Positions 1 to 50,635 of a stretch of 50,635 nucleotides of DNA are shown here, piece after piece. Made by a program: the position numbers and the translations under genes. Origin of the DNA: Planctomycetota bacterium (GTDB lineage: Bacteria > Planctomycetota > Planctomycetia > Planctomycetales > Planctomycetaceae). Numbering within the stretch: the stretch's first letter is position 1; each line of letters starts with the position of its first letter. The DNA lies in the NCBI GenBank assembly GCA_963578885.1, contig CAUZEQ010000001.1:1-50635 (forward strand), given 5' to 3'. Under the pieces are notes generated by a model. The model had not been told where the DNA came from. It saw nothing but the letters and a program-made list of their open reading frames with translations, and did not search any database.

Positions 1-2
1 CC

Positions 3-431
3 GACGGCAGGGTGCTGATCTACGAGGACCGGTTGTTCACTCCCTACGGCCTGCACGGCTACGACAGCGGCAACGCCTTCTACGGCACCGACGGGTACAT
101 GATCTTCTCGCGACGTGGAGCCTTCAGCACGTTCCTGGGCCCCAAGGGGAAGCCGGGACCGACCGAACCGAAGGAGACGCGGACCCAGAGAGGCTACGCG
201 CCCCACATGGCCAACTTCCTCGAATCGGTCCGCTCACGGAACTTCAAGACTCGAGCCACGGCCGAAATCGGACACCTCTCCTGCAGCCTCGTCCACCTCG
301 GCGAAGTCGCCTACCGCACCCGAGGACGACTCGACTTCGACCCGAAGACCCAGGCATTCACCAACGCACCCGACGCCACACGGATGCTGACCAAGGACTA
401 CCGCAAGGGATACGAATTGCCCGACGTCTAG
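3..431 (+). CDS. Gfo/Idh/MocA-family oxidoreductase, C-terminal fragment (5' end lies outside the window)
   Basis: The frame is open from base 3, with no stop upstream of the GTG at 12, so the gene enters from the left edge. The C-terminal sequence YGTDGYMIF...HMANFLESVRSR...GHLSCSLVHLGEVAYR fits the C-terminal domain pattern of planctomycetal Gfo/Idh/MocA oxidoreductases. Stop TAG at 429-431. Confidence 0.7.
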   Translation, partial: DGRVLIYEDRLFTPYGLHGYDSGNAFYGTDGYMIFSRRGAFSTFLGPKGKPGPTEPKETRTQRGYAPHMANFLESVRSRNFKTRATAEIGHLSCSLVHLGEVAYRTRGRLDFDPKTQAFTNAPDATRMLTKDYRKGYELPDV

Positions 432-503
432 ACGATGCGACGATGGTGTTGAGTCGACCGGCAGTGAAAGGATAGACTGATGGATCAGCCACACCCGATG
501 CAT

Positions 504-581
504 GACTACAGGGTCTGACTACAGGGTCTGACTACAGGGTCTGACTACAGGGTCTGACTACAGGGTCTGACTACAGGGTCT
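504..581. repeat. Perfect tandem repeat, 13-bp unit GACTACAGGGTCT x6
   Basis: Read directly from the sequence. Six identical head-to-tail copies occupy 504-516, 517-529, 530-542, 543-555, 556-568 and 569-581. The array is intergenic and ends 39 bp upstream of the ATG at 621. Confidence 0.95.
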
Positions 582-620
582 AGCACCCTTGGCTTTTTCA
601 CCCCGAGTGAGAATCGTTCG

Positions 621-2090
621 ATGACCGTTCATCGCTCACCCGTCCTCGCCGCCCATCCCCGCTTCTCCAGGCGAACAGCGGTTCAGGCCGGTGCCATCGG
701 GCTGCTGGGACTCGGAGGCAACCACCTGAGTGCCCTGCGGGCCGAAGGCGGCAAGGCGTCGGCGGCACGGCGGCACAAGTCGGTGATCTACCTGTTCCTC
801 TCGGGTGGACTGGCCCAGCATGAGAGCTTCGACATGAAGCCGGATGCGCCGGATCGCATCCGCGGCGAGTTCCTGCCGATCGACACCTCGGTCCCGGACA
901 TCCGCATCTGCGAGCACCTGCCGCGGTTGGCCCGGATCGCCGACAAATGGGCTCTGCTCCGCTCGCTGACTCACCCCTACAACGAACACTCCCAGGGCCA
1001 CGCCGCGATGCTGACGGGGATGACCCCCCGCGGCCGCGGATTCAGCGGCAGCAAGCCCCAGGCGACCGATTACCCCTGCATCGCCAGCGTCGTCGGCAGG
1101 CAGATGCCTCGCAACAACAACCTGCCTCCGGCGGTGGTGTTGCCCGAGAGACTGGTGCACGTGACCGGCCGGGTCATCCCCGGGCAGTTCGGCGGGCTGA
1201 TGGGTCCCGAGCACGACCCGTGGTTCATCGAGGCCAGCCAGTTCCGCTCGAGCCAGTACTACCACGGAGCGTTTCCCGAGTACGGGTTCCACCGCACCAC
1301 CGGAGCCCACACTCCCGAAAACTACCGCTTCGCCGCCCCCAGCTTCTCGCTGCCGCCGGGCGTGCTCGCACCGCGATTCAAGAACCGGGTCGGCCTGCTC
1401 GAAACCATCGACGCGCAGCGCAAGCACCTCGATCGCACTGTCGCTGTCGGCAGCTTCGACCGGTACCGCCAGGAGGCGGTCTCGCTGCTGCTCGACGGGG
1501 GAGTCCACAAGGCGCTCGATATCCACTCGGCACCCGACAAGATCCAGGACCGCTACGGGCGGAACAGTTTTGGCTGGAGTTGCCTGATGGCCTGCCAGCT
1601 GGTCGAGGCGGGTGTCAGCCTGATCCAGCTCAACCTCGGCAACAACGAGTCGTGGGACACTCACGAGGCCTGCTTCCGGAATATGCGCGAGTACCTGCTG
1701 CCGCCGACGGACCGGGCGGTGGCGGCGCTGATCGAGGATCTTGATGATCGAGGACTACTCGAGGACACGCTGATCGTGATGGCGGGCGAATTCGGCCGGA
1801 CTCCCAAGATCGTTCCCTCCAGCCGCACCAAGACACCCGGCCGCGATCACTGGGGTCCGGTGCAGACGGTGTTCTTTGCCGGAGGCGACGTGCGAGGCGG
1901 TACAGTGGTGGGAAGCACCGACAGGATCGGAGGCTACCCGGTGTCCAACACGTACAAGCCCGAGAACATGGCGGCGACCATCTACGAACACCTCGGGATC
2001 CCACGGACCGCCGCGTGGTACGACAAGCTCGAACGCCCGCACCAGATCTACTACGGTGAACCGATCGTCGAGCTGAAGCAGGGAGCGTGA
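621..2090 (+). CDS. DUF1501 domain protein (sulfatase-like fold), Tat signal
   Basis: Twin-arginine N-terminus (FSRRTAVQAGAIGLLGL). Typical DUF1501 blocks are present: SVIYLFLSGGLAQHESFDMKPDAP, IRGEFLPIDTSVPDIRICEHLP, LLRSLTH and GEFGRTPK...GRDHW. ATG start. Confidence 0.88.
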   Translation: MTVHRSPVLAAHPRFSRRTAVQAGAIGLLGLGGNHLSALRAEGGKASAARRHKSVIYLFLSGGLAQHESFDMKPDAPDRIRGEFLPIDTSVPDIRICEHLPRLARIADKWALLRSLTHPYNEHSQGHAAMLTGMTPRGRGFSGSKPQATDYPCIASVVGRQMPRNNNLPPAVVLPERLVHVTGRVIPGQFGGLMGPEHDPWFIEASQFRSSQYYHGAFPEYGFHRTTGAHTPENYRFAAPSFSLPPGVLAPRFKNRVGLLETIDAQRKHLDRTVAVGSFDRYRQEAVSLLLDGGVHKALDIHSAPDKIQDRYGRNSFGWSCLMACQLVEAGVSLIQLNLGNNESWDTHEACFRNMREYLLPPTDRAVAALIEDLDDRGLLEDTLIVMAGEFGRTPKIVPSSRTKTPGRDHWGPVQTVFFAGGDVRGGTVVGSTDRIGGYPVSNTYKPENMAATIYEHLGIPRTAAWYDKLERPHQIYYGEPIVELKQGA

Positions 2091-3535
2091 TGAGTCGAGT
2101 CGATCCCCACTCGCCGATCGCACAGGCACTCTCACGACGTACGTTGCTCGTCGCCGGAGCCACCGGGATCTATGGACTCGATGCCGCACGGTTGCAGGCG
2201 GCCCGCGGAGACCAGCCCACCGCCACGCCCGGCCAACGCCCGGCCCGCTCGACCATCCTCATCTGGCTCTCAGGCGGCACGTCGCACATCGACACCTTCG
2301 ACCTGAAACCCAAGGCCGCCCGCGAGTTCCGGGGCCCGTTTCAACCGATCGCCACCTCGGCACCGGGAGTCGAGATCAGCGAACACCTGCCGATGCTGGC
2401 CCGCCAGGCCCATCACTGTGCCATCATCCGCTCGCTGGGACACTTTCGCCGCGGCACCGGAGACCACCACGCCGGCTACTATTACAACCTCACCGGCCGG
2501 GCTCCCGATGACAGCTTCCGCAAACTGCTGAACTCGCGGACCCCGAGGAAAACCGACTGGCCGTTCATCGGCAGCGTCGTCGGCCAGCAGATGCCGCCGC
2601 ACCCCTACCTGCCCCAGGCGGTCTCGCTGCCCCAGAAGCCCGGTGCACCTCAGTACACACGACCCGGCCAGTTCGCCGCCAACCTCGGCATCATAAACGA
2701 CCCGGTCTACGTCTACGGCGATCTCGACAAGCCACTGAAGTTCACCGCGCCCGCCCTGTCACTCAATGGCGACATCACCCTCGATCGACTCAAGCACCGA
2801 CGTGGACTGCTCGAAACGCTCGACACCGCCACCCGACGTGTCGACAACTCACACGCCATCGTCGACTGGACGACGCACCAGCAACGAGCCTTCAGCTTCC
2901 TCGGCTCGCAGGCCACCAAGGACGCCTTCGATATCGCGTCGGAACCGCAGTCGGTCCGAGACCGCTACGGGGACGATCTGAACGCGATGAGCATGCTGAT
3001 GGCCCGGCGACTGGTCGAGGCCGGTGTGCCGTTCGTGTCGGTCTTCTGGAAAGGCGACAAGAAAGCGGCCGAGAAGCTCAACTGCAAGAGCGGTGGTGGC
3101 TGGGATACTCATGGCAACAACTTCGTCTGCCTCGAAAAGTACCTGCTGCCACGATTCGATCGCCCGTTCTCGGCACTGATCGAAGACCTCGACGATCGAG
3201 GACTACTCGATCAGACGCTGCTGATGGTCAACAGCGAGATGGGCCGGAAGCCCAAGATCGGCGACCCTCGATCCGGAGGCGTCAGCGGTCAGGGCCGCGA
3301 CCACTGGACGCATGCCCAAAGTATCCTGCTGGCCGGTGGAGGCATCCGAGGCGGGCAGGTCTATGGCACCTCCGACAAGGTCGGGGCCTACCCCGCCGAC
3401 AAACCGGTCGCTCCCGAAGACGTCGCCAAGACCGTCTACCACGCCATGGGACTGGGCAACCCCGAAGCGATCGACAGCGAGGGCCGACCCTACCGGATCC
3501 TCGAAGAAGGCGAACCGCTGACCGAGCTGTTTTAG
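2090..3535 (+). CDS. DUF1501 domain protein, tandem paralog, Tat signal
   Basis: Contains LSRRTLLVAGATGIYGL, STILIWLSGGTSHIDTFDLKPKA, FRGPFQPIATSAPGVEISEHLP, SEMGRKPK and GRDHW. The ATG at 2090 overlaps the upstream TGA (TGATG). The ORF track starts at the GTG at 2087, which is equally possible. Confidence 0.87.
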   Translation: MSRVDPHSPIAQALSRRTLLVAGATGIYGLDAARLQAARGDQPTATPGQRPARSTILIWLSGGTSHIDTFDLKPKAAREFRGPFQPIATSAPGVEISEHLPMLARQAHHCAIIRSLGHFRRGTGDHHAGYYYNLTGRAPDDSFRKLLNSRTPRKTDWPFIGSVVGQQMPPHPYLPQAVSLPQKPGAPQYTRPGQFAANLGIINDPVYVYGDLDKPLKFTAPALSLNGDITLDRLKHRRGLLETLDTATRRVDNSHAIVDWTTHQQRAFSFLGSQATKDAFDIASEPQSVRDRYGDDLNAMSMLMARRLVEAGVPFVSVFWKGDKKAAEKLNCKSGGGWDTHGNNFVCLEKYLLPRFDRPFSALIEDLDDRGLLDQTLLMVNSEMGRKPKIGDPRSGGVSGQGRDHWTHAQSILLAGGGIRGGQVYGTSDKVGAYPADKPVAPEDVAKTVYHAMGLGNPEAIDSEGRPYRILEEGEPLTELF

Positions 3536-3544
3536 CCACCCCCA

Positions 3545-3595
3545 GGGACTGGCTCCAGAGCCACGCCTCTGGCGGGGCGCCGGTGCCTGTCCCGG
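3545..3595 (+). repeat. GC-rich hairpin repeat, family A (GGGACTGGCTCC...GGTGCCTGTCCC), long form
   Basis: Begins 10 nt after the TAG stop at 3533-3535. The 12-nt termini can pair at 10 of 12 positions. Related copies lie at 3619-3670 (inverted), 12954-12996, 16053-16100 and 50550-50599. Confidence 0.85.
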
Positions 3596-3618
3596 ACTCT
3601 GATAGCCGGTTCCCACAA

Positions 3619-3670
3619 CCGGGACAGGCACCTCCGCCCCGCCCGAGGGCGGGGCTGCGGAGCCAGTCCC
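3619..3670 (-). repeat. GC-rich hairpin repeat, family A, inverted copy
   Basis: The reverse complement reads GGGACTGGCTCCGCAGCCCCGCCCTCGGGCGGGGCGGAGGTGCCTGTCCCGG, closely matching 3545-3595. It ends 2 nt from the stop (3673-3675) of the minus-strand cytochrome gene, so it has the same orientation relative to that gene. Confidence 0.85.
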
Positions 3671-3672
3671 AC

Positions 3673-5544
3673 TCACCGCATCCGCTTGCGGATCTGCTCG
3701 AAAATCCGCTCCTGCTCCTGGGCCTCCTTCACCCGACCCGCCGTGCGGTAGAACCGGGCAAGGGCCTGCCTGAGCTCCAGCACCGTGGGATCCTTCGACA
3801 GGCCGAGCTCGGCCACCCGGATCGCTTCATCCAGCTTCCCCGACGCCGCCAGCATGTCGGCACACGGACCGTGGGCCTTGCCGTCATGCGGGTTCAATAC
3901 CATCAGACGCCGGAAGTAACGGCCCCCCGAGTCGTCCCTGCCCGAATAGGCGATCAGGCCCAGAAAGGTCAGGTACGGCTCGAAATCAGGACGCTCCTGC
4001 AATGACCGCTCCAACTCCCGCTTCGCAGCTGACATGTTGCCCAACCGGAACCAGGCATAGCCCAACTTGCCGCGGATCTCGGTGTCCGTGGCATCGCGGG
4101 CGAGGACCTGTTGGAGCTGCTTGCGGACCCGGCCGAGAAGACGAATGTCACCGGTGTCGTTGGCCTGCCGCAGCCAGGCCAACGCATCGGCCCGGCGACG
4201 CTCCTCACGCGTAAGCAACGTCGCCATTTCCTCAAACGGCTGCCAGACACGACCCGCTCGTTCCTGCTCCATCTGCTCCAGCGGCCGAGTTTCCGAGGCG
4301 TGACGCACCACGCGGTGGTCGGCCTGGGTCGTGTGAGCCACGTCGCTGGAATGCAAGCTGGGCATGTGGCAGGCAATGCACGATCCGGCCGCCGGCGGCC
4401 GTTGCTGCTCGGCTTCGGGCAACCCGCAGCCCCGCTCCTGGTGGCAGCTGTTGCAGCGGGCCTTGTAGAACGAAGCCCGCTCGGCGGCCGATGGAACCCG
4501 GTGTGGATCGTGACAGCTCGTGCAACGCATCGCCTCGCCGGACTCCTGGAAACACCGGCTCGAGTGCATCTGCTCGACGTGGCTGGTGAACAGCGGACGA
4601 CCCTCGTCGTCGAATGGCGTCTCGGCCACATAGACCGTCCAGGTCTTGCCCAGCAACTCACCCGGCCGGAAATCGGCAAAATCCACCCCCTGTTTCAGCA
4701 CACGGATCTTGCCCTCGAGGTGGCACTGGTTGCAGATGTCGGCCTGCTGCTGGTCGGCCAGGCTCGCAGGATTCACGATCAAGGGATCCTCATGGCCGTC
4801 CCCGGGCGAGGACCGGTAGAGCTCGGAGTGACGGCCGCCGGGGCCGTGACACCGCTCGCAACCGATCGCCGCCTCGTGAAACGGCTTCTCGGCCACGAAG
4901 CGATCCTCGCCAGAAGCCGGTGCCGTGCGGCCCGAATGACATGCCAGGCAGTTGTCGCCCAGCCGTTTCTGAAAGCGATAGTGCTCCTCGGGAGGATAAC
5001 CGGGCGAAAGACCCCAACTGGTCGTCTGGCTGTACCAGGTGATCGGCGACTCGAACAGCAATCCCCCACGCTGCAACACGTAACCGCGACCCTTGACCCC
5101 GGCACCAATCACGAACTGCACCGACTCGGCCTGGTCGTAAAGCACCTTGCCGTCATCGTCGTACATGATCTCGTGGTGGATCACCTCGCCATCACGCCGC
5201 TCGACGCGGTAGGTCCTCTCACCGGCCGTGAACCGGTCCTTCCCGCCACCAAACGTCTCGATCTGGGAGACCTCACCAATCGGCTGCATCGTGCGAGCCA
5301 TCGGGTGCCGTGAAAACGTGTCGGCGATCCCCGGGTGACACTCGGCACACGCACGGCTACCCACAAAATCACTCGCCTTGCGAGTCTCACCTCCACCGGC
5401 TCCACCGGCCCCGTTGTCCTCAACAGCCCGGTCGCGATCCCAGACCGCCCAGACCGCGAATGCGACGATGGCCAGTACGGCCACCAGCATCCCGGCCCGT
5501 GGCATCCGCCTGGTCGAAGTGTCGTCTGTCGATGTGCTGTTCAC
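3673..5544 (-). CDS. Multiheme c-type cytochrome (7 CXXCH) fused to C-terminal TPR repeats, N-terminal membrane anchor
   Basis: Seven heme-binding motifs can be read in the translation: CAECH, CLACH, CERCH, CNQCH, CTSCH, CNSCH and CIACH. There is a hydrophobic N-terminus (AGMLVAVLAIVAFAVWAVW) and a TPR-like C-terminal third. The start is GTG at 5544, or alternatively ATG at 5505. Confidence 0.85.
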   Translation of the reverse strand: MNSTSTDDTSTRRMPRAGMLVAVLAIVAFAVWAVWDRDRAVEDNGAGGAGGGETRKASDFVGSRACAECHPGIADTFSRHPMARTMQPIGEVSQIETFGGGKDRFTAGERTYRVERRDGEVIHHEIMYDDDGKVLYDQAESVQFVIGAGVKGRGYVLQRGGLLFESPITWYSQTTSWGLSPGYPPEEHYRFQKRLGDNCLACHSGRTAPASGEDRFVAEKPFHEAAIGCERCHGPGGRHSELYRSSPGDGHEDPLIVNPASLADQQQADICNQCHLEGKIRVLKQGVDFADFRPGELLGKTWTVYVAETPFDDEGRPLFTSHVEQMHSSRCFQESGEAMRCTSCHDPHRVPSAAERASFYKARCNSCHQERGCGLPEAEQQRPPAAGSCIACHMPSLHSSDVAHTTQADHRVVRHASETRPLEQMEQERAGRVWQPFEEMATLLTREERRRADALAWLRQANDTGDIRLLGRVRKQLQQVLARDATDTEIRGKLGYAWFRLGNMSAAKRELERSLQERPDFEPYLTFLGLIAYSGRDDSGGRYFRRLMVLNPHDGKAHGPCADMLAASGKLDEAIRVAELGLSKDPTVLELRQALARFYRTAGRVKEAQEQERIFEQIRKRMR

Positions 5545-5566
5545 GTACCTGCCCGATTACCCTTGT

Positions 5567-7021
5567 CTATGCCAGCAGCCCGGAGATCACTCGGGCCCCG
5601 GTCAAGGACGGATCGGTCAGAGTCTCCTCGCGACCGGCGTGCTCGTAGACCAGGGATTCGTGATCCAGTCCCAGCTGCTGCAGCACGGTGGCGTGGAAGT
5701 CGGCCACACTGACCCTCTGGTGGGCCGCCGCGTAACCCACCTCGTCGGTCGCCCCGTGAACGTACCCGGCCTTGAAGCCGCCCCCGGCCACCAGCAGGCT
5801 GAAGGCGTTGCGGTTGTGGTCGCGGCCGGTGCCGTTTTGAGAGACCGGCAGCCGACCGAACTCGCCGGACCACACGACGATCGTCTCGTCGAGCAAACCC
5901 CGCTGCTTCAGGTCGGTGACCAGGCCGGCCGTCGGCAGGTCGCAGTTGGCACAGATTCCAGACAGGTTCTTGCGGGTGCCGCTGTGAGTGTCCCAGGGCT
6001 GGAACGGCTTGGGGTGAATCTGCACAAACCGCACACCCGCCTCGACCAGCTTGCGAGCCATCAGACAACGCCGGCCGTAGGGCTCCGTCGTCTTGTTGTC
6101 CAACCCGTAGAGCCTGGCGGTGACGGCGGTTTCGTTGGAAATGTCCAGCACGTCGGCCGCCTCCAGCTGCATCCGAGCGGCCAGCTCGTAGTTCTGGATC
6201 CGAGCCTCCAGCTCGTCCTCGCCGGGCAATCGACGCTGGTGGATCCGGTTGAGCCGGTTCAGGAAATCGAGATTGTTGCGCTGCTCCGTCGCACTCACCG
6301 GCAACGCCGACTTGAGGTTCAGTACCGGGGTCCCGCTGCTGGAAAACTCGGTACCCCGGTACCGGGCCGGCAACCAGCCGTTGGTCCAGGTCAGAGTCCC
6401 ACTGGTGTTGTAGCCCGACGGATCCCGCAACACGACGTAGCCCGGCAGACTGTTGTTCTCGGTCCCCAACCCGTAACTGACCCACGCTCCCAACGCCGGG
6501 CGATCCTGGAAGATCTTCCCGGTCATGAACATCACCAAGGCCTCGGTGTGATTGTTGTGACCGGTGTGCATCGACCGCACCAGCGTCATGTCGTCGATCA
6601 CGCTGCCGATGCCCGGGATGATCTCGGAAAGCTCAATGCCCGAAGCCCCGTAATTCCGGAACCGGAACGGAGTGTTCATCAGCTTGTTCTGCTCGCTGCC
6701 CGACTGGAACATCTCGACCTTGATCGAGTGCTGCTTGCCGTTGAACTTCTCGAGAGCCGGCTTGCGCTCGAAGAGATCCATCTGGCTGGGGCCGCCGTTC
6801 TGCATCATCAGGATGACCGACTTGGCACGAGGCCGGACGTGAGGTGCCAGGGCCGAATCACCCGAATCGGCACGCAAACGGCTCGAGGAATCGGCCAGCA
6901 GGGCCTTCAAGGCCAGCCCGCCGAATCCCAGGCTGCCCAGCTCGAGCATCCGGCGGCGGGACATCGGCAGAGACCCGCCGCGGTCGGTCGATGAATGAAA
7001 AGAGAACGACATCGGGATCAC
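5567..7021 (-). CDS. DUF1501 domain protein, Tat signal
   Basis: Contains MSRRRMLELGSLGFGGLAL, KSVILMMQNGGPSQMDLFERKP, VRSMHTGHNNH, GEFGRLP and GRDHN. The alternative start ATG at 6964 gives a cleaner Tat N-terminus. The gene lies 12 nt downstream of the DUF1553 gene. Confidence 0.87.
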   Translation of the reverse strand: MIPMSFSFHSSTDRGGSLPMSRRRMLELGSLGFGGLALKALLADSSSRLRADSGDSALAPHVRPRAKSVILMMQNGGPSQMDLFERKPALEKFNGKQHSIKVEMFQSGSEQNKLMNTPFRFRNYGASGIELSEIIPGIGSVIDDMTLVRSMHTGHNNHTEALVMFMTGKIFQDRPALGAWVSYGLGTENNSLPGYVVLRDPSGYNTSGTLTWTNGWLPARYRGTEFSSSGTPVLNLKSALPVSATEQRNNLDFLNRLNRIHQRRLPGEDELEARIQNYELAARMQLEAADVLDISNETAVTARLYGLDNKTTEPYGRRCLMARKLVEAGVRFVQIHPKPFQPWDTHSGTRKNLSGICANCDLPTAGLVTDLKQRGLLDETIVVWSGEFGRLPVSQNGTGRDHNRNAFSLLVAGGGFKAGYVHGATDEVGYAAAHQRVSVADFHATVLQQLGLDHESLVYEHAGREETLTDPSLTGARVISGLLA

Positions 7022-7033
7022 ATCGCTGATGGT

Positions 7034-9634
7034 TCAGGGAACGTAGAGAAATTCGTTGGAATTGAGCAACATGTGGCAGAGGTGTTCGAGGGGTCGGTGG
7101 GGGGCCTTGGCCGATTCGGCGGCCTGCCGCTTCAGCAAATCGGACGCCAACCCTTGTTCCTCGTCGGTCGCCTCTCGACCCAACGCCAACCAAAATGCCC
7201 GATCGATCCGTGTCGAGGGGTCGCCTCCGAGAGTCTCAGTCACCACGCGCGCGGCAAAACGTCGAGCCTGGGTCATCGAGAAGCGGCCGTTGAGCATCGC
7301 CAGCGACTGCAGCACGACGACCGAGGAGTCGCGGTGGGTGCAGTTGTTGGCCACCGTCGGCTGGTCGAACACGCTCAACTCGGTCGGATGATAGTTGCGA
7401 CGGCAGGTCAGGTAGAGACTGCGGCGATTCGGGTCGCTGGGCCGAGCCAGCTTGCCGGTGTCGACCACCACGCTGCTGTCACTGTTCGCCTTGATCGGCA
7501 CCGCCGGACCACCCTGGTAGAAATCGATCTCGCCGCTGACACACAACACGCTGTCGCGGATCGCTTCGGACTCGAGCCGCTTCAGAGGTCGATGCCACAG
7601 CAGGTGATTGGCCGGATCGATCCTGCGGCACGCCTGCCAATCGGCCGCGGTGCGCGAGGTCGACTGGCGGTAGGTCGAGGAGCACAGCACGTGGCGGTGT
7701 ACCCGCTTCAGGCTCCAGCCACCGTCGACCAGCTCTACTGCCAGCCAGTCGAGCAGCCGGGGATGAGTGGGTTCGCTGCCTGAGAGCCCGAAGTTGGCCG
7801 GAGTCGAAACCAGCCCGGTGACGAAGTAACGCATCCACAACCGGTTGACGATCACCCGTGCAGTCACCGGGTTGCCCGGCCGAGTCAGCCAGCGGGCAAA
7901 CGCCAGGCGGCGACCGCTGCTGGCAGGCTGCTGGTCGTCCCTGGCAACCGAGCCGATCGGCGTCGGGCGACCGGCGGGATCGAGCACCAGTGGGACTCCG
8001 GGTTGGACCTCCGGACCCGGTGTGGTGAAGTCGCCGCGACGATAGAGATAGGTGGGAGGTGCCACGGCAGGTTCCCACGTCACACGCACCGTTTCGTACG
8101 TACCTCGAGTCGACCTCAGGCGAGCGATCTCGGCCTGGGAAGTGCTCACGGTCTTTCTCTGAGCAGGGCTCAGACCCGCCTCGACCTCCGCGGCTGAAAC
8201 CGCCATCAACGGCCCCAGCTTTGTGGCCAGGTAGGCCTGGACCGGGTTTCTCTTGTCCTTGGCCACCTTCACCGCCGCAACCGCGTCGGCCCGAACCGGC
8301 TCGGGCAACAAGGACACCTTCGCGTCACTCAACCGCTTCGAGACCACCGCCCGGATCCCGCCCAGCTGCTTCTTCAACTCCCCCACGCGGGCATCCACCC
8401 GGCCGTTGTGCTGGTCAATTCGTGCCTTGTGCCGGGGTGAGACGGTGTGCAGGTGACGCTTGTCGGCTTGGATCCAGTTCTGCACGTCCAGCGACGGAGT
8501 GAAGATCGCCGCCAGGCGGTAGTAGTCGGCCTGGCTGATCGGGTCGAACTTGTGCGAGTGACACTGAGCACAGTGAACTGTCAGTCCTAACAGCGAGGTC
8601 GAGACCGTCTGCAGGGTTTCGTAGAGCACCTGGTGACGGATGTCGGCCGTGTTGAGTTCGGGCGACGAGGTCGAGTCGCGGACCTGGCGGAGGAAGCCGG
8701 TGGCGATGATCTGCTGCAGCTCTCCCGCATCCAGGCTCTCGGCATTTCGCCAATCGACCAGTTCGTCACCAGCGAGCTGTTCGACCAGGAACTCGTCGAA
8801 CGGCTTGTCCGAGTTGAAGGCGGCGATGACATAGTCGCGGTACCGCCAGACACCCGGTGCCGGCTTGATGATCCCCGCATCGTTGTCGGACCCGATGGTG
8901 TCGACGTAGCCGGCCACATCCAGCCAGTGCCGCCCCCATCGCTCGCCGTACCTCGGGTCCGCCAGCAGCCGATCCACCAACCGGCTCCAGGCACCCGGCC
9001 GGCGATCGGCCAGAAAGCCCGTGACCTCCTCGGGTGAGGGCGGCAGACCGAGCACGTCGAGGTGAGCTCGGCGGACCAGTTGTGTCCGAGTCGCCTCGGG
9101 AGCCAGCTCGAGGCCGACGTCCTCGAGTCGTTTCAGCACGAAGGCGTCGACCCCGCCGGCCACACGATCGGCCGCCACGACCCCGGGCACCACCGGCCGC
9201 TGCGGCGGACGAAACGACCACCACTGCCGATCCGACTCGTCCAGCCCAGGCTCCTCCGACGCATCCAGACCCCGCTCGACGTAGCGGGCCCGCGCCCCGC
9301 CGGCGACCCACTTCTTGATGATCTCGATATGAGCAGCCGTCGGTCGAAGTTCCTTGCCGGGCGGCATCTGGCCGCTGACCAGCTTCTGCACCAGCAGGCT
9401 CTTTTCCAGATCCCCGGAGACAACGGCCGGACCGTGCTTGCCGCCCCGCTTGATCAGCGGCAGCGACCTGAGATCCAGGCCCGCCTGGCGACCCTCGCCA
9501 CCGTGGCACTTCCAGCAGTAGGTCTTGAGCAACCCTTGCACACGCTCTTCGAAGAGCGGACCCTCCTCGGCCGGAACCGTTCCGGAACCAACCAGCAGGG
9601 CGGCCAGGATGGCCTGAAAACTGTGACGAAGCAT
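7034..9634 (-). CDS. PSCyt1/DUF1549(PSCyt2)/DUF1553(PSD1) planctomycete cytochrome-like protein
   Basis: Has a signal peptide (MLRHSFQAILAALLVGSG), the CWKCHGGEGRQAGLDLRS block typical of PSCyt1, and CAQCHSHKFDPISQADYY typical of DUF1549, followed by a long DUF1553-like C-terminus. I moved the start to ATG 9634. The track start at 9763 adds 43 non-signal residues. Confidence 0.85.
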   Translation of the reverse strand: MLRHSFQAILAALLVGSGTVPAEEGPLFEERVQGLLKTYCWKCHGGEGRQAGLDLRSLPLIKRGGKHGPAVVSGDLEKSLLVQKLVSGQMPPGKELRPTAAHIEIIKKWVAGGARARYVERGLDASEEPGLDESDRQWWSFRPPQRPVVPGVVAADRVAGGVDAFVLKRLEDVGLELAPEATRTQLVRRAHLDVLGLPPSPEEVTGFLADRRPGAWSRLVDRLLADPRYGERWGRHWLDVAGYVDTIGSDNDAGIIKPAPGVWRYRDYVIAAFNSDKPFDEFLVEQLAGDELVDWRNAESLDAGELQQIIATGFLRQVRDSTSSPELNTADIRHQVLYETLQTVSTSLLGLTVHCAQCHSHKFDPISQADYYRLAAIFTPSLDVQNWIQADKRHLHTVSPRHKARIDQHNGRVDARVGELKKQLGGIRAVVSKRLSDAKVSLLPEPVRADAVAAVKVAKDKRNPVQAYLATKLGPLMAVSAAEVEAGLSPAQRKTVSTSQAEIARLRSTRGTYETVRVTWEPAVAPPTYLYRRGDFTTPGPEVQPGVPLVLDPAGRPTPIGSVARDDQQPASSGRRLAFARWLTRPGNPVTARVIVNRLWMRYFVTGLVSTPANFGLSGSEPTHPRLLDWLAVELVDGGWSLKRVHRHVLCSSTYRQSTSRTAADWQACRRIDPANHLLWHRPLKRLESEAIRDSVLCVSGEIDFYQGGPAVPIKANSDSSVVVDTGKLARPSDPNRRSLYLTCRRNYHPTELSVFDQPTVANNCTHRDSSVVVLQSLAMLNGRFSMTQARRFAARVVTETLGGDPSTRIDRAFWLALGREATDEEQGLASDLLKRQAAESAKAPHRPLEHLCHMLLNSNEFLYVP

Positions 9635-9692
9635 GGGTGGGAGATGGGTGGGAGACGGGTTCGAAGACGTTGGCCTGGTGGCCGATCGTCGA

Positions 9693-11786
9693 TCATACCA
9701 CATCCCGTTCCCGCCAAGCCCGCTCGACCATCGACGTGAACTCCAGCGCCAGTCGTCGTCCATCGCCCAGAGGACCCTCGGTCACTCGACCTCGCAGCTC
9801 ATCCCTCAGCACCCCCCGACGCCCGGCATCCTCGGCCAGCCCGACCGCCCTGGCCACGTAGTCCTCGCGAGACGACGCGACCAGGTCCTCGAGACCAACT
9901 CGGGCCAGGAACGCGGCACTCTGGCGACCGCACATGCGGTCCCCCGCCCAGGTCACCACCGGGACTCCCATCCAGAGTGCCTCGCAGGTGGTCAGGCCGC
10001 CGCAAAACGGAAACGGATCCAGGCCGATGTCGATCTCACCGTATCCGGCCAGCAACTCGGTGTGACTCACCCACCCGTGGCACTCGATCCGGTCCGACTC
10101 GAGTCCCGCATCGCCCAGGATCCCGATCACGCGATCGGCGACTTGCGGGTCATCGAGCCCGTGGCTGCGGAGCACCAGTCGCGACCCGTGATGGCTCTGC
10201 AGGACTTCGGCCCAGGTCGCGAGCACTGCGGGGGTCGTCTTGTCGAGCTTGTTGAAGCTGCCGAAGACCACCTCGTCGGACTCGGGCCGAGCCACCACCT
10301 CGTGGTCCCCGACCGCCGGCAGGTAGCTGATGTGTCCGCCCTCCAACCGCACAACCTCCTCGCTGAACGACACCTCCGCCCCCTCGGGCACCAGCACCTC
10401 GTCGGCCACCAGCACGTCGATCGCATCGAGACCCGTGGTCGAGGGGTAGCCTATCCAGGTCAGCTGCAGAGGTGCCGGGCGACGAGCGAACACGCCCAGG
10501 CGGTGGTGACCGGTGTGGCCGGCCAGGTCCACGAGCACGTCGATTCCCGCACCGCCAATCCACTCGGCCACCTGCTCGTCCTCACGGCCCCGAATGTCGA
10601 ACCACTCGGCCGAAGCCGAGCGGAAACGGTCGGTGAAGGCGTCGACCTGGACCCGATCGCTGAAACAGACCGCCTGCACCCGGTCGGTGTCGAACGACTC
10701 GAACGCGCCCAGCAGGAAGCGGCCCACCGGATGCTGGCCGAAGTCCGGTGACACGAAGCCGACCCGTAGAGGGGATCGGTCCGAGCGGGCCTGGGCAGGG
10801 CTCGATCGAGAGGACTCGAGATCACCCCACAACTCCAGCGACGACTGGCGATGTGCCGCCAGGATCTCGTCTGTCGACACGTCGTCCCGGCAAAGCATCG
10901 TGGCCAGTCGGTTGGCAACCGCGGCCGTCGAGTCGGGTGAAAGCTCCCTGGCACGTTCAAACTGATCGGCCGCCTCGGCAAGTCGACCCTGCAGTTTCAG
11001 GACGACACCGAGATTATTGGTCGCTCGAGCGTGACCGGCAGCACTCTCCAGTACGCCCCGCTGCATCGCCTCGGACTCGGACAATCGACCCGCATGCTCC
11101 AGAGCAATCCCGAGGTTGTAGCGGGTCTCGAGATCACGGGGGCTGATCGCGAGTGACCTGTGGTAGGCGGCAATCGATTCGTCGAGTTGTCCGAGCTTCA
11201 ACAGTGCGTTGCCGAGATTGTTCTCGGTCCCGGCCAGGCCAGGCCGGATCGACAGCGCCCGGCGGCTGCAGTCGGCTGCCTCGACATACTCACCCATCTC
11301 GATCAGCACGTTTCCGAGGTTGGTCCAGGCACCGTAATGCCCCGGTTGCAGATCGACCGCGCGCCGAAACGCCTCGGCCGCGTCGTGAGGTCGTTTCTGG
11401 CAACCACAGGCCAGGCCCAAGTTGACCCATCCCGAAACGAACTCGGCATCCAGTTCGATCGCCCGCCGTGCCATCAGCTCGGCCTCGCCGCCCTCGCCCG
11501 CGGCTACCAGCACCGCCGCCAGGTTCGCCGCCGCCTCGGGTACCGTCGAATCGATTTCGTAGGCCCGGCGGGCCGAAGACACGGCCTCCTCGAGGTCGCC
11601 CCGCCGCAGAAACACGCCCGCTAATACCCGGTGCGCCGATGGCTCATCGGCAGAAACCGCCAGCACCTCGCGAGCCACTCCCGCCGCCTCGTCCAACCGA
11701 CCGGCCGCAAACAGGTCAAACGACCGACGAATCTCGCTGGGTACGTCCATCGCCAAGAGTCTACGAGTCTCGAAAATCGTTGCCAC
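9693..11786 (-). CDS. TPR-repeat protein with C-terminal GT41 (SPINDLY/O-GlcNAc-transferase-like) glycosyltransferase domain
   Basis: The N-terminal roughly 330 aa consist of repeated TPR-like 34-mers. The C-terminal half contains LRVGFVSPDFGQHPVGRFLL, VDLAGHTGHHRL, TWIGYPSTTGL and FGSFNKLDK, which are typical of bacterial SPINDLY-family transferases. GTG start. Confidence 0.8.
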   Translation of the reverse strand: MATIFETRRLLAMDVPSEIRRSFDLFAAGRLDEAAGVAREVLAVSADEPSAHRVLAGVFLRRGDLEEAVSSARRAYEIDSTVPEAAANLAAVLVAAGEGGEAELMARRAIELDAEFVSGWVNLGLACGCQKRPHDAAEAFRRAVDLQPGHYGAWTNLGNVLIEMGEYVEAADCSRRALSIRPGLAGTENNLGNALLKLGQLDESIAAYHRSLAISPRDLETRYNLGIALEHAGRLSESEAMQRGVLESAAGHARATNNLGVVLKLQGRLAEAADQFERARELSPDSTAAVANRLATMLCRDDVSTDEILAAHRQSSLELWGDLESSRSSPAQARSDRSPLRVGFVSPDFGQHPVGRFLLGAFESFDTDRVQAVCFSDRVQVDAFTDRFRSASAEWFDIRGREDEQVAEWIGGAGIDVLVDLAGHTGHHRLGVFARRPAPLQLTWIGYPSTTGLDAIDVLVADEVLVPEGAEVSFSEEVVRLEGGHISYLPAVGDHEVVARPESDEVVFGSFNKLDKTTPAVLATWAEVLQSHHGSRLVLRSHGLDDPQVADRVIGILGDAGLESDRIECHGWVSHTELLAGYGEIDIGLDPFPFCGGLTTCEALWMGVPVVTWAGDRMCGRQSAAFLARVGLEDLVASSREDYVARAVGLAEDAGRRGVLRDELRGRVTEGPLGDGRRLALEFTSMVERAWRERDVV

Positions 11787-11889
11787 GCGATACGCCGTCG
11801 ACCCAGTCGCTCGACAGGCCTCATAAGTGATGCAACTATTGAAACGTCGACATGCTGCCTTTGCAGCCTGTTAGGGATCCTACAGCGAG

Positions 11890-12954
11890 ATGCACACGAT
11901 GGTGATTGGGCAACGGCTCATTGTGCTCATCGCACTCCTGCTTGTGGGAATCACAGTCCCGGCTTGCCAGGAAGATGACGCCCCGCCGACGTTGACCACC
12001 ACGGCACCGACGGCACCCGGCACGGACGCCGACAGCCCCACGACCGCCAAGCCGCGTTCACGTACGTTCGAGTTTGACTACGGCGTGACGGTTCGGGACG
12101 TCCCCGCGGGATCACGGCTTTTGGTCTGGCTGCCGGTGCCGCAGACGACCAGCCACCAGCAGGCCAGCCGACTGAGACAGGATGTGCCGGTCGAACCCCA
12201 GCAGACGACCGAATCGAAATACGGCAACCAGATGCTGCACTTCGAACTCGAACCGTCCTCGGCCAAACCGCTCACCTTCCAGGTCACCTGGCAGATCACT
12301 CGCAACGAGGTGCGTGGCCTGGACCACTCCGACCCCGACGCCAGGCTCGACGACGCGAAGCGCAAGACCTTCCTGTCGGCCAACGCCAAGGTGCCGATCG
12401 ACGGCAAGCCGCTGACTCTGATCGATTCCTCAAAGCTCTCACGCGACAACCCGATCGAGTTGGGCCGGTCGCTTTATGAACGGGTCGACGACCACATGCG
12501 CTACGACAAGTCGCAGCCGGGCTACGGCAACGGCGACGTGCTGTGGGCCTGCGACAGCGGATTTGGCAATTGCACCGACTTTCACAGCCTGTTCATCTCG
12601 CTGGCCCGAGGCCAGGATCTGCCGGCCCGCTTCGAAATCGGATTCCCGCTGCCACCGACTCGGGGCGAGGGGACCATCGGTGGTTATCACTGCTGGGCCC
12701 AGTTCCACGTCGATGGGCACGGCTGGGTGCCCACCGATATCTCCGAAGCTGACAAGCACCCCGAGCTCAAGAACTACTACTACGGCAACCTGACGGAAGA
12801 CCGCGTGCAGTTGACCGTCGGCCGTGACATCACGCTCGAACCCGCCCAGCAAGGCGAACCACTCAACTACTTCATCTACCCGCACATCGAGGTGGATGGC
12901 AAGAGTTGGCCGGTGGAGAAAACCGACCGGGCATTCGCCTTTCGGGATCGCTAG
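11890..12954 (+). CDS. Transglutaminase-like cysteine peptidase family lipoprotein
   Basis: Has a lipoprotein-like signal (LLLVGITVPAC) and a Cys-His-Asp core pattern: GNCTDFHSLFISLARGQDLPARF, GYHCWAQF and GWVPTDISE. The stop TAG at 12952-12954 overlaps the first G of a family-A repeat. Confidence 0.82.
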   Translation: MHTMVIGQRLIVLIALLLVGITVPACQEDDAPPTLTTTAPTAPGTDADSPTTAKPRSRTFEFDYGVTVRDVPAGSRLLVWLPVPQTTSHQQASRLRQDVPVEPQQTTESKYGNQMLHFELEPSSAKPLTFQVTWQITRNEVRGLDHSDPDARLDDAKRKTFLSANAKVPIDGKPLTLIDSSKLSRDNPIELGRSLYERVDDHMRYDKSQPGYGNGDVLWACDSGFGNCTDFHSLFISLARGQDLPARFEIGFPLPPTRGEGTIGGYHCWAQFHVDGHGWVPTDISEADKHPELKNYYYGNLTEDRVQLTVGRDITLEPAQQGEPLNYFIYPHIEVDGKSWPVEKTDRAFAFRDR

Positions 12955-12996
12955 GGACTGGCTCCAGAGCCCCGCCTGCGGCGGAAGCCAGTCCCC
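12954..12996 (+). repeat. GC-rich hairpin repeat, family A short form (possible terminator or 3' stabiliser)
   Basis: The sequence is GGGACTGGCTccagagccCCGCCtgcGGCGGaAGCCAGTCCC. It forms a perfect 10-bp outer stem plus a 5-bp inner stem and starts at the last base of the TAG stop. Confidence 0.85.
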
Positions 12997-13048
12997 GGCC
13001 TGCTTTGGTACGATGACACCCGTTCGCCAACGCATCGGGAATCCTGAC

Positions 13049-16048
13049 ATGCGCCATCTTCTGCAACGCGTCACCGCTGTTGTCCTGCTGCTTGCTGCCA
13101 CCACGGCGGTCTCAGCAGGCGCCGACGCCGTAGAGACTCACAAGCAAATCGGCGTACACGCCGGTTTGTGCGTGCTGCTGGGAGAGAACCAGGCCCAGCG
13201 GGCCCTGGCACTGACGACGGTCAGCGACCTGGTGATCTACGTCCCCACCACGACTCATGCCCGGGCCGCCACCGTGCGGGCCGCCGCCGAAAAAGCCGGC
13301 CTGCTGGGGACCCGGATTATCGTCGACCACGGCCTGGCAAACCGGATCGGATTGGCCAGTGACCTGGCCGACGCGGTCGTGGTCGAGGGACGGGTCGGGA
13401 TATCGGTGTCTGAGTTGATGCGAGTCATCCGGCCGCGAGGCCGACTGGTGGTCGACGGCGATGTCCGCGTCAAGCCGGTCCCCAAGGGGACCGGCGAATG
13501 GAGTCATCCCTACCACGGAGCCGACAACAACCCGCAATCGAACGACAGGCTGGCCAAGGCGCCCTACCTGACCAAGTTCCTCGCCACCCCCTGGTACGGG
13601 CCGATGCCCGAAGTCACCGTCTCCTCGGGTGGACGGATGTTCAAGGCGTTCGGGTTCCTGGCGTTCAAGCGTCGCGAATGGCCCATGGTGGGCAAGCTCA
13701 TCTGCCTCAACGGCTACAACGGAGCCACTCTCTGGACCAGGCTGCTCACGCCCGGGTTCATGATCCATCGCAACACGATCGTCGCCACCCCCGACACGCT
13801 CTACCTGGCCGACAACACCTCCTGCAAGCTGATCGACGCGGCCACCGGAGCCGTCCGCGATGAAATCGTCGTGCCCGAATCGCACGCCGGATACGGCAAG
13901 ACCTGGAAATGGATGACACTCCGCGACGGCGTGCTCTACGCGCTGATCGGTCCCAGCGAAAAACTGCACCAGGTCCACCTCGGCACCCGCACCAAGACCG
14001 GCTGGCCGTGGGCGACGGTCCGCAGCACCTACGGCGGCTCGATCGAGACCTGGGGCTTCGGCCGCACGCTGCTGGCATTCGACGCCAGGACCAAGAAAGT
14101 GCTCTGGTCTCACACCACCACCGCCCCGATCGACGGCCGGGCCGTGGTGATGAACAAGAACCGCATCTTCCTCTACAGCCACCAGGACCACCTCGAAGCC
14201 GTCAATCTTGCCGACGGCAAGACGGCCTGGAAGACCTCCGACAAGCAACTACTGGAAACGATCGGGGCCCACCATCGAGCCCAGACCGCCAGCCTCGGTT
14301 ACTCCACCTCCGCCTACCTCAAGTGCAACGACGACGCGCTGTTCTTTGCCGGACCCACACGCACGAAACTCGTCGCCGTCTCGGCCGACACCGGCAAGCT
14401 GCTCTGGAGCTACAAGGACGGCAACATGCAGCTGATCATTCGGGATGACGGCCTGTACGCGATGGGCCGGCTCAGCCAGAGCAAGAAGTTCGACCCGCTG
14501 ACCGGGAAGGTGCTGGCCGACCTGCAGTGTTTCCGAGGCAATTGCACGCGGGCGACCGGGACGGTTGATTCGATCTTTGCTCGAGGCTACCGGCACACGG
14601 GCACGATGCGATTCGATGTCTCATACGGCAAGCCGAGGCGGCTGCCGGGAATGCGACCCGCCTGCCAGGATGGTGTCATCGTCGCCAACGGGCAGCTGTA
14701 CTGGGGCCCCTGGATGTGCGACTGCAATCACTCGCTGGTCGGAGTCATCAGCCTGACGGGGGCGGGTGACTTTGAATTCGATCGCCAGGCGATCGAGAGT
14801 GAGCGGCTCGAGACGTTTGCCCCTTCGGCGGTCCGTTCTCCCTCGCTGACCCCCGCCGACTGGCCGACCTACCGGGCCAACAACCGGCGAACCGCGGCGA
14901 CCCCGGTTCGAGTGCCTGCGAAACTGAAGCTGGCCTGGCAGACATCGCCGCGTGAAACGATCGAGCCGACCGCACCTGTCACTGCGGCGGGCCTGACCCT
15001 GGTGGCGGGATCCGACGGAGCGGTGCGGGCTTTCGACTCGGCCACCGGCAAGACCCGCTGGACGGCGTTCACCGGCGGAGCCATCGCCTATCCTCCCACG
15101 ATCGCCAAGGGCCGCGTGCATGTCGGATCCGGCGACGGCCTGGCCTGGTGCTTCGACCTGGCCACGGGCAAGACCCTGTGGTGTTTCCGAGCTGCACCGC
15201 TCGAGCGGCGGATCCCCGTCTACGGCCGACTGCTCTCGACCTGGCCGGTGGCCAGCGGAGTGATGGTCGCCAATGGAGTCGCCTACTGTGCGGCGGGGAT
15301 CATCTGCCACGACGGCACCCACGTCTACGCACTCGATGCGGCCACCGGCAAGATCCGCTGGCAGAACAACAGCTCGGGCAACCTGCTGGGTGAGGACGAA
15401 TCGGTGGGAGTCAGCGTGCAGGGTCACATGCTGTTGCACAACGGCATCGTCCACCTGGCTGGAGGCAACGTGGTCTCGCCGGCGAAGTACGACACCAAGA
15501 CCGGCAAGTGCCTGAACAGACTGACCCAGAAACCCGGCAAGTCGCTCGACGAGCACTGGAAGATGCAGCGCTCGAGTCGTGGCAGCGAGTTGTTCCTGGT
15601 CGAGGGCCAGGTTGCCGTGGCCGGCGACATGCTCTACTCGGCACGAACACCAGGCCCCCCGTCGCGTTACAACGCCAAGTACCTGCTGCAGGCGAGCCTG
15701 GGCGACGTGATCATCCAGGGCACCGACAAGACCCTGTTGCGGGTGGACCCCAAGGGCGGCCCCGACGGCAAGTCGAAGGTCCTCTGGAAGGACTCGAGCT
15801 TCGCAAAAACCGAAGCGGTGGTGCTGACGCCCAACGCGGTGATCGTGGCGGGTGAACTGCCTGCGCTGAAGGCCGACGGGCCGCTGCGGCCTGCGGTGGT
15901 CGCCCGCGACCCGGCCAACGGCAAGCCGCTTTGGGCCCAGGCCCTGCCGGCTCCGCCACAGAAGTGGGGCCTGGCGATCGACCGCGACGGGCGAGTCGTG
16001 CTGACCCTGATCGACGGCCGAACCGTCTGCTTCGCAGCAGCCGATTAG
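13049..16048 (+). CDS. PQQ-like (BamB-type) beta-propeller repeat protein, secreted, about 1000 aa
   Basis: Has a signal peptide (MRHLLQRVTAVVLLLAATTAVSAGA). Repeated G-x-L/V-Y/W-A-x-D-x-x-T-G-K-x-x-W motifs (DAATGAVRDE, DARTKKVLWS, ADGKTAWK, DTGKLLWS, SATGKTRWT, LATGKTLWC, DAATGKIRWQ, ANGKPLWA) are typical of PQQ-like propellers. Start chosen at ATG 13049, with ATG 13013 as an alternative. The track start at 12824 overlaps the upstream gene and reads through the repeat. Confidence 0.8.
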   Translation: MRHLLQRVTAVVLLLAATTAVSAGADAVETHKQIGVHAGLCVLLGENQAQRALALTTVSDLVIYVPTTTHARAATVRAAAEKAGLLGTRIIVDHGLANRIGLASDLADAVVVEGRVGISVSELMRVIRPRGRLVVDGDVRVKPVPKGTGEWSHPYHGADNNPQSNDRLAKAPYLTKFLATPWYGPMPEVTVSSGGRMFKAFGFLAFKRREWPMVGKLICLNGYNGATLWTRLLTPGFMIHRNTIVATPDTLYLADNTSCKLIDAATGAVRDEIVVPESHAGYGKTWKWMTLRDGVLYALIGPSEKLHQVHLGTRTKTGWPWATVRSTYGGSIETWGFGRTLLAFDARTKKVLWSHTTTAPIDGRAVVMNKNRIFLYSHQDHLEAVNLADGKTAWKTSDKQLLETIGAHHRAQTASLGYSTSAYLKCNDDALFFAGPTRTKLVAVSADTGKLLWSYKDGNMQLIIRDDGLYAMGRLSQSKKFDPLTGKVLADLQCFRGNCTRATGTVDSIFARGYRHTGTMRFDVSYGKPRRLPGMRPACQDGVIVANGQLYWGPWMCDCNHSLVGVISLTGAGDFEFDRQAIESERLETFAPSAVRSPSLTPADWPTYRANNRRTAATPVRVPAKLKLAWQTSPRETIEPTAPVTAAGLTLVAGSDGAVRAFDSATGKTRWTAFTGGAIAYPPTIAKGRVHVGSGDGLAWCFDLATGKTLWCFRAAPLERRIPVYGRLLSTWPVASGVMVANGVAYCAAGIICHDGTHVYALDAATGKIRWQNNSSGNLLGEDESVGVSVQGHMLLHNGIVHLAGGNVVSPAKYDTKTGKCLNRLTQKPGKSLDEHWKMQRSSRGSELFLVEGQVAVAGDMLYSARTPGPPSRYNAKYLLQASLGDVIIQGTDKTLLRVDPKGGPDGKSKVLWKDSSFAKTEAVVLTPNAVIVAGELPALKADGPLRPAVVARDPANGKPLWAQALPAPPQKWGLAIDRDGRVVLTLIDGRTVCFAAAD

Positions 16049-16052
16049 CCCC

Positions 16053-16100
16053 GGGGACTGGCTTCCGCCTGCGGCGGACCCGTGGCGGGGTGCCTGTCCC
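16053..16100 (+). repeat. GC-rich hairpin repeat, family A
   Basis: The sequence is GGGGACTGGCTTCCGCCTGCGGCGGACCCGTGGCGGGGTGCCTGTCCC. It begins 4 nt after the TAG at 16046-16048 and fills most of the 62-bp gap between convergent genes. Confidence 0.85.
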
Positions 16101-16110
16101 TGCCTGAGCA

Positions 16111-18144
16111 TCACTTTGTCCATAGGTCCTGCCGGCCGGCCTTCTCGAGGATACGAATCACGTCCTCGTCGAGCAGCAGCTTGCGGCGTCGCAGCGACAG
16201 CACAGCTGACGTGACCCCGGACATGTAGTCCGCCTTCGTGGGATACCGCTCCAGCACGCTGCGACGCGGGTCGCCACTCTTGAGCCGCTCGGCCCGGGTC
16301 CTGGCAAACGGCATCCAGCTGCCGGTGAACCGACCCAGCATCCCGCCGGCTCCGGCGGCCTCGCCACGAACGTTCCAACCACTGTAGGCCCCCAGCGGCA
16401 CAGCCACCGTCGGTAGCTTGATCCCCGCTCGCTCAATCCCGTCGGCATCCACTGCCGGCACCAGAGTGTTGTAGGCAGGACCGACCCTGGGCGGTACATG
16501 GTCGGCGATTCCCCGAGTGAACCAGCGGGGACCGGGATCCAGCCGCAGCGGACGGAACATGATCCCCGCCCTGGTCACGCCCGGCAAGTCGGGGAACTGA
16601 GCCTGCCACGCCGACAACTCGATCAACGTGCCCTCGGCAATCCGCGGGATGGCCGTCGGCGGAGGCTCGACGCCCGAGGTCACCCAGCGGTCCATCGCCA
16701 CCAACAGCGCACGCAACAACGGGCGATGGTCGAGATCGTTGCGGAGGTTACGGAAGATGCCGCGAGACGTCGAACTCGATACACCGTGTTGAGCACCGGT
16801 GAAGAAATACAGCCGCAGGTTGGGGTCAATCCCCGCGTCGGTCTTGCCCACCGTGTCGGTGTGCAGCAACGACGCCGCCCGGTTCCAGTACTCCGCAGAC
16901 GTCTCGGTGAAAAACATCTTCGGCAGGTGCCCCCGTTCTCGCAGCTTCGCAAACGAATCGCCCTTCTGGCCGGTAACCGGATCCACCTGCGGCACGCTGT
17001 TGAATGGGAAGAAGTCGGATGCAAACAGGTTGTCCTGGTGCTGGCTGCCGTGACGGGTCGTTTGAGCGAACCGGTAATTGAACTGACCCTTGCCACCGCC
17101 TCCGACATGAGGCATCGCGCCGTCGAGAACCATGCGGCCCGACTCGTCGGTGTTCATCGCCTCGAACAGAAAGTGATGAATGAAACGGCCCGACTGGCTG
17201 ATCCCGAAGATGTAGGCCTTCTGGATGGCGCCGGCCAACGGATTGGGGGTGCCGATCGAGTCAGTCTCGGCGTAGCGGAAAAACGAGATGCAGTCCCGCA
17301 CAGCGACCAGGCCCAGGCCGGTCGCTCGAGGATCCTTGCCCGTGTAGACCAACTCGTAGATCCAGCCCGAACGGAAGCCGTCTCGCAGGTGCAGGTGACC
17401 CGGGCTGGCCACCACCTGGCCATTCTCGAGCCTCGCAAAGGACCACTCCTCGTGGGGCACCTCCTCGGGCGGAATGCTGCGGAAAGGCCGCCTGGTCAAG
17501 CGGGCGGTGCCGTTGTCGAGACTGACGGCGGGGTAGGCGACCGAGTTGCCCCAGTACAGCGGCTGACTCTTCGAACTGCCCGAAACACAGATCTCGGCGT
17601 AGATCTTCGACGTGATCGAGCTGCCGTCAGGATTCCTGACCACCGGCAACTCGATCATGATCCGGTCGCCGCCGGGTCGTACGTCCCCGTTCCATCCGCA
17701 CCACAGCACCGAGTACCCCTGACGCATCAGGAATCCGTTGCCGGCATCGGCTAGGCTCCGCAGGTCGTTCCGATTGCCTCCCGACGGGTTGTTGAACGCA
17801 CCCACCGCCAGCTTGTTGCCCCGGTTGTTGACGTCATAAAGGATGCGACCGTTGCCACGACGTGCATCGACGGGTTTCAACAGGAAGAACTCGGTGCGGA
17901 ATACCACTTTGCCCCGCTTGTTCGTACCGACCAGGCCAATGTCGGTGATCCTGTGATGCAAAGCTCCCCTGGGATCCAGCTCGATCCTCAGCCAACCCTT
18001 GACCCGTTCATACGGCCCGACATTGCCGAAATGATGCCCGTCGGCAAAGGAAGCCCGCTCGGTGATCTCCAGCTTCATCACTTCGGCTTGGACCGAACCG
18101 GCGAGAATCAACAGCAGGGCGAGTGAGCGGGTGCTGGTCGTCAT
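16111..18144 (-). CDS. Secreted alpha/beta-hydrolase-domain protein (GxSxG nucleophile elbow)
   Basis: Has a signal peptide (MTTSTRSLALLLILAGSVQA) and a nucleophile elbow FGISQSGRF. The overall pattern is that of the large (about 650-aa) alpha/beta hydrolase domain family. Start moved to ATG 18144. Confidence 0.6.
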   Translation of the reverse strand: MTTSTRSLALLLILAGSVQAEVMKLEITERASFADGHHFGNVGPYERVKGWLRIELDPRGALHHRITDIGLVGTNKRGKVVFRTEFFLLKPVDARRGNGRILYDVNNRGNKLAVGAFNNPSGGNRNDLRSLADAGNGFLMRQGYSVLWCGWNGDVRPGGDRIMIELPVVRNPDGSSITSKIYAEICVSGSSKSQPLYWGNSVAYPAVSLDNGTARLTRRPFRSIPPEEVPHEEWSFARLENGQVVASPGHLHLRDGFRSGWIYELVYTGKDPRATGLGLVAVRDCISFFRYAETDSIGTPNPLAGAIQKAYIFGISQSGRFIHHFLFEAMNTDESGRMVLDGAMPHVGGGGKGQFNYRFAQTTRHGSQHQDNLFASDFFPFNSVPQVDPVTGQKGDSFAKLRERGHLPKMFFTETSAEYWNRAASLLHTDTVGKTDAGIDPNLRLYFFTGAQHGVSSSTSRGIFRNLRNDLDHRPLLRALLVAMDRWVTSGVEPPPTAIPRIAEGTLIELSAWQAQFPDLPGVTRAGIMFRPLRLDPGPRWFTRGIADHVPPRVGPAYNTLVPAVDADGIERAGIKLPTVAVPLGAYSGWNVRGEAAGAGGMLGRFTGSWMPFARTRAERLKSGDPRRSVLERYPTKADYMSGVTSAVLSLRRRKLLLDEDVIRILEKAGRQDLWTK

Positions 18145-18363
18145 GGATGGGGACTCGCCACAGGGACACGTGGGCCTTCGAGCCACGATTGTGCCACAAC
18201 GGGCCGCTATGATCTAAGCTGAACGTCGTGTCGCTCTGGGCCGTGCCAGGAATCGCATGGCGGAGATTGGCGACGATTGAGATCCCTCGCACGGCTCGGG
18301 ATGACAAGCTCTTTCGCCGGCTCCCGTCAGCCCACTCCGTGAACCCTCGCAACGACCCGCTCC

Positions 18364-20052
18364 GTGAACGACTCAGACACCCCACATCCCGATTCCGACG
18401 CCCTGCTGGCTGACCTGCTCGAGGGTCTGCTCGAGCGATCGAGCGCGGGCGAGGAGATCGACATCGAGCAGGAGTCTCTGCTGCAGCCGAAGTTGGCCGA
18501 GGACCTGAAGCAACTGTGGGCGATGGTCAACGTCGCCGCGGAATTCAGCACGCTGGCCAACGATGATCTCGATCCACCGGCCTCGCTGCTGCCGATGCCC
18601 GAGTCGATCGGCGAATACCAGCTGCTCGAGGAGCTGGGCCGGGGCGGGATGGGGGTCGTCTACCGTGCTCACCAGGCCAGCCTCGATCGAGACGTCGCGG
18701 TCAAGATGATCCTGCGAGGCGACTGGGCCTCGGAGGTAGACATGGCGAGGTTTCGGAGCGAGGCCGAGAGTGCGGCTCGGCTGGAACATCCTAATATCGT
18801 GCCGATCTACGAGGTCGGCGAACACGAAGGCTTGCCCTATTTCAGCATGCGACTGATCGACGGGGTCACCTTTTCGCAGAAGATGGCCGACGGGCCACTC
18901 GATTCGAGAGCTGCGGCCAAGCTGATGCTGCCCGTCTGCCGGGCCATTGCCGCTGCACACCACGAAGGGATCCTGCACCGAGACCTCAAGCCGTCCAACA
19001 TCCTCGTCGATCACGATGACGTGCCCTACATCACAGACTTCGGGTTGGCCAAGAGGATCCCGACCCAGGCGGACCCGTCGGAGCCCGACACGCTGACCGG
19101 CAGCGGAGCAATCCTCGGTACACCCTCATACATGGCTCCCGAACAGGCCGCCGGACAGCGGGGACGGGTCGAAGAACGCAGCGACATCTACAGCCTCGGA
19201 GCCATCCTCTATGCACTCATCACCTCCGAAGCACCCTTCCGAGCCGACTCGCCCGTCGACACCTTGATCCAGGTGCTCGAGCAAGACCCGGCACCACCCA
19301 GGCTGCTCAACCCCGACACCGACGCCGATCTCGAGATGATCACACTGAAGTGCCTGCAGAAACCGATCGACCTCAGATACGACACCGCCGGAGCACTCGC
19401 CGACGACCTGCAGGCGTTCCTCAACAACGAATCCGTCTCGGCACGCTCGTCCCAGTTCTCACAGGTGTTCAGCCGAGCCTTCCGCGAAACCCACCACGCC
19501 GTGGTGCTCGAGAACTGGGGGCTCCTGTGGATGTGGCACAGCCTGGTGCTGATCGTGCTGTGCCTGCTGACCAACTGGCTGCAGTTTCGAAACTTCGATA
19601 CGCCGTGGCCCTACCTGTGGGTCTGGGGGGCGGGAGCGGGGTTGTGGGCCCTGATCTTCTGGAATCTCCGCAAGCGAACCGGACCGGTCACATTCGTCGA
19701 ACGCCAGATCGCTCATGTCTGGGCCGGCAGCATGGCCGGGAGCATACTGCTGTACGTGGTCGAACCGATCCTCGGTCTCGAGACCCTCAAACTCTCACCC
19801 ATCCTCGGACTGCTCACCGGAGCCGTCTTCCTGGTCAAGGCAGGCATCCTCTCGGGCCGTTTCTACGTCCAGGCCGCCGTCCTGTTCGCCAGCGCACCGC
19901 TGATGGCGTGGATCCAGAGTCACGCCGCGGCCACCGGCACGCTCGATTACAGCATCTCGCTGTTCGGACTGGTCTCCGGTGCCAGCTTCTTCTTCCCCGG
20001 TCTGAAGTACCACCGACAACGCCGGCAGTCAAAACGCAGGGCCACCCGCTAA
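18364..20052 (+). CDS. Ser/Thr protein kinase with polytopic C-terminal membrane domain
   Basis: Hanks kinase motifs are present: GRGGMGVVYRA, VAVK, HRDLKPSNILV, DFGLAK and GTPSYMAPEQ. The C-terminal roughly 190 aa contain about 5-6 hydrophobic helices. GTG start. Confidence 0.9.
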   Translation: MNDSDTPHPDSDALLADLLEGLLERSSAGEEIDIEQESLLQPKLAEDLKQLWAMVNVAAEFSTLANDDLDPPASLLPMPESIGEYQLLEELGRGGMGVVYRAHQASLDRDVAVKMILRGDWASEVDMARFRSEAESAARLEHPNIVPIYEVGEHEGLPYFSMRLIDGVTFSQKMADGPLDSRAAAKLMLPVCRAIAAAHHEGILHRDLKPSNILVDHDDVPYITDFGLAKRIPTQADPSEPDTLTGSGAILGTPSYMAPEQAAGQRGRVEERSDIYSLGAILYALITSEAPFRADSPVDTLIQVLEQDPAPPRLLNPDTDADLEMITLKCLQKPIDLRYDTAGALADDLQAFLNNESVSARSSQFSQVFSRAFRETHHAVVLENWGLLWMWHSLVLIVLCLLTNWLQFRNFDTPWPYLWVWGAGAGLWALIFWNLRKRTGPVTFVERQIAHVWAGSMAGSILLYVVEPILGLETLKLSPILGLLTGAVFLVKAGILSGRFYVQAAVLFASAPLMAWIQSHAAATGTLDYSISLFGLVSGASFFFPGLKYHRQRRQSKRRATR

Positions 20053-20103
20053 ACCCATCCCCGTCAGTGGAAAAACCCCCTCCGGAATCCTACGCTCGGC
20101 CGG

Positions 20104-20850
20104 ATGTCCGAACCCGGTCCGATCCCCGCATCGCTGAGCTTCCTGCTGCTGCAGGTCCGCAATCCGGACGATCCGATGCGAGACCACGAACGGCTGGCGT
20201 TCACGCGAGCTCTCGAGATCGACTCGGACCACTGCACCACACTCGACCTGCTCACCGAATCCCTCTCGAGTAACCAACTTGCAGCCGCAGACGTGGTACT
20301 GCTCGGCGGAAGCGGCGACTACTCGGCGACCGGCGAGGGCGAATGGCTGGATCGGGCACTCGATGTGCTCAGAAGACTCGTCGACGCTCGCCAACCCACC
20401 TTCGCCAGCTGCTGGGGCTTTCAGGCCATGGCACGAGCCACCGGCGGCACGGTCATCAACAGCCCCGACACCGCCGAGGTGGGCACCCACCAGCTGTTCG
20501 TCACCACCGCCGGCCGCGACGACCCGGTGTTGGGGTCACTGGGCCAGAGCTTCCTGGCGCAGATGGGACACGAGGACTGCGTGTCGGTGTTGCCCGAAAA
20601 TGCCACCCTGCTGGCGTTTTCACAACGCAATACCCACCAGGCCTACCGGATCAATGACGCCCCGATCTACTGCACGCAGTTTCATCCCGAGCTGACTCGA
20701 GACGACCTGTACCTGAGGGTCCAGGCGTATCCGCAGTACATCGAGCGGATCGCGGGGATGCCCGCCGAGGAGTTCATCGCGACGCTCGAGGAGACGCCCG
20801 GGGCGGAGTCCTTGCTGCGACGGTTCATCGAGACGGTCTTCGCCGCATAG
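20104..20850 (+). CDS. Class I (type 1) glutamine amidotransferase-like protein
   Basis: Has the nucleophile elbow FASCWGFQAMA and the His/Glu block TQFHPE, in a GMP-synthase-like GATase1 arrangement. Confidence 0.8.
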   Translation: MSEPGPIPASLSFLLLQVRNPDDPMRDHERLAFTRALEIDSDHCTTLDLLTESLSSNQLAAADVVLLGGSGDYSATGEGEWLDRALDVLRRLVDARQPTFASCWGFQAMARATGGTVINSPDTAEVGTHQLFVTTAGRDDPVLGSLGQSFLAQMGHEDCVSVLPENATLLAFSQRNTHQAYRINDAPIYCTQFHPELTRDDLYLRVQAYPQYIERIAGMPAEEFIATLEETPGAESLLRRFIETVFAA

Positions 20851-20869
20851 ACCGGTTAGACTGGCTGCC

Positions 20870-22207
20870 ATGCACATCGCCATCGTCACCGCCGGCGGCG
20901 CCGGGATGTTCTGCGGCTCGTGCATGCACGACAACACCTGGGCCCGATCGCTGATCGACGCGGGAGCCGATGTCAGCCTAGTCCCGACCTACACCCCGAT
21001 CCGGGTCGACGAACAGGACGTCAGCGGCTCGGACGTGTACTTCGGTGGAGTCGGCGTCTACCTGGCACACCGCAGCCGCCTGTTCTACCGCCTGCCACGG
21101 GTCCTGACACGCTGGGTCGACCGACCCTGGGTCCTGAAGCTGGCCACCCGGTTCAGTGTCAGCACCGACGCCAGGCACCTCGGCGCCCTCACGCTCGACA
21201 TGCTCCGTGGCGAGGAGGGACCGCACCGGGCACACGTGCTGGAACTCGCCGACGCCTTCGGCTCATTGCTCAAGCCCGACATCATCTGCTTCTCGAACGC
21301 ACTGCTGGCTGGCACGGCCCGAGCGATCAAGCAGCAGACCGACGTCCCGCTGTTGTGCGTCCTGCAGGGTGACGACGTGTTTCTCGAGGACCTGGTCGAA
21401 CCGTATCGCAGCCGGGCGATCGAGGCGATCCACGAACGAGCCGCCGACTTCGACGGGTTCATCGTCCACAGCGACTACTACCGTGATCACATGGTCCGCT
21501 ACCTCGGACTCGACGCCCGCAAGTTCCACACCCTGCCGCTGGGTATCGACCTGGCCGCACACGATGGCGAACCCGGCCAAAGAGACACATCGCAATCGCC
21601 CGACGACGACTCGTTCACCATCGGCTACTTCGCCCGCATCTGTCCCGAGAAGGGACTCGACCGACTGCTCGAAGCCTTTCGAATCCTGCATGCACGACGC
21701 CCCCGAGTCAGGCTCAGGGCAGGCGGATACCTCGGCCGGCGCGATCGCGAGTACTTCAACACCCTGCTGGCCGAGGCCGCGGACCTCGGCGATGCCTTCC
21801 AGTACATCGGCAGCCCGCCGGATACGGCCTCGAAGATCGAGTTCCTCAAGTCGCTCGACGTGCTCAGCGTCCCCACCGCGTACCGAGAACCCAAGGGACT
21901 CTACGTGCTCGAAGCACTCGCCAACGGAGTGCCGGTGGTGCAGCCCGATCACGGAGCCTTTCCCGAGTTGATCGCGGCGACCGGAGGAGGCGTGCTGGTC
22001 GAACCCGGTCACGCCGAAGCACTCGCCGATGCCCTCGAAGCACTCGCCAACGACTCGGACCGACGCATCCAACTGGCCACCACAGGTCAAAAGAAGGTCC
22101 GCGAACTGTTCGGACCGCAGCGAATGGCCAGAGAATCGCTCGAGCTCTTCGAACGTGTCGTGGCAGGGTATCACGGGGGGGCAGACGCCGTCCGTGGCGG
22201 GGCCTGA
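20870..22207 (+). CDS. Glycosyltransferase, GT-B fold (family 4-like)
   Basis: The C-terminal half contains YFARICPEKGLD, VLSVPTAYREPKGLYVLEALANGVPVVQPDHGAFPEL, i.e. the E-x7-E type GT4 pattern. Confidence 0.8.
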   Translation: MHIAIVTAGGAGMFCGSCMHDNTWARSLIDAGADVSLVPTYTPIRVDEQDVSGSDVYFGGVGVYLAHRSRLFYRLPRVLTRWVDRPWVLKLATRFSVSTDARHLGALTLDMLRGEEGPHRAHVLELADAFGSLLKPDIICFSNALLAGTARAIKQQTDVPLLCVLQGDDVFLEDLVEPYRSRAIEAIHERAADFDGFIVHSDYYRDHMVRYLGLDARKFHTLPLGIDLAAHDGEPGQRDTSQSPDDDSFTIGYFARICPEKGLDRLLEAFRILHARRPRVRLRAGGYLGRRDREYFNTLLAEAADLGDAFQYIGSPPDTASKIEFLKSLDVLSVPTAYREPKGLYVLEALANGVPVVQPDHGAFPELIAATGGGVLVEPGHAEALADALEALANDSDRRIQLATTGQKKVRELFGPQRMARESLELFERVVAGYHGGADAVRGGA

Positions 22208-22722
22208 GCCCCGATCCGCCGCAGCCTCCACGCAACTCCAACCCCCACCAGCACACCCGCACCAACCAGCTTCCACCACCACGGCCCAAACACCACCGTC
22301 GCGTTCACAAACAGAAACGCAAAGAGCCCGTGCAGTGCGACCAGGCGGCCGCGGCGCCAGCCCATCTCGGCCCCACGACTCCACCAGAACGCCGCTACGA
22401 CCAGCCACGTCAGTGTGAAGGCATAGTTGACCCACACACCCTGCCCGAAACCCCAGCCGGTCACTCGCTCGGTCAACCGAGCCGTATGCAACACCGCCTC
22501 GGCATGGCTCCAGCGATGTATGAAATGAAACGCACAAAACACATGGCCCACCTGTCCGAAGAGGCCGGCCGTAAACAGCAGCCGCCGTTTCGAGCCCCCT
22601 GCCCCGGCGACACTCAGCATCAGCCACCCCACCCAGCACCCCACCACCAGCCTCGCACTCCAGCGAGTCAGTTCCGGACCCAGCCCCGAGCTCAATTCGG
22701 TGAAGACTTCGGGAGAATTCAT
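22171..22722 (-). CDS. Hypothetical integral membrane protein (about 4-5 TM)
   Basis: The ORF has several hydrophobic helices (LVVGCWVGWLMLSVAGAG, VWVNYAFTLTWLVVAAFWW, LHGLFAFLFVNATVVFGPWWW). I recognise no family. Its 3' end overlaps the convergent GT4 gene by 37 nt. Confidence 0.5.
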   Translation of the reverse strand: MNSPEVFTELSSGLGPELTRWSARLVVGCWVGWLMLSVAGAGGSKRRLLFTAGLFGQVGHVFCAFHFIHRWSHAEAVLHTARLTERVTGWGFGQGVWVNYAFTLTWLVVAAFWWSRGAEMGWRRGRLVALHGLFAFLFVNATVVFGPWWWKLVGAGVLVGVGVAWRLRRIGAQAPPRTASAPP

Positions 22723-22826
22723 GGGCTGATTCCTGTCCGACGGCTCCCTACACTACTTGAAGAGACCGCCTCGAAGCGATTGCGACACGATCGAGAGGAA
22801 ACAGTCCAACACTCACAGACCCGCCG

Positions 22827-24035
22827 ATGACACGCGTTCACGACCTCACCCGCCGGCTGCAAAAGGACAACGGATCGAAGATCGTGCTGCTGGTCGCCGA
22901 CGGGCTGGGAGGTCTGCCTCCCGAACCCGGCGGCCAGACCGAACTCGAAACCGCCAACACTCCGAATCTTGACGACCTGGCCAGCGTCGCTGAAACCGGA
23001 GGCAGTATCCCGGTACTGCCTGGGATCACGCCCGGAAGCGGACCCGGCCACCTGGGCCTCTTCGGCTACGACCCGCTGGAATACGACATCGGTCGAGGCG
23101 TGCTCGAGGCACTGGGGATCGACTTCGAACTCGGACCCCGCGACGTCGCCATCCGAGGCAACTTCTGCTCGATCGACGCCGACGGGAACATCACCGACCG
23201 GCGCGCCGGCCGGATCGCCAGCGAAATCGGCGAGCGGCTGTGTGAGAAGCTCGATGTGATCGAGATCCCCGGGGTCGAGGTGTTCGTGAGACCGGTCAAG
23301 GAGTACCGACTGGTGATCGTGTTCCGGGGCGAGGGCCTGGGAGGCCGGGTCAACGACACCGACCCGCAGGCCACCGGCGTGCCACCCGAAGAGCCCGTCG
23401 GTGAAGATGAGCCGTCACGAAAAACGGCCGAGATCTGCAGCGAGTTTCTGAGACAGGCCGGTGAGGTGTTGGCCGGGGACTCGCCGGCCAACATGCTGAC
23501 GATGCGCGGAATCGCGATGCTGCCCGAAATTCCCCGCTTCACCGACGTCTACGGACTGCGACCGGCCGCCATCGCCGTCTACCCGATGTACCGAGGGCTG
23601 GCCCGGCTGGTCCAGATGGACGTGCTCGACGCCGGCACCACACTCGAAACACAGATGGACCGGCTGGAAGCGACCTGGGGCGACTACGACTTCTTCTTCA
23701 TCCACTTCAAGTACACCGACTCGACCGGCGAGGACGGCGACTTCGACGGCAAGGTGGCTCGGATCGAGCAGCTGGATGCCGCCGTGCCGCGGATCACCGC
23801 GCTGGAACCCGACGTGCTGATCGTCACCGGCGACCACAGCACCCCGGCGAAAATGAAATCACACAGCTGGCACCCGGTCCCCACTCTGATCGCCAGCAAC
23901 CACGCCCGCACCGACGCCTCAACGTCCTTCGGCGAAAACCAGTGCAATACCGGCAGCCTGGGTCACTTCGAAGCTCAGCACCTGATGCTCCTGGCCTTGG
24001 CCCACGCCGGACGGCTCGAAAAATACGGAGCCTGA
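22827..24035 (+). CDS. apgM: Cofactor-independent phosphoglycerate mutase, archaeal/ApgM type (alkaline-phosphatase superfamily)
   Basis: Contains KIVLLVADGLGGLP, TELETANTPNLDDLA, PGITPGSGPGHLGLFGYDP, FIHFKYTDSTGEDGD and TGDHSTP, which are typical ApgM blocks. Confidence 0.8.
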   Translation: MTRVHDLTRRLQKDNGSKIVLLVADGLGGLPPEPGGQTELETANTPNLDDLASVAETGGSIPVLPGITPGSGPGHLGLFGYDPLEYDIGRGVLEALGIDFELGPRDVAIRGNFCSIDADGNITDRRAGRIASEIGERLCEKLDVIEIPGVEVFVRPVKEYRLVIVFRGEGLGGRVNDTDPQATGVPPEEPVGEDEPSRKTAEICSEFLRQAGEVLAGDSPANMLTMRGIAMLPEIPRFTDVYGLRPAAIAVYPMYRGLARLVQMDVLDAGTTLETQMDRLEATWGDYDFFFIHFKYTDSTGEDGDFDGKVARIEQLDAAVPRITALEPDVLIVTGDHSTPAKMKSHSWHPVPTLIASNHARTDASTSFGENQCNTGSLGHFEAQHLMLLALAHAGRLEKYGA

Positions 24036-24186
24036 CAGCCTGTTGAATATCTCAGAGTCTGGGGTCAGACGCCGCCCGTGGCGGGGCCTGACCCCTTTTG
24101 TTCCTGCCACCGGTGAACGCGGGAAGGGTTCAGGCCCCGCCACGGGCGGCGTCTGACCCCTGCACTTGGCGTTTTTCAACAGGCTG
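24036..24186. repeat. 151-bp near-perfect palindrome built from two inverted family-B hairpin repeats (GGGGTCAGACGCC...GGCCTGACCCC)
   Basis: The outer arms CAGCCTGTTGAA (24036-24047) and TTCAACAGGCTG (24175-24186) are perfect complements. The inner units at 24061-24095 and 24126-24160 are reverse complements with one mismatch. Each unit is itself a hairpin. The element lies between convergent genes. Confidence 0.9.
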
Positions 24187-24224
24187 CTAACCCCCAGGGA
24201 TCGGCACCCCACCGCAGCCCCCCA

Positions 24225-25151
24225 TCAAAACCCAAACACCCGAGCCGCGGTCCCACCCAACACCATCCCCAGTTCCCTCTTCGACAGCTTCGCAAGGAAT
24301 CCGGCCACTCTCTGTCGATAGGCCCGATAACTGACCGGCGAGGCAGTTCCATTGAAGCCGCCCCCATAAATCGTCCGGCCGGGCCCATAGGCATCAACCA
24401 ACCGCCGAATGATCGGGCCGATCGGTCTCGAGATCTTCGCACCCTCAGCGGGCAGCGACGAAACCTTGATGATCGTGTTCTTGTACCGGGCCCACCGAAA
24501 CACCAGGTCGTGTTCGGCCGCCGTCCCCTGCAGCGGCCGACCGAGGTGATCGATCACCACGGTCGTTTTCGGATACTCGCGGATAAACGTCTCGAACCCA
24601 CCCGCATACTTCGGCTCGAAGTGCAGCTGCACGGCCAGCCCCAGCTCGGCGGCCATCTTCCAGACCCGGCCCACACCCGGCTTGCTGAAGTCCGGGATGC
24701 GGTCCTTGCGGAAGGCGTGGATCCGAGCGGCCACGATCCGGCCGGGGTGCTTCTTGACCAACGCCGGCATCTTCTCGATCGATCCGGGTCGGTCGCCAAA
24801 GAACAGGCAGGTCCCCTTCAGCCTCTTGCCACCCACCTGCAGGCAATGATCCAGGAAGCGGTGATCGTCCTGGTACGGTTCGGGGTGAACCACGATCGCG
24901 TGGTCGACCCCGGCTCCGGCCATGCAGTGCAGCAGGTGTTCCGGTGACGCACCGCTGGTGGGACGGTAGGGAGCCCGCCGGTGGTAGGGAAACCGCTTGT
25001 CGCCGGGCTTGGCGAAGCAGTGCAGGTGTGTGTCGATGACGGGCGGGGCGGCCGGTTCGGCGGCGGTCGCCTGCCGGGACGTCACCAGCACTGCCGAGGT
25101 GGCAGCCCCCACCACAAACTCGCGACGGCTGATCCCCGAGCTACAGCTCAC
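24225..25151 (-). CDS. Amidohydrolase-2 (TIM-barrel metal-dependent hydrolase) family protein with Tat signal
   Basis: Has a Tat-like N-terminus (SRREFVVGAATSAVLV), the metal-binding motif IDTHLHCF and VVIDHLGRP. The GTG start overlaps the upstream stop (GTGA). Confidence 0.78.
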   Translation of the reverse strand: MSCSSGISRREFVVGAATSAVLVTSRQATAAEPAAPPVIDTHLHCFAKPGDKRFPYHRRAPYRPTSGASPEHLLHCMAGAGVDHAIVVHPEPYQDDHRFLDHCLQVGGKRLKGTCLFFGDRPGSIEKMPALVKKHPGRIVAARIHAFRKDRIPDFSKPGVGRVWKMAAELGLAVQLHFEPKYAGGFETFIREYPKTTVVIDHLGRPLQGTAAEHDLVFRWARYKNTIIKVSSLPAEGAKISRPIGPIIRRLVDAYGPGRTIYGGGFNGTASPVSYRAYRQRVAGFLAKLSKRELGMVLGGTAARVFGF

Positions 25152-27241
25152 TTGTCCAGCTCCGCCAACCGCTTCGCCGCCGCCTTCCTGGCCTTCTTCA
25201 ACACTGCTTCGATCGACACCGGCTTCCCCTTCTGCCGCTTGCTCTCGTCGGCCGCCTCCATGAAGGCATAGATCTCGATCGTCTCCCGCTCGGGGATCGA
25301 CGACTTGCGGGTGCGGAAGAACCGCACGATGTCGACCACCAGCGGCTGGTAGCCGTCATACTTCCCAACCGGCGAGGTGCCCTTGGTGCCGGTAGCAGTA
25401 CCGCCATAGCCCTTGCCAGGCCGCAACCCGACGAAGGTACCCAAGCGGCCACCCTTCCAGGTCCCCTTCACCACGTCCTTGCCCGCGGTGCTCTCGGCTC
25501 GGACCACCGTTTCACATCCCGCTCCCATCACGGTGAACAGCGACTCGACGCCGTGGATGCCGTACCAGAACAGGTCGGGGTGAGTCTTCTCGAGACTGCA
25601 GGGGCTGGTGGTTTCGCAGCGGGTCACCTTGCCGATGCTGCCGCCTCGCACGGCCTGAGTCGTCTTGCCGTAACGGAGCGAGGAGGAGCTGAAGATGGGG
25701 GTCTTGTACTTTCGAGCCGCCTGGAAGATCGCCACGGCATCGGCGAGGCTGCCGGCGATCGGCTTGTCGATGAACGTCGGCTTGCCCGCCTTCAAGACCG
25801 GCAGGATCTGCTCCAGATGCGGCCGACCGTCGTTGGTTTCCAGCAACACGACGTCGACCCTCTTGATCAGCTCGGGGATCGAATCGACGATCTCCACGCC
25901 CAGCTCCCTGATCTGCTTCGTGTAGGCAGGCACCCGCTTGGTGCTCGATTCGATGTCCGGGCTGCCCTTGGGATAGGCCGCCACGACACGGCAGCCGGCC
26001 AACTCGGGAGCAACTTTCTCGGCGTTGAGAATTCTGGTAAAGGCGAGCACGTGCGAGGTGTCCAGCCCGATGATCCCGGCCCGCAACATCTTCGGCTTCT
26101 TCTTGGCTGCCACGGTTACAGTCGCCGTGGCCGTAGCGGCTGCTGCAGCCGGTTTTCCGGAAGCGGGGGCCAGTGCCGAGAGGTCCCAGACGCAGACGGT
26201 CTTGTCGTAGCTGGTCGAGAACAGGACACGTCCGTCCGGCGAGATGGCGATGTCGGTGACTCGGGCGGAGTGGTCGCCGATCGTGGCCAGTTCTTCGCCG
26301 TCGCGGGGTGTCCAGATCTTGATCTCGTTCTTCCCCTTGGCCCGGCCGCCACTGCCGGTGACAACAAAGCGGCCATCGGGGCTGAACAGGGCCGAGGTGG
26401 TGGGCCGACCGTGTCCGCCGAAGAAGCCCAGGGGCTTGTCCTTACCCAGCTCATACACGTTCACCTTCTCGTCGAAGCTGGTCGTGACCATCAGCTTTCC
26501 GTCGGGAGAAAACGCAGCGGCGGTGGCCGCCTTCTTGTGGTCGGTCAACTTCGAGAGCTGCTTGCCGCTGGCCGTGTCCCAGGTAATCACCTCACCAGGC
26601 TTGGTGTTCCGGGTCTCGTCGCCGGCGGCCGAGACCACCTGGCGGCCGTCGGGTGAAAAGATGACGTCCTGGACCGGGTAGCTGTGGCCTTCGAGGACCC
26701 GGACCGGCGAGCCATCGGCGGCCTTCCAGATATGAACGGTCTCGTCATCGCTGGAGGTGGCCAGCAGTCGGCCATCGGGCGAGAAGGCAACTCCGGTGAC
26801 CTGGCCGCGTTGTCCCTTGAGTGATCGAATCAGCTTTCCGGTGGCGGTCTCGATCAGAAACGTCCGCTGGTATCCCGCGGCCGCCAGCGACTTGCCATCG
26901 GGCGAATAGGCCAGGTCGCGGACGTATCCATCGGCGAGCTTGATGGTGGCCAGGGGCTTGCGATCGGAGGTGTTCCATCGGCGGATCTGGCCGTAGGACC
27001 CGGCGGCAAACTGCTTGCCATCGGGCGAGACGGCGACGCTGGTGGCCCAGTCCTTGAAGCCGGCCAATCGAGCGACGAGCTTGACCTTCGAGGCCTTCTT
27101 GATCCCGGCACCGGCCTTCGCGGCAGGCTTCTCGACCTTCCTCTGGCCCGGTTGCCGAATCTCATCGGCCAGTGCCGCCATCGCCAAAACGGCCACGCAG
27201 AGCAGGACCACCGGGCGAACCAACCGAAAGGTACGAGACAT
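25148..27241 (-). CDS. Exported fusion protein: 7-bladed WD40 propeller followed by a Gfo/Idh/MocA-type oxidoreductase domain
   Basis: Has a signal or anchor sequence (MSRTFRLVRPVVLLCVAVLAMAALA) and seven SPDG(K/R)-type WD40 blades. An Ala/Thr linker (AAAAATATATVTVAAKKK) precedes RAGIIGLDTSHVLAFTRILN...VVLLETNDGRPHLEQ...GKPTFIDKP, a Rossmann domain of the Gfo/Idh/MocA type. Start moved to ATG 27241; the track start at 27595 adds 118 implausible residues. Confidence 0.8.
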   Translation of the reverse strand: MSRTFRLVRPVVLLCVAVLAMAALADEIRQPGQRKVEKPAAKAGAGIKKASKVKLVARLAGFKDWATSVAVSPDGKQFAAGSYGQIRRWNTSDRKPLATIKLADGYVRDLAYSPDGKSLAAAGYQRTFLIETATGKLIRSLKGQRGQVTGVAFSPDGRLLATSSDDETVHIWKAADGSPVRVLEGHSYPVQDVIFSPDGRQVVSAAGDETRNTKPGEVITWDTASGKQLSKLTDHKKAATAAAFSPDGKLMVTTSFDEKVNVYELGKDKPLGFFGGHGRPTTSALFSPDGRFVVTGSGGRAKGKNEIKIWTPRDGEELATIGDHSARVTDIAISPDGRVLFSTSYDKTVCVWDLSALAPASGKPAAAAATATATVTVAAKKKPKMLRAGIIGLDTSHVLAFTRILNAEKVAPELAGCRVVAAYPKGSPDIESSTKRVPAYTKQIRELGVEIVDSIPELIKRVDVVLLETNDGRPHLEQILPVLKAGKPTFIDKPIAGSLADAVAIFQAARKYKTPIFSSSSLRYGKTTQAVRGGSIGKVTRCETTSPCSLEKTHPDLFWYGIHGVESLFTVMGAGCETVVRAESTAGKDVVKGTWKGGRLGTFVGLRPGKGYGGTATGTKGTSPVGKYDGYQPLVVDIVRFFRTRKSSIPERETIEIYAFMEAADESKRQKGKPVSIEAVLKKARKAAAKRLAELDK

Positions 27242-27359
27242 CAGGAGACTCCAGGAGACAGAACACGTCTCTGCGAAGTATCCCATGGCGATGACGGCAT
27301 GTCGACTGGTCGGTGACCGACAGCCCAACGGCCGACCCCCCGTCAAATCCAGACCCATT

Positions 27360-27384
27360 GTCATTCCGAGCGAAGCGAGGAATC
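27360..27384. repeat. Short imperfect hairpin element GTCATTCCGAGCGAAGCGAGGAATC
   Basis: The ATTCC/GGAAT termini pair around a GC-rich core. It translates as IPSEARNL in one frame, a signature I have seen in repeat-derived hypothetical proteins. There is only one copy in this window. Confidence 0.4.
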
Positions 27385-27696
27385 TCAGCCGAGCTCCAAT
27401 CCGACGGGTCTCGAGCGAGCCTTTGAGTCGACTCTCGCTCCGTTCAACAGCAAGATGGAGATTGGGGACAATCACCGGACAGCCAACCCGGTCGATTCGC
27501 AGAGTTTTTCCGGGATTTCGATCTTCGATTGAGGCGACCCTCGATGAACACATCCGGCAGCGATGCCCCTGCCGCGGTCGAAAACCCCACGCCACCCGAT
27601 GACAGGCCGGTCACGTCACCCGAACCCGCCCCGACACCGGACAGCCCGTAGTTGGCCGGGCATCCGAGCTGCTCTTCCCACGAACACCACGCGGTC

Positions 27697-27864
27697 ATGC
27701 CCATCAAACTGAAGTGCCCCAAGTGCGGCGAGTCGTACAAGGTGGCCGACGACCGGGCCGGGCAGTCGTTTCGGTGTCGCCAGTGCCAGGGCCCGGTGAA
27801 GGTGCCCGTCGACATGTTCGTGGCGGGGGGAATCGCCGCGGGGCTGGACGCCCGGTTGATGTAG
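27697..27864 (+). CDS. Small zinc-ribbon protein (CPKC...CRQC), 55 aa, possibly the 5' part of a disrupted gene
   Basis: The translation begins MPIKLKCPKCGESYKVADDRAGQSFRCRQCQGPVKVP, with two CxxC pairs. It ends at TAG 27862-27864. The same frame stays open into the next ORF. Confidence 0.35.
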   Translation: MPIKLKCPKCGESYKVADDRAGQSFRCRQCQGPVKVPVDMFVAGGIAAGLDARLM

Positions 27865-27903
27865 GCGGGGCTTGCTTGTCGACGGGCGGCCTGCGGCTGT
27901 ACT

Positions 27904-28143
27904 TTGGATCCCGTTGCGGCACTCAACTCAGACCCGGTTGCCGGATTCCGCTCATGTCGTCTCTTCAACTGGCGCGACGAAGAGCCGCAACCGCCCAAGG
28001 ACTTCCAACTCTCGATCGACGACATGTTCGAGGGCGTGGTGATGAGAATGCTGGCCAAGCGACCCGAGGACCGCTTCCAGGAACCCGCCGACATGGTCCA
28101 GGAACTCGAACGCATTGCCAAGTTCCAGAACCTCGAGGTCTGA
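27904..28143 (+). pseudogene. Ser/Thr kinase C-terminal tail fragment (subdomain XI-like), no kinase core
   Basis: VVMRMLAKRPEDRFQEPADMVQELERI matches the typical ...L.K.PedRf.s..el...L end of Hanks kinase domains, but no upstream kinase motifs are present. It is in the same frame as 27697-27864, and a single TAG separates the two. Confidence 0.35.
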
Positions 28144-28157
28144 GCACACCGGCCGCC

Positions 28158-29276
28158 CTACACCTCCACCCGCGCCCAGTGCACGCTCAGGCACGATTCG
28201 TCGGCACCGGCGTAGTAGGCCAGCAACAGCGAACCGTCGCCCAGCACCGCCGCGGTCGGGTGCCCGAAACTCCAGGTGCCCATCGCGTCCCAGAACTCGT
28301 CGTAGGTCGTCTCGTCCGAGATGCCCTGCTCGCCCGGGCCGCTGCTCGAATAGACCACCAGCTCGTTCTCGACATCCCACGTCAGCCCTTCATCGGCCGA
28401 CCCGATCAGCCTCAGTGAACCGGGTTCGTGGCGGTGAACGTAGAACGCCAGCAACCGACCGTCCTGTAGCGGAATCGGCATCGCGATCTGGCCGACCAGG
28501 CCCATCGATCGAGGCGTCTGCCAGGTCAGAGTCTCGGCATCTCCCCACGCCACGTGCATTTCGATGTCCGACTCGGCCCGGTTGTCGTACGTCCAGTACA
28601 ACGCCACCGGACGACCCGTCCGCGGGCACACCTTCTGACGCTGGTCGTAGAAGAAGATGTCAGGGTCCTCATCCACCACGTCCACCATCGCCTCGAACGT
28701 CTCGCCATCAGCACTGAAGTGAGCGTACGCTCCGTGGAATCGTTCGCGATCGGGTGTCCCCGGGTGCGAGAACTCGCTGGTCGCCAGCCAGCCGCGGCCC
28801 GGCAGCCGCATCACCGGTCCGCTGAGCACAGCGTCACGCTTCAGCACACGCCGCTCACCCCACGTGCGACCGCCGTCACTCGAATAGTCCTGCAGGATGT
28901 GCATCGACGGCATCGAATCGGTCTCGGCGTCCCGCAACACTCCGCTGCCACCGGATCGGTCGACCCAGCCCTCCACGGCCAGCAATCGCCCGTCGTCCAA
29001 CTCGGCCAACTCCGTCGAACGGATCTCGCCGGAAAGACCCTCGAATGTCGTCTCGAACCCCTCGCTGATCACCGACCAGTTGGCACCCTCATCGGTCGAT
29101 TCACATACGATGATGTTGCCGTCGGCCGAGTCCTTGGCCGAGCCGCGGCGGAACGAGGCGAGTAGCGTGCCGCTGCTCAGACGCAGCAGCGACGTGAACG
29201 AGCAGACCCGCAGAGGGCCCTCGACGGAGGAGGCATCAAAGATCACGCCGCGATCGATAATCTGCATATTTGACAT
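28158..29276 (-). CDS. BNR/Asp-box repeat protein (sialidase-like beta-propeller), no signal peptide
   Basis: Three Asp-box motifs of the SxDxGxTW type are present: STDEGANWS, SSDGGRTWG and SADEGLTWD. Start moved to ATG 29276 (MSNMQIIDRG). The track start at 29411 reads through a family-C repeat (PGLRHDVRLRR). Confidence 0.72.
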   Translation of the reverse strand: MSNMQIIDRGVIFDASSVEGPLRVCSFTSLLRLSSGTLLASFRRGSAKDSADGNIIVCESTDEGANWSVISEGFETTFEGLSGEIRSTELAELDDGRLLAVEGWVDRSGGSGVLRDAETDSMPSMHILQDYSSDGGRTWGERRVLKRDAVLSGPVMRLPGRGWLATSEFSHPGTPDRERFHGAYAHFSADGETFEAMVDVVDEDPDIFFYDQRQKVCPRTGRPVALYWTYDNRAESDIEMHVAWGDAETLTWQTPRSMGLVGQIAMPIPLQDGRLLAFYVHRHEPGSLRLIGSADEGLTWDVENELVVYSSSGPGEQGISDETTYDEFWDAMGTWSFGHPTAAVLGDGSLLLAYYAGADESCLSVHWARVEV

Positions 29277-29344
29277 CTCATAGAACCGAACAGGCAAACA
29301 GCCGCACCGCTCTCTCGCCTCCATCTCCAGCCGAGTTCGCCGGA

Positions 29345-29383
29345 GGCGGACGTCATGTCTTAGCCCGGGGTGTAAACCCCGGG
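29345..29383 (+). repeat. GC-rich repeat, family C (…CATGTCTTAGCCCGGGGTGTAAACCCCGGG), left arm
   Basis: This is an inverted partner of 29545-29587. The shared core is GGCGGACG..CATGTCTTAGCCCGGGGTGTAAACCCCGGG. Confidence 0.85.
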
Positions 29384-29544
29384 ACCACGGCGCTGTCCAC
29401 ATCATTCTCACTCTCCTCCCTTCAATAGCAAAGCCCCCGCCGCAGGTGGGGGCGGCACAAGACGGAATCCCGAGCGTGTGTCGCCCTCACCTTCGGCGAG
29501 GGCTTGGTTGTTTGGAGAGCGGGTTGGGGTCGCCTCGGGTGAAC

Positions 29545-29587
29545 CCCGGGGTTTACACCCCGGGCTAAGACATGCCGCCCGTCCGCC
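29545..29587 (-). repeat. GC-rich repeat, family C, right arm (inverted)
   Basis: CCCGGGGTTTACACCCCGGGCTAAGACATGCCGCCCGTCCGCC is the reverse complement of the left arm apart from a small indel. It is followed by the CCGCCTGCGGCGG module shared with family A. Confidence 0.85.
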
Positions 29588-29677
29588 TGCGGCGGAGCGG
29601 GCTGTGCCACTGCGGGCATCCTGCCTCGACGCCATCCACAGCCTTCGGGCTGCCAGATGTCCGTCATCGTCATACGC

Positions 29678-30487
29678 TCACCAGTGCATCACAAAACCGC
29701 CATCGACGTTGATTGTCTGACCGGTGACATTGTGAGCCCGCTTCGAGGACAGGAACACGGCCATGTCGGCCACGTCTTCGGGCTGCTGCCATCGACCCAG
29801 CGGTACCACCCCGGCAATCTTCTCCGCCGCCCACTCGTGGTAGTCCTGCTTCGCCTCATCCGGCTGCCGATCGTTCCACGCCTGCCAGACTCCACGATTC
29901 AGCGGTGTCTCGATCATCCCCGGACAGATCGTGTTCACGCGGATCCCGTGCCCGGCCAGGTCCCTGGCCACGCACTGGGCGAAGTTGATGTTGGCCGCCT
30001 TCGCCGCGCTGTAGGGCGGATCACTCTGAGACCCGAACTGGCCCGCCACGCTCCCCAGGAAGACCATCGTCCCCGACTCCCGCTCGACCATCCCCGGGGC
30101 CACCGCATGAGCCACCCGCACCATGCCCATGATGTTCACCTCCAGCGTCCGCGACCAATCACCAGGCTGCAGGTTGGTGAACGGATACCCGAAGTGACCC
30201 GAACCGATCGCGGCACAGTGGACCAGGTGGTCAATCGGGCCCAGGGACTCGATGGTCTGCTGAAGGGCTGCGGAAATCGAGTCGTCGTCGGTCACGTCGA
30301 CACCGATACCGATCACCGTCGGGCCGCCTCCGGCCGCCAGCTCATCGGCGGTCGTCTGCACCGTATCGGAAATGTCCCAGATCGCCACCACGGCACCCTC
30401 GGACAAGAACCCGGCCGCAACGGCCCGGCCGATGCCGCTGGCTCCACCGGTGACCACCGCGACGTGGCTGGAGAGGGCGAGGTCCAT
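29678..30487 (-). CDS. Short-chain dehydrogenase/reductase (SDR) family oxidoreductase
   Basis: Has the cofactor motif VAVVTGGASGIGRAV and the catalytic YSAAKAA (YxxxK). NAIG-like and PGMIETP blocks are also present. Start chosen at ATG 30487, with 30523 as an alternative. Confidence 0.88.
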   Translation of the reverse strand: MDLALSSHVAVVTGGASGIGRAVAAGFLSEGAVVAIWDISDTVQTTADELAAGGGPTVIGIGVDVTDDDSISAALQQTIESLGPIDHLVHCAAIGSGHFGYPFTNLQPGDWSRTLEVNIMGMVRVAHAVAPGMVERESGTMVFLGSVAGQFGSQSDPPYSAAKAANINFAQCVARDLAGHGIRVNTICPGMIETPLNRGVWQAWNDRQPDEAKQDYHEWAAEKIAGVVPLGRWQQPEDVADMAVFLSSKRAHNVTGQTINVDGGFVMHW

Positions 30488-30666
30488 TGCTGATCGGTTC
30501 CGTGATTGGGACGGATGCGCCATTGTCGAAGACCAGCAGAACGAGGCAAGCGTGGACCGGGAACAGGCACACCCCTCCTTCGGCGGGGCAAGCCGGTCCC
30601 TGGGGTTGAACGAATTCAGCTACAATCGCCCAAACCCGAACAGCACCCTCAACAAGACCACCCGCC

Positions 30667-31488
30667 ATGCAACTTGGCCTGATCAACTCCGCCTGGGCCC
30701 AGGCCGGTCGTGACACGACCTGGGGCATCCACAAGACCGCCGAACTCGGATTCGACTCGATCGATATCTTTACCGACCCGCTCGACATCGACATCCAGGA
30801 ACGACGGCTGATCAAGACCGAATGCGACAAGGCCGGACTGCCCATCGTCTCGATCTGCTGTGTCGCCGTTGGACTCATCGATTTCAACCCCTCGGTCCAA
30901 CGCTTTCACATGGACCGCTGCCACGCGTTCCTGGACCTCTGCTACGAATACGACGCTGACAACCTGCTGCTGGTCCTGGGCGAGTACATCTGGAACCAGG
31001 AAGTGATCCCGCCGGACGAGCAGTGGCAGGTCGGAGTCGAGAACTGCCGGCAGCTGGCCGAGTATGCCGAGAGCCTGGATCTGAAGATCGCCCTGGAACT
31101 CGAACCGTTCCCGCTGTCGCTGCTGGGCAACATCCACAACATGGTCCGCTTCATCGACGACGTCGATCACCCGGCCCTGCAGGCCAACATCGACGTCTCA
31201 CACCTGCTGCTGGCCGACGTGCCGGCCGAGCAACTGCAACTGCTGCAGGGCAAGGCCATCCACGTCCACATCTCCGATTGCGACGGTAAGGTCCACGGCG
31301 ACCTGCCACCGGGACGTGGAGTCGTCGACTTTGGGCCGTATCTCGAGGAGATCGCCAAGCTGAAAATCGACGGGGCGGTGTCGATCGAGCTCGAGTATTC
31401 TCCGGAGCCGGCGAAGATCGAGGAGTGGGTCCGGGAGGCGTACGAGTCGACCGACCGGCTGATGCAGGCAGCAGGTTTGCGGGGCTAG
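30667..31488 (+). CDS. Sugar phosphate isomerase/epimerase (xylose-isomerase-like TIM barrel)
   Basis: Shows the AP_endonuc_2-type pattern: GFDSIDIF, LLLVLGEY, IALELEP, ANIDVSHLLL and HVHISD. Confidence 0.78.
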   Translation: MQLGLINSAWAQAGRDTTWGIHKTAELGFDSIDIFTDPLDIDIQERRLIKTECDKAGLPIVSICCVAVGLIDFNPSVQRFHMDRCHAFLDLCYEYDADNLLLVLGEYIWNQEVIPPDEQWQVGVENCRQLAEYAESLDLKIALELEPFPLSLLGNIHNMVRFIDDVDHPALQANIDVSHLLLADVPAEQLQLLQGKAIHVHISDCDGKVHGDLPPGRGVVDFGPYLEEIAKLKIDGAVSIELEYSPEPAKIEEWVREAYESTDRLMQAAGLRG

Positions 31489-31536
31489 TTGTCAACAACC
31501 ACCCCGTCCCCTACGCTCGCCGGTTTGACGCAGCCG

Positions 31537-32826
31537 ATGCCATCACCCCACAAAAGGCCCCTGATGACCGACCTCATCCCCCCCCATGGTGGTCTCTCTG
31601 AACCCGTCTGCCGGATGGTCTCCTCCGAAGAAGCCGAATCGTTCACCGCCGAAGCTGCCAGCCTGCCCGTGCTGAGCGTCAGCACCGCCGACCTCTCGAC
31701 CGTCTACCGAATCGGCGACGGTACGCTCAGCCCGCTCGTCGGACCCATGAACGAGGACGTCTACAACCGTGTTCTCGATGAACAGGTGATCGAGTCTGAA
31801 GGTGGCCTGTACGCCTGGACGATCCCGTTGTCGCTGCCAGCATCCTCGGACATCGCCGCCGGACTCGAGGTCGGATCATCCGTCGCACTGGCCGGCCCCG
31901 ATGGCCAAGTGGTCGCAACGCTTTGCGTCGAGAGCGTTTTTGAGTGGGACAAGCCCCGCTACATGGCCCGCGTCTACGGCACCGACCGCACCGACCACCC
32001 AGGTGGCGACATGGTCCTGGTCCACGACGCCGACTGCACGCACCAGGTCGGCGGTTCGATCCGAGTCCTGCCAGCAACCCCGAATCCCGACTTCGGCCAG
32101 TACGTGCTCTCGCCACGGCAAGTCCGCGCGATGCTCTCGGAGGTCGGTTGGGACGCCGCCGTCGCCTTCCAGACTCGTAACCCACTGCATCGTGCACACG
32201 AATACGCACTCGTCTACGCGCTCGAATCGCTGCTCAAGGACGGCCGAAACGCCGGTGCCGTGCTCAACCCGCTGATCGGCGAAACCAAGGGCGACGACGT
32301 CAACGCGGCCATTCGCATGCAGACCTACGAACGGCTGATCAGCGATCGAGCGATGGGAGATGGGGACAGCGACGCGGAACTGTGGGGCGATCGAGACGAC
32401 AGTGTTCCTGATCGAGTCCGATTGCTGGGGCTGGATATCAAGATGTTCTACGCAGGCCCCTGCGAAGCAGTGATGCACGCCATCTATCGCCAGAACATGG
32501 GCTACACGCACATCGTGATCGGTCGCAAGCACGCCGATGCCCCGTTCCACGACGGCGACGCCATCTGGGGCGACTTCGATGCCCAGGAGATCTTCGTGAG
32601 CCTGGCCGGCGACCTGCAGATCCAGCCGATCAACGTCGGGTTCGCCGCCTACTACGAATCGCTGGGCCGGGTCGACCTGATGCAGAACCACCCCGACGAA
32701 AAACCCGTGTTCATCTCGGGCAAGGACGTCCGAGCCACGCTGCAGCAGGGCGAGATGGTCGACCCGAGGATCATGCGCGAGAGTACCTCCGAGATCCTCG
32801 CCGCAGCCATGGCAACCGCATCCTAG
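31537..32826 (+). CDS. sat: Sulfate adenylyltransferase (ATP sulfurylase), stand-alone, divergent second motif
   Basis: LIPPHGG lies near the N-terminus and the signature [12 protein letters not shown] is present. The second conserved block reads IGRKHAD rather than the usual GRDHAG. The start is uncertain: ATG 31537 or 31564. The TTG at 31489 in the track abuts the upstream stop. Confidence 0.78.
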
Positions 32827-32832
32827 CGGGCT

Positions 32833-32889
32833 GGGGTCTGACGCCACCGTTGGTCCGCCTGCGGAGGGCCAACGGTGGGGCCTGACCCC
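32833..32889 (+). repeat. GC-rich hairpin repeat, family B variant
   Basis: The sequence is GGGGTCTGACGCCACCGTTGGtccgcctgcggagggCCAACGGTGGGGCCTGACCCC, with a 10-bp perfect inner stem plus a GGGGTC/GACCCC outer stem. It begins 7 nt after the TAG at 32824-32826. Confidence 0.85.
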
Positions 32890-32928
32890 TTCCCGTCAGT
32901 TTCGGTGTAGGGGAAAAGAGACCCAACC

Positions 32929-34329
32929 ATGCGTCACTCACTCGCCCTGCTACTCACACTCCTGACACTCAACTGTGCCCCCGCCGACACCAGGCCCAAC
33001 TTCATCGTCGTTTTCTGCGACGACCTGGGCTACGCCGACATCGGCCCCTTCGGCTCAAAAACTCACGACACGCCGGTGCTTGACCGTATGGCCCGCGAGG
33101 GCATGAAGCTGACCGACTTCTACTCGACCTGCTCGGTCTGCACCCCCTCGCGAGCGAGCCTGATGACCGGCTGCTACCCGCGACGGGTCAATATGCACTG
33201 CGACGAAAAGAACCTCTGCGTGCTCTTCCCCGCCGCCCGCAAGGGCCTGAACCCCTCCGAAATCACCGTCGCCGAAGTGCTCAAGACCCGAGGCTACGCC
33301 ACGATGGCCATCGGCAAATGGCACCTGGGCGACCACCCCGACTTCATGCCGACCAACCAGGGCTTCGATCACTACTTCGGCATCCCCTACAGCAACGACA
33401 TGAACCGCAAGAACGTCCCGCTGCCCCTGGTCCGTGACCTCAAGGTCCTCGCCTCGGGCATCCAGAAAGACACCTCGATCACCAGGCAGTACACCGAGGA
33501 GGCGGTGAAGTTCATCCACGCCAACAAGTCGCGACCCTTCTTCCTCTACCTGCCCCACACCGCGGTCCACCTGCCGCTGGTCCCAGCCCAGAGGTTCCGA
33601 GGCAAGTCGCGAGATGGACTCTATGGAGACTGGGTCCAGGAGATCGACTGGTCGATGGGTGAGTTGTTCAAGGCGATCTCCGAGTGCGGAATCGACAAGC
33701 AGACCCTGGTGCTGTTCACCTCGGACAACGGTTCGGCTCGAGCCCGACAGGGCAGCAACCTGCCTCTGCGAGGCCGCAAGGGGCGGACCGACGAGGGAGG
33801 CATGCGCGTGCCGTGTGTCGTCCGCTGGCCGGGCAGGATCCCGGCCGGAACCAGCAGCAAGGCCATCACCTGCACCCTCGACGTGCTGCCCACCCTGGCT
33901 CACCTCGCCGGTGCCAGGCCGCCTCGAGATCGCAAGATCGACGGCAAGAACATCTGGCCGATCCTGTCAGGTCAATCTGCAAAGGACGGAACCGATGCCG
34001 GGCACAGTGCCTTCTACTATTACCAGATGGACCAGCTGCAGGCGGTCCGCTCGGGACCGTGGAAGATGTTCGTCGCGATGAAGGCCAAGAAACGCAACTG
34101 GGGCAAACCCGAATCGGCTCAGCCACTCAAACTCTTCAACCTCGTCAAGGACATCCACGAAGACAGGAACGTGGCCAAGGCGAATCCCGAGGTGGTCAAG
34201 AGACTGATGGTGCTGATCGAGACGGCTCGAGCCGACCTGGGTGATACCAATCGTCCCGGCAAGGGCCAGCGAAAGGCCGGCTGGGTCAAGAAGGCCTCGC
34301 CTCGGCTGCTCAAACCCGCGGCCGAGTAG
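32929..34329 (+). CDS. Formylglycine-dependent sulfatase (arylsulfatase family), secreted
   Basis: Has a signal peptide (MRHSLALLLTLLTLNCAPA), PNFIVVFCDDLGYADIG and the CTPSRASLMTG (C-x-P-x-R) motif. GKWHLG is also present. Confidence 0.9.
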   Translation: MRHSLALLLTLLTLNCAPADTRPNFIVVFCDDLGYADIGPFGSKTHDTPVLDRMAREGMKLTDFYSTCSVCTPSRASLMTGCYPRRVNMHCDEKNLCVLFPAARKGLNPSEITVAEVLKTRGYATMAIGKWHLGDHPDFMPTNQGFDHYFGIPYSNDMNRKNVPLPLVRDLKVLASGIQKDTSITRQYTEEAVKFIHANKSRPFFLYLPHTAVHLPLVPAQRFRGKSRDGLYGDWVQEIDWSMGELFKAISECGIDKQTLVLFTSDNGSARARQGSNLPLRGRKGRTDEGGMRVPCVVRWPGRIPAGTSSKAITCTLDVLPTLAHLAGARPPRDRKIDGKNIWPILSGQSAKDGTDAGHSAFYYYQMDQLQAVRSGPWKMFVAMKAKKRNWGKPESAQPLKLFNLVKDIHEDRNVAKANPEVVKRLMVLIETARADLGDTNRPGKGQRKAGWVKKASPRLLKPAAE

Positions 34330-34334
34330 GGCTG

Positions 34335-35888
34335 CTAGTTCCAGTACGACCGATCCAGGGCTCGGAAGTTGATGGCTTCTGAGAGATGGTCTTCGGCGAT
34401 ATCTGGCAGGCCCGAGAGGTCGGCGATCGTGCGGGAGACACGCAGGATCCGGTCGTGAGCCCGGGCCGAGAGTCCCATCTGGTCCATCGCCAGCTTCAGC
34501 AGATTCCCCGCCGGATCACTCAGCTTGCAGTATTGGCGGATCTGCCTCGGGGTCATGTTCCCGTTGGTCCGCGTCGCCACGACACCATCCCTCTCGGTCT
34601 CTTCAAACCGCTCCACCTGCACCACCCGTGCGCTCTCGACCTGCTTGGCCATCGACTCGCTGTCGGTCCCCGGCGTGTCGTCGGCGAGCTCATGAAACGG
34701 CACACCGGGCACCTCGACATGGATGTCGATCCGATCCAGCAGCGGTCCGCTGATCTTGGACATGTAGCGTTCAATCTGAGACACCCGGCAATGACACTCA
34801 CGCCGCGGGTCGCCGCGGAATCCGCACGGGCAGGGGTTCATCGCGGCCACCATCATCAGGTTGGCCGGAAAGGTTACGCTGCCCAGTGCTCGAGAAATCG
34901 TCACCTGGTGCTCTTCCAACGGCTGCCTCAACACCTCCAGCGTCCGCCGGTTGAACTCGGGCAGCTCGTCGAGGAACAGCACACCGTGATGAGCCAGGCT
35001 GATCTCGCCCGGCGAAGGCCGGCTGCCGCCTCCCACCAACCCCGCCTCACTGATCGTGTGGTGAGGTGAGCGGAAGGGGCGATTGAGCATCAGGGGTCGG
35101 CCGGGAGCCAGGCGGCCCACGGCACTCCAGATCCGGGTCGTCTCGAGACTCTCCTGCGAGGTCAACTGGGGCAGGATGCCGCCGAGCCTTCGAGCCAACA
35201 GGGTCTTGCCGGTGCCCGGGGGACCGATCATCAGCAGGTGGTGCCGCCCGGCGGCGGCAACCACGACAGCCCGCTTGGCGGTTTCCTGGCCCTTCACATC
35301 CGAGTAGTCGATGTCGTAGCGTCCGTGGGCACGGATCTCCTGTTCCCAGCTGAACTCGGCCGGCTCGATCTCGATCGCCCCGGCGAGGTAGCCGACTGCC
35401 TCGGCCAGTGTCCCCACCGGGATCGCGTCCAGCCCTTCGACCACCGCCGCCTCGGCCACGTTCTCCAGCGGCACCACGATCCCTGCCCGACCCACCTCCC
35501 GAGCCGCCAACGCCATCGACAGCACCCCCCGGATCGGACGCAAGCGGCCATCCAGGGCCAACTCGCCCACAACCGCGAATTCTTTGAACTTCTCACCCTG
35601 CAATTGGCCACTGGCCACCAGCAGGCCCAGCGCAATCGGCAGGTCAAACGACGCGGCGTCCTTGGGGAGATCGGCGGGTGAAAGAGAAATGACGACGCGG
35701 TCGCTGGGCCGAACATATCCACTATTGACCAGGGCACGCTCGATCCGATGAGTGCTCTCGCGAACCGCAGCCTCGGCCAACCCGACCAGGATCGTTCGAG
35801 GCAGGCTGCCCGAGGAAATGTCGACCTCGACCTCGACAGCCCGTGCCTCGATCCCAAACAACGAATACGTGAACAACTTCGCCAGCAT
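34335..35888 (-). CDS. comM: YifB/ComM family Mg-chelatase-like AAA+ ATPase
   Basis: Contains MLAKLFTYSLFGIEARAVEVEVD, FDLPIALGLL, a Walker A motif GPPGTGKT, LFLDELPEF and a C-terminal RAHDRILRVSRTIADL. Start moved to ATG 35888, giving 517 aa, the typical family size. Confidence 0.88.
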   Translation of the reverse strand: MLAKLFTYSLFGIEARAVEVEVDISSGSLPRTILVGLAEAAVRESTHRIERALVNSGYVRPSDRVVISLSPADLPKDAASFDLPIALGLLVASGQLQGEKFKEFAVVGELALDGRLRPIRGVLSMALAAREVGRAGIVVPLENVAEAAVVEGLDAIPVGTLAEAVGYLAGAIEIEPAEFSWEQEIRAHGRYDIDYSDVKGQETAKRAVVVAAAGRHHLLMIGPPGTGKTLLARRLGGILPQLTSQESLETTRIWSAVGRLAPGRPLMLNRPFRSPHHTISEAGLVGGGSRPSPGEISLAHHGVLFLDELPEFNRRTLEVLRQPLEEHQVTISRALGSVTFPANLMMVAAMNPCPCGFRGDPRRECHCRVSQIERYMSKISGPLLDRIDIHVEVPGVPFHELADDTPGTDSESMAKQVESARVVQVERFEETERDGVVATRTNGNMTPRQIRQYCKLSDPAGNLLKLAMDQMGLSARAHDRILRVSRTIADLSGLPDIAEDHLSEAINFRALDRSYWN

Positions 35889-36098
35889 GGCAAACACCTC
35901 GGGCCCGCGGATTCCAGGGAAACCATCCGCAACGGCTGCCACAGACGGGGTCCTTCCCGCGAAAACAGAAGCAGCCGCCCGAGGCGAGCGGTTCACCGAT
36001 GATGATTCTGCGGATCGCCGAGGACCGCCCGCAAGTGCAATCCGGGCCAATCGGTCTTCAACTTGTGGCCGTTGGACCCAATCGGATAGCCTCAGTTC

Positions 36099-37526
36099 AT
36101 GCCCACCAGTCATCTTCTCTCCGGCCCACCCATCGCACGACGCGACCTGCTCCAGGTCGGATCGCTGGGCCTGACCGGCCTGGCCGTCCCGTCACTGTTC
36201 CGCCAGGCCGCTGCCGGCGGGCTGAGACCCGGTGCGGCCAAGTCGTGCCTGCTGTTCTTCCTCGACGGAGGACCCGCTCAGCACGACATGTGGGACATGA
36301 AGCCCGAGGCACCGGCTGAGGTTCGAGGCGAGTTCAAGCCGATCCGGACCACCGTACCCGACATCCACGTCTGCGAGGGTCTGCCCGGGCTCTCCCGACA
36401 GATGCACCACCTCTCGCTGGTCCGCTCGGTGACTCACGACGTGATGGTCCACAGCTCGGCCACCTACTACATGCTGACCGGCCGGCACCCTCAACCGGCC
36501 GCCAACCTCATCATCAAGGAAGAACCCGACAACTTCCCCCCCATCGGCTCGGTGCTCGCTCAACACCGACCGCTGCAGGACGTTCCCGAGTACGTGCAGC
36601 TGCCCGACATCATGTGGGACGCGGGTCACGACCTGCCCGGACAACGTGCCGGATTCCTGGGCCCGGGCTTCGACCCCATGGTCGTCGGCGACCCCAGCGT
36701 GAAGAATTACCGCGTGCCGGGCCTGTCGCTGCCCGCCGAGGTGCCACGCAGCCGCCTGGGTCGACGCCAGACCCTGCTCGAATTGCTCGACCGTGCCCCT
36801 CACCAGAGAATCCCTGAACCGGCCTTCGACGCGATGGACAAACACGCCCGCAAGGCCTTCAGCCTGCTCTCCTCGGTCAAGACGCGAGACGCGTTTGACC
36901 TGGGTCGTGAGCCGGCGGCGATGCGGAGGAAATACGGGTTGCCCGATCGCGAGGTCCGAACCACGGGAGCTCGCAACTTCGGTGGACTGCCCCACCTGGG
37001 CCAGTGCCTGCTGTTGGCTCGCAGGTTGATCGAAGCGGGAGTCCCCCTGGTGACCGTCTGCAGCGGCCGACGACGCGACTCGGCCTGGGACGGTCACCTC
37101 AGGCACTTCCCCATCCTCCGAAAATCTCTGCTGCCCTACTTCGACAAAGCCTTCCCCGCACTGCTCGAGGACATGCACGAGCGAGGACTGCTCGACGAGA
37201 CCCTGGTGGTCGCGATGGGCGAATTCGGACGGACTCCCAAGATGGGACAGGTCACCGTCGGAGCAGCGACGACGCCCGGAGGCCGAGACCACTGGTCGCA
37301 TTGCTACACGATCCTGATGGGCGGAGCCGGTATCCAGCCGGGCACCGTCTTCGGATCCTCCGACTCGCACGCCGGCTACCCGGCCAGTAACCCGGTCACG
37401 CCCGAAGATGTCGTGGCGACAATCTACTACGCACTGGGGCTGGATCCCGAGACCAGGATCACCGACCCGCAGGGTCAGCCGCACGCGATCGCCCTGGGCC
37501 AACCCATCCAGGGCATCCTGGCGTAA
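36099..37526 (+). CDS. DUF1501 domain protein, Tat signal (fourth copy in the window)
   Basis: Contains IARRDLLQVGSLGLTGLAV, KSCLLFFLDGGPAQHDMWDMKPEAP, VRGEFKPIRTTVPDIHVCEGLP, GEFGRTPK and GRDHW. Confidence 0.87.
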   Translation: MPTSHLLSGPPIARRDLLQVGSLGLTGLAVPSLFRQAAAGGLRPGAAKSCLLFFLDGGPAQHDMWDMKPEAPAEVRGEFKPIRTTVPDIHVCEGLPGLSRQMHHLSLVRSVTHDVMVHSSATYYMLTGRHPQPAANLIIKEEPDNFPPIGSVLAQHRPLQDVPEYVQLPDIMWDAGHDLPGQRAGFLGPGFDPMVVGDPSVKNYRVPGLSLPAEVPRSRLGRRQTLLELLDRAPHQRIPEPAFDAMDKHARKAFSLLSSVKTRDAFDLGREPAAMRRKYGLPDREVRTTGARNFGGLPHLGQCLLLARRLIEAGVPLVTVCSGRRRDSAWDGHLRHFPILRKSLLPYFDKAFPALLEDMHERGLLDETLVVAMGEFGRTPKMGQVTVGAATTPGGRDHWSHCYTILMGGAGIQPGTVFGSSDSHAGYPASNPVTPEDVVATIYYALGLDPETRITDPQGQPHAIALGQPIQGILA

Positions 37527-37619
37527 CCGGCGGGGTCAGACCCCAACAGCTACCGCCGTCTCGCACGATTCGCTAGTCTGAAGTCCCACCCGGATTCGTG
37601 CTGCCCTGGAGCCGTCTTG

Positions 37620-38444
37620 ATGAAAACCGCTTTGTCCTGCCTGCTGATTCTGATCTGTGTCTCATTGGTCTCGGCCGCCGCGCCCAAGGACAGGAAACCC
37701 GCCGCCCTACCGCTGCTCAACGATGCCGGACACGGCTCAGTCAGCGGTCAGTTCACGCTCGATGGCGACACCCCTCCAAGGAGGATCCTGGTCCGCAAGG
37801 GTGACCCCAAGGCCAAGGACGGACGCATCTGTGCCGCCACCGACCTGCCCAGCGACGAACTGGTCGTCGATCCCAAGACCCAGGGCATCCGGCACATCTT
37901 TGTCTACATCCGCAAGGTCGACAAAACCACGATCCACCCCAAGCTGAAGACCAGTGCCCAGAAAAACGTCGTCTTCGACCAAAAGGGCTGCCGCTTTACA
38001 CCTCACACACTGATGGTCCGCACCGACCAGTCGGTACTCGTCAAGTCCGGCGACAACTGTGCTCACAACACCCACACCTACCCGATCCGCAACAAGGCCG
38101 ACAACTTCATCCTCAACGCCAACAACCGCATCGGCCTGAAGTTCAGCTACCCGATCGCCGAGTTCCTGCCGACCACCATCAAGTGCGACATCCACCCGTG
38201 GATGAAGGCCTACTGGCTGATACTGGATCACCCCTACATGGCCATCACCGACGCCCAGGGACGATTCACCGTCACCGGGTTGCCGCCGGGTACGTACGAA
38301 TTCCGCTGCTGGCACGAACTGGTCGGGTACGTCGCAGCGGGTTCGAAGCGAGGCTTCAGCGTGACGATCAAGGCCAACCAGACGACCAGGCTGCCGACGG
38401 TCAAGGTGCCGGTGGCCAAGTTTATCGAAGAGACCGACGAGTAG
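37620..38444 (+). CDS. Secreted cupredoxin-like (type-1 copper site pattern) protein with C-terminal Ig/CarboxypepD_reg-like domain
   Basis: Has a signal peptide (MKTALSCLLILICVSLVSAAAP). The candidate copper ligands are H in DNCAHNTH and C-x2-H-x2-M in KCDIHPWM. These are followed by GRFTVTGLPPGTYEF. This resembles proteins often annotated as methylamine utilization or plastocyanin-like. Confidence 0.55.
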   Translation: MKTALSCLLILICVSLVSAAAPKDRKPAALPLLNDAGHGSVSGQFTLDGDTPPRRILVRKGDPKAKDGRICAATDLPSDELVVDPKTQGIRHIFVYIRKVDKTTIHPKLKTSAQKNVVFDQKGCRFTPHTLMVRTDQSVLVKSGDNCAHNTHTYPIRNKADNFILNANNRIGLKFSYPIAEFLPTTIKCDIHPWMKAYWLILDHPYMAITDAQGRFTVTGLPPGTYEFRCWHELVGYVAAGSKRGFSVTIKANQTTRLPTVKVPVAKFIEETDE

Positions 38445-38494
38445 GCTCGCCCGGCCACGACCTGCCCTCCAGTCACTCACGCCAGGGTGCCGCG

Positions 38495-38665
38495 ATGCGA
38501 CAGCAGCTCGGCTTCGTGATGCAGCTGGCCGTGCTGACATTGCTGCCATTTCTGATCGTCTGGCAACTCAACGGCATGATGCGGCTGATCTGGATGCCCG
38601 TCCTGACTCTCGTCGGCATCGGCCTGTTCGCCCTGGGCACCAGGCTGCGAGGAGGCCGGGCATGA
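38495..38665 (+). CDS. Small two-helix membrane protein (56 aa)
   Basis: The translation is MRQQLGFVMQLAVLTLLPFLIVWQLNGMMRLIWMPVLTLVGIGLFALGTRLRGGRA. Its stop overlaps the ATG of the next gene (ATGA at 38662-38665), which suggests translational coupling. Confidence 0.45.
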   Translation: MRQQLGFVMQLAVLTLLPFLIVWQLNGMMRLIWMPVLTLVGIGLFALGTRLRGGRA

Positions 38666-40752
38666 ACCGCACCGTCGGGCTGCTCGCCCTGATCATCTCG
38701 CTGGCCCCCGCCTCCGGACCGGCTCTCGCCCAACCTTTAACAAAAACAATAACCCTCACCGTCACCGTCGAAACCAGCACCGCCGCGCGTCGCAAGGTCC
38801 GACTCGCCCAGGAATACCTCCGGCGCAGCGACTGGGCCGACGCCGTTTCTCTGCTACGCAGAACCCTCGACGATCACTCCGATCACCTCGTCGAAGTCGA
38901 ACCCGGCCGCTACCTCCGCACCTCCTCACTCGTCAACCGCCTGCTGGTTGACATGCCGCCGGCCGGCCTGGCCATCTACCGCAGCCAGGTCGATCCGCAG
39001 GCCCGACGCTGGTTCGAAGCCGGGACCGCCGAAAACGACCCCGCCGCCGTATCGCGGATCCTCGACGAAGCCTACGCCAGCCGCTTTGCCGATGATGCAC
39101 TCTGGTGGCTCGGCGAACAGGCCTGGCAGGCCAACCGACCTCGAACCGCCGCACGCTACTGGCGACAACTGGTTCCCCGGTCGAAAACTCCCAGGAACCC
39201 GAACCGCAACCGCCGGCTCGGGTTTCCCGACAGCCGGCACCCCGAGCCGCTGGTTCGAGCCCGACTGGTGCTGTGCCACTGCCTCTGTGGTCAACTCGAA
39301 AGAGCTCGGCTCGAATGGACCGAACTGAAAAGACGCCACCCCGACGCTCGGGGCACGCTGGCCGGCAAGAGAGGCATCCTGGTCAACCTGCTGGCCGATT
39401 GGCTCGCTCGGCCCGAACTCTGGCCCAGGCCCTCTGCTGCCTCGACCCACGCCACCTTCGGCGGCACGACACAACGCAATGGCTCGGAAACGACCCCGAT
39501 AGATCCCGGTGCACCACTCTGGCAAACCCGCATCGACAACTCGCTGTGCGCCACAGTGTCGCAGCACACCGACCGACATCCCGTGGTCCTCGACAATCTC
39601 CTCTTCGTTGCCGACTCGTTCGGAATCCACGCCTTTAACCTCGAAACCGGACTCCCCGCCTGGTCAACAGACACCGCGCCGCTGCCGCTGTATCCTTCCG
39701 AACCCCCCGCCACGCCAGTCCGAGCCGCCCAGCCACTCTCAGGACGTGTCGCCACCAGCCTCAGCATCTCCGGCGGACGACTCTACGCCCGGATCGGATC
39801 TCCCGTCACCGCCGCGGCCGCTCGAGAACCACGCCCGCTCTTTCACGAACTCGTCGCACTCGACGTGGCCAACGGCGAGGGACGCCTGGTGCTGAAAGTC
39901 GAGCCCGACGTGATCTCCCTCGACGATGCACGAGGCGGCTGGTCATTCGATGGCCCACCACTGGTCATCGGCAGTCGGCTGTTCGTCACCACCCGGCGAG
40001 GACACCCGCAGGCGGAGGTCGGAATCGCCTGCCTGGATGCTGATTCGGGAACACAACTCTGGCACCAGAGACTGGCTGCGGTCGTGACCAACGCGGAACA
40101 GTCTCACAACGTCGTCACCCACAACCTGCTGGCCGCCAGCGATGGCCGGTTGATCTACTGTGGCGATACCGGAGTCGTCGCACGACTCGATTCGGCCACC
40201 GGATCCGTCGCCTGGATCTCAATACTCGAACCCCCCACCGGACCTGGCCTCTGCTGCAGCCTCCCCGATGACGACTCGGGGCTCGTCCTAGTACGTAACG
40301 GGACACAGGGGCTCACCGCGCTGGACATCGAAGACGGACACACCGCCTGGTCCCGACGGCTGCCGGGGGGTATCCAATACCTGCTCGCCGTGCGAGACGG
40401 CCGAGCCATCGTCTCGGGTCGCTCGATCTTCGCTCTCGATGTCCACTCCGGACGCATCGCCTGGCAGAGACTGGCTCGACAACAGCACCGGTTTGGCCGC
40501 GGCCGCGGACTCGTCGCCCAGGGTGTCGTTTACTGGCCCACCCGGGAACTGCTGCACCTGCTCGAACTCGACTCCGGACAACCGCTCAGACAACCCGTCC
40601 GGCTCGATGTTCGAGCCTGCCAGGGCGGTAACCTGCTGCTCTCGCAACACAAACTCGTCATCTGTGGTGACGGGCAAATCACCGTGCTGGGACCCTTCGC
40701 AGGACTGTTGCCCAAACCACGGTTTGACAATTCGACCAGTCCTGCTCGATGA
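38662..40752 (+). CDS. PQQ-like (BamB-type) beta-propeller protein with N-terminal helical/TPR-like region, secreted
   Basis: Has a signal peptide (LLALIISLAPASGPALA) and repeated propeller motifs: LETGLPAWS, DADSGTQLWH, DSATGSVAWI, IEDGHTAWS, VHSGRIAWQ and LDSGQPLRQ. Confidence 0.72.
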   Translation: MNRTVGLLALIISLAPASGPALAQPLTKTITLTVTVETSTAARRKVRLAQEYLRRSDWADAVSLLRRTLDDHSDHLVEVEPGRYLRTSSLVNRLLVDMPPAGLAIYRSQVDPQARRWFEAGTAENDPAAVSRILDEAYASRFADDALWWLGEQAWQANRPRTAARYWRQLVPRSKTPRNPNRNRRLGFPDSRHPEPLVRARLVLCHCLCGQLERARLEWTELKRRHPDARGTLAGKRGILVNLLADWLARPELWPRPSAASTHATFGGTTQRNGSETTPIDPGAPLWQTRIDNSLCATVSQHTDRHPVVLDNLLFVADSFGIHAFNLETGLPAWSTDTAPLPLYPSEPPATPVRAAQPLSGRVATSLSISGGRLYARIGSPVTAAAAREPRPLFHELVALDVANGEGRLVLKVEPDVISLDDARGGWSFDGPPLVIGSRLFVTTRRGHPQAEVGIACLDADSGTQLWHQRLAAVVTNAEQSHNVVTHNLLAASDGRLIYCGDTGVVARLDSATGSVAWISILEPPTGPGLCCSLPDDDSGLVLVRNGTQGLTALDIEDGHTAWSRRLPGGIQYLLAVRDGRAIVSGRSIFALDVHSGRIAWQRLARQQHRFGRGRGLVAQGVVYWPTRELLHLLELDSGQPLRQPVRLDVRACQGGNLLLSQHKLVICGDGQITVLGPFAGLLPKPRFDNSTSPAR

Positions 40753-40800
40753 TACAACTCGACTCTCCGTCTCTCACACTCCTCTCACGAGCCTCCCAAC

Positions 40801-41913
40801 GTGTCCTCAGACACACCCACACCGCAGCCGACACCGCAGCCGACACCGCAACCGAAACAGCACATCGAGCCGGACCAGGCGGCGGTCAAGCGGCTGAACG
40901 AAGCGGCTGAGCGGATCCATGGTGAGTTGGGGCAGGTGATCGTCGGCCAGGCTGCGGTGATCGAGGAACTGCTGGTGGCGATGCTGGCTGGAGGCCACGC
41001 GTTGCTGGTGGGTGTGCCTGGTTTGGCCAAGACGCTGATGGTCCGCACCCTCGCCGACACGCTGGGACTCTCCTTCTCACGCATCCAGTTCACTCCCGAC
41101 CTGATGCCGGCAGACATCACCGGCACCGAGGTGATCCAGGAGGATCGCAGCAGCGGGACGCGGGACTTCAAGTTCCTGGCCGGCCCGGTCTTCGCCAACG
41201 TGGTGCTGGCCGATGAGATCAACCGCACGCCTCCCAAGACCCAGGCCGCGCTGCTCGAGGCGATGGAAGAGCACCAGGTCACGGCCGGAGGACGTCGGCA
41301 CCAGTTACCCGAACCCTTCTTCGTCCTGGCCACTCAGAACCCGATCGAACAGGAGGGCACCTATCCGCTCCCCGAAGCCCAGCTCGATCGATTCATGTTC
41401 CAGGTCCTGGTCGACTACCCGGCGGCGGACGAGGAGTTCGAGATCATCCGCAGGACCACGGCCGACGAGTCGCCGGTCGCTCAGACGGTGATCGAACACG
41501 ACGATGTCGTGGCCCTGCAGCAGTTGGTCCGGAGAATTCCGGTCGCCGATCACGTCATCCGCTACGCCATCGATCTCTGCCGCCTCTCGCGACCCACCCG
41601 ATCCTCCGACACCGAACCCGACGGGTTCATCGATCGGTACGTGCAATGGGGTGCCGGGCCGCGAGCCGGGCAATCGCTGGTGCTCGGTGGTAAGGCTCGA
41701 GCCGTCCTCGCGGGACGCACGTTTGTCGGCATCGACGACATCCGGGCCGTCGCCTACCCGGTGCTACGGCACCGGATCATCACCAGTTTCCATGCCGAGG
41801 CCGACCGGATTGTCCCCAACGATGTCGTCGACTGGCTGCTCAAAGAGACTCCCGCCGTCGAGTCGATCGACAACCAGGCCGTGGCACGAATCTTCCGGGG
41901 ATCCGATCAGTGA
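40801..41913 (+). CDS. moxR: MoxR-family AAA+ ATPase (AAA_3)
   Basis: Contains [14 protein letters not shown] (Walker A), [29 protein letters not shown] (Walker B and sensor) and [27 protein letters not shown] start. The N-terminus carries a [14 protein letters not shown] repeat. Confidence 0.9.
40819..40854 (+). repeat. 12-bp tandem repeat ACACCGCAGCCG x3 (third copy has one substitution), coding for (TPQP)n
   Basis: Read directly from the sequence. The copies are 40819-40830, 40831-40842 and 40843-40854. Confidence 0.9.
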
Positions 41914-42866
41914 CCGCTGACGGCCAGGTGTCCACCGACCCGGTGCCCTCAGAGACCACTCCCAACCTGGTCGACTCGACACTCCAGTCCCGCCTCCACG
42001 GACTCACGCTCGAGACCCGCCGTCGGCTCGAGGGTACGGTGACCGGGCGTCACCGGAGTCGGCTGAGAGGGTTTTCGGCCGAGTTTGCCGAGCACCGCGA
42101 GTATGTCGCCGGAGACGACCTGCGGTACGTCGACTGGAAAGTCTACGGCCGCAGCGACCGGTATCACCTGAAGCAATTCGAGGACGAGACCAACTTCTCG
42201 TGCTGGCTGGTTCTGGACACCAGCGAGTCGATGTCGTACCGCTCGGGGGACGCCCCACTCTCGAAACTCGACCACGCCCGCCGGGCCGCAGCAGCCCTGG
42301 CCTGGCTGGTCCTGCGACAGTCCGATGCCGTCGGACTGGTCACCGTCGCCGGCAAGCTCGGACAACTCCTCCCACCCTCCACCCAACCCTCGCACCTCGG
42401 GCAACTCAACCAGGCCCTGCTTGCGAGCTCCGCCGAGGGTCCGACCGGGCTGGGCTCGGCCTTCAGCGACCTCGCCTCCCGACTGACTCGACCCGCCATC
42501 GTCATCTGCTTCAGCGACCTCTTCGATGACCTCGATCAGACCTTCGCGGGGCTCGAACAACTCGCCTGGCGAGGCCATGATGTGGTGGTGCTGCAGGTGA
42601 TCGACCCGGCCGAGCAGGACTTTCCCTTCGAAGACCCGACCCGGTTCGTGGGGATGGAAGGTGAAGCCGACCAGGTGGTCGAACCCCGGGCACTGGCCGA
42701 TGCCTACCGAGCCGAATTCCGCCGGTTCCTCGAAGACGTCTCGACACGCTGCCGCTCGATGCAGATGGACTACCGCCTGCTGCGAAGCGACGTACCGCTG
42801 GGTGACGTGCTCCCCCGCTTCCTGCAAGCCCGCCGGCGTCGCCGGGGACCAGGGGCCAGGCCATGA
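41910..42866 (+). CDS. DUF58 domain protein (vWA-like, MoxR partner)
   Basis: Contains GRHRSRLRGFSAEFAEHREYVAGDDLRYVDWKVYGRSDRYHLKQFEDE, the hallmark DUF58 block. The GTG start overlaps the moxR stop (GTGA). Confidence 0.88.
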   Translation: MTADGQVSTDPVPSETTPNLVDSTLQSRLHGLTLETRRRLEGTVTGRHRSRLRGFSAEFAEHREYVAGDDLRYVDWKVYGRSDRYHLKQFEDETNFSCWLVLDTSESMSYRSGDAPLSKLDHARRAAAALAWLVLRQSDAVGLVTVAGKLGQLLPPSTQPSHLGQLNQALLASSAEGPTGLGSAFSDLASRLTRPAIVICFSDLFDDLDQTFAGLEQLAWRGHDVVVLQVIDPAEQDFPFEDPTRFVGMEGEADQVVEPRALADAYRAEFRRFLEDVSTRCRSMQMDYRLLRSDVPLGDVLPRFLQARRRRRGPGARP

Positions 42867-42889
42867 TTTCCATGATTTCCATGATTTCC
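42863..42889 (+). repeat. 9-bp tandem repeat ATGATTTCC x3 at the start codon (MISMISMIS)
   Basis: The copies are 42863-42871, 42872-42880 and 42881-42889. They give three in-frame ATGs, and the first overlaps the upstream TGA. Confidence 0.95.
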
Positions 42890-45358
42890 ACCTCGCTGCT
42901 CGCACTGACCTTCGGCAGCCCCTGGCTGCTGCTGGGAGCCGCACTGGCGGCGATTCCGGCGATCCTGCACCTGCTGTTTCGACGCGAGCATCGTGCCGAA
43001 CCGTTCGCCGCCAACCGCTTCCTGGCCGAAGCAACACGCAAACACTCCCGACGACTCCGCTTCCAGCACTGGGTCCTGCTGGCGATGCGGATGGCAATCC
43101 TGCTGCTGATCGCCATCGCGCTGGCGCGACCCATTCTCGAAGACAGTCTCGCCGAGCCTCCCACCGGACGCGCCCCACTCCACCACCTCTTCGTCCTCGA
43201 CGCCACGCTCAGCATGAGGCACCGCGACCGGGGACAGCAGAGGTTTGATCGGGGACGAGCGATTCTCCAGAAGACCGTCGAAGCAGCCCACGACGGCGAC
43301 ACCTTCCGCCTGCTGGTCATTCGAGCCGCAGGGGCACAGGTCGTGATCGCCCAGGCCGCCGGTCGACGGGGTGATGTGCTCGAGGAACTTGCTCGGCTGG
43401 AACCGACCTGGGAATCGGGACGTGTAATCGAAACGCTCGAGACTCTCGAAACCACGCTGGCACTGCTCAACACGCCAATCCCCTCGGGCCGACTCCGAGT
43501 CTCACTCGTTACCGACCTCCAACGCTCCGCCTGGCAACCCGCCGATCAGGACCGCCGAAACCGGATCCGGGATCTGCTCCGCTCGATCAGCCAGCAATCC
43601 GAACTGGTCGTCTACGACGTCTCAGGACCGCCCGCCTCCAACACCGCCGTCGTCGAACTGAAGTCCGAGACGGCCGTGGCGATCGTCGGTGAAGCGGTGA
43701 CACTGCGAGCCACCGTCTCGCACTTCGGGCCTCCCGAACCGCCCTCAGCAGCGGTCAAAACACAGGTCGAATGGCACATCGATGGCCGGATGGTTGCTCG
43801 CAGAGGTCTCAAGCTCAAGCCCCGGAGTACCACCACCGTCGAATGGACTCACCACTTCGCCGCAGCCGGCGAACACCATGCCGAAGTCAGGCTCAGCGGC
43901 GATGGACTCCCCGACGACAATCACCGGCACATCGCCCTGCCGGTTCGTGACCGGCTGAGAGTGCTGCTGGCGGGAGGCCGCTTTGGAGCGGGTCCGGACA
44001 AGGTCGCCACGTTCTATGTCGAAGCCGCTCTCGATCCGAGACTCGGCACAGCGGATGGCTCCACCGAAGCGATCGAATCACCTCGAGTCGCAACCACCGT
44101 GATCTCCGAAAGCCGCCTCGTGGGCCAGGACCTCGATCGACACGACTGCATCGTCCTCTGCGATGTCCCGCGACTCGACCGGCTCGAAGTTTCCAGGCTG
44201 GCCCGGTTTGTCTCCTCAGGCGGAGGCCTGGTGATCGGGCTGGGCGATTCGGTCCACACCGAATCCTGGAACCGGTTGCTGGGCCCGGAGGGTGCCGACC
44301 TGCTGCCGGGGCGGATCAACGAACTCGTCTCCGCTGATGACCCCAACCAGCAGGCCGTCGTCTTTGATCCGGGCAACTACGCTCATCCACTGCTCGCTGT
44401 CTTCCGAGGCCTCGACGGGAATGGGCTGGGGACCACGGTCACGCTGAGATATCTCGACACAACCCCGCTGCCCGGCAGCCAGGTCGCCCTGGCGTTTGAT
44501 TCCGGCGACCCCGCCATCCTGGTGAGGCGGTTCGGTCACGGGCACGTGGTGCTGGTCACCACCTCGCTCGATCCCCGCTGGACCACCTGGCCGGTCCTCT
44601 CGAGCAGCTTTCCGCCGATGGTCCATGAACTGGTCCGCTACGCGACCTCGGGACGCTGGTCGGCTCGCAATCACCTCCTCGGTCATCCCATCATCCGCCC
44701 CATCGGACCCTTGGTCACCGCCGGCACCCTGCTGGCTCCCGACGGCAGCAGCCTGGCCATGGAAAACCCCGTCGCCACAAACACCCGGCCACGAGATGAC
44801 TCCGGCGAGATCCCCGAACCGGGCAACACCCCAACCGGCCGACTGATCAGCGACCCTCCGCTCGTGCCGGGCATCTACTGGCTCTCACTGGTGCCTCCGG
44901 CCGAGGCAATCGAGACGTACGGAGTCAACCTGGACTCCTCCGAGAGCGACCTGGCGACGGCCGTCGGCCAGACCGACCGGGCCAGGCTCTCGGGAGTCGA
45001 CGCTCCGATCTACACACGCTGGCACGATGCCGCCGCGGTCTTCGAACAACCGGGTCGGCCACTGGGTCGGCTGCTGCTCAGCATCCTGCTGGGGCTGCTG
45101 GTGGTCGAACTGACCATGGCCTGGAAGTTCCGTGCCGGGGCGGTGGCACTGGGAGTACTGCTGGTGGCCGGGACGCTCGGAGTCGGGGGGGGGGGTGGGG
45201 TGGGTGGGGTGGGTGCGGTGGGTGCGGTGGGTGCGGTGGGTGCGGTGGGTGCGGTGGGTGCGGTGGGCGTGGTGGGCGTGGTGGCTGCGGTGTGGGGCCG
45301 CAGGGTGCTGCGCAATCGCTATGGCCGTCACAGACGGCGTTTGGGGAGTGCCGGCTGA
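42863..45358 (+). CDS. BatA-N-terminal-domain membrane protein (aerotolerance-operon type), vWA-like middle region, C-terminal TM and Gly/Val-rich tail
   Basis: The N-terminus reads FGSPWLLLGAALAAIPAILHLLFRR, the BatA N-terminal pattern. A MIDAS-like motif VLDATLSM is present. A C-terminal hydrophobic segment is followed by GVGGGGGVGGVGAVGAVGAVGAVGAVGAVGVVGVV. The ATG overlaps the DUF58 stop (ATGA). Confidence 0.78.
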   Translation: MISMISMISTSLLALTFGSPWLLLGAALAAIPAILHLLFRREHRAEPFAANRFLAEATRKHSRRLRFQHWVLLAMRMAILLLIAIALARPILEDSLAEPPTGRAPLHHLFVLDATLSMRHRDRGQQRFDRGRAILQKTVEAAHDGDTFRLLVIRAAGAQVVIAQAAGRRGDVLEELARLEPTWESGRVIETLETLETTLALLNTPIPSGRLRVSLVTDLQRSAWQPADQDRRNRIRDLLRSISQQSELVVYDVSGPPASNTAVVELKSETAVAIVGEAVTLRATVSHFGPPEPPSAAVKTQVEWHIDGRMVARRGLKLKPRSTTTVEWTHHFAAAGEHHAEVRLSGDGLPDDNHRHIALPVRDRLRVLLAGGRFGAGPDKVATFYVEAALDPRLGTADGSTEAIESPRVATTVISESRLVGQDLDRHDCIVLCDVPRLDRLEVSRLARFVSSGGGLVIGLGDSVHTESWNRLLGPEGADLLPGRINELVSADDPNQQAVVFDPGNYAHPLLAVFRGLDGNGLGTTVTLRYLDTTPLPGSQVALAFDSGDPAILVRRFGHGHVVLVTTSLDPRWTTWPVLSSSFPPMVHELVRYATSGRWSARNHLLGHPIIRPIGPLVTAGTLLAPDGSSLAMENPVATNTRPRDDSGEIPEPGNTPTGRLISDPPLVPGIYWLSLVPPAEAIETYGVNLDSSESDLATAVGQTDRARLSGVDAPIYTRWHDAAAVFEQPGRPLGRLLLSILLGLLVVELTMAWKFRAGAVALGVLLVAGTLGVGGGGGVGGVGAVGAVGAVGAVGAVGAVGVVGVVAAVWGRRVLRNRYGRHRRRLGSAG
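45185..45289 (+). repeat. G11 homopolymer followed by about 10 units of a 9-bp G-rich repeat (GTGGGTGCG x6 plus variants), inside a CDS
   Basis: There are 11 consecutive G at 45185-45195. Six perfect GTGGGTGCG units span 45209-45262, flanked by the variants GTGGGCGTG x2 and GTGGCTGCG. Confidence 0.95.
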
Positions 45359-45508
45359 GGCCGAAATGCTCTCGCCGGTCGCCATCGGACCGCTTACACT
45401 AGATCCAGCTCTGACGCGCAGGCCTGCGCGATACGCGCGAACAGAATCCCCGCATCCACTCAGCCAAAATCGGTTGTCGCGGTTCAGACGATAAGCGAGA
45501 TCCCTTTC

Positions 45509-47296
45509 GTGTCGACCACCCAGCCTCGTCAATCGGCCGCGCGGGACGCCGCGGGGATCAGCGGAGCCGACATCCTGGTCGAGTCGCTGATTCACCAGGG
45601 TGTCGACTGCATCTTCGCCTATCCCGGCGGAGCCAGCATGCCGCTGCACCAGGCGTTGATCCGCAACGCCGAGAGGCTGAGGACGATTCTGCCGCGACAC
45701 GAGCAGGGCGGCGGCTTCGCAGCCCAGGGCTACGCCCGCAGCACCGGCCGCGTCGGTGTCTGTATGGCCACCAGTGGACCCGGCGCCACCAACCTCGTCA
45801 CCACCCTCGCCGATGCCAAGATGGACAGTGTGCCGGTGGTGGCGATCACCGGGCAGGTGTCCAGGCAGGTGATCGGCACCGACGCCTTCCAGGAGACTCC
45901 GATCGTCGAGGTCTGCCGTGCGGTCACCAAGCACCACTACCTGGTGACCGAGATCGAGGACGTGGCACGGGTGGTCAAGGAGGCCTTTTACGTGGCCCGC
46001 ACCGGCCGGCCCGGACCGGTCCTGATCGACTTCCCCAAGGACGTGCAGGTACTCACGCTCGACGAACCCCCCGACTTCGATCCTCCAACCGATCTGCCGG
46101 GATACCATCCCGAGGCACGAACGTCTCAGCCAGAACAGATCGGGCAGCTGATCGCCGCCATCCGCCGCTCGCGACGCCCGATCCTGTACGTCGGTGGCGG
46201 AGTCATCAACGGGGAGGCTTCGGAATTGCTGGCGACCTTTGCACACCGTACCGGCATCCCGGTGGCCAATACGCTGATGGGAATCGGTGCCTTCCCCGCT
46301 GACGATCCGCAGTCACTGGGCATGCTCGGCATGCACGGTACCGTCTATTCCAACTACGCCATCAACGAAGCCGACCTGCTGCTGGCCCTGGGTGTCCGTT
46401 TCGACGATCGCGTCACCGGCAAGCTCGAAGAATTCGCTCAACACGGCAAGATCGTTCACGTCGATATCGATCCGTCCGAAATCCACAAGAACAAGGAAGC
46501 TCATATCCCGATCGTCTCCGACGTCGCAGACGTGCTCGAACAACTCAACGAACAGATCACCGATGACGACGTGCCGCAGATCGACGAGTGGCTCGAGACG
46601 GTTGCCGAGTGGAAAGAGGCCAACCCGCTGTTGTGCCCCGACGACCCGCAGCTGATCCACCCGCAAACAGCGATTAGGGAACTGGCCCGCCTGACCGCCG
46701 ACCGCGATACGTTTGTCAGTGTCGGAGTCGGACAGCACCAGATGTGGTCGGCTCAGCACTTCCCCTTCCACCTGCCACGTCGCTGGATGAGCAGTTCGGG
46801 ATTGGGCACGATGGGCTTCGGTTTGCCCGCCGCCATGGGGGCCCAAGCCGCCAACCCCGATGCACTCTGCATCGACATCGATGGCGATGGGTCGTTCCAG
46901 ATGAACATCCAGGAACTGGCCACGCTGCACTGCGAGAAGCTGCCGGTGAAGATCCTGCTGCTCAACAACCAGCACCTCGGCATGGTCATGCAGTGGGAGG
47001 ATCGGTTCTTCGACGGACGACGGGCTCATACATGGCTCGGACCCGTCGACGCACCCGAATACACGGGCTCCGGAGACGGACACCTCGAAGAGACCTACCC
47101 CGACTTCGTCTCGATCGCCCGCGGATACGGAATCGACGGGGCCCAGGTCCGACAACGCAGCCAACTCGCCGACGCACTGGCCACCATGCTCGCCTGTAAG
47201 GGCCCCTACCTGCTCGATGTCATCTGCCCCTACCAGGAACACGTGCTTCCGATGATCCCCAGTGGGCACTCGGTGCGAGACATCATCACCGAGTAG
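45509..47296 (+). CDS. ilvB: Acetolactate synthase (acetohydroxyacid synthase) large catalytic subunit, biosynthetic type
   Basis: Contains [44 protein letters not shown], the ThDP motif [15 protein letters not shown]...[10 protein letters not shown]...LNN and a C-terminal MIPSG. GTG start. Confidence 0.92.
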
Positions 47297-47387
47297 CCTG
47301 TCGAGGCTGAGTGCGGAGGTGTAAACTGGTCCGTCGAAGGGGCTGTTTCAATCGTGTCCGAAGTCCCGGATCAGCGAGATCAGCGAG

Positions 47388-47681
47388 ATGGCGAGTTACA
47401 AGAAGTTTGATCTACGGCTCGAGTCCCTGGTTGTGGAGACCAAGACGGTGTTCGATCCGGAAGTCGAAGCCGAGATCCAGGAATTCGATGGGCACCTCGA
47501 TGCAGACGCCGGCAGCGAAGTCGACACGCACGAAAAACTCTCGGCATTGATCCACTCGCAGCCCCGACTCGCCAGCCAGATCTTCTACGAGCGGGCCCAC
47601 ACCGGGTTCACTCGCGAGATCACCGTGACCCGGGCTGATGTCGAGCGGTTGTTCACCGAGTTGGCCGCGGCCTCAAGCTGA
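47388..47681 (+). CDS. Hypothetical 97-aa acidic protein, first gene of a coupled trio
   Basis: The ATG start is preceded by a direct 9-bp duplication, TCAGCGAGA x2, at 47371-47388. The stop TGA overlaps the next ATG (TGATG at 47679-47683). I recognise no family. Confidence 0.5.
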
Positions 47682-48661
47682 TGGCCGATCACGTCGAGAT
47701 CCGCGGCGTCCGCCTCCATCTCTCGTCGGCCGATCCGTCACGCAGCGAGTGGATCGGGCAGGGCGAAGTGCTCAGGCAACTGCTCGCCTGCTGGTTGACC
47801 GTCGATGACCAGGACCTGCCGCTGGCTCCCCGGCTGACCGGGGCCCCGGGAATCGGCAAGACCACCCTGGCCATGGCGGCCGCGGCCGCGCGAAAACAGG
47901 ACCTGTTCGTCTACCAGTGCACCGCCGACACGCGACCCGAAGACCTGCTGGTCACTCCGGTACTGGCCGAATCCGGCACGATCCAGTACCACGCCAGCCC
48001 GCTGGTCACCGCGATGCTCACCGGAAGCGTCTGCGTGCTGGATGAGGGCAACCGGATGAACGAAAAGTCGTGGGCCAGCCTCGCACCGCTGCTGGACCAC
48101 CGACGCTACGTCGAGTCGATCGTTGCCGGCATCACCATCCCGGCCTCTGACGACTTCCGCTGCGTGGTCACGATGAACGAGGACGAGTCGACCTTCGAAG
48201 TCCCCGACTACATCCTCAGCCGACTCCAGCCCACACTCGTGCTCGAACACCCCTCGCGAGACGACGAGCGAGCGATCCTCGAGTACCACCTCCCCTTTGC
48301 CAACGCCGAAATGCTCAACCTCACCGTCGAATTCCTCCAGCAGGCTCACAAACTGAAACTCGACTTCTCCACACGTGACGGCATCAACGTGATCCGCTAC
48401 GCACTCAAACGCCTCGCCTCCGACCCACAACACCCTCTCTCCAGAGACCACGCCTGGGCCGAATCGGTGACCGCCTGCCTGGGCGACGATGCACTCGATC
48501 TCCAGACTCTCGCCACCCAAAAGCAGCAATCCCTGGGCGGCAACATCATTCCGCTGGGACTGGGAGACTTCTTCTTCTCCGGCGACGACCCGCTGCACCC
48601 CGACGTCGACCTCGACGATGACGATCTTGACGACGAAGACGTTGATGAGTCCGGACCATGA
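47681..48661 (+). CDS. AAA+ ATPase of the AAA_5/MoxR-CbbQ-like type with poly-acidic C-terminal tail
   Basis: Has Walker [14 protein letters not shown], Walker [11 protein letters not shown] and sensor-like [17 protein letters not shown] and a lid-like [12 protein letters not shown] are also present. The tail reads [19 protein letters not shown]. The stop overlaps the next ATG (ATGA at 48658-48661). Confidence 0.8.
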
Positions 48662-50550
48662 GCGACGTGATCAGCGGACCACTGGCGATCAGCGACCAGA
48701 CGCTGGCCGTGCCGGTGATCCACGGCAGCGGCGATTTTTCCATCGCCGTCCGCAAAGTGATGCTCGAACACGACTTCGACTGCCTGGCCGTCCCGCTGCC
48801 ACCGTCGTTCCAGGCCGACACCGAAGCCGCGCTCGAACACCTGCCCGGCGCCACGATCACCCTGCAGCACGAATCGGCTCGATTCGAGGAACCCGGCTGG
48901 ACACCCGAAGACCAGCACGACGATGACCCGTCCGAGGTGCGGCGAGCCAGCTACGTGCCGATCGATCCGTGCCAGCCGGTGATCGCGGCCCTGAGAACCG
49001 CGGTGGGAGAACACATTCCCCGGGCGTTTGTCGACCCCGAAACCAGGCCCTGGGAACCGCTGGCCGCCGTGCTGCCCGATGCCTACGCGCTGAAACGTGT
49101 CGAGCTCGAACAGTTCGCCGCCGCCATCCTGCCCGCACTGCCCCGGCCACCCGATGGACAACCCACAGATCGGGTCGAACACATCGCCGCGCGAATTCAC
49201 GAACTCGAGCAGCAGCACGAATCGATCCTCCTGGTCTGCAGCCTGCTCGATTGGCCGTGGATCCGCGAGTCGTACCACCGCGACGGCGGACGGATCTGCC
49301 AGGGCGATGAGGTCCAAGAGACCCAGGCGCTGGCCGTCGACCCCCGCACACTCGCCTTTGTCCTGGGCGAATTGCCCTTCATTACCGGGCTCTACGAGAC
49401 CGCTCGAGCACGACTCGACGACGATCAGAATCTGTCCGTCGACGGACTCAAGGAACTGCTGCTGGAAACCCGCGACCGGTACAAGTCGGAATGGAAGTCG
49501 CGGGCACGCTCGATCACACCCCAGCTGCTCTCGACCTTCTTCCGCTACGTCCGAAACCTCTCGCTGATCGAACGACGGCTGACGCCGGACCTCTATACCC
49601 TGGTCACCGCCGCCAAGCAGGTGGCTGGAGACGAGTTTGCGATCACGCTGGCCGAAACCGCTCGCGACTACCCCTATGCGTTGCCGCTGCCGCTCGAGGA
49701 GATTCGGTTCGGGATCGGGCAGGGAGAACTGCCCGGCGGGGAACGGGTCGAGTTGGTCAGCCGACTGCCGGGTCCACCACTCAGCTGGCGAACCGTGAGA
49801 CTCAAGCCCCGCCCGCCTCAACCACAACAGGACCAGTGGCAGATGCAGTGGGATCCGCATCGGCAGTGCAGCTGGCCACCGGAAGACAATGCGATCGAGC
49901 GGTTTCGGACTCACGTCAAGGACTCGGCCCTGTCGCTGCTCGGAGCCGACCTGGCCCGCTCCGAAAAGTTCACGACCAGCTTCCGAGACGGTCTCGATAT
50001 CCGAGAAACACTCAGGAACTGGCACACCGGAGACCTGTTCGTCAAGGTGCTGCCGCCCACCCGTGGCAGCCTCGACTGCGTGCTGATGTTCTTCGATTCA
50101 CCGGCCGATCCCCGCGACTACCCGTGGCGGATCACCTGGATGGCCGAGCATCATGACGAATCGACCCTGGCCCTGTTTGCCTCCAACTTCCAGGCCGAAC
50201 TCGCCGGGCCCGGTATCGGAGTGGCCAGCTACGGTGGGGCGATGTTCCTGTTCCCGCCACGGCCGATTCCCGACGTCTGGGTCGACCCGAGGTTCGATTG
50301 GGCCGACACGCTCGAGGAACGACTGCTCGCCGCGGCCTGCCACTACAGCCACGAACGACACATCGCCGTGCTCAGCCATGCCCCACCCGGGGCCGCCTGG
50401 CGGCGAATCGCACGGCAACACCGTCGCAAGCTGATCCACGTACCCCTGGGGCGCTTCAGCCAGGAAACCGTCGCCCGCCTGCGACAGGTCCACGTGCTCA
50501 ACGGACAGGAAGTCCGCAGCTACGCCGCTCACTTCATCCGCAAGGCGTAG
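48658..50550 (+). CDS. Uncharacterised 630-aa protein (possibly DUF5682/TraB-GumN-like), third gene of the coupled trio
   Basis: This is a long ORF with normal amino-acid composition and it is translationally coupled to the ATPase. The N-terminal [33 protein letters not shown] and the later [25 protein letters not shown] resemble TraB/GumN-type and DUF5682 layouts, but I cannot verify this without an HMM search. The stop TAG at 50548-50550 is embedded in a family-A repeat. Confidence 0.6.
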
Positions 50551-50599
50551 GGACTGGCTCCAGAGCCGAGCCGGAGGCGAGGGCGCCGGTGCCTGTCCC
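50550..50599 (+). repeat. GC-rich hairpin repeat, family A long form
   Basis: The sequence is GGGACTGGCTCCAGAGCCGAGCCGGAGGCGAGGGCGCCGGTGCCTGTCCC. It starts at the last base of the TAG stop, and its first 18 nt are identical to the copies at 3545 and 12954. Confidence 0.85.
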
Positions 50600-50635
50600 G
50601 ACATCGATCGCCGGCTCTTGCAGCGGAAACAGACA

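Follow-up and report, generated by a model that had tools for sequence, protein, structure and literature searches.

A widespread gene pair in which a MoxR-class ATPase appears to be joined to a large partner unlike vWA proteins, seen from a locus in Planctomycetaceae

Few AAA+ proteins are as poorly understood as the MoxR-class ATPases, which, in the current paradigm, act via partners bearing a vWA domain. They are regarded as chaperones or remodellers that work with partner proteins (PMC3893208, PMC13036017), and a locus in which the gene next to such an ATPase encodes a protein of another kind raises the question of what the ATPase acts with. One such locus lies at the end of a 50,635-nucleotide stretch of a Planctomycetota genome (contig CAUZEQ010000001.1, hereafter the window) and comprises genes for a 97-residue protein (p97), the ATPase and a 630-residue protein (p630). 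An initial annotation had described a co-directional trio of ORFs joined by start/stop overlaps, and direct reading of the sequence agrees, as the end of the p97 gene and the start of the ATPase gene overlap in TGATG (47679-47683), and the end of the ATPase gene and the start of the p630 gene in ATGA (48658-48661). The GC content is 0.644 in the module and 0.647 in the window. Upstream lie a MoxR(AAA_3)-DUF58-BatA/vWA operon (40801-45358), which had been correctly recognised as a classical one, and an ilvB-like gene for a TPP enzyme; searches for known RNAs found none in the region. The features of the locus are as follows.

47370-47387, + strand: 9-bp tandem repeat, ATCAGCGAG x2, abutting the p97 start codon (sequence reading)
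47388-47681, + strand: p97 ORF, 97 aa
47681-48661, + strand: ORF of the AAA_5/MoxR-class AAA+ ATPase, 326 aa
47840-47863, + strand: Walker A motif GAPGIGKT, ATPase residues 54-61
48029-48046, + strand: Walker B motif VCVLDE, ATPase residues 117-122
48566-48658, + strand: C-terminal extension of the ATPase, in which LGDFFF..DPLHPD precedes a poly-D/E tail, conserved in orthologues
48658-50550, + strand: p630 ORF, 630 aa
48703-49362, + strand: N-terminal alpha/beta domain of p630, about residues 16-235, DUF5682/TraB (TIKI)-like
49375-49665, + strand: helical middle domain of p630, about residues 240-336 (DSSP on the AF2 model)
49693-50547, + strand: C-terminal alpha/beta domain of p630, about residues 346-630, the best-conserved part of the family
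50549-50635, + strand: copy of a dispersed intergenic repeat element, beginning at the TAG stop and cut by the window end

The repeats that flank the trio had been noted at the outset. The 9-bp direct duplication does stand directly before the first ATG; GATCACCGA is present in three copies in L001, the nearest other lineage, and in none of the more distant relatives, and the duplication is a small variable-number repeat. The window as a whole has eight runs of 9-bp tandem duplications. At the other end, a hairpin repeat that includes the final TAG had been proposed. The repeat itself is real, as its core GGGACTGGCTCCAGAGCC (50550-50567, straight after the TA of the p630 stop) occurs four times in the window (3545; 3653, minus strand; 12954; 50550) against 0.14 copies expected, but the hairpin is unremarkable, its predicted stability being no greater than that of shuffled sequence (z = -0.75). 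No intrinsic terminator was predicted at the trio end.

The ATPase is readily assigned, since it matches PF07728 (AAA_5) with 79.4 bits (E 3.5e-22; cut-off 22). Its Walker motifs are as clear as had been claimed, with G57, G59, K60, T61, D121 and E122 invariant in the alignment, and its acidic tail is indeed unusual: the final 26 residues have a net charge of -14, and among 120 orthologues the last 30 residues hold a median of 14 D/E and 0 K/R. The whole C-terminal extension is missing from the short ATPases (274-293 aa) of clades in which p630 keeps an intact catalytic-type motif (see below); this correlation between the acidic tail and a degenerate p630 motif tracks clade structure and includes no independent events. 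The nearest solved structures are midasin AAA modules, CbbQ (1.5e-9) and NorQ (4e-8). Across genera of Planctomycetaceae, orthologues of the ATPase share 75-80% identity and those of p630 62-67%, values that indicate strong purifying selection on both.

Conservation of the trio as a unit had been named as a point to check, and it holds for the ATPase and p630 but not for p97. Among 71 informative distant metagenomic loci, from clades in which p630 is about 30% identical to that of the window, the ATPase gene is directly upstream of p630 on the same strand in 62 and within a few kb of it in another five (alignment A5 being too diverse for pattern design, A6 was used for the metagenome scan). 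The same immediate upstream position is seen in five of six further distant contexts, and the ATPase stop and the p630 start overlap or touch in L088, L089 and L090. Thus, bacteria that are very divergent from one another have conserved the two genes as a pair, in most cases with an overlap or only a short gap between them. In Planctomycetaceae, the window's own lineage, the coupling may be looser, because the ATPase adjoins p630 in 23 of 70 loci and is unlinked in 45, and stands alone on two long contigs. No fusions of the two genes were found, the long ORFs being frame artefacts. A recurrent upstream cluster on the minus strand ('c2') was discarded as a neighbour; it coincided almost exactly with the loci where the ORF caller had missed the ATPase, which ORF-independent tblastn placed there, and we read its members as antisense shadow ORFs, presumably overlapping the ATPase gene.

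As had been suspected, the pair has no vWA or SWIM partner. Beyond position 50635, the source contig continues with unrelated convergent genes (Lactamase_B, TPR, GFO_IDH, SIS and OMPdecase), none of the gene-annotated contexts has a vWA or SWIM gene next to the pair, neither of these recurs as a neighbour in about 170 loci, and no third gene of any kind recurs in 160. Within the proteins, domain searches found neither the DxSxS motif nor a vWA domain in p630, which agrees with the initial reading of its sequence, and no vWA domain in p97. We give an even chance to a two-protein ATP-driven module in which p630 would serve as the dedicated partner of the MoxR-class ATPase, in place of a vWA protein. 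We consider it extremely improbable, by contrast, that this is a MoxR-centred anti-phage or conflict system: some ternary MoxR-vWA systems are conflict systems (PMC7159879), but TraB, TIKI and YehM are absent from that source, defence-system models (PADLOC) gave only noise with all three proteins (E >= 0.05), and the genes show very high conservation across genera, are apparently single-copy, have housekeeping genes as neighbours and match the window in GC content.

The third protein, p97, is acidic (pI 4.75) and belongs to a family of 81-97 residues with one invariant motif, to which the window lineage adds an acidic insert of 14 residues. Its 174 homologues have no Pfam domain, and Pfam, NCBIfam, PADLOC and PDB sequence searches assigned it to no family. 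The family is small and restricted to Planctomycetaceae: p97 was found in only 10 distinct loci, all from this group, and precedes the ATPase in each of them, in the same orientation. About three quarters of the ATPase-bearing loci have no p97 close to the ATPase. Since the trio follows an ilvB-like gene, it had been thought to be inserted where ilvN would be expected, and p97 could accordingly be a diverged small subunit of acetolactate synthase, its position before the ATPase being an accident of gene order. It does stand right after an ilvB-like gene in the window and in L001, L002, L012, L096 and L097, and in L096 a gene on the opposite strand parts it from the ATPase. However, comparison of its family with E. 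coli IlvN by hhalign gave a probability of 0.4%, an ACT domain was found in none of 33 family members, in L098, L022, L041 and L066 p97 precedes the ATPase-p630 genes and ilvB is absent, and in the window its stop overlaps the ATPase start. We thus reject p97 as IlvN and consider the acetolactate synthase reading very unlikely; the position after ilvB is lineage-local synteny of six loci rather than an insertion in place of ilvN. p97 may instead serve the ATPase-p630 module as a subunit particular to this lineage, with an accessory or regulatory role and with its translation coupled to that of the ATPase.

The nature of p630 is therefore the central issue. Its family is large (more than 3500 homologues, each labelled hypothetical and with no Pfam domain; 1010 clusters at 50% identity, E<=1e-3) and has members in MAGs of Planctomycetota and Deltaproteobacteria/Syntrophobacteria. 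Searches with p630 itself against Pfam, NCBIfam, PADLOC and PDB sequences gave no match. An AF2 model (pLDDT 94.6, pTM 0.88) superseded an earlier one from a shallow alignment, which had a pLDDT of 65 and meaningless Foldseek matches. In the protein, a helical linker joins an N-terminal domain of DUF5682/TraB-like type to a C-terminal domain that is unique and highly conserved. Against the PDB, the better model had a best Foldseek E of 0.27 and recovered no solved TIKI-fold structure, while its top match in the viral library was a TraB family protein (probability 0.99, E 3.8e-3, TM-score (target) 0.41). In both Foldseek libraries there were also recurrent weak matches to RNase-H-like folds (short Argonaute, RuvC, integrase), with probabilities <=0.2, which we do not accept but keep as a lead.

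A resemblance to TraB/GumN-fold proteins and to DUF5682 had been proposed from the layout of the sequence, and it extends to the N-terminal 300 residues or so but not to the C-terminal half. When an alignment of 101 diverse p630 sequences was compared with YehM by hhalign, the probability was 90.9% (E 1.2e-6, 270 columns), a signal that depends on this diversity and was lost with a shallow alignment of 34 sequences; the family HMM scored 30.8 bits against YehM residues 6-216, and the helical middle domain aligns weakly up to residue 320. Among 51 distant relatives of p630, 19 match PF18934 (DUF5682), only in short N-terminal stretches (at best 31.1 bits over positions 1-80 of 727, YehM itself giving 330.8 bits over positions 1-695), and six match PF01963 (TraB), all below threshold (best E 0.0025); DUF5694 was also matched among distant members. 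The window p630 matches neither PF18934 (none at E<=1; gathering score not reached) nor PF01963. TraB membership via E. coli YbaP was tried and rejected, as hhalign gave no signal (0.8%). In all, the N-terminal part of p630 seems to be remotely related to DUF5682 (YehM) and to TraB/GumN-type proteins.

A set of two His and two Glu is the catalytic signature of active enzymes of the TIKI superfamily, members without it being inactive (PMC6254334). Like the TIKI/TraB/PrgY/GumN/erythromycin-esterase superfamily, most p630 proteins carry the His/Glu/Glu/His set in the N-terminal domain, and 47 of 92 paired homologues have H-E-R-E-G-H at the aligned positions. By contrast, the window clade reads H-P-R-V-S-D: the window p630 has H22, P46, V173 and D198 against a family consensus of H, E, E, H, so that one His is kept and three of the four catalytic-type residues are lost.

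The C-terminal domain, on the other hand, is where conservation is concentrated. It bears the motifs AEHxxES, GPGI, YGG and HVLNGxxVRS; S405, E414, G445, E497, P533, H612 and R620 are invariant in the 101 diverse sequences, and the final 56 residues of p630 are strongly basic (net +10). No relative was found in the PDB by sequence or by fold, and there is no alignment past YehM residue 320 or so, the C-terminal motifs being missing from YehM. Two further readings of the locus turn on this domain. In one, the pair would be a chaperone for metal or cofactor insertion of the NorQ/NorD, CbbQ/CbbO or CoxD/CoxE type, with p630 replacing the vWA adaptor, a C-terminal cluster of Glu, His and Asp binding metal and the ATPase helping delivery to an unlinked client enzyme. 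The ATPases of solved structure closest to that of the pair are CbbQ and NorQ, MoxR-vWA pairs do carry out metal insertion (PMC13036017), E414, E497, H498, E501, E553/E554 and H612 are invariant or nearly so, and a client encoded elsewhere would fit the variable neighbourhood. Nevertheless, we consider this reading rather unlikely, as a MIDAS/vWA domain is missing, no client gene lies near the pair with any consistency, metal binding by the C-terminal domain is purely conjectural, and the intact hydrolase-type site of most of the family is left unexplained.

In the other, the pair would be an ATP-dependent protease or hydrolase of a new kind, still active in the window lineage, the AAA+ ring unfolding substrates for p630 or presenting them to it and the active site lying in, or having moved to, the C-terminal domain. 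The TIKI-type set in most of the family would agree with this, there being endopeptidases among TIKI enzymes (PMC6254334), as would the invariant Ser, Glu, His and Arg of the C-terminal domain. Two distant loci have Peptidase_S41/Tricorn genes immediately upstream and one has a transglutaminase-core gene downstream, but such neighbours, in three of about 170 loci, are anecdotal. The window protein lacks most of the TIKI residues, its C-terminal domain is matched by no peptidase family, and we know of no MoxR-class ATPase that feeds a protease; we thus think this reading unlikely.

The favoured reading, in which p630 takes the place of a vWA protein, may also be judged against known systems. 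The locus resembles MoxR-vWA pairs (NorQ/NorD, CbbQ/CbbO, RavA/ViaA and the MoxR-DUF58-BatA operon of the window) in setting a single-module ATPase beside a larger dedicated partner, but differs from them in that p630 has no vWA/MIDAS domain, none of the loci examined has a linked vWA gene, and the window ATPase bears a conserved aromatic and acidic C-terminal extension. The initial annotation had seen in it a minimal version, free of vWA and SWIM, of the E. coli yehL-yehM-yehP-yehQ cluster, the layout of which it had given correctly. As with YehL-YehM, the gene of an AAA_5/MoxR-family ATPase is immediately upstream of that of a large protein, whose N-terminal 300 or so residues are homologous to those of YehM, with four TraB-type motifs aligning. 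However, the module is more than a trimmed version: it has no vWA (YehP) or SWIM (YehQ) gene, only the AAA_5 neighbour being common to both; its ATPase has no specific relationship with YehL (BLASTP E 0.27); and, where YehM has a helical C-terminal half, p630 has a different, highly conserved alpha/beta domain with no YehM counterpart. DUF5682 was found in no paper in our literature search, yehM and yehL appeared in gene lists only, and no paper connecting MoxR with TraB/TIKI was found. We know of no pairing of TIKI/TraB superfamily enzymes with AAA+ ATPases. With no Pfam, NCBIfam or PADLOC family and no paper found that describes it, the proposal of an undescribed ATPase-driven module stands.

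How might such a module work? The ATPase, presumably a hexamer like other MoxR proteins, would bind p630, and ATP hydrolysis would reshape p630 or a client that it holds. Since p630 has the full 2His/2Glu set in most lineages, the ancestral module was probably an ATPase-gated hydrolase, whether a peptidase or an esterase. In the Planctomycetaceae lineage of the window, the ATPase has gained LGDFFF..DPLHPD and the poly-acidic tail while three TIKI residues are replaced, and the N-terminal domain is most likely a non-catalytic binding domain. Activity there would lie with the conserved C-terminal domain of p630 together with the ATPase, which we can only infer because this domain has no recognisable fold relative, and the acidic tail of the ATPase (-14) may dock on the basic end of p630 (+10).

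In any case, the ATPase and p630 appear to constitute a real and widespread two-gene module whose partner protein is unlike vWA proteins and whose mechanism we infer. A large family thus joins a MoxR-class ATPase to a partner wholly unlike vWA proteins, for which there is no curated family. Should the pair prove functional, it would widen the range of MoxR adaptors, link an AAA+ motor to a putative TIKI/TraB-type hydrolase and open a first way into the function of the unexplained YehL-YehM pair of E. coli. Additionally, the lineages with intact and with degenerate active sites offer a natural experiment on the role of the ATPase. We also raise, as a doubtful prospect, that the family is an unrecognised class of AAA+ machine, present in several phyla, in which a MoxR ring is directly coupled to a TIKI/TraB hydrolase that carries a C-terminal domain of novel fold, and of which the form in Planctomycetaceae is a pseudo-enzyme chaperone. 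If this were true, there would be an ATP-gated peptidase or esterase across several bacterial phyla, and the version in Planctomycetaceae would be a near-universal housekeeping chaperone, with the acidic tail and p97 as new regulatory parts.

The three genes at window 47388-50550 are co-directional and joined by start/stop overlaps, as the initial annotation had described: the window sequence reads TGATG (47679-47683) at the p97/ATPase junction and ATGA (48658-48661) at the ATPase/p630 junction. The classical MoxR(AAA_3)-DUF58-BatA/vWA operon and the ilvB-like TPP enzyme gene reported upstream of the trio were also confirmed. The ORF calls are as follows:

47388-47681, plus strand, p97 ORF (97 aa)
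47681-48661, plus strand, ATPase ORF (326 aa)
48658-50550, plus strand, p630 ORF (630 aa)

The nucleotide-binding motifs of the ATPase are intact, Walker A starting at residue 54 (GAPGIGKT) and Walker B lying at residue 117 (VCVLDE), and the protein ends in an acidic tail (net charge -14 across the last 26 residues), so that the description of an AAA_5/MoxR-like ATPase with both motifs and a poly-acidic tail holds in every element. As Pfam AAA_5 matches the protein at 79.4 bits, and its nearest solved proteins by sequence and family profile are midasin AAA modules, CbbQ (1.5e-9), NorQ (4e-8) and a MoxR (1e-4), the ATPase is, judged by sequence, a MoxR-class AAA+ protein without a close characterised relative. 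No specific similarity to E. coli YehL was found (BLASTP E 0.27). Across Planctomycetaceae, its orthologues are 75-80% identical and annotated only as 'MoxR/AAA family ATPase'. In all 120 orthologues listed, the motif LGDFFF..DPLHPD precedes a poly-acidic stretch, and the final 30 residues hold a median of 14 D/E against 0 K/R; the ATPases of other clades (274-293 aa) lack this extension.

p630 has no match in Pfam, NCBIfam, PADLOC or PDB sequences, and we found no published description of the ATPase-p630 module, in keeping with the proposal that it is undescribed. Its homologues number more than 3500 in a word-indexed search, every one labelled 'hypothetical', and are 62-67% identical between genera (e.g., Schlesneria vs Gimesia). 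An exhaustive search gave a family of 1010 clusters at 50% identity (E<=1e-3), many aligning end to end with 26-35% identity, and among the members that carry a name are Planctomycetota and Deltaproteobacteria/Syntrophobacteria MAGs. The AlphaFold2 model, built from a 101-sequence alignment (pLDDT 94.6, pTM 0.88), has a three-part architecture:

about residues 16-235, N-terminal alpha/beta domain
about residues 240-336, helical region
about residues 346-630, C-terminal alpha/beta domain

E. coli YehM is a genuine DUF5682 protein (330.8 bits). A diverse p630 alignment matches it in hhalign (probability 90.9%, E 1.2e-6, p630 16-318 against YehM 5-320), and the p630 family HMM gives it 30.8 bits over residues 6-216, where four motifs align. 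Among 51 distant p630 members, Pfam matches were to DUF5682 in 19 (best 4.9e-8), TraB_PrgY_gumN in 6 and DUF5694 in 4, with unrelated families only sporadic (Mor in 3, two families in 1 each). Additionally, the top viral-library Foldseek match of the model was a 'TraB family protein' (probability 0.99, E 3.8e-3). Given these matches, together with the absence of hhalign signal against E. coli YbaP (TraB family) and of any TIKI-fold structure in the Foldseek search of the PDB, we regard the N-domain as belonging remotely to the DUF5682/TraB (TIKI-like) assemblage, but to neither Pfam family. The suggested resemblance to TraB/GumN and DUF5682 proteins is therefore retained for the N-terminal half, but not for the C-terminal half, to which nothing in YehM corresponds.

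Catalysis in active TIKI-superfamily enzymes relies on a 2His/2Glu motif; members without it (PMT C1/C2) are inactive (PMC6254334). H-E-R-E-G-H occupies the aligned positions in 47/92 ATPase-linked p630 homologues, and the site is degenerate in the window clade, which has H-P-R-V-S-D (window H22, P46, R172, V173, S195, D198). By the 2His/2Glu criterion, the window N-domain is probably non-catalytic; a still-active ATP-dependent hydrolase is a less likely rival reading of the module.

The most conserved p630-family motifs lie in the C-terminal half (including AEHxxES, GPGI, YGG, HVLNGxxVRS and a 15-residue motif), as do S405, E414, G445, E497, P533, H612 and R620, which are invariant across the 101 sequences. 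A strongly basic stretch of 56 residues (net +10) ends the protein. Foldseek found no significant structural neighbour of this half in PDB or viral libraries. RNase-H-like folds recur there as weak matches of the p630 model, all with probabilities <=0.2 (short Argonaute/SPARTA PIWI, RuvC/Holliday junction resolvases and retroviral integrases), and could be a clue to how the C-terminal domain folds. Separately, a Mor transcription-activator-like domain (PF08765, best E 3.9e-4) is fused C-terminally in 3/51 distant homologues, including P0188 (806 aa).

The ATPase and p630 genes form a conserved pair that no vWA or SWIM gene accompanies, and in most cases the two overlap or lie close together. 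For the window clade, 80 genome loci were sampled and the 70 with enough flank counted: an ATPase orthologue is directly upstream of p630 in 23, nearby in 2 and not in the flank in 45. No other conserved neighbour was seen in these loci, and the ATPase stands alone in two long contigs. The pairing is much tighter in distant clades. For instance, an AAA_5 gene lies immediately upstream of the p630 homologue in 5/6 sampled distant contexts, with stop/start overlap or touch in three, and among 80 distant metagenomic loci collected with the intact-motif clade as seed (71 informative), a translated search found 62 with a same-strand ATPase next to p630, 5 where the ATPase is more distant and 4 that lack it. 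The proposed conservation of the trio as a unit thus holds for the ATPase-p630 pair, but not for p97, which is outside the conserved core.

Neither vWA nor SWIM genes occur in the gene-annotated distant contexts, and beyond the window end the source contig carries, downstream of p630, convergent Lactamase_B, TPR, GFO_IDH_MocA, SIS and OMPdecase genes, which bears out the description of the module as vWA-less and SWIM-less. No ATPase-p630 fusion was found. No recurrent third gene accompanies the distant pairs, and the genes most often found beside them resemble ordinary housekeeping genes; a defence system is an unlikely reading of the module. In distant lineages, sporadic neighbours include proteases of the Peptidase_S41/PDZ or Tricorn type immediately upstream, a downstream protein with a transglutaminase core, and ~370-aa HEAT-repeat proteins adjoining the pair or a solo ATPase (downstream of the p630 homologue in L085-L087); these loci (L089 3678-5027, L092 2629-5982, L091 7976-9673, L085-L087, L082 8499-9602) are too few for a pattern. 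A divergent opposite-strand gene of about 260-350 aa is often directly upstream of the ATPase (L083 8952-9809 and L084 572-1429, a PIG-L family deacetylase in both; cluster c3 in 13 Planctomycetaceae loci), and in L066 it sits between p97 and ATPase.

The p97 family has 174 detectable members of 81-97 aa, all from Planctomycetaceae-type sources, without a Pfam domain or related solved structure; a 15-residue motif is invariant in the family, and the window lineage additionally has an acidic insert of 14 aa. Of 41 distinct loci that bear the ATPase (44 with the window duplicates L093-L095), the family HMM found p97 in 10, the window and L093 counting as one; each time p97 shares the strand of the ATPase and lies upstream of it (10/10). 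It adjoins the ATPase in the window, L001, L002, L012, L097 and L098, and lies 1-7 kb upstream in L096, L066, L022 and L041. L097 3292-13188 repeats the whole window block, MoxR(AAA_3)-DUF58-BatA/vWA-ilvB-p97-ATPase-p630, with a p630 only about 62% identical; in L096 5601-14622, a LOG/Lysine_decarbox-family gene on the opposite strand is inserted between p97 and ATPase. The initial annotation had placed the trio where ilvN is expected, and p97 could be imagined as an IlvN substitute. This was not upheld, as hhalign against IlvN gave 0.4%, with no ACT-domain relation, and L098 has p97-ATPase, followed 2.5 kb later by a frame-shifted p630, without ilvB. The reading that suits p97 best is that of a lineage-specific accessory to the module.

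The 9-bp direct duplication noted at the first ATG is present, and abuts the p97 start. As a small repeat of variable number, it reads 2 x ATCAGCGAG in the window (47370-47387) and 3 x GATCACCGA in L001 (about 3490-3519), the nearest other lineage; no such repeat precedes p97 in the more distant L002, L012 and L096-L098. Copy number, which differs between close lineages, could affect p97 translation initiation. The repeat closing the trio is a genuine dispersed element of ~90-100 nt that looks REP-like, with a core, GGGACTGGCTCCAGAGCC, followed by ..GGCG..GCCGGTGCCTGTCCC. The 18-nt core occurs four times in the window (0.14 expected):

3545-3562, core
3653-3670, minus strand, core
12954-12971, core
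50550-50567, core

TA precedes the copies at 12954 and 50550, giving TAG, and the latter supplies the p630 stop. The stability of the reported hairpin is unexceptional (z = -0.75). No intrinsic terminator, sigma-70-like promoter or Rfam match was predicted in 47000-50635. Elsewhere in the window, there are a perfect 13-bp tandem repeat, TGACTACAGGGTC, of about 6-8 copies (490-593); a 35-nt GC-rich palindromic-looking sequence (GGGGNCAGACGCC..GGCGGGGCCTGANCCC) in two copies 91% identical and 1.9 kb apart (22177-22211 and 24061-24095); an Rfam Acido-Lenti-1 sRNA match at 29334-29383, minus strand (38.2 vs 37 bits gathering score, E 3.4e-5); and 9-bp tandem repeats inside the BatA-like gene (45164-45298 and 42861-42873), likely length-variable coding repeats, which encode a C-terminal (G/A)VG-rich repeat and the N-terminal MISMISMIS start.

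The closest described arrangement is YehL-YehM, within the uncharacterised E. coli yehLMPQ cluster, which shares with the module an AAA_5 ATPase and a partner with a DUF5682-like N-domain. The reading as a minimal yehLMPQ-type version survives in this logic and in the lack of vWA and SWIM genes, but not in the ATPase lineage or the partner's whole C-terminal half, which differ. vWA adaptors serve NorQ, CbbQ and RavA (PMC3893208, PMC13036017). We propose that the ATPase ring would bind p630, in the role that these adaptors have, and remodel p630 or a bound client; a metal-insertion chaperone is a less likely rival reading. In the remodelling model, the ancestral partner was probably an ATPase-gated hydrolase, and in the window lineage the N-domain would have turned non-catalytic, with function carried by the conserved C-terminal domain. 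The acidic tail of the ATPase may dock on the basic p630 C-terminus; acidic-tailed ATPases are found in 29/31 degenerate-p630 pairs vs 7/47 intact pairs, a clade-level difference confounded by phylogeny. The module, whose function we infer, is real, widespread and unexplained, and consists of a MoxR-class ATPase with a dedicated partner.
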